Shown in pieces: positions 1-64,000 of a stretch of 64,000 bases of DNA (within the stretch, counting starts at the first letter, position 1; the number at the start of each line of letters is the position of its first letter). Both the position numbers and the translations under genes were made by a program. Source of the stretch: Nostoc sp. DedSLP01 (lineage in GTDB: Bacteria > Cyanobacteriota > Cyanobacteriia > Cyanobacteriales > Nostocaceae); assembly GCA_034530875.2 (NCBI GenBank), contig JAVRCJ020000011.1, positions 1-64,000 on the forward strand, given 5' to 3'. Below the pieces are notes generated by a model. It saw nothing but the letters and a program-made list of their open reading frames with translations. It was not told where the DNA came from and did not search any database.

Positions 1-161
1 GAGTGATTAGCGATGGCCTGTTTTTTTTAGCTTTTCTCAATACATTATTTGTCTAATTTGTCAATGCGTAAGTCCTACAATTCTTTAAAATCAGGCAACA
101 AAAATTAGCCTCAAAACCTAATTCATATACGACGCATCTTATTCAAACAATTCAACATAAA

Positions 162-365
162 ATGCTTGGAAAACAACTTCTAATCTAATTTACTCCGACA
201 ACATTTGTTCAAGAAGATCTTCTAAGAATTCTCACTCCGAAGGATACAAAGAAACTGGATCTGCAAGAAATTTTTGGATAGTCATTAGGAAAAATTTGGC
301 GACGTATTGGTATTCCCTGTGATTCTAATCTCTATGATTTAACCAGTATCTTGATTCTTCATTAG
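162..365 (+). pseudogene. Possible decayed gene fragment
   Basis: Protein-like frame MLGKQLLI*FTPTTFVQEDLLRILTPKDTKKLDLQEIFG*SLGKIWRRIGIPCDSNLYDLTSILILH* with two internal stops; family not recognised. Confidence 0.3.
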
Positions 366-470
366 GACAAGGCAGGCGGACGAAAGTCTGTGTAGTAGCG
401 AATTATATTCGCCCAAAACTTTTCAAACAACCTCTTACAGTGGTAACAATACGCAGGTCAGCAAACAAAG

Positions 471-1961
471 TCAAATTGACAATGGAAAGGCAGATGCTAA
501 TACCCAACCAAAAAATAAAGTACTACCAAGAGCATAACCCCAAGGATTATTCAGCAACCCAGAACAAAATGAGAAAATCACCATAAATACAGGAAATAGT
601 GGCAGTAAGAGGTAAATAAAGCTTAGTTGTGGCAGATAAGAAACCACTAGAATAAAACCACCCACTAAGACTGTGCTTTGTCCGAGCCACCACAAAAATC
701 GCTGACCAAAATTCAGATTTTGCTGTGCCACTCCAGAAGCTAAAAACCAAGGAAAACAAGCTACTGCCAGAATAGGAAAAACTTGCAAACGTGATGGAAT
801 TAACCACCACTGCAACCATACGATCTGCGCCATTGCCCCAAAACCAATCCACAAGATGATAAACAAAGCTATGGCAATTACCAAAGCTCTAGGTGATGGC
901 ATCTGTAGCCGTCTCATAGCAATCAGCCAACTTAAACCTGCGACTCCAAACCAAATACTAATTGCTCCGCCTACTAATACTCCACCCAAACTGTCGAGGG
1001 AGCCTAATCGATTGATTAATATCAGTGTACCAGTGGCGACAAAAGGTGCTATTAATAAACCCATCCAGCTTTTTAACTGTCCTGTTTTGTGAATGCTAGA
1101 AGAAGTAGCCAAAACGGGTGCGATAACTTCTCTACCAGACGCTACGCGAACGTTAAGCAACGCTAACGCTGCAAGCATTGTTAGCCATCCTAACAAGTGT
1201 AAAAAATACCACAGCATTCGGTAATCAACATAGTTACTCTGGCTGTTTATCCCAAATGCACTATTCAGCCAATCTTTAGCAGCCTGATGACTCGAATGGC
1301 GAAACAAAATTGTAATATGTTCGGCATTGGGGATAATAAGGAGCTTTCTTGCTTTACCCTGAGTAAAATTGTGATTTTCTCCACCACCAGACACGAGTAA
1401 ACGCTCTGCATTGGCAACAAATCTATTTTCCCAACTCCCTGCTTGTAATAAAAGGTTCCGGGGTACGTTTGGTGTAATTGAAGCGCCTGTAGGTGAAACT
1501 GCTACAGTTGCAGCATAGCGATCTACTTGATTGATGGCAGCAGACATGACAGCTGCACTACCCATTGAGTGTCCTAATGTAGCCAAACGCGATTTATCTA
1601 CCTCTGGTTGCTCTAGTAGTACTGTATAGGCAACATTTAAATTCTCTCTTAGTGAATTGTTTTTTAGTGGCTTGGCGTTAGCACCATGACTATCAAAATC
1701 CCAGAGCATAACAGCATAACCCGCATGAGCCAAAGTGTAGGCATAACCAAGCATTAATTGTTTCGAGCCTGCATAACCATGCGCGATTAAAACACCAGGA
1801 ACATTTTGAACCTTCTGCGGTGCTACATATAACAAAGGCACTCCCAGACGTTCCATTTGACGGCTCACAAGAGAAGTTTGCGCTCTTAGCACACCCCACC
1901 ATGAAAGAGCAATTAACACTACTCCTACAATTGCTAATACTAAACTGTGGCTTTTTTTCAT
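471..1961 (-). CDS. Alpha/beta hydrolase with N-terminal anchor and multi-pass membrane C-terminal domain
   Basis: HGY oxyanion motif, GHSMG nucleophile elbow, AEHITI His motif; hydrophobic C-terminal half; carries a 42-nt in-frame repeat insertion at 1125-1166. Confidence 0.88.
   Translation of the reverse strand: MKKSHSLVLAIVGVVLIALSWWGVLRAQTSLVSRQMERLGVPLLYVAPQKVQNVPGVLIAHGYAGSKQLMLGYAYTLAHAGYAVMLWDFDSHGANAKPLKNNSLRENLNVAYTVLLEQPEVDKSRLATLGHSMGSAAVMSAAINQVDRYAATVAVSPTGASITPNVPRNLLLQAGSWENRFVANAERLLVSGGGENHNFTQGKARKLLIIPNAEHITILFRHSSHQAAKDWLNSAFGINSQSNYVDYRMLWYFLHLLGWLTMLAALALLNVRVASGREVIAPVLATSSSIHKTGQLKSWMGLLIAPFVATGTLILINRLGSLDSLGGVLVGGAISIWFGVAGLSWLIAMRRLQMPSPRALVIAIALFIILWIGFGAMAQIVWLQWWLIPSRLQVFPILAVACFPWFLASGVAQQNLNFGQRFLWWLGQSTVLVGGFILVVSYLPQLSFIYLLLPLFPVFMVIFSFCSGLLNNPWGYALGSTLFFGWVLASAFPLSI
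1125..1166 (-). mobile_element. Two nested 21-nt small dispersed repeat (SDR-like) elements inside a split HIP1 site
   Basis: GCGAT(1120-1124)+42 nt+CGC(1167-1169); removing inner 21-mer 1129-1149 leaves a 21-mer matching the 26463 insert at 16/21. Confidence 0.75.
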
Positions 1962-1970
1962 AAAGAATAT

Positions 1971-2166
1971 GTAAGAATTCAGTACTCAGGAGGAGGCAGT
2001 GCTCGACTAGGGTTTCCCAGCATAAAGGAGACAGTTGCGTGGGCGGGGAATGCCCGACTTGAGCAAACTTTCGTCAACTGCCGTTCAGAAGTCAGAATTT
2101 ATAAGGATTTTAGTAGAATTAGGATATTTATTTATCAAAGCTTGGCACGATTCTTTAATTATTCTG
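1971..2166. repeat. Dispersed composite repeat, inverted copy at about 47044-47203
   Basis: Reverse complement AAATTCTGACTTCTGAACGGCAGTTGACG...ACTGCCTCCTCCTG..CTGAATTCTTAC matches 47111-47203. Confidence 0.75.
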
Positions 2167-2314
2167 ATACCAATTCACTAAAATTTTGATATGGATGCAA
2201 ACCTTGAAGGCTTTGCAAATCCTAGTTTTTTAATTGCGTCAGCGACGTACTCCTACGGAGAACCAAGCTACGCGTAGCGTCTCGCACAGAAGGAGCGTCA
2301 TTGCAAATTGGTAT
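2167..2314. mobile_element. MITE-like element containing nested 21-nt SDR-like units
   Basis: Ends ATACCAATT / AATTGGTAT; contains TACTCCTACGGAGAACCAAGC and ACGCGTAGCGTCTCGCACAGA, the latter resembling the 1129-1149 unit. Confidence 0.5.
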
Positions 2315-2315
2315 G

Positions 2316-2420
2316 ATACCATTTCACTCAATTCTTGATACAAATCATTTTTCTTTCTTCCTCTGCTTCCTCTGCTCCCCCTGCTTGCCTAAATGTATCA
2401 ACCTGAAAGTGAAACGGTAT
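2316..2420. mobile_element. MITE
   Basis: Imperfect 27-bp TIRs ATACCATTTCACTCAATTCTTGATACA vs (rc) ATACCGTTTCACTTTCAGGTTGATACA around a CCTCTGCTT low-complexity core. Confidence 0.7.
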
Positions 2421-2496
2421 GACGCCTTGGCGGAGCTTCTTTGGCTGTGCTCGTGAATTCAGAAGGGCTGAATCCTTACATTGATATGCTCCCCTT

Positions 2497-3027
2497 TCAA
2501 TCTCTGACATTTTGCTCTAGATACTGGCGCACTCCCGCACTCATTGCTAGTAGATTAGGTTGTATAGTTTTACCCAAAAAATCTTCAACAACATGAGCAA
2601 TTGTATTTGCAAGAAAGAATGGTACTCCTTTGATTTGTTTTGGATCGATGGTCAGTTCACCGCGGCTTTCAATTACTGTACTATTGCCGTCTGACAGAAA
2701 GCGATTCTTGCCATAACACTTGACTGCTTCCGTAAAAGCGTGAGTTTCAATACGCCATTCAACTGTAAACAGATCCTGATTCCAGGTATTGTATTCTGTC
2801 CACGAGAGCATATCTTCACTGAGTAGAACTCTTGCTGCTGCTGGAATTTCACTACCACCATGCCAGTCATTGATAGTATAAACATTGCTGCTTACTTCAG
2901 TGCGCGATCTAACTTCGATATAGCGCACGTTTGGTATATAGGGAACTAGCTCTAAGAGTTTGTCTCGATAGCTAGCATAAACCAGGGAGCGTGGAAAATA
3001 AATTTTGGTATCAGCACAGATGAGCAT
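2497..3027 (-). CDS. Hypothetical protein, START/SRPBCC-like helix-grip fold
   Basis: 176 aa; strand-helix start, beta-rich middle and long C-terminal helix pattern typical of SRPBCC proteins. Confidence 0.65.
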   Translation of the reverse strand: MLICADTKIYFPRSLVYASYRDKLLELVPYIPNVRYIEVRSRTEVSSNVYTINDWHGGSEIPAAARVLLSEDMLSWTEYNTWNQDLFTVEWRIETHAFTEAVKCYGKNRFLSDGNSTVIESRGELTIDPKQIKGVPFFLANTIAHVVEDFLGKTIQPNLLAMSAGVRQYLEQNVRD

Positions 3028-3120
3028 TAATTAATACCATATCAAAATAGAGACACAATGAGGAATGACCAAGAGTTTAGCGATGGCGTAAGCGCCCACC
3101 GGAGGCGATCGCAATATACT

Positions 3121-3225
3121 TAACCTGAGTTCGGGATAAGCTCAAACCCTGATTCTATCGTTGGCTAAAAACTCTATTATCTCGTAGAATGAACAGCAAA
3201 ATAGTCTTAACCCGAACTGACGTTA
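3121..3225. mobile_element. MITE
   Basis: TIRs TAACCTGAGTTCGGGATAAG vs (rc) TAACGTCAGTTCGGGTTAAG. Confidence 0.75.
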
Positions 3226-3804
3226 AGTAAGAACCTCGCTTATTGAGGTATACATACTGTAAAGGTCAAGCCCGTAAAAGCCTACTGGCGTGGCAAGCTT
3301 AAAATGGTGCATTAATAAAAAAGTGGAAAACATTGATTTATCTCAATTTAATCCAAAATCTATTGCAATATTTAAGGCTTGCCACGCCACTACTTTGTTT
3401 CCATTGTGCGGTAATGCATCATTATACTGACGTAGCCAACCGATGAAGTTCGCCACATCAGTGTTGCGCCACATCCAACTTGGAAAATTCTCAAAGCCTG
3501 CGATCGCTTCAGCAAGAGTAGGGATGTCATTAATTCCCCGTACATAACGATTAACATGGTAGGCATCCGGCCAGTCTGCCTCTACTGCTATAGCCGTAAA
3601 GCCTTTTTCTTGAATCAGCCGCTTGGTAATAATAGCTCGTTGTTCATAAAATTCATGGGTGCCGTGAGACGCTTCGCCAATCAGCACAAAGCGGGCATTA
3701 CCAATTAAATCCATGAGTGGGTCGTAGTCTTGGGGGCCACCTGTCAATGGATGGGCTGCTTGATGTAATGCATCGGTTAACTCGGTTGTTGTTGCATCTG
3801 ACAT
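3226..3804 (-). pseudogene. Erythromycin esterase family gene, interrupted and truncated
   Basis: LIGEASHGTHEFY, AVEADWPDA, FPSWMWRN motifs; continuation VGFYGLDLYSMYTSISEVLT resumes at 3285-3226 beyond a MITE; remainder absent. Confidence 0.9.
3286..3389. mobile_element. 104-bp MITE with 4-bp target duplication
   Basis: TIRs TGGCGTGGCAAGC(T/C)T(A/T)AA; CTAC duplicated at 3282-3285 and 3390-3393. Confidence 0.9.
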
Positions 3805-3912
3805 GATAATTAATTATCAAAAATTTGTAAGTCTAATAACCCGCGACTTGAGTTATAAAAACACTCGTTAAAAACTCTTGAGTAACAGGCGCATAGCTCC
3901 GTATTAGGTACT

Positions 3913-4053
3913 TTAGGCAAGGGATGAGAACGGTTCCTTGGTATTTACGCCCTGCTGCGGATTCCAGCCAAAAATCCAAGCGTTGCGATCGGCATCATTG
4001 TAACCTGGGGCGACAGTAGGAACTCGATCGGTGCTAATTGCTGTAGTTTTCAT
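3913..4053 (-). pseudogene. hli: High-light-inducible protein (HLIP) N-terminal remnant
   Basis: MKTTAISTDRVPTVAPGYNDADRNAWIFGWNPQQ resembles Nostocales HLIP N-termini; the ExxNGRxAM helix is missing; not in ORF track. Confidence 0.65.
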
Positions 4054-4710
4054 AATTGTTAGTCCTTAATAATCTTGTTTTGCTCTCATGCTATCCTTAT
4101 AAGTCTGCGATGCTGGTCTGCCATTAGAAGCGTCTTGTATCTATATCTCAGGATTAGATTGGTGTAACACTCAATTATTAAGCTTGATACAAGAAAAAGT
4201 ATTCTTAAGCTAATCGGCACTTAAGTTGCGTAATCAGAAAATGAAGCCGTTTAAAAGCAACAATGCCGCCCCCAGCCAAGAACTTTTTAACACAACACAG
4301 TTTTGCCCCAAAGAGTTGAACAGTCTGGCGCGAGGAGTTTTCGGACAAGTCTAATTTAACTTAAAACTGTCTGAGTCATTTTTGGTTACATACTTGTGAA
4401 TTTTCCTGCCCACTTACTTAATCCCACTTTCAAGAAACAGAAATGTTTGTTTACATTCGGTGGGAAGTAGAGTCCAAGCGGCTTGCCGTCAGACGATTAA
4501 TGACTAATAACTAATGGCTCGTCTACCCTAGTTTTCCCCTATTGTTTTTTAATCTAAAAACATCGACTTATGGAAATCACTTATAAATTAAACCTTAAGT
4601 AGGGTGGTGACGGCTTTAGCCTAACGCACCCTACAAAAATTATAAAAAGGTATGGGCAAAACTCATTACTTTTAACGTTAACAGTCAACAATCAATAATT
4701 CATCTATCCT

Positions 4711-5181
4711 ATGAATGGAGATACAAAGTTCTTTCTTATATTTGGTTCAATATTCGGTGGTGTTGGCAGCATAATTGCTGTCACGGGCATCATTATTGGA
4801 ATAAATACTCGTTCTTTTGTGTCTGCGGCAATTCCAGCACAAGGAACAGTTATAGAATTGCAGCAACGTCTTTCATCACCTGATAGCAAAGGGTATCGGT
4901 CTTATGTCTACTATCCAGTCGTGCAATTTACTACACGTTCTGGCGAATCAACGGTTTTTGAATCAAATTCAGCTAGCAGTCCACCACAATTTACTAAAGG
5001 TCAGCAGGTAGAAGTTCTATACAATCCTGATAACCCAGGTTCTGCACAGATCGATTCTTGGCTAAGTTTATGGTTTTTACCTCTAATGTTGGGCAGCTTA
5101 GGATCGAGTTTCGCTTTGGTTGGAGGAATTGTAATATTTAAGTCGCTTCTAGGTTTAATGAGTTTTAAGAACATGGTTTAA
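4711..5181 (+). CDS. DUF3592 domain membrane protein
   Basis: TM-(AQGTV..YYPVVQF..GQQVEVLYNPDNP)-TM architecture. Confidence 0.85.
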   Translation: MNGDTKFFLIFGSIFGGVGSIIAVTGIIIGINTRSFVSAAIPAQGTVIELQQRLSSPDSKGYRSYVYYPVVQFTTRSGESTVFESNSASSPPQFTKGQQVEVLYNPDNPGSAQIDSWLSLWFLPLMLGSLGSSFALVGGIVIFKSLLGLMSFKNMV

Positions 5182-5197
5182 AAGAGAATTCAGAATA

Positions 5198-5365
5198 TAC
5201 AGCAGTTTTGATTTGCATGAGGTACAGAGTTAATGGTTTTGAGGCAGGATAGAGCAGCGATTCGCCGTGTCCGCGAGCGTCGGCAGAAGGAAGAAGTTAG
5301 AAAGAAACTCTTTATGTTTGATGAATCACTCCTGGTTGTACCTCACTTACTTGCAATCTGCTGTA
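5198..5365. mobile_element. MITE
   Basis: 29-bp imperfect TIRs TACAGCAG..TGAGGTACA at both ends. Confidence 0.7.
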
Positions 5366-5571
5366 AAAAACCTCTTGTTGGTTTTACTACGCAAAACGTC
5401 CCTCTTTGATATTAAAGAGGGACAGATTTGAACGGGAGCAATGCGATTTTGTTAGATAAGCGCGATCGCTAATCACCTTTTTCAGTACAGCTTGTTGCCC
5501 CTTGAAGAAGTTTTCCGTATATTTAGGCAGGAATTCGTTGTAATGCTTGATATATTAAGATTTAGAAAAAG

Positions 5572-5596
5572 ATTATACGGAAACTTTCCGTATAAT
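5572..5596 (+). promoter_or_regulatory. Perfect palindromic operator-like site overlapping a TATAAT -10 box
   Basis: ATTATACGGAAA-C-TTTCCGTATAAT; extra half-site TTTCCGTATA at 5512-5521. Confidence 0.55.
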
Positions 5597-5694
5597 AAAT
5601 AGTTAGCCATCTTCCGCCACAAAGAGTTGTTGGTAGCGAAAGGTTCTTAGTCAGTGGCACAAGTTGGGTATGCAGAAGTTGAACAAGGAAGTAG

Positions 5695-6114
5695 ATGAAT
5701 AACTCTAGCATTCAGGGTAGTTGCCTTTGTGGAACGGTGAAATTTGAAGTGAACCCGCCGTTCCAAAAAATGGTTCATTGCCACTGCTCGCGGTGTCGCA
5801 AAGGCACAGGCACAGGCCATGCCACAAATCTAACCGTTGAACCGAGCCAGTTCCGATGGCTTTCCGGAGAGGAAGTTGTCACACGTTATGACCTTCCCAC
5901 GGCAAAGAGCTTCGGCAAATGGTTTTGCAGGCATTGTGGATGCCCGGTTCCACGGCTAACGCGCAACGGCAAGATCGTGGTTATTCCAGCCGGCTCCTTG
6001 GATACAGCACCACCTATCACTCCTACGGATCGCATCTTCTGGGCATCCAGAGCAGCGTGGAGTTGTGCTAGCGGAGGACTTCCAACTCATAGCGAGTATC
6101 CAGAGTCATGGTAG
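5695..6114 (+). CDS. GFA/CENP-V family zinc protein
   Basis: GSCLCG, CHCSRCRK, FCRHCG zinc motifs. Confidence 0.92.
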   Translation: MNNSSIQGSCLCGTVKFEVNPPFQKMVHCHCSRCRKGTGTGHATNLTVEPSQFRWLSGEEVVTRYDLPTAKSFGKWFCRHCGCPVPRLTRNGKIVVIPAGSLDTAPPITPTDRIFWASRAAWSCASGGLPTHSEYPESW

Positions 6115-6492
6115 ATCGAGAATCTGCCTAACAAAGTGTTCTAGCCTATGTGTGTAGCGAGTAAAAATCACCTATTGATATTTAGGAGAGCAAATATTTT
6201 TAAGTTGATGACATACTCAAACAACTTTGCAGTTTATTAATCTGCCAGGTATTTCGGCAAGTTGCTCTACATCCTGAGCTATTTGTTACCTTTTTCTTTC
6301 CTCAGTCTAATAAAGCACTAAATAGCTAAGTAGATATTAGCAAATTAAATGCTTGATATTAACTACCTATTGGCAGATATTGGCGTCAGTATATTTGCTT
6401 GCATACCTGTCTTAATAATACACCTGATGATAGTGTCAAATTTACTTTTTAAAAGTGTAAATAAAAGCAAGTACTTCAGGAGATAACTAAGT

Positions 6493-6948
6493 ATGGCAAG
6501 CTTATCTAATCCCACAGTGTCAATCGATCTGTTTACTAATTCAGAGGCTAGTGTTAGTGTAACGGTCGATGTCAGACTCACTTCGTTTGAGACTTTTCTT
6601 ATTGAAAATGAAGTTGGTTTCCAACTCAGAGCTAAGTTAGTTAGAAATGATGGCGTTTTAAACGCAAAAGATAATGACTTGTTCTTGTTTCCAACTCAAA
6701 ACATCACTAGTGCAGGGACTTATACCTTTCAATCAACAGTTAGCTATAGCGTGCTAAATAAGGATAGTAGTTTATTTAACAAAGGTAATGAGATATTTGC
6801 CAATCTTAGCCTCACAAGCACAGAAAAGATGTTTCCATTAAATGTATCGGTTAACAGTCCTACCATTAAGGGTAGAATCGTTTCATTCTCTAAATCGCCT
6901 GATAAATTAAAAATGCGCGGTTATTTTAGTGCTGTAATTAACAAATAG
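6493..6948 (+). CDS. Hypothetical beta-rich protein
   Basis: 151-aa ATG-started ORF rich in Ser/Thr/Asn/Val; no motif recognised. Confidence 0.6.
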   Translation: MASLSNPTVSIDLFTNSEASVSVTVDVRLTSFETFLIENEVGFQLRAKLVRNDGVLNAKDNDLFLFPTQNITSAGTYTFQSTVSYSVLNKDSSLFNKGNEIFANLSLTSTEKMFPLNVSVNSPTIKGRIVSFSKSPDKLKMRGYFSAVINK

Positions 6949-7344
6949 TGTAGAGCAAGTAGTAGCTAACCCAGCTAATAATTCCAAGGCATATCTTGAA
7001 GAGCCGCTAGACCAAAAGCAAATGAACGCATTAGGAAAAACCGCAACTATTGCAGGAGCGATCGCATAATGAAGCGATCGCTTGACTGTTTCTATCTGAT
7101 ATCCAAGCTCTTTTACTATCATGAGCAGAGGAGAGGGTTTTGCATTTTCTGCACAGATGTATCGAATCACAAGTAATTAGCCGGACATGATATTACTTAC
7201 GATCAATGCATATTTGCAAAAACCCTAAAAGCCTCTTTGGCCCTGCCTCCTACCTTCGGTAAGAAAAACCTGCTCTTGAAAGGGTGGGGAGATGGGGAGA
7301 ATAATTTTGAAATCCTCGGTCAACTCCCCAACAAAAACGCTTGG

Positions 7345-8313
7345 TTAGCTAACAATTACCCAATACATCCCATCTGGTGCAATTAATCCAAAAGCAGGTT
7401 CGCCAAATTCATTAGGGACAATGGGTGTAACGTTAGTAGCGTTGCTGGCGATGACGCGTTGATGAAAAGCTGCAATATCATCAACTTGATAAGTAAAAAG
7501 GCTTATGCCTAACGAGCCTGGTTGAGCGTATTCGCGGCGATCGCTAGTAGGATAAAGTGGGCTATAAACTTGAAAAACTCCGACATTAGTCTTGGGTGAA
7601 GCAAAAACCGAAAGATAAAATTCTTGCCCTTCCTCAAGCATCATAATCTGGCGAGTAGAGGGATTTTTATAGCCGGAGAGTTTGGGATTATTCTCTGATG
7701 GCACAAGTCCAAAAACGTCTGTGTAAAAAGAGACGAGGCTATGGTCAGAAGTGATGAAACTAGAGTGAGTACCCTCACTTACTAATAGCCCACAATTGCG
7801 ATTAATAGTACCGTAACCAGGGCGATCGTAGTTATATCGCTGGAAAAATGCTTGTCGTGTCTCTTTGCCAATCACAAACATTTCTCGCACACCGACAAAG
7901 CGGTTATATAATCCCGTTCCTACATTACCGACATACTCGATACCGCGTACTGGTTCGGTATAAATCCAGTCTCCACCGTTGGCTTTGTCGTCAGCAAAAG
8001 CATCTGCTATGGCATAAATATCTTGAGTCAGAGAAGCAAACCAGCGACTACCCTCTACGACTGGCAAGGTATCGCCTAAGCCTTCATTGCGGGGTTGTTT
8101 CCACCACATTACCCGCACTAGTCCATGTTCTGATGAGTTGCCATTTTGCAGTCGCAGTGATACTAAATCTGATTTATGACCGTAGAGTAATTCTGCTTGT
8201 TCTGCGGAAAATTCTCCTTTCTTGACCTCTTGATAGCCGAACTCATTCCAATATTTCAGAGTAGTTTCGATATTATTTGAGCCGACACAATTTTCAAAAA
8301 TACCGCTAATCAT
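7345..8313 (-). CDS. VOC/glyoxalase-superfamily protein (tandem domains)
   Basis: C-terminal YQVDDIAAFHQRV..NEFGEPAFGLIAPDG signature; N-terminal VGSNNIETTLKYWNEFG repeat. Confidence 0.75.
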   Translation of the reverse strand: MISGIFENCVGSNNIETTLKYWNEFGYQEVKKGEFSAEQAELLYGHKSDLVSLRLQNGNSSEHGLVRVMWWKQPRNEGLGDTLPVVEGSRWFASLTQDIYAIADAFADDKANGGDWIYTEPVRGIEYVGNVGTGLYNRFVGVREMFVIGKETRQAFFQRYNYDRPGYGTINRNCGLLVSEGTHSSFITSDHSLVSFYTDVFGLVPSENNPKLSGYKNPSTRQIMMLEEGQEFYLSVFASPKTNVGVFQVYSPLYPTSDRREYAQPGSLGISLFTYQVDDIAAFHQRVIASNATNVTPIVPNEFGEPAFGLIAPDGMYWVIVS

Positions 8314-8575
8314 TGGGATTTACCTGATAAAGTAAGGGACTGGGGACTAGGGATTAGGGACTGGGAAGCTTGTTTATAATCCAATAAATATGATTGGGAT
8401 AAGTACTTTTCATATCCTTTGTAGTTTAAGAAAAGAGTAAGGGGTAAAGGTTTGAATTCACCCTTTCCCATTTTCTCTTTAACTGAACCATATTCTTTTA
8501 TAATCTTGGGAACACTTCCTCATCTCCTTACTCTCTAATTCCCAATCCCCAATCCCCAGTCCCCAGTCCCCTTAA

Positions 8576-9790
8576 TTAATCCATCACAGCTAACACAGCT
8601 TTTGGTAATAATTTATCTTTAAACCAAACAATTCTTGCAGGAACATCATTTAATTTTACTCCTGCTTTTTCTAAATTCAGCCGTTCAGAAATTGCCAAAA
8701 TTAAATCATCACGTCCAGCACGCCGTACTTGAGAAAACTTTTTTTGTAAATATTCTGGTCGCCAATAACCAACAATTTCTAATAAAAAACTACGTCCATC
8801 AGGATGGACTAAACGAAAATCAGGAATCATCACGCTACCAGGAATTGGGATTAAATCGACTTCTCGCTCTAATGCCCAGCCGCTTTTTAAAGCATCCCAT
8901 TTATCAGCAAAGGATGCTTCTAGCATACTATCGTAGGGCTTTCCTGGTGGATAATGAGATACTAAACCACATTCGGAATTGAGAGTAAAACGTCCAGTTT
9001 TCCATGTATTTGTATAAGCGTCACGACTCTGGAGAATTGAGGAAAGACTCCATTTTGTAACGTGAAGTAAAGCGGGGATGAGTTTAGCGATCGCCAATCC
9101 ATATCGCGTACTAGGATTAAACAAACTTGTCGGACCGTCTATGGTAATTGTAAACCCGTGGTCAGCATCACCTTCAATATAAGCCATCAATTGAAATAAC
9201 TTTAAATAACGAAATAACAGCTTATATTCTCCCGGAACATTGCGATGAGCATTTAACACTAACTGACTGGCTTTATAAAAAACACCCTGCACCTGAGATA
9301 AGTTATAACGATTTAACAAATCTGAAGGAACTGGCGCATCAAAAACAGTCAAAATTTTATTTTCAGCTAAATCAGCATACAATCCATTACGAACTTGTTC
9401 GGCTAAAACTTCCCGTTCGAGTTCTTGAGTTAATTCATCAGCAATTTTTCCCAGAGTAATTTGTGTTGATTCCCGGCTAGAAACTGATTTTGCAGCCAGG
9501 GAAAACACCCGTTCTCTTAACATTTGTGGTTCCAAAGGACTAACCACTTCAAAAGTACAAAAACTGCTTTTGAGAATATAAGCTAATCCCCGCTTCACGC
9601 GATAATCTGTCGAATCTCCTTCAAAATCAGTTAGTTGTCGCTCAAGCATACCCTGAGTTTTTCCTACTGCTGATTGAAAATAATTAATTAACTCAGTCGC
9701 TAATTCCGAAGTTTTATTGTCAATCTTCAGTCTCTTCGGAATTATCTCCTCTCCGTTTTGGCGATGCATCAATAACTCTGTCGGTAACAT
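8576..9790 (-). CDS. DUF790 family endonuclease (Bax1-like)
   Basis: MLPTELL start, IDGPTSLF..TRYG, YDSMLEASF, IPDF..LEIVGYW restriction-endonuclease-like motif. Confidence 0.85.
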   Translation of the reverse strand: MLPTELLMHRQNGEEIIPKRLKIDNKTSELATELINYFQSAVGKTQGMLERQLTDFEGDSTDYRVKRGLAYILKSSFCTFEVVSPLEPQMLRERVFSLAAKSVSSRESTQITLGKIADELTQELEREVLAEQVRNGLYADLAENKILTVFDAPVPSDLLNRYNLSQVQGVFYKASQLVLNAHRNVPGEYKLLFRYLKLFQLMAYIEGDADHGFTITIDGPTSLFNPSTRYGLAIAKLIPALLHVTKWSLSSILQSRDAYTNTWKTGRFTLNSECGLVSHYPPGKPYDSMLEASFADKWDALKSGWALEREVDLIPIPGSVMIPDFRLVHPDGRSFLLEIVGYWRPEYLQKKFSQVRRAGRDDLILAISERLNLEKAGVKLNDVPARIVWFKDKLLPKAVLAVMD

Positions 9791-11297
9791 CGGAATTTTG
9801 AATTTTAGATTTTGAATTTTCGATTGAATAATTAATTTCTAACTGTTCCGCCGCCTTTAAACTTCTTCCCTTCCCACTCCCATACACAACCTGCAAATTC
9901 CTCTTGTTTTCTTTTTCTCCCCCTGCCTTTCTTTCTCCTCTGCGCCTAGCCGAAGTTCCCTCTTCACTCGTATCCTCAGCCACTACCTCATATAAAATTG
10001 CCTGTTTATTTTCAATATTTCCCTTTCTTAAAACCCTCCCCAAACGCTGAGTATACTCTCTAGCCGAACCAGTTCCCGATAAAATAATGGCTACAGAAGC
10101 CGCAGGGACATCAACTCCTTCATTTAATACATGAGAAGCCACCAAAGTATTATATGTACCCTCCTTAAATTTTGTTAATATTTCATGGCGTTCTTTGACG
10201 GGGGTTTGATGGGTAATTGCCGGAATTAATAACTCTTGAGAAATGCGATAAACAGTAGTATTATCAGCCGTAAAAATCAAAACTCGTGCCGGATAATGTT
10301 CTGCTAATAAATCAGCTAAAATTCGTAATTTTCCATCAGTACCTAAAGCAATTTCTTTCGCTTCGCGGTGGGCTAACATAGCTCTACGCCCAGCTTGCGA
10401 TCGCGCGCTCATTTGGACGAACATTTGCCAACCTTGAAGACTCCCCAAAGAAATGCGAGATTGCTTTAAAAAGTCGTTGCGAGTTTGAATTAATTGGTTG
10501 TATCTTTCCCGTTCTTGTTGCGATAACTTGACTTTAATTTGAACAATTTCGTGTTCTGCTAACGCCTTCCCCGCCAAATCTTCAGCGCGTTTGCGATATA
10601 CTTCTTGCCCAATAAGAATATTTAAGTCAGCGTGTTTGCCATCGGTACGTTCTGGAGTGGCAGAAAGTCCCAAGCGATAAGGTGCGATCGCATATTCAGC
10701 AATCACCCGATTAAAATCTGTCGGTAAATGATGGCATTCATCAAAAACAATCAAACCATATTGATTTCCTATCGCTTCCGCGTGAATTGCAGCACTATCG
10801 TAAGTTGCTACAAGAATAGGGGTTTTATCCCGCGAACCACCTCCCAGCAATCCCACCTCAGCATCGGGGAAAGCCGCCTCCAAATGTGCGTACCACTGAT
10901 GCATTAAATCCAAAGTAGGCACTACAATCAGCGTCGTGCGGGGGGTTGACTGCATCGCCATTTGTGCCAAATAAGTCTTTCCTGCCGCCGTGGGAAGCAC
11001 AACCACACCTTGTCTACCCGCCAGTTTCCAAGCCGCTAACGCTTCACTCTGGTGGGGATATGGTTCCATTTCTAGACTAGGAACCAAATCTAGAGGATAA
11101 AATTCCTTTGCTTCATCAAGAAAGTTAACATCTTCCGCTTGCAGTGCTTCCACGAGCGATCGGTATCTAATCGCCGGAATGCGGAATTTTTCAACTCGAT
11201 CGTCCCATGTAGCATAGTCCATCCAAGCTTTGCCGCGTGGTGGTGGATGCAAAATTAATGTGCCGCGATCGAAAGTTAATGTTGGGGTACGAGCCAT
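9720..11297 (-). CDS. Superfamily 2 DNA helicase, XPB/Rad25-like
   Basis: LPTAAGKT, DECHH, SATPER, LNEGVDVP, QRLGRVLR motifs. Confidence 0.9.
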   Translation of the reverse strand: MARTPTLTFDRGTLILHPPPRGKAWMDYATWDDRVEKFRIPAIRYRSLVEALQAEDVNFLDEAKEFYPLDLVPSLEMEPYPHQSEALAAWKLAGRQGVVVLPTAAGKTYLAQMAMQSTPRTTLIVVPTLDLMHQWYAHLEAAFPDAEVGLLGGGSRDKTPILVATYDSAAIHAEAIGNQYGLIVFDECHHLPTDFNRVIAEYAIAPYRLGLSATPERTDGKHADLNILIGQEVYRKRAEDLAGKALAEHEIVQIKVKLSQQERERYNQLIQTRNDFLKQSRISLGSLQGWQMFVQMSARSQAGRRAMLAHREAKEIALGTDGKLRILADLLAEHYPARVLIFTADNTTVYRISQELLIPAITHQTPVKERHEILTKFKEGTYNTLVASHVLNEGVDVPAASVAIILSGTGSAREYTQRLGRVLRKGNIENKQAILYEVVAEDTSEEGTSARRRGERKAGGEKENKRNLQVVYGSGKGRSLKAAEQLEINYSIENSKSKIQNSDVTDRVIDASPKRRGDNSEETED

Positions 11298-11432
11298 GAT
11301 TGTTGGGGAGGAGGCAGGAGGCAGGGGGCAGGGGGCAGGAGGCAGGGGGCAGGGGAGGCAGAGAAGATAATAGTAACTCCTAACTCCTCACTCCTAACTC
11401 ACCACTACGATTACTAATAACGTAAAAAGTGC

Positions 11433-12722
11433 ATGATTAATCCAAATAACTCTGACAAAACTCAACTAGATGCGCTTATTAGTCAAGGGATGTCCCATTG
11501 GCAAATAAGCAATAACCTTGGCGAATCTTACGAACAACAGCGGCAACGCTTTGTGCTGAAGCGATTGCAATTGCAGGCTCAGATTATGCTACTTTCTGGC
11601 TTGACTTTGACTGCTTTTTTCCTTTGGGTAAATTCACAGACAGAAGGCAAAATATATGCCTTTAAAATTAGTTTTGTCGTAGAATTATTCATTCTTATTT
11701 GTTGGGCTTTATGCAAAACTTCTATTGGTCGTCGCCATCCAGATTTAATTTTCTTAAGTTTATGCTGGTCTGTAACTTGTGTTATCCAAATTGATATAGC
11801 GTTGCTATTTAATAATCTCGAACCGAGAAGCAATCTCTGGAATCTAATGTTTTTAACTCAAGCAACACTTGTACCAGTAAAATGGTGGATGCATTTAGTA
11901 TCCCAAATTGGGACAGTTTTATGTTATTTAAGTTTATATTATTTATATAATCCCATATTAAAAAATCCTTTACCTTATTATGTTGAAAGCAGTATATATC
12001 TTTTTTGGACTTGCATAATTTGTGTATTTTCTGTCTATTTATACGAACGCTTACAAAAAAATGAATTTAACGCACGTAAAGCAATGGAGGTAGCTCAACA
12101 AAAATCAGAACAGCTGCTATTAAATATTTTGCCAGAAATGATTGCCGAACAATTAAAACAACAGCCAACAACTATTGCCGATAACTTCATGGAAGTGACG
12201 GTGTTATTTGCCGATATTGTTGGTTTTACAGAACTTTCAACTCGGACATCGCCGGCGGAATTAGTTTATTTACTAAATAGAATATTTTCTTTGTTTGACA
12301 AGTTAGCAGAACGTCATGGAGTGGAAAAAATCAAGACGATTGGCGACGCATATATGGCCGTTGCTGGCTTGCCAAATCAGTCTGACAACCACGCGATCGC
12401 CATAGCTAACATGGCATTGGATATGCAAAATGCTGTAGCTCAGTTTAATGAAGAAAATAACCAATCTTTTCGCATTCGCATCGGCATCAGCACAGGCCCG
12501 GTAGTAGCAGGAGTGATTGGCTTGAAAAAGTTTGCCTACGACCTTTGGGGAGATACAGTCAATACAGCTAGCCGCATGGAATCACATGGTATTGCAGGTA
12601 GTATCCAAGTTTGCCAAGCAACTTATGAGCTTTTAAAAGATAAATATTTATTAGAAGAACGAGGTTTAATTAAAGTTAAAGGTAAAGGTGAAATGATGAC
12701 TTATTTATTAATTAGTCATTAG
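11433..12722 (+). CDS. Membrane-bound class III adenylate cyclase
   Basis: About six TM helices then LFADIVGFT, EKIKTIGDAYM (Lys = ATP-specifying), YDLWGDTVNTASRMES. Confidence 0.92.
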   Translation: MINPNNSDKTQLDALISQGMSHWQISNNLGESYEQQRQRFVLKRLQLQAQIMLLSGLTLTAFFLWVNSQTEGKIYAFKISFVVELFILICWALCKTSIGRRHPDLIFLSLCWSVTCVIQIDIALLFNNLEPRSNLWNLMFLTQATLVPVKWWMHLVSQIGTVLCYLSLYYLYNPILKNPLPYYVESSIYLFWTCIICVFSVYLYERLQKNEFNARKAMEVAQQKSEQLLLNILPEMIAEQLKQQPTTIADNFMEVTVLFADIVGFTELSTRTSPAELVYLLNRIFSLFDKLAERHGVEKIKTIGDAYMAVAGLPNQSDNHAIAIANMALDMQNAVAQFNEENNQSFRIRIGISTGPVVAGVIGLKKFAYDLWGDTVNTASRMESHGIAGSIQVCQATYELLKDKYLLEERGLIKVKGKGEMMTYLLISH

Positions 12723-12850
12723 TCATTGGTCATTAGTCATTGGTCATTGGGCATGGGGAAAGGGGAAAGATTAAATTTATTCCTTTTCCCTTTTCCCTTT
12801 AACCTTTTCCCCTGCCTCCCCGCCTCTTTCTTTGCGTCCCTGCGTCCCCT
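12711..12850. repeat. Composite dispersed repeat (STRR plus purine/pyrimidine core), inverted copy at 34665-34820
   Basis: 52-nt identical core (12789-12840 vs 34675-34726) plus a shared AATAAATTTAATCTTTCCCC block. Confidence 0.9.
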
Positions 12851-12944
12851 GCCCTCCGACCCTTTGCCCTTCGGCTCTCCACACTCACCACTCCCCACTC
12901 CCAGACTAGAATTAGAATTGACGTGACGTTCTCTAGTAGCCAAA

Positions 12945-14792
12945 GTGTCAGACTCTCTGCCATTGCGCGATCGCTATCTTGCCTTAATCGATGAAATTAT
13001 CGACACCACCCTCAAGGGCAAAATAAGCTCTGTGGAACAGGTTTATCAAATGCTCCTTAAAAACATCACTTCTGGTACAGGGGAAGTGTTTGAGTTAGTT
13101 TTAAGCGATCGCCTTAATGCCCTCCAAAGCCAAGTTGATAATGAAAAAGACGAATTTAAAAAAGCTAAAGCTACTCGCTCTTTGAGAGCTATTAAAACCA
13201 TTCAAACTCAATGGCAGCGCTGGCAAGAGCAAAACAAAGCTACAGAAGCGATCGCTTCTGCCGTTACAGAAATTACTACAGCTTCTCCTAATGAGCGTCT
13301 GGCAGCATTTGTTCGGGTTACCGATCCAAATCAGAAGTATCCCCTAAATTTGGCCCAATTGCAGCAGCTATCAAAATCCTTACAGCAATTTGCCCAGTTA
13401 GACAGCGATTTACAACAATTTTCTGAAGGTATTACTCGTGGTTTAGCTTCTTGGCAACGCCTACAAGAAAATTTGCTCAGTTGGATGTACGAGCAAAAAG
13501 AATCCTTGGGATTTGGCGGCGTACCAGGGGAACGCGGCCCTTGGGGGAGTTGGGCGAAGCAAGTTAATAGTGAATTACCCAAAGCACTGTTTCGCACTTT
13601 AGCGATGGAGGAATCTGCAATTGAATTCGCCGAAAAGCAACGCGGTATTACCCTCAGAGATTGGGTGGAACTGGCACTGATTTTACAATATTTACAACGG
13701 GGCTTAATTAATTGGTTTGACCAACAAGCTTACGACGTTAAGGCAGGGCCAAAGTTGTCTATTTCGACTTTTTTGACCTTTGCGGTGATTTGGAGTCAGT
13801 TAGCCAGTGGTTTTCAAAGCATTGGTGCAGTATATAGCGATGCTTGCTCTCAAATTGTGCTGCAAATTCTGCGAACCTTTGCCCAACGTTCCTATTTTCC
13901 TCTCTATGGCGGGATTTTCGCCTCGTTTTCTGGTAGCTATCTCCGGAATGCTTTAGATTATTTGGATGAACCGCTGCGAACTGTAGAACAAACCCAAGAA
14001 AAAGCACGAATTTTGACACTTTTGGGTTATTCTCAGCGTGCTTTAGGACAATACGATCGCTCTCTTGGCTTTCATCAGCAAGCATTGGATATAGCTAGAA
14101 GTGCGGGCGATCGCCCCTGTGAAATTGCCAATCTCAACCATCTCAGCCGTACTTACGTACAACAGCAAAATTATGCCGAAGCAATTAACTACAGCCAACG
14201 AGGATTAATACTGAGCCGACAAGCAGGCGACAGAACAGGAGAAGCAAACGCACTGGTAAATTTAGGTTACAGCGAAGTCATGCAGGCTCAGGAACTAGAA
14301 AACCTAGAACCAGAAACTTATGAATCAGCAATTAATTATTTGGAACAAGGTTTAAAGTTGTCAGAAAAATTAGGCGATATTCCAAGTAAAGCCTTATGCG
14401 TCAACAGCTTAGGAATTGCCTATTTAGTAATTGGACAACATGAAACTGCAATTAAATATCTTGAAGATGGTTTTAAAATAGCGCAATTTTCCGGTGATTT
14501 ATATCTCCAAGGCAGAAATTTAGCTTATTTAGCTGAAGCTTATTATCATTTGCAAAATTCCGAAAAAACCATTTACACGGGCAGCTTAGGAATGTATCTT
14601 TTAAATCAAATTGCTTCTCGTGAATGGCGTCAACCAGCAGGGTTACTAACAATTTTACAGGGACAAATAGGGGCGGAAGATTTCCAAAAATTCTTACAAC
14701 AACATCGTCCTAAAATGATTGCAGTTATTGGTGTAGATGGGTACGATTATATTCCCCAATTGTTAGAAGAATACAAACAAGATATGTATTAA
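12945..14792 (+). CDS. Tetratricopeptide repeat protein
   Basis: C-terminal TPR array (ARILTLLGYSQRALG..., EANALVNLG...); GTG start. Confidence 0.85.
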   Translation: MSDSLPLRDRYLALIDEIIDTTLKGKISSVEQVYQMLLKNITSGTGEVFELVLSDRLNALQSQVDNEKDEFKKAKATRSLRAIKTIQTQWQRWQEQNKATEAIASAVTEITTASPNERLAAFVRVTDPNQKYPLNLAQLQQLSKSLQQFAQLDSDLQQFSEGITRGLASWQRLQENLLSWMYEQKESLGFGGVPGERGPWGSWAKQVNSELPKALFRTLAMEESAIEFAEKQRGITLRDWVELALILQYLQRGLINWFDQQAYDVKAGPKLSISTFLTFAVIWSQLASGFQSIGAVYSDACSQIVLQILRTFAQRSYFPLYGGIFASFSGSYLRNALDYLDEPLRTVEQTQEKARILTLLGYSQRALGQYDRSLGFHQQALDIARSAGDRPCEIANLNHLSRTYVQQQNYAEAINYSQRGLILSRQAGDRTGEANALVNLGYSEVMQAQELENLEPETYESAINYLEQGLKLSEKLGDIPSKALCVNSLGIAYLVIGQHETAIKYLEDGFKIAQFSGDLYLQGRNLAYLAEAYYHLQNSEKTIYTGSLGMYLLNQIASREWRQPAGLLTILQGQIGAEDFQKFLQQHRPKMIAVIGVDGYDYIPQLLEEYKQDMY

Positions 14793-14931
14793 GCTCATCA
14801 CACCCTTGATGAGGATGTTTGAAAAGTTGTTTTTTTGGTAAGCAAAAAGTTTTATATCCCCCTAAATCCACCTTGAAAGGGGGACTTTGATTCTAATTAC
14901 GCCCTTAAAAACTTCTAACCTGGCAATAGTG

Positions 14932-15531
14932 CTATTGAGAAATCAAACTAACTAAAATCCCAAGGATTTGCTCAACTGGAGGAAGAATATATTCCAACAA
15001 TCCAATGTTAACTATTTGATTTTCTAGTTTTAAGAATTTCCAGCGATCGCCTGTAGTAACTGTGCCATAAATTATAGGAATAGATTTATTATTTTGTTCG
15101 TTGAAACGTTGGACAGCAATCATTTCTGCAACACATTGGCCCAACCCAGCATTTAAATCCTCTCGCTTTGCCTCAACGACTATGAGAGCAGGTGCTTCAA
15201 TAAATAACTGCTCAGAAGAACGGCTAATTAAAAAGTCACATACACCGTTGAGTCCAACTGATGGATCTACAGTAAAATCGTTTCCTGAAAAGAGGCTAAT
15301 CTGCTGTTTAAAAATATCCTTAACTTCAAGTAGGATGGGACAAATAAGTATTTCTGACCTAGCTTTTTCTGTGTTCAGTGCTAGGGCTAAAGGTAAATAT
15401 TTATCCAGAAATGCTGCTAAAAAAGGACTAGGTTGAATAGGTTCAGTAGGACTTAAAAAAGTTGGTTGTTCTACAATTGTTAGGTTAAAATCTTGTCTCA
15501 CACGTCTGAGTGTGAAGTCACTGTAAGGCAT
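14932..15531 (-). CDS. PD-(D/E)XK-fold protein, HsdR N-terminal-like
   Basis: CDFLI..VVEAK..GLGQCVAEM..GTVTTGDRWKF. Confidence 0.7.
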   Translation of the reverse strand: MPYSDFTLRRVRQDFNLTIVEQPTFLSPTEPIQPSPFLAAFLDKYLPLALALNTEKARSEILICPILLEVKDIFKQQISLFSGNDFTVDPSVGLNGVCDFLISRSSEQLFIEAPALIVVEAKREDLNAGLGQCVAEMIAVQRFNEQNNKSIPIIYGTVTTGDRWKFLKLENQIVNIGLLEYILPPVEQILGILVSLISQ

Positions 15532-15649
15532 AAAAACCTCTCTTGCAATGCTCCATGTACTATGGGGCTTCCAATTAAAAAAATATCAGGCAGGGGAGGC
15601 TAGGGGAGAGAAAAAAGTTTAACTCAACGCTAGTGAACTATGCCCCAGT

Positions 15650-16531
15650 TTAATTAATCCTTTTTCTTACTAATTCTGGAATTTCAGAAGGGCGTTCAGC
15701 TACGGGAACTTGTACTTTTTTCAAAGCTGCTAATTTACTTTGAGCTGTACCAAAATTCGCATCACGTCCGATAACTGTTGCTAAAGTCCCAGTTTGACGC
15801 CAGCTTTTTCCTGGTGGTGCCATTCTCCCTGCAATGTAGGCAATTACCGGTTTATCAATGGCCTCAGCAATATACCGTGCTGCTGCTTCTTCACTACCGC
15901 CACCTGGTTGACCGACTAAAACGATCGCTTCTGTAGTATCATCTTCATCGAGAATTTGCAGCCATTGCAAAAACGAGGAACCAACGATCGCATCACTACC
16001 AATACTGACACTAATCGATTGCCCCAAACCAGCTTGGGTTAATTCGTAGGCGACTTCGTAAGTAAGAGTACTGCTACGACTAACGATCCCCACTGGCCCC
16101 GGTGTATAAAATTCACTAGGTTGAGTTCCTAAGAGAATTTTTCCTGGGACAATGATTCCGGGACTATTTGGCCCGACTACCAAAGTTTCACAAGCCTCGG
16201 CTGTGCGGAGTAATTGCACCATATCTAAAGGTGGCACTCCAGCACTAATAATAATAATTTGGCGGATCTGGGATGCGATCGCTTCTAATGCTGCATCCAA
16301 AGCATCGTAAGGATCTACGCAGATAATTGTGGTATCAATTGGCCCAAATTCTTTTACTACCTCTTCGACTAAATCAAATACTGGCAGTCCGTGTAGTACC
16401 TGTCCGCCACATCCAGGATTGACACCAGCTACCAAATTCGTGCCATAAGCTTGCATTTGAGCAACATGAGTGCCTGATATAAATTCACAAAAGCCTTGAA
16501 TTAAAACTTTACTCTCTGGGGTTAGATTCAT
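15650..16531 (-). CDS. sucD: Succinyl-CoA synthetase alpha subunit homologue (catalytic His absent)
   Basis: KVLIQG, GTNLVAGVNPG, VGPNSPG, GIVSRSSTLTYE; GHAG replaced by RQTG. Confidence 0.85.
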   Translation of the reverse strand: MNLTPESKVLIQGFCEFISGTHVAQMQAYGTNLVAGVNPGCGGQVLHGLPVFDLVEEVVKEFGPIDTTIICVDPYDALDAALEAIASQIRQIIIISAGVPPLDMVQLLRTAEACETLVVGPNSPGIIVPGKILLGTQPSEFYTPGPVGIVSRSSTLTYEVAYELTQAGLGQSISVSIGSDAIVGSSFLQWLQILDEDDTTEAIVLVGQPGGGSEEAAARYIAEAIDKPVIAYIAGRMAPPGKSWRQTGTLATVIGRDANFGTAQSKLAALKKVQVPVAERPSEIPELVRKRIN

Positions 16532-17023
16532 AAGAAATTACCATAAATTTAGCAAGCCAGCGAGCTGAGCCACTGGACACACAGCAGAATTAAGAATTGA
16601 TGAGTTTAGAGAGAAGTTCCAGCGCCAATTTCCGGGGAATGGAACTTCACCAGAGTAAAACACGCTTTCTACCTGGCTTTGAAATTTAGTTTCTGTAGTT
16701 TATTTTCCTGATAATCTGCTCTAATAACAATGTACTATATTCTATTAATTTACTTTTTACTGACTTTTTTATTTTTAATAATACATCCTCAGTTCATCTC
16801 CTGTCGCAACTAATAGCAATTGAGCTAAACAAAAATATTCTAATTTCTTAATTCTGACTTCGGAATTCTTACCGAATTAAGAATTATTCGTCAAACTAAT
16901 TCGTAATTGTTACCCCACAGATAAATCTGGGGGCTTGAAATAAAGATGCTCCGCATTGTTTGGTAGCCATAAATGAATAATGGTGCTTTTACCCTTAATT
17001 ACGAATTACGAATTATTCGGTCA

Positions 17024-18250
17024 CTACTTCTTATTAGCAGTTGGTTTAGCAAGACGAACTGCAACTTCGACTGCTTCATCTAAATTTTCTACCACAACAA
17101 TGCTATTTTTTTTGGTTTTAAGTGTTGCTAAATATTTTTTAGCTGCATTCAACTCCGAACCGGCAAGGCGGACAACTAAAGATGGAAAATCCCGATCTGG
17201 GGGAATTTTACTACCATTAGAGCGTACAACTTGTAATTTGAGTGCCTCATTATCTTGCTGTACAAATTCGGCTAGAACTTCAGTTACTTCCTCAGTCTGA
17301 GGAATGCTACCCAGGAAGTTAATTAGTATAACTTGAATGCTTGTGTCAGCAGTTAAAATTTTTAAACCTGTTTTGAGGCGATCGCAAAAGGTAGTTGGTG
17401 TTGTATCCGTGAGGAAAGCATGGCGTAAATTCAAACAAACACCCGGCTTACCGCCAGTATTAGCCACTAAATCCAAAGTTGCCATTACCGAACCAGTACC
17501 ATTACCTAAAATCCCGATTTTCCCGTGCATTTGCACGCCATCCCAGTCACCCAAAGTACTGTTGATTTCACTACCCGGTTGACGATTCATAATTTTTGCT
17601 GCCATTTGCGCCAAGTCTGGATGACGCTTAATCGCTCGTTCGTTCACCCTGACTTTACCATTGAGAGCCATAACTTCACCGTTGGCATTAACTGCCAAAG
17701 GATTAATTTCGACTAAATCCAGGTCTTTTTGCACAAATAACTGATACATTTTCTGGAGAACGCTGCTAATCGACTGCATTAACGTTCCTTGTAAACCCAT
17801 TTTCAAAGCCAGTCGTCGGGCATAAAATGGCGAGAATTCCTGTTCTACGACCACATGGTGCATTTTTTCACCAGCAGATTCCCAATCGATGTTTGCTTCT
17901 TTGCAGCCTAAAAGTACTGGTCGGCAAACAGCGGTATCTAAAACCACCGCCAAATAAAATTCCTGGTTGGCGTCGTATTGGCATTCTGCCAGCACAACTT
18001 CTGGCAGCTCTCCCCAAATCGGTAAACTAAAGATATTTTGAGCCGCAGCGATCGCATCGATAGTCGTTTCGGCAAACCTGACTCCACCTGCTTTTGCTCG
18101 TTCGGCTCCATGTACTTGAGATTTCAGGACAATTGGAAAGCCAATTTTTAAACGTTTCAAATCTGTGGGATGGTCAATTCGTTGCGACGGCAATACAGGA
18201 ATGCCTATCTTCCCAAACCACTCTTTAACTTGGTACTCTAATAAATCCAT
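17024..18250 (-). CDS. sucC: Succinyl-CoA synthetase beta subunit homologue (divergent)
   Basis: MDLLEYQVKE, VLKSQV..RAKAGGV, LVEINPL, GKIGILGNGTGSVMATLD, VVRLAG. Confidence 0.85.
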   Translation of the reverse strand: MDLLEYQVKEWFGKIGIPVLPSQRIDHPTDLKRLKIGFPIVLKSQVHGAERAKAGGVRFAETTIDAIAAAQNIFSLPIWGELPEVVLAECQYDANQEFYLAVVLDTAVCRPVLLGCKEANIDWESAGEKMHHVVVEQEFSPFYARRLALKMGLQGTLMQSISSVLQKMYQLFVQKDLDLVEINPLAVNANGEVMALNGKVRVNERAIKRHPDLAQMAAKIMNRQPGSEINSTLGDWDGVQMHGKIGILGNGTGSVMATLDLVANTGGKPGVCLNLRHAFLTDTTPTTFCDRLKTGLKILTADTSIQVILINFLGSIPQTEEVTEVLAEFVQQDNEALKLQVVRSNGSKIPPDRDFPSLVVRLAGSELNAAKKYLATLKTKKNSIVVVENLDEAVEVAVRLAKPTANKK

Positions 18251-18874
18251 TGATACACCTTCTTGTGATAGCTTTCACCCTTTTGGTTAGTGCTGTCTAA
18301 ATATTTGACAGCATCCTTTATTACATAATTCAGCTTTTGGCAGCTATAAAAATTTATTTTTCACGTATCAATTTTATCGAATTCAGCAGATGAGGCAAAT
18401 TAAATTCTCTGGCTATAAAAGTAATTAATCTCCTCAGTAGACTTCCCAGCATAGAAGATAACTCGCATTCCTGTCAAAAATCTGTAACAACCCAACATTT
18501 CCTTAACCTGTAGATAATTTTGTCAGATTTCTTCTGCAACTAAAGCCAAATAGTAGCTGTTGTGAATTTAATTTTCACAAAATTATGCAATAAAAATCCT
18601 CAAAAATTCTATTATTCCCATTTTTTAAGAAGAATATATACCTGCGGATAGATTATCCACCTTTATATTTAGTAGTCCAAAAATGTAGCCGTGCAAACGA
18701 TCCCTACTATTTGAATTTTTGCTTAAAAGCCAGAATTTGTGTTAGAAAGTTGGTCGATTAGATTTTCAGGCTGTGGTTGGTTAAATTGTGCATCTTAATT
18801 CAACAAACCCAAACTGTTCATCTCATCTCCTTAAAGATAATCAAAACAATATAGAAGTTAAAGACGAAATTTAT

Positions 18875-20737
18875 ATGAAAGTAGCAGCCCAGCAGGAAGA
18901 CTTACAGCTTTTAGCCAAAACTTTACAGGAACAATTGCTTGTAGAAGTCCCATCGGCTGGAGCCTTTCAAGTTAAATGTGCTGTCAATAAAGACGAGCTC
19001 ATGATTTTAACCCAACATCCATCAGGTGTAATAGTCGATCCTCAGGTCATCTTTGCAGTGATTGAGGAGGTACTCCAGTCCTTAGCGCCATACAAAGAGC
19101 AACAAGTGCAATGTTTTCTCAGAGTTGTTGGCGAACAACTTCCTTATGCCAAACGTTCTCTCGCTCTCAAGCAAAGGGCAGGATGGGAAAATGAGGAGAT
19201 GGGAATCTGGGCAGCTGGGGATTTGGGGGATGCTCTGACGCCGGAACGTGGGGACGGTCTGATGGAGGAATACGAGGACACAGGGATCGTTTTAGACGAC
19301 GAGGATATAGAGATCCCCATGTTGGAGCGTCTCCCCCTCTCTGCGTCCTCCTCATCAGCTCTAGCCTATTTGCCTGCGTCGGATGAAGTTGAAGAAGAGG
19401 AAGTATTCGACCCATTTGCAGATGCGCCGAATTTGTCGGCTTCTAAGTCAACACGCCGAACCAAACCTATCTTTATAGGTATTGGCTTGGTGGGAATTGT
19501 CGTTTTAGGTGTTGGCGGTTATTTGTTGACTCGTCCTTGTGTGATGTCTGAGTGCAAAGAAATCCAAGTTGCCGAGCAATTGAAAACAGAATCGCCACAA
19601 TTGATGCGCCGCGCCAAGTCCGAACAAGAATTACTAACAGTGCAGCAGCGACTGACGGCAGCTAGTACAGCCTTGGATGTAATTCCTAGTTGGTCGCCTC
19701 GTTACCAAGCATCAGAAGAACTCAAAGCCAATTTGTCTGGACGGTCAGAAAAAATCAACCAGGTGGTCAAGGCTTTGCAGACGGCATCTGTGGCGGCAGA
19801 AAAAATTAAAGCTCCCGCAGGGAGTTTAGCAGAAATAGAAGCTAGACAACATTTATGGCGACAAGCGATCGCACCACTAGAAGCTATAACTCCTAACAGC
19901 GAACTCTATCCTTTAGTACAAGCAAAATTATTTAGCTATCGTATCAGCCTCCACGCTGTGAATCAGCAGATGGTGACTGAAGAAAAATGGCTGAAAAAAC
20001 TAGCAGCAGCTAAAAATGTAGCTAAAATAGCCGAAAATCGCCAAAATACTGCTAAATCCTTGAAGGATTGGCAAAAGGTCTATTCTAACTGGCAGGTAGT
20101 TGTTAATGCCTTGAGAATAATTCCCCAGACTAGCCCTGCATATCAAGAAGCCCAAAACCTGTTAACAGATTATAAACCTAAGCTTGTAGCAGCACGCGAT
20201 CGCGCTACCAAAGAACAATTAGCTGCTAGAGCCTACCAACAAGCTGTTAGCAGCGCTAACCAAGCCAAAGCCTATCAGCAACAAAATCAATGGCAAGCAG
20301 CGGTGACATACTGGGAGCAGGCTGTAGAAACTGCCAAAAAAGTTTCCCAAGATAGCTTGTACTACACTCAGGCTCAATCTCTAATCGAACCCTACTCAAC
20401 ATCTCTCAAACAAGCACAAGAAAAACTACAAGTTGTTAATGCTTTGCAGCAAACCCGCGCTGACTTAGATAAAACCTGTATTAATGGCATTCGGATCTGC
20501 ACCTTTAGCATCGAGAATGCAGGAATTATTGTCCGGTTAACTCCTGAGTATGACCAATTAAGGCAAAACAGTTTGCCTAATCCCAATGCGGAGAATACGG
20601 ATACTGCTGTTGAGCTTGCCAATCACTTGCAAATTTTACGGGAAGCCCTAGCTGTAATTAGTGACAACGCCAGTTTGTCCCTCTTCCTTTATGATTCCCA
20701 AGGTCAGGTAATTTATACGCGAACACTGGAAGGCTAG
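18875..20737 (+). CDS. Hypothetical single-pass membrane protein with helical-repeat C-terminal region
   Basis: TM IFIGIGLVGIVVLGVGGYLL; repeated WQxAxxxLxxIPxxS.Y..AQ helices; ATG 18875 preferred over GTG 18788. Confidence 0.75.
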   Translation: MKVAAQQEDLQLLAKTLQEQLLVEVPSAGAFQVKCAVNKDELMILTQHPSGVIVDPQVIFAVIEEVLQSLAPYKEQQVQCFLRVVGEQLPYAKRSLALKQRAGWENEEMGIWAAGDLGDALTPERGDGLMEEYEDTGIVLDDEDIEIPMLERLPLSASSSSALAYLPASDEVEEEEVFDPFADAPNLSASKSTRRTKPIFIGIGLVGIVVLGVGGYLLTRPCVMSECKEIQVAEQLKTESPQLMRRAKSEQELLTVQQRLTAASTALDVIPSWSPRYQASEELKANLSGRSEKINQVVKALQTASVAAEKIKAPAGSLAEIEARQHLWRQAIAPLEAITPNSELYPLVQAKLFSYRISLHAVNQQMVTEEKWLKKLAAAKNVAKIAENRQNTAKSLKDWQKVYSNWQVVVNALRIIPQTSPAYQEAQNLLTDYKPKLVAARDRATKEQLAARAYQQAVSSANQAKAYQQQNQWQAAVTYWEQAVETAKKVSQDSLYYTQAQSLIEPYSTSLKQAQEKLQVVNALQQTRADLDKTCINGIRICTFSIENAGIIVRLTPEYDQLRQNSLPNPNAENTDTAVELANHLQILREALAVISDNASLSLFLYDSQGQVIYTRTLEG

Positions 20738-20937
20738 AAAAGTTCGGAGAGATTGAAGGAGGCAGGAGGCAGAAGGCAGAAGGCAGGAGGCAGGAGGTTT
20801 TTACCTCAGTTGGGGATTGGTGACCCCACAATCGGGAGAGCCACCAAATTTTTAATTTGGTGCGGTGTTTCACGTTGTCCTGATGGTACGAGCAGGAGTT
20901 ATGGGTCAGTTTTCCTCCTGCCTTCTACTTAATTCCC

Positions 20938-21714
20938 TCACCTCACCAACTGCGCGGCAGAATTAAAAAACTGACGACACAATCCCCTAGTCAGCAAAAC
21001 TGTTGTCAGTAAGTTACCGAAAGCAACCATAAATGTAATTAAAATTTCGTAGGATATTGCATCCAAAGGTTTGACACCAGCTATTAACTGTCCGGTAGTC
21101 ATTCCTGGTATTGCTACCATACCTATAAGTATCATTTGATTCACAGTTGGAATCAATGCGGCTCTAATGGCGTCTTTGCGGTAATGGCTAACTGCTTGCT
21201 CTGGAGTTGCGCCTAAGCTCAAGTGGGTTTCTATTTCCAGATGGCTGGAATTAATCGTACTTACAAGGCGTTCCCCGGCGATCGCGGCTGCGTTCATCGC
21301 ATTACCTATGACTATCCCTGCTAAGGGAATTACATACTGTGGCTCGTACCACCTATCTGGTTGAAGAATTAAAAAGTTAGTATAAAGCACTGTCAAGATA
21401 GTACTGAGGAAAATTGCACCCCACACAAAAGGTAATACATAAGGAACTTTTGGAGTAATGCGATTTCGTGCGACAATCGCCGTAATCGTCAGCATAATTG
21501 CTAATATTGCCAAAACTGCCCAACCGTTGTTCCAAGCAAAGATGAAATCTAAAATGTATCCCAATACCAGTAGTTGTAAAATGGTTCTTCCAGTGGCAAG
21601 GGCTAAGTTCAACTCTAGTCCTAGTTTTTCCCAGAGAGATACACCAATGGCGATCGCCATTAATCCTAAAGCAATAGCTAAATCCACGAAATCTAATTCG
21701 ATGAGATCCTGCAC
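20938..21714 (-). CDS. fetB: UPF0014/FetB (YbbM) family ABC permease
   Basis: RTILQLLVLGYIL, PQYVIPLAGIVIGNAMN, LGATP, GMVAIPGMTTGQLIAG. Confidence 0.85.
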   Translation of the reverse strand: MQDLIELDFVDLAIALGLMAIAIGVSLWEKLGLELNLALATGRTILQLLVLGYILDFIFAWNNGWAVLAILAIMLTITAIVARNRITPKVPYVLPFVWGAIFLSTILTVLYTNFLILQPDRWYEPQYVIPLAGIVIGNAMNAAAIAGERLVSTINSSHLEIETHLSLGATPEQAVSHYRKDAIRAALIPTVNQMILIGMVAIPGMTTGQLIAGVKPLDAISYEILITFMVAFGNLLTTVLLTRGLCRQFFNSAAQLVR

Positions 21715-22031
21715 GGGTTTTCTATCTCCTGGTATTTTGTTGTTAAAGCAGCACGCACAAGAGGAACTTTGATTCGATGTGTTGGCTCTTGGTTGATATA
21801 TATTACCTTCATCAATTCAAAATGGTACAACCTTAACATGGCAACCACTTAGTAAGATTACTAACCGCAAATTAAATATGCGGTTATTGAATACACCACA
21901 ATTTAAGTAAAATCCCTAATAGATGCGTCATCTGGGCGATAGTCTTTTAACAGCTGTTTGATTAACAATTCAATTAGCAAAAAGTGACTCTCGAAGTGCA
22001 TCCTTTGTATCTTCCGATAAAATAACAACTC

Positions 22032-23180
22032 ATGATCCAAAGCGTAAATCCTGTCCCTGCTTTTGATATTAAGCAACAATACACCAGCATCGAAGCAGAA
22101 GTTAGTGCAGCGGTCTTAGAAGTTCTGGCTTCTGGCCGTTATATCGGCGGCCCCTTAGTAGAAAGCTTTGAGCAACAGTTTGCCGCTTATCATAATGTTA
22201 GTGAATGTATAGCTTGTAATTCTGGTACTGATGCGCTGTACTTAGCTTTACGAGTGTTGGGAATTGGTGCAGGTGATGAAGTGATTACAACGCCTTTCAC
22301 CTTTATCGCTACTGCTGAAACGATTAGCGCCGTGGGTGCCAAGCCTGTTTTCGTTGATATTGATGCTACTACCTTTAACTTAGACGTAGAGCAAATAACA
22401 GCAGCGATTACGCCAAAAACAAAAGCAATTATCCCGGTTCACCTATTTGGTCAACCAGTGGATATGACATCGCTGATGGCGATCGCTGTTGCTCACAATT
22501 TATCAGTAATTGAAGATTGCGCTCAATCTACAGGCGCAATTTGGGGCGATCGCAAAGTCGGAAGCATTGGACATATTGGTTGCTTTAGTTTTTACCCTAC
22601 CAAAAATCTTGGTGGTTGTGGCGATGGCGGAGCAATTACGACAAACGATCCAGCGATCGCCAGCAAACTGCGAATTCTCAGGGAGCATGGAAGTAAAATT
22701 CGATATTTACACGAAGAAATAGGTGTAAATAGCCGCTTGGATGCTCTACAAGCGGCTATTTTGCAAATTAAATTGCGTTATTTAGATATTTGGAACGAAC
22801 GGCGGCGAGAGATTGCCAATTATTACTATCAATTCCTCAGCCAGATTCCGGCGATCGTCCCACCCCAAGAACTTCCAGAGGGTATTGGGGTATGGAATCA
22901 ATACACTATTCGCATCTCAGGCGAAGGACGAAATGGTGCCAGCGCCAAATATCGAGACTGGGTACGCAGCCAATTGCAAGAAAAAGGCGTGAATTCAATG
23001 GTTTACTACCCCCTGCCTTTACACTTGCAGCCAGTTTATCAAAATCTCGGCTATCAAATTGGTGACTTTCCAGTAGCAGAGCAAGCCTGTCATGAAGTCA
23101 TATCTTTGCCTATGTTCCCAGAACTGACAGAACAACAGCAACAGCAGGTGGTTTATACCCTCAAAGAAGTTATCAGTTAA
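22032..23180 (+). CDS. DegT/DnrJ/EryC1/StrS PLP aminotransferase
   Basis: CNSGTDAL, PVHLFG, IEDCAQS, FSFYPTKNLG. Confidence 0.95.
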   Translation: MIQSVNPVPAFDIKQQYTSIEAEVSAAVLEVLASGRYIGGPLVESFEQQFAAYHNVSECIACNSGTDALYLALRVLGIGAGDEVITTPFTFIATAETISAVGAKPVFVDIDATTFNLDVEQITAAITPKTKAIIPVHLFGQPVDMTSLMAIAVAHNLSVIEDCAQSTGAIWGDRKVGSIGHIGCFSFYPTKNLGGCGDGGAITTNDPAIASKLRILREHGSKIRYLHEEIGVNSRLDALQAAILQIKLRYLDIWNERRREIANYYYQFLSQIPAIVPPQELPEGIGVWNQYTIRISGEGRNGASAKYRDWVRSQLQEKGVNSMVYYPLPLHLQPVYQNLGYQIGDFPVAEQACHEVISLPMFPELTEQQQQQVVYTLKEVIS

Positions 23181-23184
23181 AAGT

Positions 23185-23209
23185 TACAGACGCGATAAAT
23201 CGCGTCTGT
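23185..23209. repeat. REP-like palindrome between convergent genes (related copy near 57505)
   Basis: ACAGACGCGATAAATCGCGTCTGT. Confidence 0.7.
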
Positions 23210-23275
23210 ACAAGAGTTAAGAGTAGAGACGCGATTCACCCTTGTCTGTACAAAAATTAGGACTACTCCTAACTC

Positions 23276-24019
23276 CTAACTCCTAACTGTATTTGCAGTT
23301 GCTAAAGCTTCCACCAAACTACGTACAGCAGCAATCATAGCGACTTCGCTATTGAGTTGGTTGATGGCAGAACCAACACCAACACCAGCAGCACCAGCAG
23401 CGATCGCTAATGGTGCGGTAACGCTAGAAATCCCTGAAGCACACAATACTGGTACTGTGACTGCACGAGAAATTTCACGAGCTGCTGCCAAAGTGGGAGC
23501 AGCTTTTTCAATTAATCCTAGAGTTCCAGCGTGAACTGGATTGCTGCTAGTACCACCTTCGGTTTGGATAATATCAGCTCCGGCTTTCACCAGTTCCTCT
23601 GCTAGTTGTACCTGTTGGTCTAGTTCCAGAATGTGGGGAACGGTGACAGACAAGGTAATTTCTGGGAGCAGAGCGCGAGTTTCCTTAGTCAAAGCGAGTA
23701 CTTCTGGAGCCTCGAAGCGGCGTCCTTGAGCATAGAAAGAATCGAAATTCCCGATTTCAATTAAATCGGCACCAGACGCCACAGCTTGAACAAATTTCTC
23801 TGGTTCTACTGCTGAAACACAAATTGGTAATTTTGTCAAACTTTTAGCTAGCTGGACTAAAGCAGGATCGGCGGCGATATCGACAAAAGTAGCGCCGCCA
23901 AATTCAGCAGCTTTGACAACAGCGGCGACGCTAGTGGCGTCGAAGTTATTCAAGCCGCTAATTACTTTCAGAACGCGGCGGCTAGTAAATGCACGTTGTA
24001 GTGTGGAATGCATCGTCAT
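23276..24019 (-). CDS. ycf23: Ycf23/DUF561 TIM-barrel protein
   Basis: LKVISGLNNFD, GATFVDIAADP, IEIGNFDSFY, IQTEGGTS. Confidence 0.9.
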   Translation of the reverse strand: MTMHSTLQRAFTSRRVLKVISGLNNFDATSVAAVVKAAEFGGATFVDIAADPALVQLAKSLTKLPICVSAVEPEKFVQAVASGADLIEIGNFDSFYAQGRRFEAPEVLALTKETRALLPEITLSVTVPHILELDQQVQLAEELVKAGADIIQTEGGTSSNPVHAGTLGLIEKAAPTLAAAREISRAVTVPVLCASGISSVTAPLAIAAGAAGVGVGSAINQLNSEVAMIAAVRSLVEALATANTVRS

Positions 24020-24146
24020 GGTTCGGCTTTAAAGCTACGAAAATTAGGTATATTCTACCCTTCTTGACGATAGAGAGCCTAAATTCATATAACAATTGGT
24101 GAATTTTGAGAGTGCGATCGGCTAAATAACCGCCGAAAGCACAATT

Positions 24147-25733
24147 TCAATCTATATCTAAAAAATTGAATTTCTTAGATAAATCAGACGGTACAAGGGT
24201 AAATGATGGAATATTTTTTTGAATTACTAGAGAAACATCATCATATTCATTGCTTTCTTGAAAAAACCTAACTACTTCCTTTTTCTTCCAGCCTTGAATA
24301 TAAAATATAAAATTATTGTTTTCATTTTTCACTTCGAGTAAGTCTATAGTTTTTGTTGGCTTAACTTTTAATATTTTGTCTAAGTTTTGGTATTTGAGTT
24401 GAGTATCTGTAAACAACGATGTTGTTAAAGGCTTAACGATAACTTGACGAGACAAAAGTTGCATTTCTAGCACTACCGGAATTGAATCGGCAATTACAAA
24501 AATTCTTTGACCTTGAGACGGTAAATTATATAGATTTTTTGCCAGCCTTCTGTTATCTTCAGTTTGATTTTGCCAATAGGGGTAAGGAGGTGAATAAGAA
24601 TTTTTATAACTTACAAAGACGAGCAAAATTGAAATTAACGACAAACCAAAGGCAATAATTGTTTTATTTTTACGAAAACTAAGCACTGTACTGATAGCAG
24701 CCTGTAACCATATTGCATTTCCAATTGCTAAAACTGGAGCCATATAAATAAAGTGACGGGCTGGATAATGGTTTGGCATCCAAAAAATATAATTGAGAAT
24801 TAGCGTCGGAAAAACAAATAATAGAGCTAGATAATCGCGTTGGAAGCACAAATAAATAAAACTAATAAAAGAAATGAAAATATATAATGGATTGCAACCT
24901 TTAATAAAGCTTACAGTTCCTGTTTTGAAATTCTGAAGCATTCTATCAGGGCCATGATAAAAGATTAAATCTTCAACTATACCATCGCTACCTGTAGCTA
25001 TCTCTGGAAGTTGTGACTTAATAGCAAAGAATATAATGATGGGGAAAATAATATAAACACTAGAATGATAAACAGCTTTGGTGAAAGAATATCCTTCAAT
25101 AAGAAGACAGGCAGGAATCAGTAAAAACATTAGCGCTGCATCCAGCCTAAACATTAGGCATAAAGAAAAGGCAAAAATAATCGATATATCTAATAATATT
25201 AATTTCTGTATACTTCCACCTGAAAACTTTACTTCCGAACGATATCCAATTAATGCTAAACCTACAAACATGAACAATACAGCTTGAATCATTGGATGCC
25301 CGTAAAGGCTTGTACTCCACCAAACTGGGATAAAAATCAGTAGTAAATTGGCTAGTAGAGCCGTCGTTACTCCCCAGTATCTTTTGACAATATAAAAAAC
25401 AGGAATAACTATTAAAATTGAACTAAAGGAACTTATATAATTAGTAATTGGGATAATTATATTAAAGTTTTTTTGAAATATCGGTCTAAAAATATCTATC
25501 AGCACATAATAACCATAGGATATACTGCGACCATAAAGCAAGGGACTACCTAATGGTTTTCCAGATATAACTGAGTCAATTATTCCCATTACCATTCTGA
25601 ACCCATCTCTCTCACCTGGGGTATCTTTGTAAGTAAAAGGTAGATAACATAAACTGGCTATAATTAACAAAAAAAGTACTATTAGGAAAGGAGTTCGTTT
25701 GAGTTGCATAAAGGTAATCTCAGTTTCGGGCAA
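24147..25733 (-). CDS. Polytopic membrane protein, possible GT-C glycosyltransferase
   Basis: 10 or more hydrophobic segments, ERD in first loop, RLD, ARHFIYMAP; AT-rich coding. Confidence 0.6.
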   Translation of the reverse strand: MPETEITFMQLKRTPFLIVLFLLIIASLCYLPFTYKDTPGERDGFRMVMGIIDSVISGKPLGSPLLYGRSISYGYYVLIDIFRPIFQKNFNIIIPITNYISSFSSILIVIPVFYIVKRYWGVTTALLANLLLIFIPVWWSTSLYGHPMIQAVLFMFVGLALIGYRSEVKFSGGSIQKLILLDISIIFAFSLCLMFRLDAALMFLLIPACLLIEGYSFTKAVYHSSVYIIFPIIIFFAIKSQLPEIATGSDGIVEDLIFYHGPDRMLQNFKTGTVSFIKGCNPLYIFISFISFIYLCFQRDYLALLFVFPTLILNYIFWMPNHYPARHFIYMAPVLAIGNAIWLQAAISTVLSFRKNKTIIAFGLSLISILLVFVSYKNSYSPPYPYWQNQTEDNRRLAKNLYNLPSQGQRIFVIADSIPVVLEMQLLSRQVIVKPLTTSLFTDTQLKYQNLDKILKVKPTKTIDLLEVKNENNNFIFYIQGWKKKEVVRFFQESNEYDDVSLVIQKNIPSFTLVPSDLSKKFNFLDID

Positions 25734-26021
25734 GTCTATTGAGTTTAGTTAAGAAGAATTCTCGTTTGAGTTAGGCTTCAGTAAATAGGTTGCTTAGGAA
25801 AACGATCGGCGATCGCGCATTTTAATTCTATATATCGCGCTGAGGTTGTCAAGAGTCCAAAGTTCAAGTTAGCCTTTGGACTTCTGAAACAGGACAGCCT
25901 GCAAAGGATAATATTTGATACTGGCGTGCATCATATAATTATTTACGCAAATTTACATTATGTATTTTTTCGTTTATCAGCAATTTTATCTACATAAAAA
26001 ATAAATCATATAATAGCAGCG

Positions 26022-26624
26022 ATGAATAAATTGAAAAAATCAGAATTCAATCAGTTAAAGTTATACAAATTTGCCCCAGCTTCGGAGAACGAAGAAGTAG
26101 TTTTTGGAGCAGCGCGGCCTGGATATAGTAATAAGAGGGTTGAAGAGTGGATAGAATTTATGAAACGACAAGGTATCAAGCGAGTTTGTTGTCTTCTTCC
26201 CGACGAACAACTAGCTTCTTATTCCGATCTTCTGGGTACATATAAACAAGAATTTGGTAGTCAACTAGTTTGCTGGGCACCGATCGGAGATTTTCATTTA
26301 TCCGATCTAGAAACCCTCACACAGAAAATACTTCCTTTTTTAATGGAAGCAGATCGACAAAATGAAAAAGTTGTCGTACACTGTGCTGGTGGAATTGGGC
26401 GTACTGGACATGTATTAGCAGCATGGTTAGTTAGCGTCCGAGGATTATCAAATAAAGCAGCGTTAGCGAAGCTTACCGAAGGTATCGCTGCTGTCAAAAA
26501 AACAGGCAGAAATCCTTACGAAGCTGCGATCGCTGCTGTATTCCAAGGTAAAAATCCTTGGAAAGTTGTTAAAGAACTTGACTTACTTTTAAATAATTGC
26601 CGTCTAGCAGTGCGTGGCGAGTAG
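26022..26624 (+). CDS. Dual-specificity protein phosphatase
   Basis: VHCAGGIGRTG (CX5R) P-loop. Confidence 0.92.
   Translation: MNKLKKSEFNQLKLYKFAPASENEEVVFGAARPGYSNKRVEEWIEFMKRQGIKRVCCLLPDEQLASYSDLLGTYKQEFGSQLVCWAPIGDFHLSDLETLTQKILPFLMEADRQNEKVVVHCAGGIGRTGHVLAAWLVSVRGLSNKAALAKLTEGIAAVKKTGRNPYEAAIAAVFQGKNPWKVVKELDLLLNNCRLAVRGE
26463..26483 (+). mobile_element. 21-nt SDR5-like element inserted in frame into HIP1
   Basis: GCG|TTAGCGAAGCTTACCGAAGGT|ATCGC. Confidence 0.8.
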
Positions 26625-26704
26625 TAAAGATCGTATTCTAATTCAGCAACTGTAATACCAATTTTATATATTATCTGAATAGGAGTGTTTAGGAGATAAA
26701 TTTT

Positions 26705-27400
26705 ATGACAATGGTTTTAGAGAAAGTAGTACCTTTTGGGAGGTCAATGGATGAATATATAAAAATGTTCAATTTAACAAATGCAGATTTAAATAAAAGA
26801 ATTATTGGGGTTGGAGACGGGCCAGCAAGCTTTAATGCGGAAATGACACTTCAGGGTAAAAGTGTAATTTCTGTCGATCCACTCTACCAATTTTCTGGCG
26901 AAGAAATCTTCCAAAGATTTAATGAAGTGGTAGATAATATCATCGCTCAAGTTAAGGCTACACCAAATGATTGGGTATGGAGCTATCATAAATCTCCAGA
27001 TGACTTGCAGCACAACAGAGTAAAAGTTATCGAAAAATTTTTATCTGATTATACTAATGCTAAAAATAGTAATAGATACATAGTTGGTGAATTGCCAAAA
27101 TTGAAATTTGAAAATCAAGAATTCGATATAGCCCTTTGTTCGCATTTATTGTTTTTATATTCAGACCATCTAAATTATGATTTTCACTTAAATTCAGTGG
27201 GTGAAATGTTGCGGGTTGCGAAAGAAATCCGAATATTTCCGCTGATAAATTTAATGTTAAAGCCTTCGCCACATTTAGAAGGAATAGTGAGATACTACTC
27301 TGCCAAAGGTTACAGTATAAGTATCGAAAAAGTTGAATATGAACTCCAACCTGGCGGAAATCAGATGTTGAAGATAACTAAAGATGTGAATAAAATTTAG
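26705..27400 (+). CDS. SAM-dependent methyltransferase
   Basis: GVGDGPASF, VDPLY, FDIALCSHLLFLY. Confidence 0.85.
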   Translation: MTMVLEKVVPFGRSMDEYIKMFNLTNADLNKRIIGVGDGPASFNAEMTLQGKSVISVDPLYQFSGEEIFQRFNEVVDNIIAQVKATPNDWVWSYHKSPDDLQHNRVKVIEKFLSDYTNAKNSNRYIVGELPKLKFENQEFDIALCSHLLFLYSDHLNYDFHLNSVGEMLRVAKEIRIFPLINLMLKPSPHLEGIVRYYSAKGYSISIEKVEYELQPGGNQMLKITKDVNKI

Positions 27401-27477
27401 AATTCTCAATAAATCTTGTAACAAGATTTCTATTTGATTGCCTGAAAAAGCTCGATTTCTTATTCCTACCCAGACAA

Positions 27478-27586
27478 TTACAGCAGTTTTCATCTATTTA
27501 GACCATATACTCATATTCCTCTCTGCGACTCTGCATTTCTGCGTGATAAAAAAAGCCGTGGTTCATTTACCTGAAAATAGCTGTAA
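27478..27586. mobile_element. MITE
   Basis: TIRs TTACAGCAGTTTTCA.. vs (rc) TTACAGCTATTTTCA.. Confidence 0.65.
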
Positions 27587-27662
27587 GTTGAAAAATTCAA
27601 GCTGATTGCTATAGACAACTAAGGATACAATTACATTCAGTGTTGGTATTCTTTTTCATCCT

Positions 27663-28583
27663 ATGCTACCAGTCATCTATTCCGACGAATTTTTAGATCA
27701 TAAGACTGGAAAATACCATCCGGAAACACCAGAACGGTTGATAGCGATCGCTAACGCCTTAAAAGCAGCTACCTTTGCAGATAAAATTGCATGGCGATCG
27801 CCCACACCAGCACCAGAACAGCCTTCTTTGATGTCTTTGTTAGTTAAGGCTCATAGTCCAGCCTACATCAAAAAAGTCTGGGCAATTGCTTCTAGTGGCG
27901 GCGGGCCTTTGGATGGAGATACGCCAATTTCCCCCCGCAGTTATGATGTGGCACTGTTGGCGGTGAGTGCTTGGTTAGATGGAGTTGAGGCTGTATTAGA
28001 GTTGGGTAATCCGGCTTTCGTACTGGCGCGCCCGCCAGGACACCATGCCGAAAGCGATGCTGGTATGGGCTTTTGCCTATTTTCTAACGCCGCGATCGCC
28101 GCTTTTTTTGCCTTAGAACAACCCGGAATTAACCGCGTCGCCATCCTCGATTGGGATGTGCATCACGGAAATGGTACTCAAGCGATCGTCGAAACCGATC
28201 CGCGAATTGCTTACTGTTCCCTACATCAGTATCCATGCTATCCCGGCACTGGGAGAGGAACAGAACGCGGCTTTCACAATAATGTGTTGAATTTACCAGT
28301 ACCTCCCGGTAGCAATCTTGCAGTCTATCAGCCATTGTTTGAAAACAAAGTACTACCGTTTTTAGCTAACTTTGGGCCAGATTTACTGATTGTTAGCGCT
28401 GGCTATGATGCTAATGCCGCAGATCCTTTAGCAAGTATCAACTTGGAATCAGAAGATTACGGCTTGTTTACTGATTATTGTCTGGGGCTAACTCGTAAAA
28501 TTCTCTTTGGTTTGGAAGGCGGTTACGATTTTGATGCACTTTCTCAATCGGTTGTAGCTACCATTGAACGTTGTTTAGTTTAA
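27663..28583 (+). CDS. Histone deacetylase family (zinc-dependent deacylase)
   Basis: HPE, RPPGHHA, GFC, DWDVHHGNGT, SAGYD, EGGY. Confidence 0.95.
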   Translation: MLPVIYSDEFLDHKTGKYHPETPERLIAIANALKAATFADKIAWRSPTPAPEQPSLMSLLVKAHSPAYIKKVWAIASSGGGPLDGDTPISPRSYDVALLAVSAWLDGVEAVLELGNPAFVLARPPGHHAESDAGMGFCLFSNAAIAAFFALEQPGINRVAILDWDVHHGNGTQAIVETDPRIAYCSLHQYPCYPGTGRGTERGFHNNVLNLPVPPGSNLAVYQPLFENKVLPFLANFGPDLLIVSAGYDANAADPLASINLESEDYGLFTDYCLGLTRKILFGLEGGYDFDALSQSVVATIERCLV

Positions 28584-29191
28584 CCTGCCTCGATCGCAAC
28601 GTTTCTTTACATTCATCAACGGCGATCGCCTTCTTCTAACACTCTCAAAAGTCGCAACATTTCTTTACATTTAGCAAGCGCGATCGCCCATTAACAGCTT
28701 CCATTAGTCTTAGGAAAAATAACGTCTTTTTATTTGAAAAAATTTTATGCTTTCTTTGCTCTCAGTGTAACCGCGGAATTATTCATTGGCTTGTTTTTGC
28801 GTATCCACTGACATAGATGCAGGCGACTAGTAATTTTCTCAGTAAATTTTCTAAAATAGATTTTTGTCATTTCCCAATATAGCTGTGATAAATAGGCTTT
28901 TTGTGAAGATTTAGTTTTATAGCTATTTTTCAGTTAATTTACGAATTTAACAACAATATTTACGTAATTTTTAGGTGTAACAACTTTTGTTAGGACTTCT
29001 GTCTCAGTAATTTCTTTTACAAATACTTTCTACGATTCATCAAATCTTCAGAAAGAAAAATTTTGGCCAGTCTCCTGAAACAGCTAAAGTTTTGTTAAGA
29101 TGCAATTGCTAGCACTTTTTGAGCGAAATTCACCTATCACTGTGTGGAGAAATAAGAAGTACTAGCGGCACAAAGTTTAGAAGGTGAAGCA

Positions 29192-29329
29192 ATGACCACC
29201 TACATTTTTTTCGACGAAGCCTTACGAATGCTGACCAACGCTTTTTTAATATCAGCAGTACTGTTAATAGCAGCTTCTGGTATAGGTTTGGCAGTAATTG
29301 AAACAATAGAAAAGACAGGACAACGTTAA
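29192..29329 (+). CDS. Small single-TM protein, 45 aa (not in ORF track)
   Basis: AAGGTGA RBS-like motif upstream of ATG; MTTYIFFDEALRMLTNAFLISAVLLIAASGIGLAVIETIEKTGQR. Confidence 0.55.
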   Translation: MTTYIFFDEALRMLTNAFLISAVLLIAASGIGLAVIETIEKTGQR

Positions 29330-29505
29330 GTTGAAAGATGGCAGCGTAATTATTAGTAAAACCATTGGGTGCAAGTGTTCGCCGTGAAGTAATTTTGGGA
29401 ACACTAAACTATAAAAGTCTCACAGCGTTGCAGTCTCACCTGTAAGTACAGCAAATAAACAGGTAACTGTATCGCTATTGAGACCTTAACCAAGGAGCTA
29501 CTACA

Positions 29506-29952
29506 ATGGGTCTACTTGATACTGTGTTGGTTGCAGGAAGTCAAAGCCAACCAGTACTAAATTCGGCAGAAGCTTTTGCTGTTATAGTTTTGATGGCAAC
29601 AGCGCCAAACGGTTACCTTTCCGTTGAACAAGCCAACTCTGTCACTTTTGTACTATCTGGGATAAAACTTTTAAAAAGTTATCCCCAAGAGACAATTAAG
29701 AGTTTGGTAGATAAAATATTATCTATTTTCCAAGGCGATAATCTTAATACTTTATTTAATGCTGCTAGAGATGCTTTATCTCAAGAGTTGCGCCAGGCAG
29801 CTTTTGCAGTAGTTACTGATTTAGTCTTTGCTGAAGATGTAGTAGGTGAAGAAGACAAAAACTTTTTAAAAGACTTACATCAAGCTTTAGGCGTCCCCAC
29901 CGAGATAGCAATGCAAATTATGCAAGTAATGTTGATAAAAAATCGGGTATAG
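29506..29952 (+). CDS. TerB-family (tellurite resistance) protein
   Basis: AGGAG RBS; AEAFAVI, AFAVVTDLVFAED..EEDKNFL..L.QALG pattern. Confidence 0.8.
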   Translation: MGLLDTVLVAGSQSQPVLNSAEAFAVIVLMATAPNGYLSVEQANSVTFVLSGIKLLKSYPQETIKSLVDKILSIFQGDNLNTLFNAARDALSQELRQAAFAVVTDLVFAEDVVGEEDKNFLKDLHQALGVPTEIAMQIMQVMLIKNRV

Positions 29953-30150
29953 GGCAATAGGAATATCTCCAATTTCAACAATATAAATAGCCTAATAAAT
30001 AAAGTGTGGCAAATTTTATTGCCTAAAAAATATCGTATAAGGCAAGGGGGAAGATGCAAAACGCAATTCATCTTTCCCCTATTGCCTATTACCGATTAAC
30101 TCTCGTCTATACTCTTAAAAACTGCCACATTCACAAATTTAGTTGTTCGT

Positions 30151-30570
30151 TTATCGACTATTATTCAATAACCGATCGCGAATCATTTGGAGTTGTTCTT
30201 GAGTCTCAATTGGAGAGCGTGGCGTGGGTAATTCAGTATTAGGCCAGGTCAATAAATCATGACAGGGACATACCAAAGCCGGCATTCCAAGGTCTTTGGC
30301 AGCTAATGGCATTTTGCAGCGAGAGCAAGGCAGTATATCCCATGTCAATGTCAACAAGTCGGCAATTGTTTCATGGGTACCTTCTAAATAACAGTCGGCA
30401 GATTCGACCGAGAGAATTTTTGCCCAGGATTCTTCAAACTCTTTGCTATAGCGATCGCCTTCTAGCACGCTTTTAGGCAAAAAGCTTACCTCACCGTTCT
30501 TTGAGATTACTTTCTTACCCAGTTGAAACCAGTAGGCAAGATATCTTTTAACTTCTTCTTTGGTTGCCAT
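30151..30570 (-). CDS. Conserved cyanobacterial hypothetical protein with CxxC/CxC motifs
   Basis: YLAYWFQLGK, CYLEGT, CSRCKMP, CPCHDL..WPN. Confidence 0.75.
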   Translation of the reverse strand: MATKEEVKRYLAYWFQLGKKVISKNGEVSFLPKSVLEGDRYSKEFEESWAKILSVESADCYLEGTHETIADLLTLTWDILPCSRCKMPLAAKDLGMPALVCPCHDLLTWPNTELPTPRSPIETQEQLQMIRDRLLNNSR

Positions 30571-30626
30571 GATGTAATTTTATACTTTAATGAAGCTATT
30601 TCGGAGGCGAAATGTTTAATTTAGAA

Positions 30627-31175
30627 TTAAGACTTTAGCTCTGGTAATGGTGAACCAAGAACGCTGAGATTGAGAACGTAACCCCCAGTAATGAGATAAA
30701 CAGGATTGCACAAGCTTGCTAACCGACGCACTAAAGAACCAAGGCGATCGCGGAAAGTTCTACCAATGGGATAAGCTGGCACTACACCCCAACCCACTTC
30801 TTCTGCTACAAACACCATATCAGCAGCCACCATATCCACTGTTTCTAAGAACTCCGCAACAATATCTTCCCAGATTTGATTATCTTCTTCTAGTAGATTA
30901 GCTACCCAAGTTCCTAAAGAATCAACTAAAACACAGGTATTGGGTTTGACATCAGCAAGTGTGGCAGACAGTTGCACAGGTACAGATAGAGTCATCCAGT
31001 CTTGGGGACGACGTTTTTGGTGTTCTAAAATGCGTTTGTGCCATTCTTCATCGTTTGGGTTATCAGTAGCTGTTGCCACGTAAATAACTGCTTTCCCCGA
31101 CTGTATGGCAAGGGTTTCTGCCCATTCACTTTTACCACATCGGGCTGGGCCTGTTACTAGGATGACTTTACCCAA
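30627..31175 (-). CDS. cobU: Adenosylcobinamide kinase/phosphate guanylyltransferase
   Basis: VTGPARCGKS P-loop, YVATA, RILEH, EEVGWGVVP, FRDRLG. Confidence 0.92.
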   Translation of the reverse strand: MGKVILVTGPARCGKSEWAETLAIQSGKAVIYVATATDNPNDEEWHKRILEHQKRRPQDWMTLSVPVQLSATLADVKPNTCVLVDSLGTWVANLLEEDNQIWEDIVAEFLETVDMVAADMVFVAEEVGWGVVPAYPIGRTFRDRLGSLVRRLASLCNPVYLITGGYVLNLSVLGSPLPELKS

Positions 31176-31395
31176 AGTTTTTTCCTGAGTATCTTCACAA
31201 TATGGCTATGCTTGAAGTTTATCATCACACCAGTGCTGAGTGGGGATGAGGATTGAAGTTTAAAAATCAAATTAGATTGCTATAGTTCTTGATTTCATAA
31301 GTAAGATTTTTGATTCTAAATAACTTTTAAGAGATAAAATTAGCACCAGCATCATTGAAAATTCATAATTACAGCAGGTTTCAAGTTGGTGCACT

Positions 31396-31583
31396 AGACA
31401 AACTCACTCTGGGAGCCAGGGATAGAGTGTCTTTTACTCTCGGAAGTTCCGATGCTGACGGCAGGCTGCGACAACGCTGCAAGCCTGAGCTACAACTTCT
31501 GTGTTGAATTGTGTATTCTGAATCCACCAATTCTGCTGTATGTTTCAAGTCGGGATTGAAACCCCACGGATAACCGGACAGCA
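31396..31583 (+). ncRNA. Candidate structured leader RNA or ncRNA
   Basis: Four consecutive stem systems found by eye, ending 11 nt before ATG 31595. Confidence 0.4.
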
Positions 31584-31594
31584 AACTATAGGGT

Positions 31595-32407
31595 ATGTTT
31601 ATGAAACCAGGTTTAAAGCGTATTGAAGCAACTCTACATGATTTAGGAACTCGCGGCAGTGCATCTGCCGAGGAAGCACGAGATTCAAGCAAACGGCCTT
31701 TCTCCTTTAGAATCAGCGTTACAGCTAACGAACCCACAGGAAGTACACAAAGTGCATCTTCTGGGGATGCTGAAGTCAAGACACAAGAACAAACAGTCGC
31801 TCTTGGCGTCGATACCGAACAAAATTTATTTCGCCACCACGACTCTGTGCAAACCTTTCAAGCAGAAGAAAACGGTAGCAAAACACCTAGTTTACCTAAG
31901 TTAAAAACTCCCAGCATCAGCAGCCATCGCCACGGAGCAAATCCGGGCTTGGCGATGAATCTGCTGCTAGAAATTCAGGAAAATGTCGCTGCTTGGCAAA
32001 CAGAACTACAAAATATTTTGCAGCAAATTCAGGATATTTACTTAGAAGGGCCGATTGTCAATGGCTGGTTAGAATCAAATGCTCGCGAACCAGAGCCAGG
32101 GGGAACTGCAACACTCCGTCATGCAGAAATCGATCGCCTCATGAACTATGTGGAAGAAATTTGTACCAATGGTGGGAAAGTATCCTTTCAATCATCTGCG
32201 ACTAGCTATCGTCTGTGTGGTGTGGATGATTCTGGTAAAGTTTGGTCGCGGCCATGCCCGGCGGATCAGCTTCCTACTGTTAGTATAGCGATCGCTCGTT
32301 ATCAAAAGCTACGTCTACTATTAGGGCGTAAGCAATCATTAGAAACGCGTCTGGCTCAACTTGCTCAAAATCTTGTAGTTTTACATAGCCAGATGCAACA
32401 AATATAA
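31595..32407 (+). CDS. Cyanobacterial hypothetical protein with coiled-coil segments
   Basis: 270 aa; disordered N-half, then SSHRH..NP, IYLEGPIVNGWLES, YRLCG. Confidence 0.75.
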   Translation: MFMKPGLKRIEATLHDLGTRGSASAEEARDSSKRPFSFRISVTANEPTGSTQSASSGDAEVKTQEQTVALGVDTEQNLFRHHDSVQTFQAEENGSKTPSLPKLKTPSISSHRHGANPGLAMNLLLEIQENVAAWQTELQNILQQIQDIYLEGPIVNGWLESNAREPEPGGTATLRHAEIDRLMNYVEEICTNGGKVSFQSSATSYRLCGVDDSGKVWSRPCPADQLPTVSIAIARYQKLRLLLGRKQSLETRLAQLAQNLVVLHSQMQQI

Positions 32408-32540
32408 AGCTTTAGAGATTATTTCCGAAGAAACTCGGTTGGTGGGTAGATAAATTTTGGTTTAGATTAACGAACAGCAAATTTGCTTTAGATTTAAGAT
32501 TTTAATCAAAAATCCAAATCTAAAATCCTAAATTAAATTT

Positions 32541-33470
32541 ATGCCAGATATTCAAATCTCTGCCATTATCTGTACCCACAATCGAGATGCCTATTTAGGG
32601 GCTGCAATTGATAGCCTTTTAGCGCAGGATTTTGCTGCTAATTTTGAAGTTGTAGTAGTTGATAATGGGTCTAGCGATCGCACTCGTGAAGTAGTAGAAC
32701 AAAGGGCTAACGATCCTCGCCTGAAGTATGTCTTTGAACCCACTATCGGTTTATCTGTCGCCCGCAACACGGGTGCAAGAGTGGCTAGTGGCGATATTTT
32801 AGCTTATCTTGATGATGATGCTGTTGCGAGCAAGGGCTGGCTACAAGTTTTATATTTTGCCTATTACAATAACTCTAAACTAGCGATCGCAGGTGGCAAA
32901 GTCACTCTCATCTGGCCTGAAGGAATCCAACAACCACGCTGGCTATCTCCAGGACTAGCTGGAAATCTGGGTGCATACGACTTGGGTGACAATATTATCT
33001 ACATTGAGCAACCTGGCTCAACACCGAGAGGCTTAAATTACTCCATTCGTCGCAGTTTTTTAGAAGAAATTGGAGGTTTCGACCCTCATCTTGGTCGAGT
33101 CGGGAAAAATTTATTATCTAATGAAGAACTACAAATGACCGAATTTGCCTTACAACGAGGTTGGCAAGTCGCTTATATTCCCGAAGCACTAGTCGCTCAT
33201 AATGTTGCGCCAGAACGCCTGCAACGCTCTTGGTTTTTAAACCGAGGCTGGTGGCAAGGTATTAGTGAATGCTATCGAGAGCAACTCGCTGGTAAAGCTG
33301 GTATCGCTCAGTTGCGGCGAGGTGGCGAACGATTTTTGCGTGGCTTGTATAAGGCATTACAATATTTTTCAGATCCAGCAGAACGGTTTGACAAACTTGT
33401 GTATGCTTACGGTCAGATTGGCTACTTAAATGCCGCCATTCAAGGTCTTTTATCCATATCCAAGAAATAA
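32541..33470 (+). CDS. Glycosyltransferase family 2
   Basis: IICTHNR, VVDNGSSD, GLSVARN, YLDDD. Confidence 0.93.
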   Translation: MPDIQISAIICTHNRDAYLGAAIDSLLAQDFAANFEVVVVDNGSSDRTREVVEQRANDPRLKYVFEPTIGLSVARNTGARVASGDILAYLDDDAVASKGWLQVLYFAYYNNSKLAIAGGKVTLIWPEGIQQPRWLSPGLAGNLGAYDLGDNIIYIEQPGSTPRGLNYSIRRSFLEEIGGFDPHLGRVGKNLLSNEELQMTEFALQRGWQVAYIPEALVAHNVAPERLQRSWFLNRGWWQGISECYREQLAGKAGIAQLRRGGERFLRGLYKALQYFSDPAERFDKLVYAYGQIGYLNAAIQGLLSISKK

Positions 33471-33716
33471 ATAGGAGTCAGAATTGAGAAGTCAGAATTC
33501 AGAATTCAGAATACTTTGGACGTTCGACATTCAAGCATCACCTGATTGTGGACTTCAAAATTTACAATTTCAATAAAGTTTTCAACTTTTATATTTGTTT
33601 GCCATTAGTGACTCCAATCAATTCTGAATTCTAATTTTTCAATTTTTACTCCTTAATTCTGAATTCTTACTCCTGACTCCTGAATTCTTTTTCCAATAAC
33701 ATAAACTATACTCATT

Positions 33717-34661
33717 ATGTCATCTAAAATACCAGTTTCTGTTTTAATTCCAGCGAAAAACGAACAAGCTAACTTACCGGCTTGTCTCACTAGCCTCAGC
33801 AAAGCAGATGAAATATTTGTAGTCGATTCTCAAAGTAGCGATAAGAGTATTGAAATCGCTGAAAGTTATGGTGCAAATGTCGTTCAATTTAAATTCAATG
33901 GACATTGGCCGAAAAAGAAAAATTGGTCTTTAGAGAATCTACCTTTTCGTAACGAATGGGTACTAATTGTAGATTGCGATGAACGCATCACCCCGGAACT
34001 TTGGGAAGAAATTGATCAAGCAATTCAGGACGATGAGTATACAGGTTATTATCTCAATCGCCGGGTATTTTTCTTAGGAAAATGGATTCGCTACGGTGGT
34101 AAATATCCTGATTGGAATCTGCGTTTATTTAAGCACAAAAAAGGGCGGTACGAAAATCTACATACCGAAGATATTCCCAACACTGGTGACAACGAAGTTC
34201 ACGAACATGTGATTTTGGATGGGAAAGTTGGCTATCTGAAAAATGATATGCTCCACGAAGACTTCCGCGACCTTTACCACTGGTTAGAACGTCATAACCG
34301 CTATTCAAATTGGGAAGCCCGCGTTTATTATAATATTCTGACAGGTCAAGATGATAGCGGTACTATCGGTGCAAATTTATTTGGTGATGCAGTACAACGC
34401 AAAAGATTTTTGAAAAAAGTATGGGTACGTTTGCCATTTAAACCACTCTTACGGTTTATTTTATTTTATATAATCCAACGCGGTTTTTTGGATGGCAAAG
34501 CGGGATATATATATGGACGTTTGCTGAGTCAATATGAATATCAAATTGGCGTTAAACTTTACGAATTGCGAAACTGTGGCGGTCATCTAAATACTGCTAG
34601 TGCGCCAAAGCAGGGAGATGGGGCGATTAGGGAAATGAGACAGATGAGTGAGATAGGGTGA
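33717..34661 (+). CDS. Glycosyltransferase family 2
   Basis: LIPAKNE, VVDSQSSD, VDCDE, VHEH. Confidence 0.93.
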   Translation: MSSKIPVSVLIPAKNEQANLPACLTSLSKADEIFVVDSQSSDKSIEIAESYGANVVQFKFNGHWPKKKNWSLENLPFRNEWVLIVDCDERITPELWEEIDQAIQDDEYTGYYLNRRVFFLGKWIRYGGKYPDWNLRLFKHKKGRYENLHTEDIPNTGDNEVHEHVILDGKVGYLKNDMLHEDFRDLYHWLERHNRYSNWEARVYYNILTGQDDSGTIGANLFGDAVQRKRFLKKVWVRLPFKPLLRFILFYIIQRGFLDGKAGYIYGRLLSQYEYQIGVKLYELRNCGGHLNTASAPKQGDGAIREMRQMSEIG

Positions 34662-34664
34662 TGA

Positions 34665-34820
34665 GGGGGACGCGGGGACGCAAAGAAAGAGGCGGGGAGG
34701 CAGGGGAAAAGGTTAAAGGGAAAAGGAATAAATTTAATCTTTCCCCCTTACCCCTTTCCCTTTCCCCATTCCTATGCCCAATGCCCAATGACTAATGACT
34801 AATAACTAATGACTAATGAC
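34665..34820. repeat. Inverted copy of the 12711-12850 composite repeat
   Basis: See 12711; its TAATGAC units supply the start of the downstream gene (MTND). Confidence 0.9.
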
Positions 34821-35390
34821 AAACCTTTCGTAGATTTGAGTAAATACGACCAATCTTGGTTCGATCGCGGGCGTCCGGGTTGGTATATTTTATTATGGTG
34901 GTTTGTACAAGCGATCGCCTTTCCTTTGACACCTCAACCGTTAAATATTCTACGTTGCACCATACTACGATTATTTGGCGCTCGTGTCGGCAAAGGCGTA
35001 TTTATTCGACCCACTGCCCGCTTTACTTACCCTTGGAAAGTTACCATTGGCGACTACAGTTGGATTGGAGATAACGTAGTTTTATACAGCCTCGATCGCA
35101 TTAACATCGGGGAACATTGCGTAATTTCCCAGAAAAGTTACCTTTGTACTGGCAGTCATGATATCCAAGACCCTACCTTTGGCTTGAAAACAGCAACTAT
35201 TAATATTGAGAATGGTGTATGGGTGGCGGCAGATTGTTTCGTTGGCCCGGGAGTACAAATTGGAGCTAATGCTGTGATTGGCGCTCGTAGTAGTGTTTTT
35301 ACTAGTATGCCCTCCGGACAAATTTGTTGGGGAAGTCCCTGTCGCCCGCATAAAGCTCGGCTAAAACTCGAGTCCGCTATAACTTCGTAA
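34809..35390 (+). CDS. hpsU: WcaF-like hexapeptide acetyltransferase (probable hormogonium polysaccharide HpsU)
   Basis: LRLFGA, TYPWKVTIGD, LCTGSHD, hexapeptide repeats; follows two GT2 genes. Confidence 0.75.
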   Translation: MTNDKPFVDLSKYDQSWFDRGRPGWYILLWWFVQAIAFPLTPQPLNILRCTILRLFGARVGKGVFIRPTARFTYPWKVTIGDYSWIGDNVVLYSLDRINIGEHCVISQKSYLCTGSHDIQDPTFGLKTATINIENGVWVAADCFVGPGVQIGANAVIGARSSVFTSMPSGQICWGSPCRPHKARLKLESAITS

Positions 35391-35406
35391 TTTTATCGCT
35401 AGAGAT

Positions 35407-35440
35407 TGTAGGGTAGCACAGCTAGCTGTGCTACCCTACA
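35407..35440. terminator. Palindrome downstream of the GT operon (REP or terminator)
   Basis: TGTAGGGTAGCACAGCTAGCTGTGCTACCCTACA followed by TTTTT. Confidence 0.6.
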
Positions 35441-35550
35441 TTTTTCATATCTATAATTCTAGTCCTCAGTCCAGCCCTAAATAGAAACCCTGTTGATTCA
35501 TTGCTCTGAACAATCAATATTTTCATCACATATCTGACTACGGCTCTAAT

Positions 35551-35671
35551 ATAGGACTCATATTTGATTTGGTGAAAAAAAATCCGTACACCCAAAAATC
35601 ACTCTTTTCTACTCCCCACTCCTTACTCCCTGCCTACACAGATAATTTCAAAAATCAAACCGGATTCTTAT
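35551..35671. mobile_element. MITE
   Basis: TIRs ATAGGACTCATATTTGATTT vs (rc) ATAAGAATCCGGTTTGATTT. Confidence 0.6.
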
Positions 35672-35962
35672 ACTATATTTTTATTCTTTTATAGTTTTTA
35701 ATTAAATTTAGATGTAGAGACGTTGCATTGCAACGTCTCTATCAGGGTTTTAATATTATGCATAATTGTTTTCATACATCAAATCAACAATGCCAGATTT
35801 TAAATTCGTAGAGTACACCAACTAGGCTTTAAAACTAGGCAGGTTATGGAGATAGTTTACTTTTAATTAAATATTTTTACTTTCAAGTACATAATTCGTG
35901 CATATCTTAAAAATTTGGCAGAAGATGTGATATCCCAAATCAACTAGCCAGGAGATAGTGCC

Positions 35963-36388
35963 GTGATTATTGAAACAACTACTAAATTATCTAGCGATCG
36001 CCAATTACTTCCAGGACATGGAGAATTAATTTTAGTTGCTGATGATGATGATTCAATTCGAGAAACTACTAAATTTTGCTTGGAAGAAAATGGCTACAAG
36101 GTATTAGAGGCTAATGATGGTATGGATGCGATCGCATTATATACAAAACATCAACCAGAAATTAGTGCCCTGTTAATTGATATGATGATGCCATCCATAG
36201 ATGGGCCGACAACTATCAATATTTTGCAAAAAATTAATCCAGACATCAAAATTATTGGCGTTAGTGGGCTACCCTCAAATCATCAAATGATTAAAATCCT
36301 TGGTAACAGCATCAAAACCTTTTTGTCTAAGCCCTACACTTCATCCGATTTGTTAGCAAATTTACAGATAGTTCTTAATACAAAGTAG
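35963..36388 (+). CDS. Stand-alone response regulator receiver
   Basis: ILVADDDD, LIDMMMPSIDG, SG, KP; AGGAG RBS before GTG. Confidence 0.88.
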   Translation: MIIETTTKLSSDRQLLPGHGELILVADDDDSIRETTKFCLEENGYKVLEANDGMDAIALYTKHQPEISALLIDMMMPSIDGPTTINILQKINPDIKIIGVSGLPSNHQMIKILGNSIKTFLSKPYTSSDLLANLQIVLNTK

Positions 36389-36528
36389 GTTTGTTATTGG
36401 TCATTAGTTTTTCTCACGTCCCCGCATCTTCCCCAGTCACCAGTCACCGATCCCCAATCCCTAAACCCCAATCCCCACGCCCAATGAGTGATAATATATT
36501 TTCATGGCTGCTCTAATCCCTGCTATTG

Positions 36529-37017
36529 ATGAACAAAATATTGGATGAAACGTTGTCAATTGAAATTGCTCAACGCATAAAAAGCAGAGCTAGTACCCCG
36601 TTTGATAATGCTTACAAAGCAGCATTGTCCACCGAAGGAGCAAGGTATGTTCAGGGATTTTTAACTTTTCCTGGAAAGCCATACAGACCAATCGAACACA
36701 GTTGGATTGAACTAGGCAATACTTCCAGCGATGACTCCCCTATACGCATTGTCGATCCGACATTGCCGCATTTGAAAAAAAATCCTCAAGAACTCTGGTA
36801 TTTTGCTGCACAAAAACTAGCAGTAAAAAAACTGAAAGCCATCATTGAAGAATCAAAAGAAGATTATCCAGAAGACGATCCGTTACCTATCTATGGTGAC
36901 CCACCTTATGAATATTACGGTGATGTAATGTTGGGCGGTCAAGACTATTTGACAGCATTTCAAGCAGCAGAAGCCAAGTGTAAAGAAATCAATCAACTTA
37001 ACCCTGATAGAAATTAA
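36529..37017 (+). CDS. Hypothetical protein
   Basis: FDNAY..YVQGF..IEHSW..IVDPT; resembles a papain/transglutaminase-like pattern without the Cys. Confidence 0.7.
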   Translation: MNKILDETLSIEIAQRIKSRASTPFDNAYKAALSTEGARYVQGFLTFPGKPYRPIEHSWIELGNTSSDDSPIRIVDPTLPHLKKNPQELWYFAAQKLAVKKLKAIIEESKEDYPEDDPLPIYGDPPYEYYGDVMLGGQDYLTAFQAAEAKCKEINQLNPDRN

Positions 37018-37186
37018 TACAATTTTGAATTTTAGATTTTAGATTTTGGATTGGGAATCTAGTTGAAGGGTTACTTTTACTTGTTTAGTCAGTCGTCAAA
37101 AAAAAGAAATTCAATTCTGATACTAAGTTGCCCTCTAAAGATAATATTCCTACTCCCTATTCCCTACTCGCCACTCCCACCGTATT

Positions 37187-37585
37187 TTAATACGATTTTC
37201 CATCGCTACCAAAATATTCCCGATAGCCGCAAATTTTGTCTTTGCGCACATCAAAGGAAACTGCTACTCTATTTTTGTATGGCTGTCCGAATAAAAGTCC
37301 TTCATCGCGAAATTCAAAGACAACCGTTGTTTCATTGCTAGTAACACGGTCTAGACCAGTCAGCTTTAAACCAGGACTAAAGGATTCAGAAACATACTCG
37401 AAAAATTCTTTAGCTCGGTCTTTTCCCACATTTAAACCGTGGAATTTTCCCATAGGAAACCAAAAGGTAAAATCTTCTGTAAACATATCTAACAATGCTT
37501 CCCATTCCCCTGTTGCCGTACCGTGGATCAGATTCTCAAATGCTTGCCGACCAACTTTTAAAGTATTTTCTGAATCTTGTGTCAT
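37187..37585 (-). CDS. NTF2/SnoaL-like protein
   Basis: MFTEDFTFWFP, GKDRAKEFF, VVFE, FDVRKDKICGYREYF; start MTQD at 37585. Confidence 0.85.
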   Translation of the reverse strand: MTQDSENTLKVGRQAFENLIHGTATGEWEALLDMFTEDFTFWFPMGKFHGLNVGKDRAKEFFEYVSESFSPGLKLTGLDRVTSNETTVVFEFRDEGLLFGQPYKNRVAVSFDVRKDKICGYREYFGSDGKSY

Positions 37586-37623
37586 TCTCACCCTCGACTG
37601 AATATAAAGTAATATCGTATTAC

Positions 37624-38631
37624 TTAAAACCTCACCACTACTTTGCCACAATTGTGACCGCCCAAGAGATATTCTACAGCGTTGGGAATTGATTCTATGC
37701 CTTGAAATTGTGCTGGGTCAACGGCGACTTTGATTTTGTCAGTGTAGAACAAGTTTAAGAGGCGATCGCGTGCTTCTGCTATATATTCTTTGTAATGAGG
37801 CATGAGAAAGGCTCTCACAGAAGCTGCTTTCCAAAATAGCTGGTGATAAAGGCGTGGCTGTGTAATTTCTTCTATATTTTTTGCGTATTCGGAGATAAAA
37901 CCAACGACTATTAAGCGTCCCCGTACTGCTAAGTTTTCAACGCAGGTATCAAAAACTTGTTTGCCTACACAGTCGAAAATTAAATTAATACCATTAGGGT
38001 ATTCTTGCTTGAGGACGCGATCGAGGTTTTCTGTGCGATAGTTGATAATGCGATCGCACCCTAATTCTCTTAGTAAATTTGCCTTCGCCTCAGAACTGCA
38101 AGTACCAATAACATTATTACCAGCTAGCTTTGCCAATTGCACCGCAATATGACCAGTTCCCCCTGCTGCTGCTGTTACTAAAACCACTTCATTACTTTTC
38201 ATTTCTCCTACTTGTTCCAATGCAACCAAAGCTGATACACCTGTAGGTATTAGTGTTAATACCTCTGGCGTTGCTTCACGCACCTTTACTGCTAAGTTTG
38301 CATTGATAACCTGATATTCTCGATAACCCCCACCACGCGCTGTAGTTATGACAGCATCACCTACTTGAAAATCTTTAATATTTTCACCTATGGCAACAAC
38401 TATTCCCACAGCTTCTACACCTAAATCAAAGGGGGGAATTAAGTTAACATAAGGAACTTCTCCACGACAAAGTAATGTGTCAAAGCCACCGTTCACGCCA
38501 GCAAATTTGTTTTGAATTAGAAGTTCATTAGTAGCAGGTGTGGGAAGAGGAATTTCGACAATTTCAACGGCAGATTTAAAATTTGGGTTAAGTTGCTTAG
38601 CTATTAACTTTTTGTAAGTTTTTACGTTCAT
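37624..38631 (-). CDS. NADPH-dependent MDR oxidoreductase (quinone/alkenal reductase type)
   Basis: GVEAVG, VTAAAGGTGHIAVQLAK, GKVVV; lacks catalytic-zinc Cys/His. Confidence 0.88.
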   Translation of the reverse strand: MNVKTYKKLIAKQLNPNFKSAVEIVEIPLPTPATNELLIQNKFAGVNGGFDTLLCRGEVPYVNLIPPFDLGVEAVGIVVAIGENIKDFQVGDAVITTARGGGYREYQVINANLAVKVREATPEVLTLIPTGVSALVALEQVGEMKSNEVVLVTAAAGGTGHIAVQLAKLAGNNVIGTCSSEAKANLLRELGCDRIINYRTENLDRVLKQEYPNGINLIFDCVGKQVFDTCVENLAVRGRLIVVGFISEYAKNIEEITQPRLYHQLFWKAASVRAFLMPHYKEYIAEARDRLLNLFYTDKIKVAVDPAQFQGIESIPNAVEYLLGGHNCGKVVVRF

Positions 38632-38772
38632 TCTAAATCTTAAGTTTACCTAACTCATCAATTATTATTTTTAATGTCAGTTGAGATATGGGGATAATAA
38701 AAGGAAAGAGCAAGAACTTCAGCCCTTACTACAATCCTTCGTTATCAAGCCTTCTAACAGTTAAAATTAAGC

Positions 38773-39594
38773 TTATAAAGCTTTATCCCACTCTAATTGA
38801 TGAGCTAAACCATATTTGATAAAATCTTCTACTTCAGCTTTATCGCTTTTACCAAAAACACCTAAGCTGTAAGGGTTGTCTTGCATACGTCGTGTAACTT
38901 CCTCTTTCTCAAATTGCCTCACTTCTTCTCTAGGGCGATCTGGTTTAAAAAAGTCTATAACCAAAACGGTTCTATCATAATTAGTATAATTATGCGGACA
39001 GTGGGGATAGCTATGATCTAAAACCATAATTTCTCCTTCATGCCAATAAAGTTGTTCGTGGCATATTTTCATAGCTATATCTCCCTCTGGCACAATTAAT
39101 CCTAAATAGCCCCGATTTGTATGAAGGTTATAGTTCACGTGTAGCTTGATATCTAAGCCTGGATGAAATGTCCCAAAATACGCATTTCTGATGATTTCAT
39201 CATGATGAAAGTTAACTTTTTCTATTATCTTAGCCAAATTTGGGAAATATTTTTCTCTTAATGTAAGTGCTTTTTGGGATGCATCATCTGACCCAATATC
39301 GGGATATTGTATTTGATGAACTTGAATATATTTATCAATAAAAAGACCTTGAAATAAAATACCAAAAGCACTGTATTTAGAATTGCCCTTTGTTTTAATT
39401 GTTTTATTTTTAGGGCCGAGAACATCGTAAGTAAGTTTTAATTCTTCAGCAGATGCATTTTTTATAAAATTTGTAAATTCATCTCTAATTACTTGCCAGT
39501 TTTCTTGGAAGCTTTTGAGAAAAGGAAATTGCTCTGGGTCTAGATGATATTCGTTAAAACTTTCCATTGTCTTTTCTCCAGAAAATGATTTCAT
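38773..39594 (-). CDS. Aspartyl/asparaginyl beta-hydroxylase-domain 2OG-Fe(II) oxygenase
   Basis: ENWQVIRDE, PGLDIKLH, LGLIVP, WHEGEIMVLDHSYPH, RTVLVID. Confidence 0.85.
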   Translation of the reverse strand: MKSFSGEKTMESFNEYHLDPEQFPFLKSFQENWQVIRDEFTNFIKNASAEELKLTYDVLGPKNKTIKTKGNSKYSAFGILFQGLFIDKYIQVHQIQYPDIGSDDASQKALTLREKYFPNLAKIIEKVNFHHDEIIRNAYFGTFHPGLDIKLHVNYNLHTNRGYLGLIVPEGDIAMKICHEQLYWHEGEIMVLDHSYPHCPHNYTNYDRTVLVIDFFKPDRPREEVRQFEKEEVTRRMQDNPYSLGVFGKSDKAEVEDFIKYGLAHQLEWDKAL

Positions 39595-39672
39595 AAAAAA
39601 CTATTACATGATGATGGTATTTGCTCTGCGTCCCGGTAGGATGTGTAAATTCCTAACTAAACTCATTTTAGT

Positions 39673-41154
39673 GTGAGGTCTACTGTGTCTGAAACTTCCC
39701 TATTAGATAGAGTTATCAAAAATGTGCGGGTAGTTCGTCCCCATGATGATGCGATAGCACTACTTGATTTAGGAATTAAGGATGGGAAATTTGCTCAGAT
39801 TGCTTCTAATATTAGCCCAGACACAGCTAAAGAGGTATTTGATGGCAAAAATTTACTGGCATTTCCTGGGGTTGTGGATGCCCACATGCACATCGGTATT
39901 TATCAGCCACTCGACAAAGATGCTGTAACAGAAAGTAAAGCCGCAGCAATGGGAGGTGTGACTACTAGTTTAAATTACATCCGCACAGGGCAGTATTATC
40001 TCAATAAAGGTGGTTCTTATCAAGATTTTTTTCCAGAGGTATTGGCATTATCCGCAGGTAATTTTTTTGTCGATTACAGCTACCACGTTGCGCCTATAGC
40101 AAAGCAGCATATTGACGAAATACCTTTATTGTTTGAGGAACACGGTGTATCTTCGTTTAAAATATTCATGTTTTATGGTGGCTATGGATTGCATGGTTTG
40201 TCAGACCGGCAAAACCTTTTTTTGATGATTAATAAAGAGGAAAGATACGATTTTGCCCATTTTGAATTTATTATGCGCGGTCTAACTCGCTTGATGGAAA
40301 AATATCCCCAAGCGCGAGATACTATCAGCTTGAGTTTGCATTGCGAAGTTGCAGAAATTCTTAACGCTTATACCAAAATAGTCGAAAATGATTCTAGCCT
40401 TAGCGGACTGCACGCTTACAGTGCAGCGCGTCCTCCCCATTCCGAAGGTTTAGCAATTTGCATTGCTTCTTATTTAGCGCATGAAACTAACTGTGTAAAT
40501 ATTAATTTGTTACACCTAAGTTCGCGTAAGGCAATGGAAGCAGCTTTGACTATGCAAACTGCTTTTCCTCATATCAATTTTCGCCGCGAAGTTACTGTCG
40601 GACATTTACTATTAGATGTCGATACTCCTAATACAATTTGGGCAAAAGTAAATCCGCCTATCCGTCCTCGTGCCGATGTTGAATACTTATGGCAAGCAGT
40701 ACTTAATAATCAAGTAGATTGGATAGTTAGCGACCATGCTTGTTGTTCTGCTGAACAAAAAAGAAGTGCTAAAGACCCGAATAATATTTGGTTAGCAAAA
40801 TCTGGTTTTGGCGGTACAGAATATCTACTTTCTGGTGTAATTAGTGAAGGTAGCAAGCGGGGAATGTCTTACAACCATATTGCTAAGTTGCTATCTTGGA
40901 ACCCATCGCGGCGTTTTGGTTTGTTAGAAAAAGGTGATATTGCTATTGGCTATGATGCTGATTTGGTATTAGTAGACCCCAACGAAACCTTTGTGGTACG
41001 TGCTGCTGAGTCGGAGTCACAACAAGGCTATACACCATTTGAAGGTGTAGAGTTAACCGGAAGGGTAAAGAGTACTTTTTTACGTGGAAATCTTATTTAT
41101 AATAACGGAGAGGTTTTAGGTTCGCCTACTGGACGTTATTTAAAAAGAAATTAG
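39673..41154 (+). CDS. Cyclic amidohydrolase (allantoinase/dihydropyrimidinase-like)
   Basis: PGVVDAHMH, GGVTT, FKIFM, LHCE, HLSS, KVNPPIR, SDH. Confidence 0.88.
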   Translation: MRSTVSETSLLDRVIKNVRVVRPHDDAIALLDLGIKDGKFAQIASNISPDTAKEVFDGKNLLAFPGVVDAHMHIGIYQPLDKDAVTESKAAAMGGVTTSLNYIRTGQYYLNKGGSYQDFFPEVLALSAGNFFVDYSYHVAPIAKQHIDEIPLLFEEHGVSSFKIFMFYGGYGLHGLSDRQNLFLMINKEERYDFAHFEFIMRGLTRLMEKYPQARDTISLSLHCEVAEILNAYTKIVENDSSLSGLHAYSAARPPHSEGLAICIASYLAHETNCVNINLLHLSSRKAMEAALTMQTAFPHINFRREVTVGHLLLDVDTPNTIWAKVNPPIRPRADVEYLWQAVLNNQVDWIVSDHACCSAEQKRSAKDPNNIWLAKSGFGGTEYLLSGVISEGSKRGMSYNHIAKLLSWNPSRRFGLLEKGDIAIGYDADLVLVDPNETFVVRAAESESQQGYTPFEGVELTGRVKSTFLRGNLIYNNGEVLGSPTGRYLKRN

Positions 41155-41213
41155 AATTATCTCCACAGAAATTTGATTGCTAAAATTAAGTAGTCAGTAG
41201 AATGAATCTCAAA

Positions 41214-41675
41214 TTATTTGCGATCGTCTAGGATGACATCAAAGTGTTTAACTGTGGTTTCTGGTTTGATAAGATATTCTTTATCTCTAGGAAGAGGTCT
41301 GACTTTTTCAATATCATTACCAGCAAACTTACGAATGGCATCGAGTGATTCCCAATAAGAGATAACAGTAAATTCTGTATTATTGTTATCAGTACGACGA
41401 AGTACTTGCACTCCTAAATTCCCAGGAATTGATTCAATTTTTTTAATTCCAGCTTCTACCAAATAAGCATAGTATTCATCTGATTTTGATGCTAGTGTCG
41501 TACCATGCCAAATGCGTGCAACTATTTTCTTAGATTGGTTGCTAGCAGGATTATTTGGTACAGTTTGTGCTGAAACTGTAAACGTTTCAAGCTGCACAAA
41601 TGAAGCCAGTGGCAAAATCAAAACTGAAATAGCTAATCCACAAAGAGTACTAAAAAAATTACTTTGTCTAATCAT
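41214..41675 (-). CDS. Secreted ABM-fold (antibiotic biosynthesis monooxygenase-like) protein
   Basis: Signal-peptide-like N-terminus; VARIWHG, PGNLGVQVLR, ISYWESLDAIRKFAG. Confidence 0.8.
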   Translation of the reverse strand: MIRQSNFFSTLCGLAISVLILPLASFVQLETFTVSAQTVPNNPASNQSKKIVARIWHGTTLASKSDEYYAYLVEAGIKKIESIPGNLGVQVLRRTDNNNTEFTVISYWESLDAIRKFAGNDIEKVRPLPRDKEYLIKPETTVKHFDVILDDRK

Positions 41676-41731
41676 GAGGCATCTCCAGTTTCGTATTTTA
41701 TTTCGTTCTCAGTATTTATTAATTAAGAAAA

Positions 41732-42319
41732 CTACATAATTTTTTGTAAATTCAACACAAATCCAGGTAAAACATTTTCCCCTGATAAACTACTAGGATT
41801 GTTTAATATCTCTACATCTTTGCCTGGACGATAAATTTCTACTCGCTTGTTTTTACGGTCAATTAACCAACCTAATTGAGCACAATTTTCGATATACTCT
41901 TGCATTTTTTCTTGCAAATCTTTTAGAGAATCGCTAGGAGAACGTAACTCTACTACAAAATCAGGACAAATCGGAGCAAATTTTTCTTGTTGTTCTGCGG
42001 TTAAAGCATTCCATCGCTCAATTTTTACCCAAGAAGCATCGGGAGAACGTTCTGCACCATTGGGAAGTTTGAAGCCAGCAGATGGGCCAAATACCTCACC
42101 TAAATTATTTTGCTCGTTCCAAATATCTAACTGTGTAGTGATTTTGACGTTGCGTCTATCTGTATCACTGCCTGATGGCGTCATTATTACTATTTCACCT
42201 GATGCTGTGCGCTCAAATCTATAATTACTATTTTTTTGGCACATTTGGAAGAACTGTTCATCACTCAAATCAATTTTTAATTTGAGGGTAGAAGGTAAGG
42301 TGACTGTAGTAGCGTTCAT
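41732..42319 (-). CDS. Uma2 family endonuclease-fold protein
   Basis: RSPDASWV, ICPDFVVELRSPSD, LGWLID. Confidence 0.93.
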   Translation of the reverse strand: MNATTVTLPSTLKLKIDLSDEQFFQMCQKNSNYRFERTASGEIVIMTPSGSDTDRRNVKITTQLDIWNEQNNLGEVFGPSAGFKLPNGAERSPDASWVKIERWNALTAEQQEKFAPICPDFVVELRSPSDSLKDLQEKMQEYIENCAQLGWLIDRKNKRVEIYRPGKDVEILNNPSSLSGENVLPGFVLNLQKIM

Positions 42320-42397
42320 AGACTTATCCCGACATCTTACTTTCTAGTTTAGTAATATGAATTTTATTTCTTTCTAACTTATTTAGAACGATGTTTT

Positions 42398-42742
42398 TCA
42401 GCTTGCAGGACGCACAACCCTAATCAACTTACTTTGTAGGGATTCTTGAGATGCTACGATCGCTTCATTAATTCGAGTTGCCATACGAATTCTATCGCTG
42501 TCGTTGGTGCAGACAATAATACCAAGATGCTCACAACTGGAACGATGTAAGCGAATAAAATCTTGGCGATTGAGGGTCACAACTGCACGATTGTCTTTCA
42601 TAGCAAAAGCTAATACATCCTCATCGGGGACACCCAAGTTATCATTGCCAGCTTCCTGCACCGTCAAAACATCATGTCCCATTTGCCGAAGTAGTTCGCT
42701 AACTAACCGTGGAAACTGCTCATCAGCATACAGACGTGCCAT
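42398..42742 (-). CDS. DUF5615 PIN-like toxin
   Basis: LYADEQFP, GHDV, DEDVLAFA, TLNRQDF. Confidence 0.88.
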   Translation of the reverse strand: MARLYADEQFPRLVSELLRQMGHDVLTVQEAGNDNLGVPDEDVLAFAMKDNRAVVTLNRQDFIRLHRSSCEHLGIIVCTNDSDRIRMATRINEAIVASQESLQSKLIRVVRPAS

Positions 42743-42745
42743 CGG

Positions 42746-43075
42746 CTAGCCAACCTCGTTATTACCCCGAATTGCGGCCGCAATTTCTTCAGGATAGGCA
42801 TCGGCATAAGCCCAAGCATTGACGAGATCGGCAGCAGTGATATGAGGATAGTCCTGCAAAAGTTGGGCTTCAGGGATGCCTAATTGTTGTGCTTCAACTA
42901 AAAGCCAAACGGCAATTCTGGTTCCGGCAATACATGCTTCTCCACCGCATACACCAGGGGTTTTAGTGATTCCCTTGCCGCTAGTGCTAAGATTTTTGGT
43001 TAGGCTTTGAATAATCTCTGCTTTGTCAGCAAGCGATAAATTGAGAAGTTGACGTTCGAGTTCTTGAAGAGTCAT
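42746..43075 (-). CDS. DUF433 antitoxin
   Basis: TPGVCGGEACIAGTRIAVW..LLQDYP. Confidence 0.9.
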   Translation of the reverse strand: MTLQELERQLLNLSLADKAEIIQSLTKNLSTSGKGITKTPGVCGGEACIAGTRIAVWLLVEAQQLGIPEAQLLQDYPHITAADLVNAWAYADAYPEEIAAAIRGNNEVG

Positions 43076-43528
43076 GCAGAACGGGGATGCTTAGGAATTA
43101 AATTGATTGTAGCGAACTGGTTCATAGACCTATCCTGACATCTTAACTGTCTAATTTAGTGGTGTGTGGGGTGCGATCGCTGCCAGGAGATGATGGAGAG
43201 CGATCGCACCTAGCTAGTATTCTGCTGAAAAATTTTTCAGCTATGGCTATATAGAAAACCCGCCCTCAACGTTAAAGGGGTGCAGATATCTTTCACCCTG
43301 CAAGTAGCCTAAAGTTTACCGCCACTTTCGATGAACCTACTGTCTCATGGGAGTTCAGGATTACCTTAGCAGCTATGAGTAAGGTTACATTTATGATTAT
43401 CATTTAAATTTTTGTGTACTTTGATTAAGTTTTGTGATATTTTCGGATATGTGAAGTGCTGCTTCATCACCTAAAAACTTTTGGTTGAACTTTTTTCAGT
43501 TAGCAATCTAGTAAGGTAGAACTGCAAT

Positions 43529-44488
43529 ATGCCATTTACCATTGATTCCGCTCGTGGTATCTTTCCCAACACATTAGCGGCTGATGTTGTACCTGCAACA
43601 ATAGCCAGGTTCAATCAGCTCAGTGCTGAAGATCAACTTGCACTAATTTGGTTTGCTTACCTGGAAATGGGCAAGACAATCACTATTGCGGCTCCTGGAG
43701 CTGCAAGTATGCAATTTGCTGAGCCGACATTGAATCAAATTCGGCAAATGTCTTTTACCGAGCAATCACAAGTGATGTGCGATCTGGCAAACCGAGCAGA
43801 TACACCAATTACCCGCACATACGCCGTTTGGTCTGTAAACATCAAACTAGGTTTCTGGTATCAGTTAGGGAAATGGATGGATCAAGGGATTGTTGCACCA
43901 ATTCCCCCAGGGTATAAGCTTTCTGCTAATGCTGGTGCTGTTCTGCAAGCAATTAGAGAACTTGATGCAGGTCAGCAAATTACAGTCTTGCGTAATTCTG
44001 TAGTTGATATGGGATTTGACCCAAATAAATTGGATGGTAAAAAAAGAGTTTCTGAGCCTGTTGTTGTTCCTAAAGAGATATCACAGCGAACTCAAGTCAC
44101 TATTGAAGGCGTTGATAACCCAATAGTGTTAAGTTATATGAATAACCTTAACGCTAACGATTTTGATGCGCTGATTGAGTTATTCACATCTGATGGTGCC
44201 CTGCAACCTCCCTTCCAAAGACCGATAGTTGGTAAAGATGCTGTCCTACGGTTTTTTAGAGAAGATTGTCAAAACCTCAAGTTAATTCCAGAAAGAGGAG
44301 TAGTTGAACCTGCTGAAGACGGTTTTACTCAAATTAAAGTCACCGGCAAAGTCCAAACTCCCTGGTTTGGTGCTAGCGTGGGTATGAATATGGCTTGGAG
44401 ATTCTTGGTAACTCCTGAGAATAAAATTTTCTTTGTAGCTATTGATTTGCTGGCATCTCCCAAAGAACTATTAAACTTAGTTCGTTAG
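43529..44488 (+). CDS. ocp: Orange carotenoid protein (OCP1 type)
   Basis: MPFTIDSARGIFPNTLAADVVP, LIWFAYLEMG, QPPF, VQTPWFG, IDLLASPKELLN; followed by FRP. Confidence 0.97.
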   Translation: MPFTIDSARGIFPNTLAADVVPATIARFNQLSAEDQLALIWFAYLEMGKTITIAAPGAASMQFAEPTLNQIRQMSFTEQSQVMCDLANRADTPITRTYAVWSVNIKLGFWYQLGKWMDQGIVAPIPPGYKLSANAGAVLQAIRELDAGQQITVLRNSVVDMGFDPNKLDGKKRVSEPVVVPKEISQRTQVTIEGVDNPIVLSYMNNLNANDFDALIELFTSDGALQPPFQRPIVGKDAVLRFFREDCQNLKLIPERGVVEPAEDGFTQIKVTGKVQTPWFGASVGMNMAWRFLVTPENKIFFVAIDLLASPKELLNLVR

Positions 44489-44527
44489 AAAGATACTCAG
44501 TTTGAGTAAATTCCGAAAAATTGGTGC

Positions 44528-44552
44528 GAACGCTCTGTTATTCAGGGCGTTC
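44528..44552 (+). promoter_or_regulatory. Intercistronic stem-loop between ocp and frp
   Basis: GAACGCTCTG-TTATT-CAGGGCGTTC, no U-tract. Confidence 0.5.
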
Positions 44553-44619
44553 CCCATTGTGGAGTAAAACGTGCAACTCAATATAAAATGACTCGAACGA
44601 TGATATTTTAGGTTTGATA

Positions 44620-44946
44620 ATGCAAGTGAGCGATACACAGTGGTCTACAGCAGAGAAACAGCTGGCTGAAGCAGTTTTTAAAAGAGCCTATGAAAGAGAA
44701 ATCAATGCTTTGATTGAAGAAGTTCGCGTCAGAGCAAGTGCGATCGTAGAACTTGATGATATGTGGCGCTTACATGACTTCTTAAGTGCAAGAAGACATG
44801 ATATAGATGGCAAGTACGACTACAGATATTCTGTACTCATCTTTGTATTTGCTCGGTTAGTCAAAGAGGGCTGGTTAGCTCTTGATGAATTAAACGAACT
44901 CGACAAAGATAAGCTTACCAAAGTAGCAGCTCTTGCAAGAATGTAA
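44620..44946 (+). CDS. frp: Fluorescence recovery protein
   Basis: WS..EK..AYEREI, WRLHDFLSARRHDIDGKYD, FVFARLVKEGW. Confidence 0.95.
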   Translation: MQVSDTQWSTAEKQLAEAVFKRAYEREINALIEEVRVRASAIVELDDMWRLHDFLSARRHDIDGKYDYRYSVLIFVFARLVKEGWLALDELNELDKDKLTKVAALARM

Positions 44947-45274
44947 AATAAAACATTCAAAGCTTACGCCCTATCTAAAAATTTCTCTTGATTGAGTGTT
45001 CTTTGTGCTTCTGTGATTAAAACATCATTGATTTAACTATAGAAGCGCAGAGAACACAAATATTATTAAGTAGCGAATTATATTCGCCCAATTATTTCTT
45101 TTTTCAACGCAAAGGTACGCGGAGGTTAGCGCAGAGGTACGCAGAGGTTTTCTTATATGTAATTTTGATATGTCCCAAAATAATTAGGCGCATCTTGATA
45201 GAGAATTGGTATCACGAATGATTGAGGATTGTTAGCCTGGGAATTGATTCCCAGGTGGGTGACTACCAACAAGG

Positions 45275-45895
45275 TTAACGCAGTTGCATCAAGCTTAGTT
45301 CTGGCAATGTGGTTCCGTTGAGGAAGCAGTTCTCCAAATGTACTTGAGTCAGGTCTATTTCTGTTAGGTCAACGTAGCTGAGATCGGTTTTAAAGAAAAT
45401 GGCCTTGGCAAGATTGGTATGGCTGAGGTCTGCTTTGCTCAAGTTTGCCCCAGTCAGGTTTGCACGACTCAGATCTGCCCTACCCAAGTTTGCGCCACTG
45501 AGGTTGGCGTAGCGTAAATCTGCCCCAGCCAAGTTTGCACTGCTGAGGTCTGCGTCACGCAAATCTGCTAAGCGTAAGTCCGCTTTGGCAAGGTTTCCTT
45601 TGTGCAGATCTGCCTTGGTGAGATTTGCCCGAATCATGTTAGCAGCTTTGAGGTTTGCCCAGATTAAATGAGCTCGGCTGAGGTTGGTTCTCCACAAGGA
45701 TGCCGCTGTCAAATTTGCTTGAGTCAAATTAGCTCCAGAGAGGTTGGCATGGGATAAAGTCGCATTCGCCAAGTTTGCTCTATCTAAACTGATTCCAGCT
45801 AGGCACGCCTCGCTGAGGTTAACCAAGTGCAGGCTTACCTGGGTGAAATTTCTCTCTCCTGCACAATAGCGTTTGAGAAGTTCATCAGCATCCAT
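45275..45895 (-). CDS. Pentapeptide repeat protein
   Basis: ELLKRY.AGERNF leader, then A(N/D)LxX repeats. Confidence 0.93.
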   Translation of the reverse strand: MDADELLKRYCAGERNFTQVSLHLVNLSEACLAGISLDRANLANATLSHANLSGANLTQANLTAASLWRTNLSRAHLIWANLKAANMIRANLTKADLHKGNLAKADLRLADLRDADLSSANLAGADLRYANLSGANLGRADLSRANLTGANLSKADLSHTNLAKAIFFKTDLSYVDLTEIDLTQVHLENCFLNGTTLPELSLMQLR

Positions 45896-46280
45896 ACAGC
45901 CCGCCTTTTAAATCTCCATTTATTACCCGAAAATCAGACTATCCAATCAATAATTATTGGAAATATTTTGATGTCACTTTTCACTGTTAGCAAAGATACT
46001 CAGGAACATAAACACATTTGCGATCGCTTCACCAAGGCTAAAGGAATTTTTTGCTGTAGCTTTGGATACTGAGCAATGGAAAGTTGCCTTGGATATATTG
46101 CTTAACAGTGATTTTAGGCATTTTTTAATTTTATTTAATTATATAAAGAAATATAACAAATTTGTTACAAATAAGCAATGCTTTCTGCACTATGTGTTGA
46201 TAATTTTTGTTTATTCTAAAAAATAAATTTTACTTATCAATCACTTTTTGCGGTGTCTTTTTGCTTATTGGGCTATAAGA

Positions 46281-46365
46281 CAATACCGTTCAGTTAAGCT
46301 TTTTTCTCCTCCCCCTGCCTCCTCTGCCTGCCTTAACAGATAAATTCCTTAACCCAACCGTATTG
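46281..46365. mobile_element. 85-bp MITE with 18-bp TIRs and 10-bp target duplication
   Basis: TIRs CAATACCGTTCAGTTAAG vs (rc) CAATACGGTTGGGTTAAG; flanks GGCTATAAGA / GGCTATGAGA. Confidence 0.8.
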
Positions 46366-47043
46366 GGCTATGAGAGCGATCGCAATTCAAATTTCATTAG
46401 TGCATGATATTCTTTGACCAATCCCAAATTACGCCAGAAAAAGAATCCGATAGATACACCTATTCAAACCCTTGTAATATCTAGTTCTCTGAATGCGTAA
46501 ATTTTGAATTGGTATTACCTACTTGCTTAGTTTGGTTTTTACTAGTTTTATTACAATGTAAAATTATTGCAAAAAATATTTATATTAGTTTATATCTTTT
46601 GACAGATTTGGAAAAACAATGTCAAATTTATCTTTCTGGCTTAATCCAAGTATATTCCTTAAAATTTACGAACTTTCCCCAATTGACGAACAGAATTACT
46701 TAGAGGCATAACTATAAAAACTAATTTTGATGACCCAAAAAAGATTTAATCGATCGATTATTTTTAGATATACTTTCAACAACTATGAAACTATTAATGT
46801 CCATCAAGGTAAGTAATTTTTTTCACTGGCGATCGAGATACAGGAGAGTGCAGGTAAATGAGTTACAAAGTTTCAGAATAAAGCTATAAATGAAGAGACT
46901 TAATAACTCTGTTTACTATTGCCTATCTCGAAGAATGAATTTAATTTTGCGCGAATAGTTAGTAACTTCAATCAAAATTTTTGGTTTCTATAGTCAGGCT
47001 TATTATAATGTTTAAATCTATCTAAAATTGTAAGCATTTAGGA

Positions 47044-47203
47044 GTCAGAATGTTTAAAGAATTAAGAGAAATATTTGATGAACCAATTTACTATTCTACT
47101 AGATACCTGTAAATTCTGACTTCTGAACGGCAGTTGACGCCAGTCGCCTCAAGTCGGGAAACTCTAGTAGAGTACTGCCTCCTCCTGGGTGCTGAATTCT
47201 TAC
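47044..47203. repeat. Inverted copy of the 1971-2166 composite repeat
   Basis: See 1971. Confidence 0.7.
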
Positions 47204-47636
47204 GTAAAATTTATGTTAACTTGGTAAGAAACTTAATGTTTATTGGATTTATAAATCTTCCAAATTTATCACGTTATTGTGGATATGTCGGTTTAGAAGT
47301 AGCAGAAATTGTTGCTAAATACCTTGCAGTTCAAAGCAAAACTTACGTCATTCAAAATCGGAAAATATTAATATATCAGCTTTTAAAGTCTGGTCTCGAT
47401 TCTCATACAGCTCATCGAACAATTAACGTACTGATATCGAGTTCAATTTTACAATCAACTAACAAAAATCAGTGTGCAATTCAAGAGTGTTGAGTTGGGA
47501 AGATGGCTCGGGTAAAATCTCCAATTTTTTTTCTCTACCTGCATGACCTCAACGCGAGCTTGAATCATCAGCCACACTGCTAAGGTAAAGCGATCGCCGT
47601 TATAGCCAAAATCAACCCACTTTCTCTTCCAAATGG

Positions 47637-48257
47637 CTACAAACTCCATGCAGCCTGAAAAAACTCATACTCACACAACATCGCATAACGATAAGTTGAA
47701 TGCACAACAGTATTATTCGTGGCATAATTCTCAACTAAACTTTCTAACTGCTGTGTCAACGGCTGAAAATCCGCACTACTGTAAGTCCGAATCCAGCCTC
47801 CATACTGATGATTCGGAATGCCATTTCTAGCTAACTCTTCTCCCAAAAAAGCATACAAACGCATACAAGGGGACATCGCCGCGGCCGTTAAACCGACATC
47901 TTGTCCCCAAGCAGTTGCTAACAAAAAATCAGTATAGCGACGCGTAGCAGCTCCAAGTTCCACAGAATGCAAATTAACTCCCCACTGGGAAGCATAGCCA
48001 CTATGGAATTCCAGTTCTGCTAAAACTCCACTAGCTAGGTGATGAAATCTAGTGAAACCCACCCAATCTGGTGCTTTAGCTGCGGCAATACTATACGCAC
48101 GGGCAAAAGCTTCTAAGAAAAAAGCATCTTGCCCTACATAGTAAGCAAACTTCGCGGCCTCAAGAGTACCATCACCAATGCCTCGAACAAAAGGATGCTC
48201 TAAACACGCTTTGGCTAAATCTTGATTCGTCTTCCATAATTCATTAGGTAAAGTCAT
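47637..48257 (-). CDS. tenA: TenA/THI-4 family thiamine salvage protein
   Basis: HPFV, YVGQDAFFL, PCMRLY, WIRTY, EYEFF. Confidence 0.9.
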   Translation of the reverse strand: MTLPNELWKTNQDLAKACLEHPFVRGIGDGTLEAAKFAYYVGQDAFFLEAFARAYSIAAAKAPDWVGFTRFHHLASGVLAELEFHSGYASQWGVNLHSVELGAATRRYTDFLLATAWGQDVGLTAAAMSPCMRLYAFLGEELARNGIPNHQYGGWIRTYSSADFQPLTQQLESLVENYATNNTVVHSTYRYAMLCEYEFFQAAWSL

Positions 48258-48353
48258 TGGTCATTGGTCATTGGTCATTAGTCATTAGCTATTAAATATT
48301 TTCCCCTGTGCCCCTGTGCCTCCCCATCTCCCCATCTTCCCAATCCCTAGTCC

Positions 48354-49124
48354 CTAAAAAGGTAAAAACTGAAGCAACAGTGAGCCAACACTTCCGAAAA
48401 GCTCAACGAAATTGGGCTTACCAGAGCTTACCTTTTCAGTATAGGGTGTTTGCAGTTCTTTCATAAAAGCTTGTGCTGTTTGCATTCCAGAGCTGTTATT
48501 TTGGGAGGTAAACAATTTGTCTGCAACTTGGGCATCTACAAATGCACCTTGTCTATCTAATATTTGGTAGCGGGAGACACCACGAGCTAGATAAGCACCT
48601 GCATAGTCTGGTTTAATGGCGATCGCTTGACTAAAATAACTAATTGCTTGCTGTTGGTTGCCTTTTTCTGCTTGTGCTACACCCAAAGCATAAAAATCTT
48701 CCGGTGAAGCGATTTGTGATGGTATTCCGATTGCGCCTTGGAAGTTAGTACCATTCAGGTAAGCGCCATTTAATTCTGCATTTGTTAAATAGCTATTTCT
48801 CAAATCAGTACCCGCTAAATTTGCGCCACTAAATCTCGCTTCGCTCAGGTTAGCGCCAAATAAACTAGCACCAGCCAAATTTGCACCCCGTAAATCAGCA
48901 CCGGCCAAGTTTGTGCGGCTGAGGTTTGCACCTGCAAGATTAGCACCGCTTAAATTCGCTCCAGATAAATCAGCCATCACTAAACCTGCATTAGCCAAAT
49001 CGCAATTTTGGCATTGTTTGGTTGCTAATAACTGTTTCACGTGTTCAGAATTCGCCGCTTGTACGGTTGTTGTCAGGCTAACCAAAGTTAAAAATGTGGC
49101 TGTGGCAAGAATTTGATTTTTCAT
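48354..49124 (-). CDS. Exported pentapeptide-repeat plus TPR protein
   Basis: Signal peptide MKNQ..VQA, QLLATKQCQNCDL, pentapeptide repeats, C-terminal TPRs. Confidence 0.88.
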   Translation of the reverse strand: MKNQILATATFLTLVSLTTTVQAANSEHVKQLLATKQCQNCDLANAGLVMADLSGANLSGANLAGANLSRTNLAGADLRGANLAGASLFGANLSEARFSGANLAGTDLRNSYLTNAELNGAYLNGTNFQGAIGIPSQIASPEDFYALGVAQAEKGNQQQAISYFSQAIAIKPDYAGAYLARGVSRYQILDRQGAFVDAQVADKLFTSQNNSSGMQTAQAFMKELQTPYTEKVSSGKPNFVELFGSVGSLLLQFLPF

Positions 49125-49419
49125 ATTTGCGTAATATTTATTACTCAACAATCAATATTAACCGAGATATATTTATACCTCAGCCTATGATATTAGCAAT
49201 CTCAACACTTTGCCCTCTGTAGTTGTCCATATCACTTAGAATGAACCGCCAAGCACGCATAAACAGGTTCTACTTGTGAATCCGCAAGGTAGTACAAAAA
49301 CAAATGTTAATCGTCAACATCAAATCCCATCCGCTAAAAGTTGTGGAACGCTTAGTGTTAAAGCACACTTATAGTAATTCTCATTTGAATGGGGTACATG
49401 GGTAGGGGCTTTACAGCTG

Positions 49420-49743
49420 TCATTGGTGTCAACTTAAGCAAAAAGGAGGCATAAGATGTAATCTAAGAACAAATTGTGTATTGATGTGGCATAGACGCGA
49501 AGCGGCTTGCCTTTGGCATCGCTGTCAACCAACCTTTAGACCGAATTTCTACAAAATGGTGTTTCGCGGTTTATACCATTTTTCTCAAGCTGTTCTCTGT
49601 GGTGATGCCACTGACGCTGTTCTTACCTTATGGAATATCAAAAGCTGTTTGGATTAGTTAAAACTAGGCGTAAGGGTCACCCTTGAGATTGACGCTTACA
49701 CCGAACAAATTTGGCCAAAATCTTCTTAAGTTGACACCAATGA
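49420..49743 (+). mobile_element. Internally deleted IS (IS4-like) remnant
   Basis: Perfect 19-bp TIRs TCATTGGTGTCAACTTAAG; frameshifted transposase-like tail QPLDRIS/MVFRGLYHFSQA/QKLFGLVKTRRK. Confidence 0.75.
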
Positions 49744-49805
49744 TAGTTTTAAAGCGCCTACGCCGTGCTCGTCAATACTTGATATAAAATCAACAAACCC
49801 CAACC

Positions 49806-50582
49806 ATGACTCAGCAACCAACCAATCTAGACAATAAAACTGTATTTGAGCAGTTGTGGAATCTTACAAAAGAACTCCGGCAAAAATTAGAGTCTCGTTT
49901 TGAGTTAAACCCAGATCCTTCTGTAGAAGATTTACAAGAATACAGCAGTCTTGACGGTAATATCAAAGGTTCTCTTAGCGCATTTTCGGGAAAAGAAATT
50001 GATTGGCTAGTGCATTCGTGGTTAGGAAACCCCGAAAAATCAAACTTTAGCACCATGCGCCTCACCACTTGGTTAGCGCCGCATATCGAAGTTCCCCATT
50101 TAGCATTTGAGTTTGGCACGCTTCCCAATGCAGATATTTTATTTTATATAGATTACGTTGCTCGCACTGACCTTTTAACCGATTTAGCATATCTCGATCG
50201 CTATTACGAACCAGTCAACCAAACATTTTTAAAGTTGCAAGACGAGACGCGCCTCAAGGCATTTACTAGCAAAAGCGTTTACGTTCGCCTATTTCAATCC
50301 CCCGTTAGTCTTTGCTACACTGGCGCACCTACTTCTGATACCCTCGAAATCACTCGCACAGTTGCACTCGAAACACTAGAACGCTGGCTAACTTGGGCAG
50401 ACGCAGCCGAACCTGTATCAGAAGATGCACGGAATACTTTAGCAACTCGCGATTTATTACTACGCCGAACCGCCGCCGAACGCGACCCTGGTAATAAATT
50501 TGCCGCCCAACTTTTTGGTACTCAATTAACAGATAAACTAGTACGATCGCTTTGGGGTGGCGATCGTAAAATTAGTCATTAG
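49806..50582 (+). CDS. Red chlorophyll catabolite reductase-like ferredoxin-dependent bilin reductase
   Basis: DWLVHSW, PHLAFEF, DYVARTDL, YLDRYY, YVRLFQSP, ERDP..LFG align by eye to the RCCR/FDBR fold. Confidence 0.8.
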   Translation: MTQQPTNLDNKTVFEQLWNLTKELRQKLESRFELNPDPSVEDLQEYSSLDGNIKGSLSAFSGKEIDWLVHSWLGNPEKSNFSTMRLTTWLAPHIEVPHLAFEFGTLPNADILFYIDYVARTDLLTDLAYLDRYYEPVNQTFLKLQDETRLKAFTSKSVYVRLFQSPVSLCYTGAPTSDTLEITRTVALETLERWLTWADAAEPVSEDARNTLATRDLLLRRTAAERDPGNKFAAQLFGTQLTDKLVRSLWGGDRKISH

Positions 50583-50670
50583 TCAAACAATTTTGGATTT
50601 TAGATTTTAGATTTTAGATTTTTTCTTGAATCCAAAATCCAAAATCCAAAATCTAAAATTTTTCTGCCCT

Positions 50671-51705
50671 ATGCCCAATAATCCAGAATCCTACCGTGCC
50701 TTAGCGCTGCAAGTTACCTGTCATGCAGTCAACCAAGCAAGCGATCGCCAGGAAGCGCGATCGCTGATGCTAAACTCGATCCATCGCCTAGCGCCACAAA
50801 TTGCAGCTAGTATTGCTTTCATTGGCTTTGATTGTCGTTTAATTGTGCTGCCGGAATATTTTCTTACAGGTTTTCCAATGGGAGATACTCTCGCAGGATG
50901 GGCAGAAAAAGCTTGTATAGAAATGGCTGGTGCTGAGTATGAAGCACTGGGAAAAATTGCTCAAAAGCATAAAATCTTTTTGGCTGGTAACGCCTACGAA
51001 GTCGATCCCAACTTTCCCGGATTATACTTTCAAACCTGCTTTATAATTGACCCTTCTGGCTCGATTATCTTACGCTATCGGCGGTTAAATTCTTTATTTG
51101 CTCCTACTCCCCATGACGTTTGGGATAAATATCTCGATTGCTATGGTTTAGAAGGAGTCTTCCCCGTAGCCAAAACTGAGATTGGTAATTTAGCAGCTAT
51201 AGCATCAGAAGAAATTTTGTATCCCGAAGTAGCGCGGTGTCTAGCCATGCGAGGAGCAGAGATTTTTGTGCATTCCACTTCCGAAGTGTATAACAAAAAC
51301 CTTACACCTAAAGATGCTGCCAAAATTACTCGCGCTGTAGAAAATATGGCATATATCGTATCAGCTAATACCGCAGGCATCGCTAATATTGCTATCCCCA
51401 TTGCTTCCGCTGATGGTGGTTCAAAAATCATCGATTATCGCGGAATAGTCATAGCTGAAACAGGCGCAGGCGAAAGTATGGCAGCATTCGCTGAGATTGA
51501 TTTAGCAGCATTACGTCGCGATCGCCGCAGACCAGGGTTAAATAATTTACTCTCACGCCAACGATTTGAACTCTACGCCGAAAGTTATCGGATGTCACAC
51601 TTTTACCCCGCTAATACTATGCTGGAAAAAGAAGTAGACCGCAAACACTTCTTACAAACCCAGCAAGCCACCATTGAACGGTTAGCACAACTAGGAATAA
51701 TTTGA
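50671..51705 (+). CDS. Nitrilase-superfamily carbon-nitrogen hydrolase with non-canonical triad
   Basis: VLPEY, FQTCFIIDPSG, YRR, YPEVARCLAMRGAE, RAVEN..SAN, GGSKIID; ATG 50671 because the upstream extension is STRR-derived. Confidence 0.88.
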   Translation: MPNNPESYRALALQVTCHAVNQASDRQEARSLMLNSIHRLAPQIAASIAFIGFDCRLIVLPEYFLTGFPMGDTLAGWAEKACIEMAGAEYEALGKIAQKHKIFLAGNAYEVDPNFPGLYFQTCFIIDPSGSIILRYRRLNSLFAPTPHDVWDKYLDCYGLEGVFPVAKTEIGNLAAIASEEILYPEVARCLAMRGAEIFVHSTSEVYNKNLTPKDAAKITRAVENMAYIVSANTAGIANIAIPIASADGGSKIIDYRGIVIAETGAGESMAAFAEIDLAALRRDRRRPGLNNLLSRQRFELYAESYRMSHFYPANTMLEKEVDRKHFLQTQQATIERLAQLGII

Positions 51706-51818
51706 ATTGGGTATTGGGCATTGGGCATTGGGCATGGGGCATTGGCAGTCATAACTTAACTAATGACTAATGACTAATAACTAATGACAAATGACTAATG
51801 ACAAATGACTAATAACAA

Positions 51819-53246
51819 ATGACTAATACAAAACCAATAGAAGTCCGTAACCCTCGAACTGGCAAATATGACTATGTAATTATACCGCCGCCTCCCAGGT
51901 TGCTGGTACAGCAATGTAGGCGTATGCGTCGGGCGCAGGTTCATTGGCAAAAAATAGGTATAGAGGGGAGAATCGAAGCTTTACAACAGTGGAAGGAAGC
52001 GATACTATCTACACGCGATCGCTTAACGGAAGCTTTGGTAAATGATACCGGCAGATTATCAACTTCAGTATTAGAAATCGATTCTTTTCTTTCTAGCATC
52101 GACCGTTGGTGTAGGTTAGCGCCAGAATTGCTGCAAGAATCTGCAAAAAACACAGCAATTCCCTTCATTGCTTTGCAACAAGCATCAGTACCTTATCCTC
52201 TAGTAGGTGTCATTAGCCCGTGGAACTTTCCACTGTTACTGTCTACCATTGATACCATTCCCGCATTGTTAGCGGGTTGTGCTGCGATTGTCAAACCGAG
52301 CGAAATTGCTCCCCGCTTCGTAGCACCGTTAGTTACAGCACTCAACGCCGTACCCAAATTGCGCGATGTCTTAACTTTTGTTGAAGGAGCAGGGGAAACC
52401 GGAGCTAATTTAATTGAAAATGTAGATTTGATATGCTTTACAGGTAGCGTTGCCACAGGAAGAAAAGTAGCGCAAGCCGCTGCTAAACAATTTATTCCAG
52501 CTTTTTTGGAATTAGGTGGAAAAGATCCGGCGATCGTTTTAGAATCAGCCAACTTAGACTTAGCAACCTCAGCTATATTATGGGGTTCCGTCGTCAATAC
52601 CGGACAGTCATGCTTATCAATTGAGCGAATTTACGTTGCCGAATCTATATTTGAAAAATTTTACCATCTACTAATAGCCAAAGCTTCTCGCCTTGAATTA
52701 GCTTATCCCACCCTTGAAAGTGGAGAAATTGGCCCCATCATTGCCGAAAGACAAGCAGCACTTATTAGCGACCATCTCTTAGACGCACTGGAAAAAGGAG
52801 CAGTAATTCATTGCGGCGGCGTCATTGAAGACTTAGGCGGAGGTTGGTGGTGTCGTCCCACAGTGCTTACTCAGGTCAATCATTCCATGAAAGTCATGAC
52901 CGAAGAAACTTTCGGTCCTCTGATGCCAATTGTGCCTTTTAGTACAGTTGAGGAAGCAGTATCTTTAGCAAACGACTCCATTTATGGACTTAGTGCGGCG
53001 GTATTTGCTGAGTCAGAAGCAGAAGCCTTAGAAGTTGCCCAGCATATAGAAGCAGGTGCTATCAGTATCAACGATGCCGGACTCACCGCCATCATGCACG
53101 AAGGAGAGAAAAACGCTTTCAAATTCTCTGGACTGGGAGGTTCGCGTATGGGTGCAGCAGCAATAAAGCGGTTCACGCGGAAAAAAGCTTTTTTGATTAA
53201 AACCAATCCGATTAATGACCCTTGGTGGTTTGGGAATGGGGAGTGA
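51819..53246 (+). CDS. NAD(P)-dependent aldehyde dehydrogenase
   Basis: ISPWNFP, KPSE, FTGS, LELGGKDP, GQSC, EETFGP. Confidence 0.95.
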   Translation: MTNTKPIEVRNPRTGKYDYVIIPPPPRLLVQQCRRMRRAQVHWQKIGIEGRIEALQQWKEAILSTRDRLTEALVNDTGRLSTSVLEIDSFLSSIDRWCRLAPELLQESAKNTAIPFIALQQASVPYPLVGVISPWNFPLLLSTIDTIPALLAGCAAIVKPSEIAPRFVAPLVTALNAVPKLRDVLTFVEGAGETGANLIENVDLICFTGSVATGRKVAQAAAKQFIPAFLELGGKDPAIVLESANLDLATSAILWGSVVNTGQSCLSIERIYVAESIFEKFYHLLIAKASRLELAYPTLESGEIGPIIAERQAALISDHLLDALEKGAVIHCGGVIEDLGGGWWCRPTVLTQVNHSMKVMTEETFGPLMPIVPFSTVEEAVSLANDSIYGLSAAVFAESEAEALEVAQHIEAGAISINDAGLTAIMHEGEKNAFKFSGLGGSRMGAAAIKRFTRKKAFLIKTNPINDPWWFGNGE

Positions 53247-53326
53247 TACCAATTCAAAATTCAAAATTCAAAATTCACATAATTGCCATTATTGTGACAT
53301 TTTGCACAAGTATAAATCGTATCAAA

Positions 53327-53923
53327 CTAGTTAACGACATCAAAAATTTGTTCGGCTGTTATTTGTAGTTGAATACCTAAGCGTTCCAGTTCTGGAGATT
53401 CGATCTGCGTGTTTCCGGTAAACCTGCCAACTTCGCGATAACTGCCTTCTGACAATTGTAGAATAGCGATCGCCAACTCCTGTGGGTCAATCAGCCAGTA
53501 TTCAACAATACCGCGTGCTGCGTATTGTTTCCGCTTCCGCACATAGTCTCTGTCCCGATTAATCTCACCTGGAGACACCACTTCCATCACCAAATGTGGT
53601 GGAAGAACATCAAAAGTAATAGTCAACCGCTTCCGGGTTAGCTCTAAGTGTTCTTCCCGAAGCAGCACCAAATCCGGGTAGCGATTTGCAGGATCGCCAG
53701 CCTCAAGGACTGGTACTTGAAGTTCGCAAGCATGAGGCTGTACCCGTCGAAAAGGCATTCCCGCATTAACTAATAGCAAGAACAGGTAATTTGCAAGGGA
53801 CGTATTTGGTTCTGACTCTGGCGGCAATTCTACTAAGCTCCCATCAACAAGTTCATAACGCTTTTCCGTCCCATCATCTATTTCTAGGTATTGCTCAAAC
53901 GTCAATCGTTGGGCTGTAGTCAT
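53327..53923 (-). CDS. Uma2 family endonuclease-fold protein
   Basis: YELVDG, RYPDL, VMEVVSPG, RDY..K..QYAARGIVEYWLIDP. Confidence 0.92.
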   Translation of the reverse strand: MTTAQRLTFEQYLEIDDGTEKRYELVDGSLVELPPESEPNTSLANYLFLLLVNAGMPFRRVQPHACELQVPVLEAGDPANRYPDLVLLREEHLELTRKRLTITFDVLPPHLVMEVVSPGEINRDRDYVRKRKQYAARGIVEYWLIDPQELAIAILQLSEGSYREVGRFTGNTQIESPELERLGIQLQITAEQIFDVVN

Positions 53924-54023
53924 AATACTTCTGCCTGACTTTTATGATTTTGGCATTTATTGTTTGGAAATGGGGAATAGGGCATTGGGCATGGGGAATA
54001 TAATTTTTTGCTGAGATTGCTCT

Positions 54024-54111
54024 GCAATTGAGTTGCATCGACTTGCAATTGAGTTGCATCGACTTGCAATTGAGTTGCATCGACTCGCAATTGAGTTGCA
54101 TTGACTCGCAA
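54024..54111. repeat. 21-bp tandem repeat, four units plus a partial
   Basis: GCAATTGAGTTGCAT(C/T)GACT(T/C) x4, no spacers. Confidence 0.95.
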
Positions 54112-54222
54112 AAATTAACTTATCTTATTTCCTAATCCCCATTCCCCAGTCCCCAGTCCCCAATCCCCAATAATATGCGAACATAATTAAGTTGTAGCCG
54201 ATCGCCTGCACTGAGGTTTAAA

Positions 54223-55503
54223 GTGGATACCATTGAAATCCCTGCTCTGAATCGCCCAATAGACGCCACGGTAGAGATTCCTGGTTCTAAAAGTATTACT
54301 AATCGGGCATTACTTGTCGCAGCCTTGGCGCAAGGTGACTCGATTTTAGAAAATGCTTTATTTAGTGAAGACAGCAATTATTTTGCCAAATGTTTAGAGC
54401 AATTAGGCATCCCTATAACCCTAAATTCTGACCAAGCTCAAATTCAAATAGCAGGAAAGGGAGGCGAAATTCCCGCCAAGCAGGCAGATTTATTTGTGGG
54501 TTTAGCAGGTACAGCAGCAAGGTTTATTTCGGCGCTGGTAGCACTGGGTAATGGCGAATATCGCCTAGATGGCGTTCCCAGAATGCGAGAACGACCGATG
54601 GGCGACTTGCTAAAGGTGCTGCAAAGTAGCGGAGTAACCGTTAACTTCCAGGGAAATCCTGATTTTATGCCCTACACCATCTACGGTGGGCAGTTTTCTG
54701 GGGGACATTTTCGTTTAAAAGCTAACCAAACAAGTCAGCAACTTTCGGCATTATTAATGATTGCCCCTTACGCTCAACAAGACACAATTATTGAAGTTGA
54801 GGGGACGTTGGTTTCTCAATCTTACGTAAAAATGACTTGTAAATTGATGGCAGATTTTGGCGTAGAAGTCAATCAAATTGCCGAAAATCAATTCCAAATT
54901 CAAGCAGGTCAGCCTTACCAGCCTCGACATTACACAATAGAACCAGATGCGTCGAATGCTTCTTACTTTTTTGCCGCCGCCGCCGTCACTGGTGGACGAG
55001 TGCGGGTTAAACATTTGACCAAACAATCTTGTCAAGGCGATATTCTTTGGCTCAACGTTTTAGAACAGATGGGTTGCCAGGTACGTGAAAGTGATGATTA
55101 CACGGAAGTTACAGGGCCAGAGCAGTTGCAGGGTATCGATATTGACATGAATGATATCTCAGATTTGGTGCAAACTTTAGGAGCGATCGCTCCCTTTGCC
55201 ACCTCACCTGTTACCATTCGCAATGTCGAACATATTCGCTACAAAGAAACCGACCGCATTCACGCCGTAGTTACTGAATTGCGCCGCTTGGGAGTTCAAG
55301 TTGAGGAATTTCCCGATAGACTAAAGATTGAACCCGGCCCCATTACCCCAGCAGCAATTGAAACCTATCACGATCATCGCATGGCAATGGCATTTGCTGT
55401 TACGGGCTTAAAAGTTCCAGGGATTGTGATTAAAGATCCAGGTTGTACGGCAAAAACTTTTCCAGATTACTTTACCCGATTTTTCAAAATGTTAGAACAA
55501 TAA
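54223..55503 (+). CDS. aroA: EPSP synthase
   Basis: PGSKSITNRAL, AGTAARF, RMRERP, SQQLSALL, KETDRI, DHRMAM, KTFP. Confidence 0.97.
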   Translation: MDTIEIPALNRPIDATVEIPGSKSITNRALLVAALAQGDSILENALFSEDSNYFAKCLEQLGIPITLNSDQAQIQIAGKGGEIPAKQADLFVGLAGTAARFISALVALGNGEYRLDGVPRMRERPMGDLLKVLQSSGVTVNFQGNPDFMPYTIYGGQFSGGHFRLKANQTSQQLSALLMIAPYAQQDTIIEVEGTLVSQSYVKMTCKLMADFGVEVNQIAENQFQIQAGQPYQPRHYTIEPDASNASYFFAAAAVTGGRVRVKHLTKQSCQGDILWLNVLEQMGCQVRESDDYTEVTGPEQLQGIDIDMNDISDLVQTLGAIAPFATSPVTIRNVEHIRYKETDRIHAVVTELRRLGVQVEEFPDRLKIEPGPITPAAIETYHDHRMAMAFAVTGLKVPGIVIKDPGCTAKTFPDYFTRFFKMLEQ

Positions 55504-55516
55504 AAGGTGAATAGCC

Positions 55517-55963
55517 ATGTCTAATATCAAAGAAGAAATGCCCGTGCTTGCCCGTCATGAAGGAGATTGGGTAGGCACTTATACATTAGTTGATACAACC
55601 GGAAAAATCATTGACAGCTACGAATCTCACTTAACTTGTCAATTTCCAGAAAACGGCCCTCATCCTTACTACCAAATCAACCGCTACAAATGGGCTGACG
55701 GGAAAAAAGAAGAATACGAATTTCCCGGAATTTATAAAGATAATAAACTTTGGTTTGACACTGAGCGCATTGATGGCAAAGCCTGGGAAGCTGACGAGTC
55801 AATTGTGATTTTGTGGTTTGCTTATAAAACAAACCCAGACATGAGCTTATATGAAATGATTTATATTAGTCCTGATAATAACAACCGTGCCCGTACTTGG
55901 CATTGGTTTAAAAACGGTCAAATATTTCAACGCACCCTCATTCAAGAACAACGGCTAAAATAA
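55517..55963 (+). CDS. DUF3598-like calycin/beta-barrel protein
   Basis: HEGDWVGTY N-terminal GxW strand, YYQINRY, RARTW..G..QRTLIQEQR; 13 bp after aroA. Confidence 0.7.
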   Translation: MSNIKEEMPVLARHEGDWVGTYTLVDTTGKIIDSYESHLTCQFPENGPHPYYQINRYKWADGKKEEYEFPGIYKDNKLWFDTERIDGKAWEADESIVILWFAYKTNPDMSLYEMIYISPDNNNRARTWHWFKNGQIFQRTLIQEQRLK

Positions 55964-55989
55964 AGCGATCGAGTAGAATTAAAAATTTA

Positions 55990-56069
55990 GTAGGGTGCGT
56001 TATGGACGTAAGTCCTAACGCACCGAAAATCTCGAATGGTGCGTTAGCCTACGGCATAACACACCCTAC
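55990..56069. repeat. GTAG-type REP-like doublet (related unit near 4599-4634)
   Basis: GTAGGGTGCGTTA..TAACGCACC..GGTGCGTTA..TAACACACCCTAC. Confidence 0.7.
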
Positions 56070-56099
56070 TAAAAACTAAAATCTAAAAGTGTATCAAGT

Positions 56100-57488
56100 A
56101 TGGCAAAATGTGACAAAATAAACTTTTCTACTCCTAGCGGTTTCCCAGAATTTCTGCCTAGCGAAAAGCGCCTAGAATTATATTTATTAGATACCATCCG
56201 TAGAGTTTTTGAAAGCTATGGATTTACCCCCATTGAAACCCCAGCAGTAGAACGTTTAGAAGTCCTACAAGCTAAAGGAAACCAAGGCGACAATATTATT
56301 TATGGAATTGACCCCATTTTGCCACCAAATCGCCAAGCCGAAAAAGATAAATCTGGCGAAACTGGTTCGGAAGCAAGGGCATTAAAGTTTGACCAAACAG
56401 TGCCATTAGCAGCTTACATTGCCCGTCACCTTAATGAGTTAACTTTTCCATTTGCCCGCTACCAAATGGATGTAGTCTTTCGCGGAGAACGGGCAAAAGA
56501 TGGACGTTTTCGCCAGTTTCGCCAATGCGATATTGATGTAGTTGCGCGTCGCGAACTGAGCTTACTTTATGATGCTCAAATGCCTGCAATTATTAGTGAA
56601 ATATTTGAAGCAATTAATATCGGTGATTTTCTCATCCGCATCAATAACCGCAAAGTTCTGACAGGTTTCTTTAAATCAGTAGGAATTGCTGAAAACCAAA
56701 TTAAATCTTGCATCAGTGTTGTTGATACCCTAGAAAAAGTTGGACAAAATAAAGTTAAACAAGATTTAGAAAAAGAGGGAATTTCCGCAGAACAAGCTGA
56801 AAAAATAATTGAATTTATTAAAATAGATGGCTCAGTTGATGAAGTATTAGATAAACTCAAACACCTGGCAAACAATCTTCCAGAAACCGAACAATTAAGC
56901 TTGGGCGTTACCGAACTAGAAACGATAATTACAGGCGTGCGTAATCTTGGCGTTGCCGAAAATCGTTTCTGTATTGATTTATCTATTGCTCGTGGACTTG
57001 ATTACTATACTGGTACAGTTTACGAAACAACTTTATTAGGACATGAAGCCTTAGGTAGTATTTGTTCTGGCGGCAGATATGAAGAATTAGTCGGAGTATT
57101 TTTAGGCGAAAAAATGCCTGGTGTTGGCATTTCTATTGGCTTAACTCGCTTAATTAGTAGATTGTTGAAAGCAGGTATTTTGACTACCTTAGCTGCTACC
57201 CCCGCACAAGTGATGGTGGTGAATATGCAAGATGATTTAATGCCGACTTATTTAAAAGTTTCTCAACAACTGCGTCAAGCGGGAATTAATGTTGTCACTA
57301 ACTTTGATAAACGTCCTTTAGGGAAACAATTTCAGTTAGCAGACAAACAAGGAATTCAATTTTGCGTCATTATTGGTTCTGAGGAAGCAGCAGCAAATAA
57401 ATCTTCTCTTAAAGATTTGAAAACAGGCGAACAAGTAGAAGTTTTATTGGAAAATTTGGCAGAGGAGGTTAAACGCAGACTGGCTTAA
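56100..57488 (+). CDS. hisS: Histidyl-tRNA synthetase
   Basis: FDQTVPLA, FRGER..GRFRQFRQCDID, ARGLDYYTG, GGRY. Confidence 0.97.
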   Translation: MAKCDKINFSTPSGFPEFLPSEKRLELYLLDTIRRVFESYGFTPIETPAVERLEVLQAKGNQGDNIIYGIDPILPPNRQAEKDKSGETGSEARALKFDQTVPLAAYIARHLNELTFPFARYQMDVVFRGERAKDGRFRQFRQCDIDVVARRELSLLYDAQMPAIISEIFEAINIGDFLIRINNRKVLTGFFKSVGIAENQIKSCISVVDTLEKVGQNKVKQDLEKEGISAEQAEKIIEFIKIDGSVDEVLDKLKHLANNLPETEQLSLGVTELETIITGVRNLGVAENRFCIDLSIARGLDYYTGTVYETTLLGHEALGSICSGGRYEELVGVFLGEKMPGVGISIGLTRLISRLLKAGILTTLAATPAQVMVVNMQDDLMPTYLKVSQQLRQAGINVVTNFDKRPLGKQFQLADKQGIQFCVIIGSEEAAANKSSLKDLKTGEQVEVLLENLAEEVKRRLA

Positions 57489-57537
57489 AACTGTGGTTAA
57501 AGCAAGAGACGCGATAAATCGCGTCTTTACTCCTATA

Positions 57538-58437
57538 TTAATAAGTCGATTTAGCTAAAGTATAAAAATCAAATTTTTTCAACATATCTAAAAATGTAAA
57601 AACCGCAGGTACTTGCAAGCCATTAGATAAAATTGCTGTTGCAATTACTCTTTCAAGAGGCGCAGGTAAACTGTATACCTGCACCTTTGGCGGAATGGGT
57701 ACGGCTGCTAAAAGAGGCATGATAGCAGCCCTGAGTCCTTGATTTACCATACTCACAACTGTGGAATCTTCTTGAATGTCGGTAGAAGTAGTTATGGGAA
57801 TTGCTAAATTCTTGAGGTGGTTGTGAAGGATGCGTCCACAGGGCGTACAAGGAAGCATAACTGGTGGATAGGCTGCTAAGTCTTCCCAAGTAATTGCTTT
57901 GCTGTGAATTTTGGCTTGTGGTGGTAGTAAAGCTAGATATTCATCGCGAAAAATTTCCCAAGTCTCAAACTCATCGCTAGTTGGTAGACAGGTAATACCA
58001 ATATCAGCACGTCCGTCACGCAAACATTGTTCGACATCGGTGAAAGCACTACACTCTATAATGGTGACAGCAACTTCTGGGAATCGATCGTGAAACTGAG
58101 CGATCGCTTTTGGTAATAAATGAGTAGCCACACTGCGAAAAGCCGCAATTCTCACATGACCGCCATGTAAACCTTTGTGTAGATTTGCTTCGTGTTGCAT
58201 CATTTGTAGATGCTGCATTGCCTGACGCGCGTGATATAGTATACGCTCACCAGCAGGTGTTAATACTGCACCGTGACGACCTCTAGCAAATAAAGGTACA
58301 CCTAATTCTTCTTCTAAAGTGGCGATCGCATGACTGATTGCAGGCTGAGAAAGCTGCAATTCTGAGGCTGCTTCACTAAAGTTACCACTTTCTGCTACTG
58401 CAACTATGGCTCGAAGTTGGGAGAGTTTCATGGTCAA
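57538..58437 (-). CDS. LysR-family transcriptional regulator
   Basis: GNFSEAASELQLSQPAISHAIATLEEELG..LTPAG. Confidence 0.95.
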   Translation of the reverse strand: MTMKLSQLRAIVAVAESGNFSEAASELQLSQPAISHAIATLEEELGVPLFARGRHGAVLTPAGERILYHARQAMQHLQMMQHEANLHKGLHGGHVRIAAFRSVATHLLPKAIAQFHDRFPEVAVTIIECSAFTDVEQCLRDGRADIGITCLPTSDEFETWEIFRDEYLALLPPQAKIHSKAITWEDLAAYPPVMLPCTPCGRILHNHLKNLAIPITTSTDIQEDSTVVSMVNQGLRAAIMPLLAAVPIPPKVQVYSLPAPLERVIATAILSNGLQVPAVFTFLDMLKKFDFYTLAKSTY

Positions 58438-58608
58438 TTAATAAGAACAAGGTTATACGCATCCTCACTTAATTGTGGCAAAAAGCTTGTATTAATGATT
58501 TCTCGTATCTATAAATCATATTTATAGAAGCTATGCAAGCCATGATTTGATTCCTCACTGCGACGTTGTTACTGTTTTATTTATAGAGCAACTGCCAGGA
58601 ATCATCTT

Positions 58609-58893
58609 ATGAATAATCAGATTAAATGTCTAGAACCGGAAAAAATAGACATAACTTCTAGCTCGTCATTCCATAAAAAATTTAACTTTAATTTTAGGGA
58701 ATCTCTGCATAATATTTGGGAAAAATTTGTCCAGCAACTTCTAGCAGATCCTAACGAATTACAAGTTACGCAAAAAGTTGACCGCTACGGTAATATTTAT
58801 TGGCAAGCTTACGACCCTGTAACTGGCAAATCTTTTGCTTCTGGTTCAGAATCTGACGTATCTATGTGGATTGAACAGCTTTACAGATACTAA
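58609..58893 (+). CDS. Small cyanobacterial hypothetical protein divergent from LysR
   Basis: DRYGNIYWQAYDPVTG..SE..V..WIEQ.Y motif. Confidence 0.7.
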   Translation: MNNQIKCLEPEKIDITSSSSFHKKFNFNFRESLHNIWEKFVQQLLADPNELQVTQKVDRYGNIYWQAYDPVTGKSFASGSESDVSMWIEQLYRY

Positions 58894-58897
58894 AAAC

Positions 58898-59566
58898 ATG
58901 GCACAATTAACTTTGGTAATTGGTAATAAAAATTATTCATCTTGGTCGCTGCGTCCTTGGCTAGCGATGAAACAATTTGGCTTAGAATTTGATGAAATTA
59001 GAATTCCGCTTTACGGTTCGGATTCTGCATCAAAAACTCGCCAATACTCGCCATCAGGAAAAGTACCTGTACTCTTACACGATACGCTAACTATCTGGGA
59101 TTCTCTTGCTATTTGTGAATATCTAGCTGAAACATTTCCGACTCTGCAATGGTGGCCGGAAGATAAAGCAGCAAGAGCTTATGCTCGTTCTATTACTGCC
59201 GAAATGCACTCAGGTTTTCAAAATTTGCGTCAAAATATGCCGATGAACTGCCGGACTAAATACCCTGGCAAAGGTTTAGCATCTGGCGTACAACAAGATA
59301 TTGACCGCATTACAAACATCTGGAAAGAATCGCGCCAAAAATTTGGCTCTGCTGGCAATTTCTTATTTGGCGATTTTACAATTGCTGATGCTTTTTTTGC
59401 TCCAGTTGTTTTGCGCTTCGTAGCTTATGAAGTGCAATTAGATACTGTTTCTCAAGATTATGTAGAAGCAATTTTGACACTAAATACAATTCAAGAATGG
59501 ATAAATGCAGCAAAGAATGAAACAGAAATTCTTCCTCAATTTGAATATTCAGAAAATAGCAGGTAA
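58898..59566 (+). CDS. Glutathione S-transferase
   Basis: IGNKNYSSWSLRPW, SPSGKVP, WDSLAICEY, AEMHSGF; ATG 58898. Confidence 0.93.
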   Translation: MAQLTLVIGNKNYSSWSLRPWLAMKQFGLEFDEIRIPLYGSDSASKTRQYSPSGKVPVLLHDTLTIWDSLAICEYLAETFPTLQWWPEDKAARAYARSITAEMHSGFQNLRQNMPMNCRTKYPGKGLASGVQQDIDRITNIWKESRQKFGSAGNFLFGDFTIADAFFAPVVLRFVAYEVQLDTVSQDYVEAILTLNTIQEWINAAKNETEILPQFEYSENSR

Positions 59567-60017
59567 AAATATTTTAATTCGATATGCAACTCAGGAAGAT
59601 ATTCCCACGATTATGGAATTGATTTATTTAAAAGCCGAATTTGATGGTTGTCCTGAATCTGTAGAAGCAACTCCTCAAAAGCTAGAAGTTGATTTATTTG
59701 GAGAAAATCCCCTTGCTTTTGTACTTTTGGCTGAGGTTGAAGGCGAAGCAATTGGGTTGGCAACTTATCATTTTATTTATTCAACTTTTTTAGCCAAACC
59801 TGGAATTTGGCTTGATGATTTATATGTGAAAGCCGAACATCGAAATCACAAAATTGGTGAGGCGCTGATACTACGCTTGCGTCAGATAGCCCAAGAAAAA
59901 GGTTGTGGCAGAATTGATTGGACTGTAGCGTTATCGAACGATCGCGGAATTAAATTTTATGAAAGAATAGGTGCAAAAATTAGGAATAAAGTAAGATTGT
60001 GTCGCTTGGATTGTTAA
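59505..60017 (+). CDS. GNAT acetyltransferase (SSAT-like)
   Basis: IRYAT, YSTFLAKPGIWLDDLYV, RIDW.V..N..GIKFYERIGA; true start uncertain. Confidence 0.88.
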   Translation: MQQRMKQKFFLNLNIQKIAGKNILIRYATQEDIPTIMELIYLKAEFDGCPESVEATPQKLEVDLFGENPLAFVLLAEVEGEAIGLATYHFIYSTFLAKPGIWLDDLYVKAEHRNHKIGEALILRLRQIAQEKGCGRIDWTVALSNDRGIKFYERIGAKIRNKVRLCRLDC

Positions 60018-60060
60018 CAGATTTACACCTCAAAACCTAAATACAATCAGAATTTCTTAA

Positions 60061-61077
60061 TTACGAATTACGAATTGAACTAGCCGTCTCCCTAGCAGCT
60101 TCTCGCAGTCGCTCCACATCGCGCATCGGTGGCGCACCAAACAGCCGTTTGTACTCCCGGTTGAAGTGCGATGCATCGTCATACCCCACACGGTAAGCAG
60201 CACTAGTGGCGTCAAGGTTTTCCCCCAGCATCAGACGGCGGGCTTCCTGGAGCCGCAGTTGCTTTTGGAACTGCAAGGGACTCATTGCCGTGACAGACTT
60301 GAAGTGATGGTGGAAGCCTGAGACACTCATTCCCAGCTCTCGTGCGATGCTTTCAATGTGAAGCGGCTCCTTAAAATCTTTATGAAGTCGCGCGACGGCT
60401 CTGGCGATGTGGTGGGTGTTGCCACCCAGAACTACAATATGACGGAGGCGACTACCTTGCTCTCCCATCAGAAGTCGGTAAATGATTTCCCGCTTAATAA
60501 GTGGTGCAAGAACGTGAGCTTCAGCAGGAGAATCTAAAAGCCTGACGAGCCGCACCAAAGCATCCAAGAGATTTGCATCCAACGGACTGACGTCAATCGC
60601 TTTCACATCAGTACGGCTGTGCGATGAGGGATGCCCTGCCTCGACCATCAGCGAACCAACGAGGGTGGGGTCGAGATCGAGGCGGAGGCTAAGGTACGGT
60701 TGCGCTTGGGATGCTTGGAGAATCTGGCTGACAATCGGCAGTTCGACGGTAGCAAGCAGATAATGCATCGGGTCGTACTGATAGCGGTTGTTGCCCAGGA
60801 GAACTTCTTTGCTGCCTTGAGCGATCGCACAAAAGGCAGGCACAGAGACACCATGAACGCATTCCGATGGCGACGAGGAACGGTTGAGGTGCAATCCTTT
60901 TAGTGGCTCAATTGTCCCATCATTAGGGATAGCCCGTGCAATAGCAAGAGTCAGTTCGTCTCTGTTGGCTTGCGCTCTTTGAGCCTCGTGTTTTGCCTGC
61001 TGGTCATTCATTAAATCCATATCGGACTTTTCACTCGTTTTAGCAGCGTTCATTTCTAAGTTTGCAGGATTGTACAA
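60061..61077 (-). CDS. AraC-family regulator (YqhC-like)
   Basis: IAQGSKEV, REIIYRLL, MSPLQFQKQLRLQEARRLM, VGY..ASHFNREYKRLFG. Confidence 0.93.
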   Translation of the reverse strand: MYNPANLEMNAAKTSEKSDMDLMNDQQAKHEAQRAQANRDELTLAIARAIPNDGTIEPLKGLHLNRSSSPSECVHGVSVPAFCAIAQGSKEVLLGNNRYQYDPMHYLLATVELPIVSQILQASQAQPYLSLRLDLDPTLVGSLMVEAGHPSSHSRTDVKAIDVSPLDANLLDALVRLVRLLDSPAEAHVLAPLIKREIIYRLLMGEQGSRLRHIVVLGGNTHHIARAVARLHKDFKEPLHIESIARELGMSVSGFHHHFKSVTAMSPLQFQKQLRLQEARRLMLGENLDATSAAYRVGYDDASHFNREYKRLFGAPPMRDVERLREAARETASSIRNS

Positions 61078-61307
61078 CGATTTTAGAGAATTGTCATATT
61101 GCTTGCCCTTAAGGATTCCTAGAATGAAACTAAAGCAATGAAAAATGATTCGACCTTATTGTAAGCATTCTGGATTTTTATCCAAGAGAAAACTCAGTTT
61201 GAATTGGGCAAGAGATTTACCTACTAACAACCAAAACACCATCCCTACTGATAGATTAGGCGCTAAGTGCCGAATCTCTACAATTGCGACAACCGCCCAA
61301 ATGGCCG

Positions 61308-61463
61308 ATTTGGTTGCCGCCAGGTGAGAAGCATTGGCACGGTGTCACTCCAACTACGGCTATGACCCACATTGCCATTCAGGAACAGCTCGATGGCAAG
61401 ACCGTGGACTTGATGGAAAAAGTCAGTGACGAACAATACCAAGCGTCAAAACTAAACAAATAG
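61308..61463 (+). pseudogene. C-terminal half of a small cupin gene (hydroxynitrile-lyase-type cupin family)
   Basis: [44 protein letters not shown]; in-frame stop at 61257 and no first cupin motif; not in ORF track. Confidence 0.8.
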
Positions 61464-61475
61464 ATCGTCAATATT

Positions 61476-62534
61476 ATGTACAAAACGCAAGCTTATTCCG
61501 CGGCCAGTGCAACATCACTGCTGTCCTCTACCAAAATCGAGCGTCGCGATCCTACAGAAAACGACGTGCAGATTGAGATCCTCTTCTGCGGTATCTGCCA
61601 CTCCGACCTCCATTCAGTACGTAACGAGTGGAGCAGTTTCATGTCAACTGTTTACCCGATTGTCCCCGGTCATGAGATCGTGGGTCGTGTCACCGAGGTC
61701 GGCTCGGCAGTTACCAAGTATAAGCCCGGGGATCTCGTGGGGGTCGGCTGTATGGTCGATTCGGATGGAACCTGCCCGCAGTGTAAAGCTGGCTTTGAGC
61801 AGTTCTGCCCTTCCATGACCCTCACCTACAACTCCCCGGATAAGCACCTTGGAGGCGTTACCTATGGTGGATACTCCAATAGCATTGTCGTTGATGAACG
61901 CTTCGTTTTGCGCGTTCCCTCTAACCTCGATCTTGCTGGGGTTGCGCCACTCCTTTGTGCTGGAATCACAACATACTCGCCCATGCGCCACTGGGGTGTT
62001 ACTAAGGATAAGAAGGTTGGCGTAGTTGGTCTCGGTGGGCTGGGTCACATGGGTGTGAAGTTCGCCCGTGCCTTCGGAGCCTACGTTGTCGTCTTTACCA
62101 CCTCACCCGACAAAAAGGAAGACGCGCTGCGTTTGGGTGCCGATGAAGTGGTCGTCTCCCGTAATGCTGACGAGATGGACAAGCACGCTGGCAGTTTCGA
62201 CTTCATCCTCGACACCGTATCCGCCAATCACGACATCAATGCCTATCTCAACCTGCTGAAACGCGACGGCAACATCACCCTTGTTGGCGCGCCTCCAAAG
62301 CCGCTGGACATTGCGGCATTCAGCCTCATCGTAGCCCGCCGCAGTCTCTCCGGCTCTACCATTGGCGGTATTGCCGAAACCCAGGAGATGCTCGACTTTT
62401 GCGGCAAGCACAACATCACCGCTGATGTCGAAGTCATCCCCATTCAGCAGGTCAACGAAGCTTACGAGCGACTGCTCAACTCCGATGTGAAGTACCGCTT
62501 TTGTATCGATATGGCATCACTTAAATCTGAATAA
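61476..62534 (+). CDS. NADP-dependent zinc alcohol dehydrogenase (CAD/YahK type)
   Basis: CGICHSD, GHEIVG, APLLCAGIT, GLGGLGHM. Confidence 0.95.
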   Translation: MYKTQAYSAASATSLLSSTKIERRDPTENDVQIEILFCGICHSDLHSVRNEWSSFMSTVYPIVPGHEIVGRVTEVGSAVTKYKPGDLVGVGCMVDSDGTCPQCKAGFEQFCPSMTLTYNSPDKHLGGVTYGGYSNSIVVDERFVLRVPSNLDLAGVAPLLCAGITTYSPMRHWGVTKDKKVGVVGLGGLGHMGVKFARAFGAYVVVFTTSPDKKEDALRLGADEVVVSRNADEMDKHAGSFDFILDTVSANHDINAYLNLLKRDGNITLVGAPPKPLDIAAFSLIVARRSLSGSTIGGIAETQEMLDFCGKHNITADVEVIPIQQVNEAYERLLNSDVKYRFCIDMASLKSE

Positions 62535-63569
<1,035 letters not shown>

Positions 63570-63760
63570 GGGTCGATTGCAGTTTCTGGGCTTGGCATAA
63601 CCGCCCCTTAGGCCAGGCCCAGCTAAGGCCACTACATCCCAGACTGGATATAAAATTTCAGCAACATCCACAATAATAGTTGAGGCGGTTTTCCAATCGT
63701 CTCATTAAAAATACCCATGCTTGAAAGTCAGCGTCTATCATTAATAAAAAAATTATTGAT

Positions 63761-64000
63761 ATGAATGCTGAAGATTTTTTCAACCAAGGATTAAACAAAT
63801 ATTTGCAAGGGCAATATCAAGCAGCTATTACAGCTTATACCCAAGCAATCAACCTCAATCCTAATTACGCCGAGGCCTACCATAATCGAGGAATTATTTC
63901 AAGTTTTCAACACAAAGATTATCATAGCGCGATCGCCAATTTCAATCGCGCCGTAGAAATCAACCCCAATTTTGCCACAGCCTACTATCACCGCGCTAAT
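63761..64000 (+). CDS. TPR protein, runs off window end
   Basis: MNAEDFFNQG..AAITAYTQAINLNPNYAEAYHNRG..AIANFNRAVEINPNFATAYYHRAN. Confidence 0.85.
   Translation, partial: MNAEDFFNQGLNKYLQGQYQAAITAYTQAINLNPNYAEAYHNRGIISSFQHKDYHSAIANFNRAVEINPNFATAYYHRAN

Follow-up and report, generated by a model that had tools for sequence, protein, structure and literature searches.

A nitrilase-fold hydrolase, an aldehyde dehydrogenase (ALDH) and a small barrel protein are the core of a gene module that was found in six phyla, non-photosynthetic bacteria included. In our estimate the module has a little under an even chance of serving the catabolism of linear tetrapyrroles (bilins, opened chlorophyll) or of pyrrole fragments; such a pathway, as read from the gene sequences, would release nitrogen as ammonia. 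In the window (the whole 64,000-nucleotide stretch of Nostoc sp. DedSLP01 DNA that was analysed) the core is accompanied by an RCCR-like gene, which is an accessory add-on, the core of the module lying elsewhere.

Gene layout of the Nostoc locus

ORF calls and Pfam matches confirmed all the genes that the original prediction had named in 49806..55963. Three co-oriented genes are separated by short repeat-filled gaps, as had been described: the RCCR-like gene (49806..50582, + strand; 258 aa; PF06405 at 2e-21, Arabidopsis RCCR at 4e-9), a C-N hydrolase of the nitrilase superfamily (50671..51705, +; PF00795, 1e-30) and the ALDH gene (51819..53246, +; PF00171, 2e-102). The gaps of 88 bp (50583..50670) and 113 bp (51706..51818), to which no strand applies, both hold 7-base tandem repeats. 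The nitrilase start at the ATG at 50671 agrees with the starts of its homologues; the TTG at 50626 given in the ORF list is inside the repeats. The row is interrupted by an opposite-strand Uma2-family gene (53327..53923, −; PF05685), which is an insertion and not part of the module, relatives mostly running ALDH-barrel-hisS. Beyond it lie aroA (EPSP synthase; 54223..55503, +; TIGR01356, above cut-off), the DUF3598_N barrel gene (55517..55963, +; 2.7e-9), which does start 13 bp after aroA, and downstream of the barrel hisS (56100..57488, +).

Several of these neighbours are not members of the module. The gene aroA, proposed as part of the operon, is present in only 2/160 nitrilase loci and is the sole copy in the genome; it therefore lies outside the unit, as a housekeeping passenger. 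Near the cluster, tenA (47637..48257) was also ruled out (0/160 loci). hisS, found in 25/80 metagenome loci and 0/80 genome-set loci, is a conserved chromosomal neighbour in relatives and is outside the pathway. Promoter and terminator scans were at chance level (22 vs 18.6; 7 vs 8.8). The contigs from RNA runs (shares 0.07-0.12) are evidence for neither transcription nor an operon: those of X1 and X2 are separate contigs of a relative, ~94% alike over nitrilase and ALDH, and those of X5 and X7 are repeats only. Atlas searches returned nothing beyond family labels.

The hydrolase, ALDH and barrel core

Of the metagenome loci, 48 extend 5 kb or more downstream of the nitrilase; ALDH lies within 10 kb of the nitrilase in 43 of these and the barrel gene in 40, so the clustering is not due to chance; the barrel gene is also present in 14/14 nitrilase-positive cyanobacterial genomes. 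Gene-neighbourhood comparison also supported a co-occurrence across phyla, non-phototrophs included.

The hydrolase scores 107 bits against PF00795 and matches PDB amidases at 1e-13 to 1e-17, while falling under all NCBIfam cut-offs. It shares the fold family and the position of the catalytic Glu with AmiE, AmiF and Nit1/Nit2 (PDB 2uxy, 2dyu, 1ems), but alignment to Nit and amidase structures gives Glu62-Arg138-Ser179 in place of Glu-Lys-Cys, with Arg for Lys and Ser for Cys. These three residues are invariant in 198/198 alignment rows and in 80/80 genome-set orthologues, and the classical triad is absent from all orthologues examined; sister groups have Glu-Lys-Ala in 3/3 plasmid records. Our literature search, which covered subscription journals thinly and drew on listings and the starts of abstracts, found no description of a Glu-Arg-Ser triad and none of the downstream nitrilase-ALDH-barrel module. 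The ALDH retains its catalytic motifs (N136, E231, C265) and is below every NCBIfam cut-off shown.

The barrel protein is a single 148-aa domain predicted to form a 10-stranded barrel (model pLDDT 96), a fold in common with DUF3598/BFA1, nitrobindin and the S-type lyases CpcS/CPES. VIA Z scores are 17.9 for BFA1, 16.2 for Npun_R4044, 14.4-14.9 for nitrobindin-like proteins and 12.7 for CPES (rmsd 3.1, 139 residues aligned), identities to the structural matches being 7-15%. In profile searches of PDB sequences only Npun_R4044 was matched (E 0.02), and there was no CpcS sequence match. The modelled barrel is nearer to BFA1 and the nitrobindins than to the bilin lyases, its best folds being BFA1, DUF3598 and nitrobindins. 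Its Glu113/Arg124/Arg126 resembles E136/R146/R148 of GtCPES when the two are compared as patterns, rather than by residue-level alignment. Nitrobindin ligates haem through a His on the last strand; this is missing from the window barrel, whose His residues are at 14, 38, 49 and 129 only.

The module also has members in other parts of the window. The hydantoinase/allantoinase-like cyclic amidohydrolase (39673..41154, +; best PDB match D-hydantoinase, 1e-40) has its metal-ligand motifs and is 70% identical to a gene of an Anaerolineaceae RCCR operon; all 12/12 cyanobacterial genomes that carry it are also nitrilase-positive. An Asp/Asn beta-hydroxylase-like (AspH-like) dioxygenase fold (38773..39594, −; PF05118), a member in the metagenome set, is found in 16/80 metagenome nitrilase loci, an MDR-family NAD(P)H reductase (quinone/alkenal reductase-like; 37624..38631, −) in 17/80 and a SnoaL-like protein (37187..37651, −; 44% to a gene of the Anaerolineaceae cluster) in 9/80. 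A dispersed member, the two-domain VOC/glyoxalase-fold protein (7345..8313, −; weak PF00903), is present in 6/80 and 7/80 nitrilase loci and is 35% identical to a gene adjoining the nitrilase in Anaerolineaceae. The VOC and amidohydrolase partners were both anticipated in the original prediction. A PaO-domain Rieske gene adjoins the cluster in 2-3/80 loci, too few to use.

Since SnoaL, dioxygenase and O-methyltransferase folds, and that of the barrel (Z 14.2 against the OlmO spirocyclase), are also known from biosynthetic clusters, the genes might instead serve to make or modify a small metabolite that contains nitrogen, the Ser hydrolase then being an acyltransferase. We consider this very improbable: importers, GntR regulators, CoA-transferases and C-C lyases indicate catabolism, and there is no scaffold-forming synthase among the recurring annotated families.

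Phycobilisome breakdown is widespread among cyanobacteria, but of the 151 cyanobacterial genomes searched the nitrilase was found in only 14 (and not in the other 137) and the RCCR-like gene in only 8. The module is therefore not the general route of phycobilisome recycling. A narrower version, that nitrogen-starved cells of these cyanobacteria use the module to recycle bilins from their own phycobilisomes, is also improbable; no exact GTA-N8-TAC site, the NtcA type, lies upstream of the RCCR-like gene, and the module is widespread in heterotrophs with uptake systems. In its favour, the substrate is abundant inside the cell, and PMC6722726 reports cleavage products of PCB on phycobiliproteins.

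The RCCR-like gene and its heterotroph relatives

The RCCR-like protein scores 76.8 bits against PF06405 (cut-off 24.9; model positions 4-250 of 253) and falls below the cut-off of PF05996, the ferredoxin-dependent bilin reductases (16 bits against 31). It is like plant RCCR/ACD2 of the PAO/phyllobilin pathway (PDB 3aga, 2zxk) in Pfam family, length and fold assignment, the relationship being distant (E 4e-9). In the pairwise alignment with 3aga E102 aligns with Glu154 and D227 with Asp291, so that both acidic residues of plant RCCR are retained as foreseen; Gln164 occupies the position of Phe218, which is presumably stereo-determining. The Arabidopsis numbering was set by an F/V difference between two PDB rows; the numbers 154/218/291 and their catalytic roles, given here as background, did not turn up in our literature search. 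The protein is of the "RCCR-A" type with Glu102/Asp227; among 120 homologues, which were placed in a quick IQ-TREE tree, D227 is kept in 120/120 and E102 in only 99/120. The window gene also differs from plant RCCR in its linkage to C-N hydrolases, for which we know of no use with RCCR in plants. According to PMC13193486, the characterised enzymes of this fold are FDBR, RCCR and CPO, all tetrapyrrole-binding, and this counts in favour of the tetrapyrrole reading of the module.

The placing of this gene at the centre of the operon did not survive comparison, as it is present in only 15/80 metagenome nitrilase loci and, within 10 kb of the nitrilase, in 0/80 genome-set loci. The two genes were unlinked in the order of the actinomycete G189 (7 and 10, with 1 in common; Fisher p 0.39) and likewise in the family of the window (p 0.31); relatedness among the genomes makes such tests look stronger than they are. 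In an Anaerolineae draw the RCCR-like gene was found in 5/201 genomes and the nitrilase in 2/201, both RCCR-positive, one being the centre genome of the draw. The non-cyanobacterial RCCR sample is small, having been reached via nitrilase-bearing genomes and three taxon draws.

In this lineage the gene might instead be the leftover of a transferred upper operon that shares no pathway with the nitrilase, or a lone detoxifier of phototoxic tetrapyrroles, as PMC2716323 speculates for plant symbionts. Among cyanobacterial genomes 3/8 RCCR-positive ones lack the nitrilase and 9/14 nitrilase-positive ones lack the RCCR-like gene. Either partner has been lost in close relatives, a point against the tetrapyrrole reading: the nitrilase is deleted beside an intact RCCR-ALDH in 4 loci, or is intact where RCCR is reduced or missing (G014, G016). 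The partners found in heterotroph operons are also missing from the window genome: a second RCCR paralogue, a CLH-like gene and an orthologue of the operon Rieske gene were not found there (best Rieske 32%), the genome having two unlinked PaO-domain Rieske genes on contig C1; and RCCR-B is present in 0/151 drawn cyanobacterial genomes, yet in G033. The RCCR-like gene is single-copy in the genome and has no match among plasmids. Against the leftover explanation, it is intact in most of the genus, at 76-88% identity, the nitrilase lies directly downstream in 14/25 other full-length RCCR loci, and the same two modules are united in G222. This explanation we regard as doubtful.

The Anaerolineaceae MAG G222 carries orthologues of seven window genes within about 50 kb (RCCR 50%, nitrilase 60%, ALDH 58%, barrel 48%, amidohydrolase 70%, VOC 35%, SnoaL 44% identity), adds LeuC/D-like, HMGL and CoA-transferase genes, and has this cluster beside a Rieske-oxygenase/RCCR-pair operon. 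An operon of an RCCR-like gene and a VanA-type Rieske oxygenase was found in 5/7 RCCR-positive heterotroph genomes and 3/5 further ones. The majority also include another RCCR paralogue together with a hydrolase of weak chlorophyllase similarity (Pfam E 0.004-0.04); these operons match the plant CLH/PAO/RCCR set. Their RCCR-A proteins lack the Glu154 equivalent, and their own two-domain nitrilase has Cys at the nucleophile position in the three rows, out of four, that could be aligned.

CpcT/CpeT-family genes with signal-like N-termini occur within 10 kb of the nitrilase in 5/37 non-actinomycete, non-cyanobacterial loci (3 above the Pfam cut-off, 1 weak, 1 by custom HMM only), and a distant related family in 6 more. 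A further draw, of Acidobacteriota, had the nitrilase in 4/20 CpeT-positive genomes (within about 6 kb in 3 of them) and in 0/20 CpeT-negative ones, 16/20 CpeT-positive genomes having no nitrilase orthologue; the CpeT tree was a quick one, and 3/20 fetched regions were without a CpeT row. Branched-acid genes (CoA-transferase, HMGL, CitE, PrpD, LeuC) are present in 19/37 and 9/42 heterotroph loci, as alkyl-substituted pyrrole rings would require. The G222 cluster and the exported CpcT-family relatives flanking the nitrilase in non-phototrophs are clues that point to linear tetrapyrroles. Counting against that reading are the scarcity of RCCR-like genes at and around heterotroph nitrilases, the lack of linkage between the two genes in two taxa, the operon partners missing from the window genome, the absent Glu154 equivalent and separate Cys nitrilase of the heterotroph operons, the many CpeT-positive Acidobacteriota without the nitrilase, and the closeness of the barrel to BFA1 and nitrobindins.

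Alternatively, the nitrilase-ALDH-barrel-amidohydrolase core may degrade some other N-heterocycle (a substituted pyridine, pyrimidine, purine or B-vitamin breakdown product), the RCCR-like and CpcT-like genes being occasional neighbours for a different substrate. The RCCR-like gene was found in only 7/50 nitrilase-bearing heterotroph genomes, the core thus occurring without it in 43/50; a Nonomuraea locus is flanked on both sides by NMT1/THI5-type ABC binding proteins; the nearest structures to the amidohydrolase are hydantoinases/allantoinases; and maleate-isomerase-like, cyclase, isochorismatase and hydantoinase/oxoprolinase genes, also found in pyridine pathways, recur near the nitrilase. 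However, this would leave unexplained why two folds associated with bilins were recruited independently, the RCCR-like one in cyanobacteria and Anaerolineae and the CpcT-like one (at least 2 lineages) in Acidobacteriota and an alphaproteobacterium, and the tenA gene near the window cluster has no counterpart in the nitrilase loci. We judge it unlikely, while allowing it some weight. Of the original prediction, bilin/tetrapyrrole catabolism is favoured by the co-occurrence, the Rieske/RCCR operons and the CpcT neighbours; the membership of aroA, RCCR as core and the general phycobilisome role have fallen away.

A proposed route of tetrapyrrole breakdown

Observed here are the gene content, the clustering across phyla, the folds and the residues of the active sites; from these we infer each chemical step of the following route. 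The RCCR-like protein, with ferredoxin, would reduce a double bond in one of the bridges of the bilin; VOC, cupin (DUF4437) or AspH-like metalloenzymes would then cleave it to formyl-pyrroles and maleimide/lactam rings, the barrel perhaps holding these products, and the ALDH would oxidise the formyl groups. The MDR reductase and the hydantoinase-like enzyme would reduce and then open the imide ring to a half-amide, from which the Glu-Arg-Ser hydrolase, whose nucleophile is predicted to be Ser179, would liberate NH3. The alkyl-branched dicarboxylic acids would pass to LeuCD/PrpD, CoA-transferase, and HMG-CoA-lyase/CitE or PEP-mutase-family lyases. In heterotrophs, pigment would be taken up via TonB receptors and exported CpcT-like binders; the window genome has the lower module and one RCCR-like gene, without the upper operon of the heterotrophs. 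The chemical logic (ring amide, half-amide, dicarboxylate, C-C cleavage) is that of cyclic-imide and nicotinate catabolism, which use imidase, half-amidase, maleate isomerase and dimethylmalate dehydratase/lyase; G222 has a LeuD/DmdB-family match, but the module has other enzymes, joined to bilin-associated folds.

Bacterial RCCR homologues are already in print (a 2009 paper and a 2026 preprint). The preprint (bioRxiv 10.64898/2026.03.19.712979) ties a plant-like CLH/PAO/RCCR set, the "SH-RCCR-type", in an about 11 kb region to chlorophyll loss in Shewanella acanthi, with hydrolase, Rieske oxygenase and RCCR as its upper steps, and lists Nostocaceae, Streptosporangiaceae and others as RCCR-type genomes. 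Its experiments stop at pheophorbide, RCCR itself being outside the tests, and its main text does not mention nitrilase, amidase, aldehyde dehydrogenase, operon or gene cluster. More tentatively than for catabolism as such, we propose that the module is the lower half of the first complete bacterial pathway mineralising bilins and phyllobilins, with ammonia and branched acids as its end products; it would be present in at least six phyla, be supplied in heterotrophs by exported CpcT-like bilin scavengers and depend on a serine-nucleophile branch of the nitrilase superfamily. Yearly production of chlorophyll is about a billion tonnes, a figure cited in the same preprint, and in the literature surveyed we found no bacterial enzymes taking opened tetrapyrroles past the first reduction; the module supplies named candidate enzymes and organisms for those further steps. 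Whatever the module acts on, its hydrolase would add a new catalytic variant to the nitrilases: the superfamily is defined by Glu-Lys-Cys, and this enzyme of the same fold, conserved in several phyla, has Glu-Arg-Ser.

Genes of the interval and extent of the conserved unit

The original prediction placed a bilin catabolic operon across 49806–55963, and all six of its open reading frames were recovered from the ORF list at their positions, with their families as assigned by a family profile search: the RCCR-like gene (49806–50582), nitrilase (50671–51705), ALDH (51819–53246), Uma2 (53327–53923, minus strand), aroA (54223–55503) and the DUF3598_N barrel gene (55517–55963). The window belongs to contig C11 of its genome, and the closest homologues that carry a name come from Nostoc. 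The interpretation of these genes stood in part; the boundaries of the unit had to be redrawn. The interval is probably not one operon. Uma2 and aroA are insertions between ALDH and the barrel gene, and aroA is present in 2 of 160 nitrilase loci. A 21-base repeat (4.2 copies, 97% alike) lies upstream of aroA at 54023–54111. Elsewhere in the window the profile search identified orange carotenoid protein and tenA genes (43529–44488 and 47637–48257), and the small two-gene pair at 42398–43075 resembles a DUF433/DUF5615 toxin-antitoxin-type module.

One HMM set was applied to two sets of nitrilase loci. The first was the 80 best-scoring among 109 metagenome loci that were confirmed (65–95% identical; taxonomy not given), and the second the best 80 of at least 575 confirmed genome loci, ranked on a Nonomuraea orthologue and comprising 42 Actinomycetota, 37 other non-cyanobacteria and 1 cyanobacterium. 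Among the 80 metagenome loci, many on short contigs, ALDH was present in 57, the barrel in 46, amidohydrolase in 19, MDR reductase and alpha/beta hydrolase in 17 each, an AspH-like gene in 16, an RCCR-like gene in 15, DUF4437 and RidA in 12 each, SnoaL in 9, BKACE in 8, and VOC and PEP-mutase family genes in 6 each. The best 80 genome loci carried ALDH (44), barrel (41), CoA-transferase III (22), DUF1838 (21), PrpD (16), CitE (11), TonB receptor (9), amidohydrolase (7) and VOC (7) genes, and an RCCR-like gene in no case. The predicted recurrence of ALDH, barrel, amidohydrolase and VOC genes is seen near the nitrilase; a place in the core for the RCCR-like gene, with its 15 and zero loci, is not supported. 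A gene set of this make-up could serve biosynthesis, a role that we consider highly improbable.

Cyanobacterial prevalence was taken from one draw of 151 genomes, in which the nitrilase was present in 14, the barrel in 17 (including all 14 nitrilase-positive genomes), amidohydrolase in 12, every one among those 14, and the RCCR-like gene in 8, five of them nitrilase-positive. From the locus counts and this co-presence, the core of the unit is nitrilase-ALDH-barrel-amidohydrolase. A second module block lies in the window at 37187–41154, and a VOC gene at 7345–8313. Orthologues of cluster members in relatives are dispersed elsewhere in the same genome, namely DUF1838 (contig C27:12465–13277), DUF4437 (C25:12989–13915) and PEP-mutase/isocitrate-lyase-family (C23:106842–107762) genes; the genome also has two tandem PaO-domain Rieske genes (C1:42486–45425) and two extra LeuC/D-like, homoaconitase-type genes (C11:210877–212631; C13:196018–197766).

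Residues and folds of the module proteins

In the alignment, Glu62, Arg138 and Ser179 of the window nitrilase-fold protein occupy the Glu-Lys-Cys positions. Glu-Arg-Ser is invariant in all 198 aligned rows and is also found in each orthologue of the 80 genome loci, from several phyla; it is therefore a conserved variant and not a product of decay, and, judged by its sequence, the protein is not a classical nitrilase. A literature search found no account of this triad. Sister nitrilase-fold proteins in three plasmid records (L110, L111, L112) read Glu-Lys-Ala, with no nucleophile at the usual position. At three further loci the Glu-Arg-Ser gene has an additional C-N-hydrolase-fold gene of greater divergence close by (L157:7630–8994, L159:6841–8076, L180:3696–5066), which also lacks the Lys/Cys in alignment.

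Arabidopsis RCCR matches residues 24–248 of the RCCR-like protein (E 4e-9). As predicted, both acidic active-site residues of the plant enzyme are kept, E102 aligning with Glu154 and D227 with Asp291. Of 260 homologues, 120 were listed; all of these have D227 and 99 have E102, and the 21 without E102 all fall inside one clade of 24 rows. At one locus (L212, G020:C1:4063000–4082999) a tandem RCCR-like pair, with an NmrA gene on the opposite strand between, has one copy with the Glu154 equivalent and one without. As early as 2009, PMC2716323 pointed out that Nostoc and Anabaena have RCCR-like genes, and it cites their differential expression in hormogonia; RCCR is an outgroup to the bilin reductases in PMC10151467 and PMC13193486.

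The barrel structure, predicted from a 56-row alignment (pLDDT 96), is 10-stranded. Its top match is BFA1 (Z 17.9, rmsd 2.4, 136 aligned), followed by Npun_R4044, nitrobindin-like proteins and OlmO; the bilin lyase CPES (Z 12.7), whose residues are given in bioRxiv 10.1101/2020.03.31.018853, ranks below all of these.

Evidence bearing on a tetrapyrrole role

Quite possibly, the module breaks down linear tetrapyrroles or pyrrole fragments derived from them. In non-phototrophs, the genes beside the nitrilase include members of the CpcT/CpeT family whose N-termini are signal-like. A fresh draw of Acidobacteriota had PF06206 (the CpcT/CpeT family) in 21 of 301 genomes; with the centre genome left out, 4 of 20 CpeT-positive genomes had the nitrilase, three within ~6 kb, against 0 of 20 CpeT-negative genomes, but most CpeT-positive genomes lack the module, which counts against this reading. 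The gene order in genomes G744 and G782 is amidohydrolase, GntR, DUF4437, AMP-binding, CpeT, oxoprolinase, nitrilase, barrel.

A search of 50 heterotroph genomes that have the nitrilase, covering 50 of the 80 loci, found PF06405 (RCCR) in 7. In five of the seven the RCCR-like gene shares an operon with the gene of a VanA-type Rieske oxygenase, the other two being on short contigs; these operons mostly add a second RCCR paralogue, a weakly chlorophyllase-like hydrolase, a double-barrel protein, SDR, maleate-isomerase-like, FAD monooxygenase, HMG-CoA-lyase-like and CoA-transferase genes. The same operon occurs in 3 of 5 additional RCCR-positive genomes. In an Anaerolineaceae MAG (G222) its last gene is a 70%-identical orthologue of the window amidohydrolase, and ~30 kb separate it from nitrilase-ALDH-barrel-VOC-SnoaL-DUF1838 and a LeuC/D-like pair. 

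The operon is conserved in heterotroph loci L200, L201, L202, L204, L206 and L235–L237; there it holds paralogue RCCR-A, the chlorophyllase-like hydrolase, Rieske oxygenase, paralogue RCCR-B (which has an acidic residue at each of the two positions), double-barrel protein, SDR, maleate-isomerase-like gene and a two-domain nitrilase. A cyanobacterial locus (L211, G033:C256) has a Rieske-RCCR-B-RCCR-A tandem, and no Glu-Arg-Ser nitrilase was found in that genome. Bacterial RCCR-type sets, and chlorophyll loss by Shewanella acanthi, are described in bioRxiv 10.64898/2026.03.19.712979, from whose main text the genes of the present module are absent.

Other results count against a tetrapyrrole role. 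The heterotroph RCCR operons carry their own nitrilase, and a search of the Nostoc genome did not find the second RCCR, Rieske orthologue or hydrolase of those operons. In the order of genome G189 the RCCR-like gene (8/151) and nitrilase (11/151) share one genome besides the centre and are unlinked, as they are in the window's family (p 0.31, by a Fisher test that overstates, kin not being independent), and close relatives may lose either one without the other. Such a distribution would suit a lone or leftover RCCR-like gene, a reading that we regard as doubtful. At L009, L011, L017 and L018 (genomes G004, G005, G024 and G012) the nitrilase is deleted between intact RCCR-like and ALDH genes, with short remnants left in three; L026 is the reverse, with an RCCR remnant of 28 residues and an intact nitrilase.

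What the Nonomuraea locus has instead is transporters of the NMT1/THI5 type, which also counts against tetrapyrroles. Action on another N-heterocycle would accommodate this locus, with the CpcT/CpeT neighbours counting against it, and seems to us somewhat unlikely. PCB fragments occur on phycobiliproteins, according to PMC6722726, and the cell's own phycobilins could be recycled during nitrogen starvation; set beside the non-phototroph loci, this is improbable.

Proposed pathway

A literature search found no account of the module. From the observed gene content, clustering, folds and residues we infer every reaction and substrate of a tetrapyrrole route. The bilin would be reduced first and then cleaved oxidatively, with aldehyde oxidation next; the imide would be reduced and its ring opened, the Ser enzyme would hydrolyse the amide to give ammonia, and alkyl-branched dicarboxylates would finally be cleaved. 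For the lower steps, the sequence of reactions is modelled on cyclic-imide and nicotinate catabolism. The unit would work like an N-heterocycle catabolic module, its heterocycle most likely bilin-derived.
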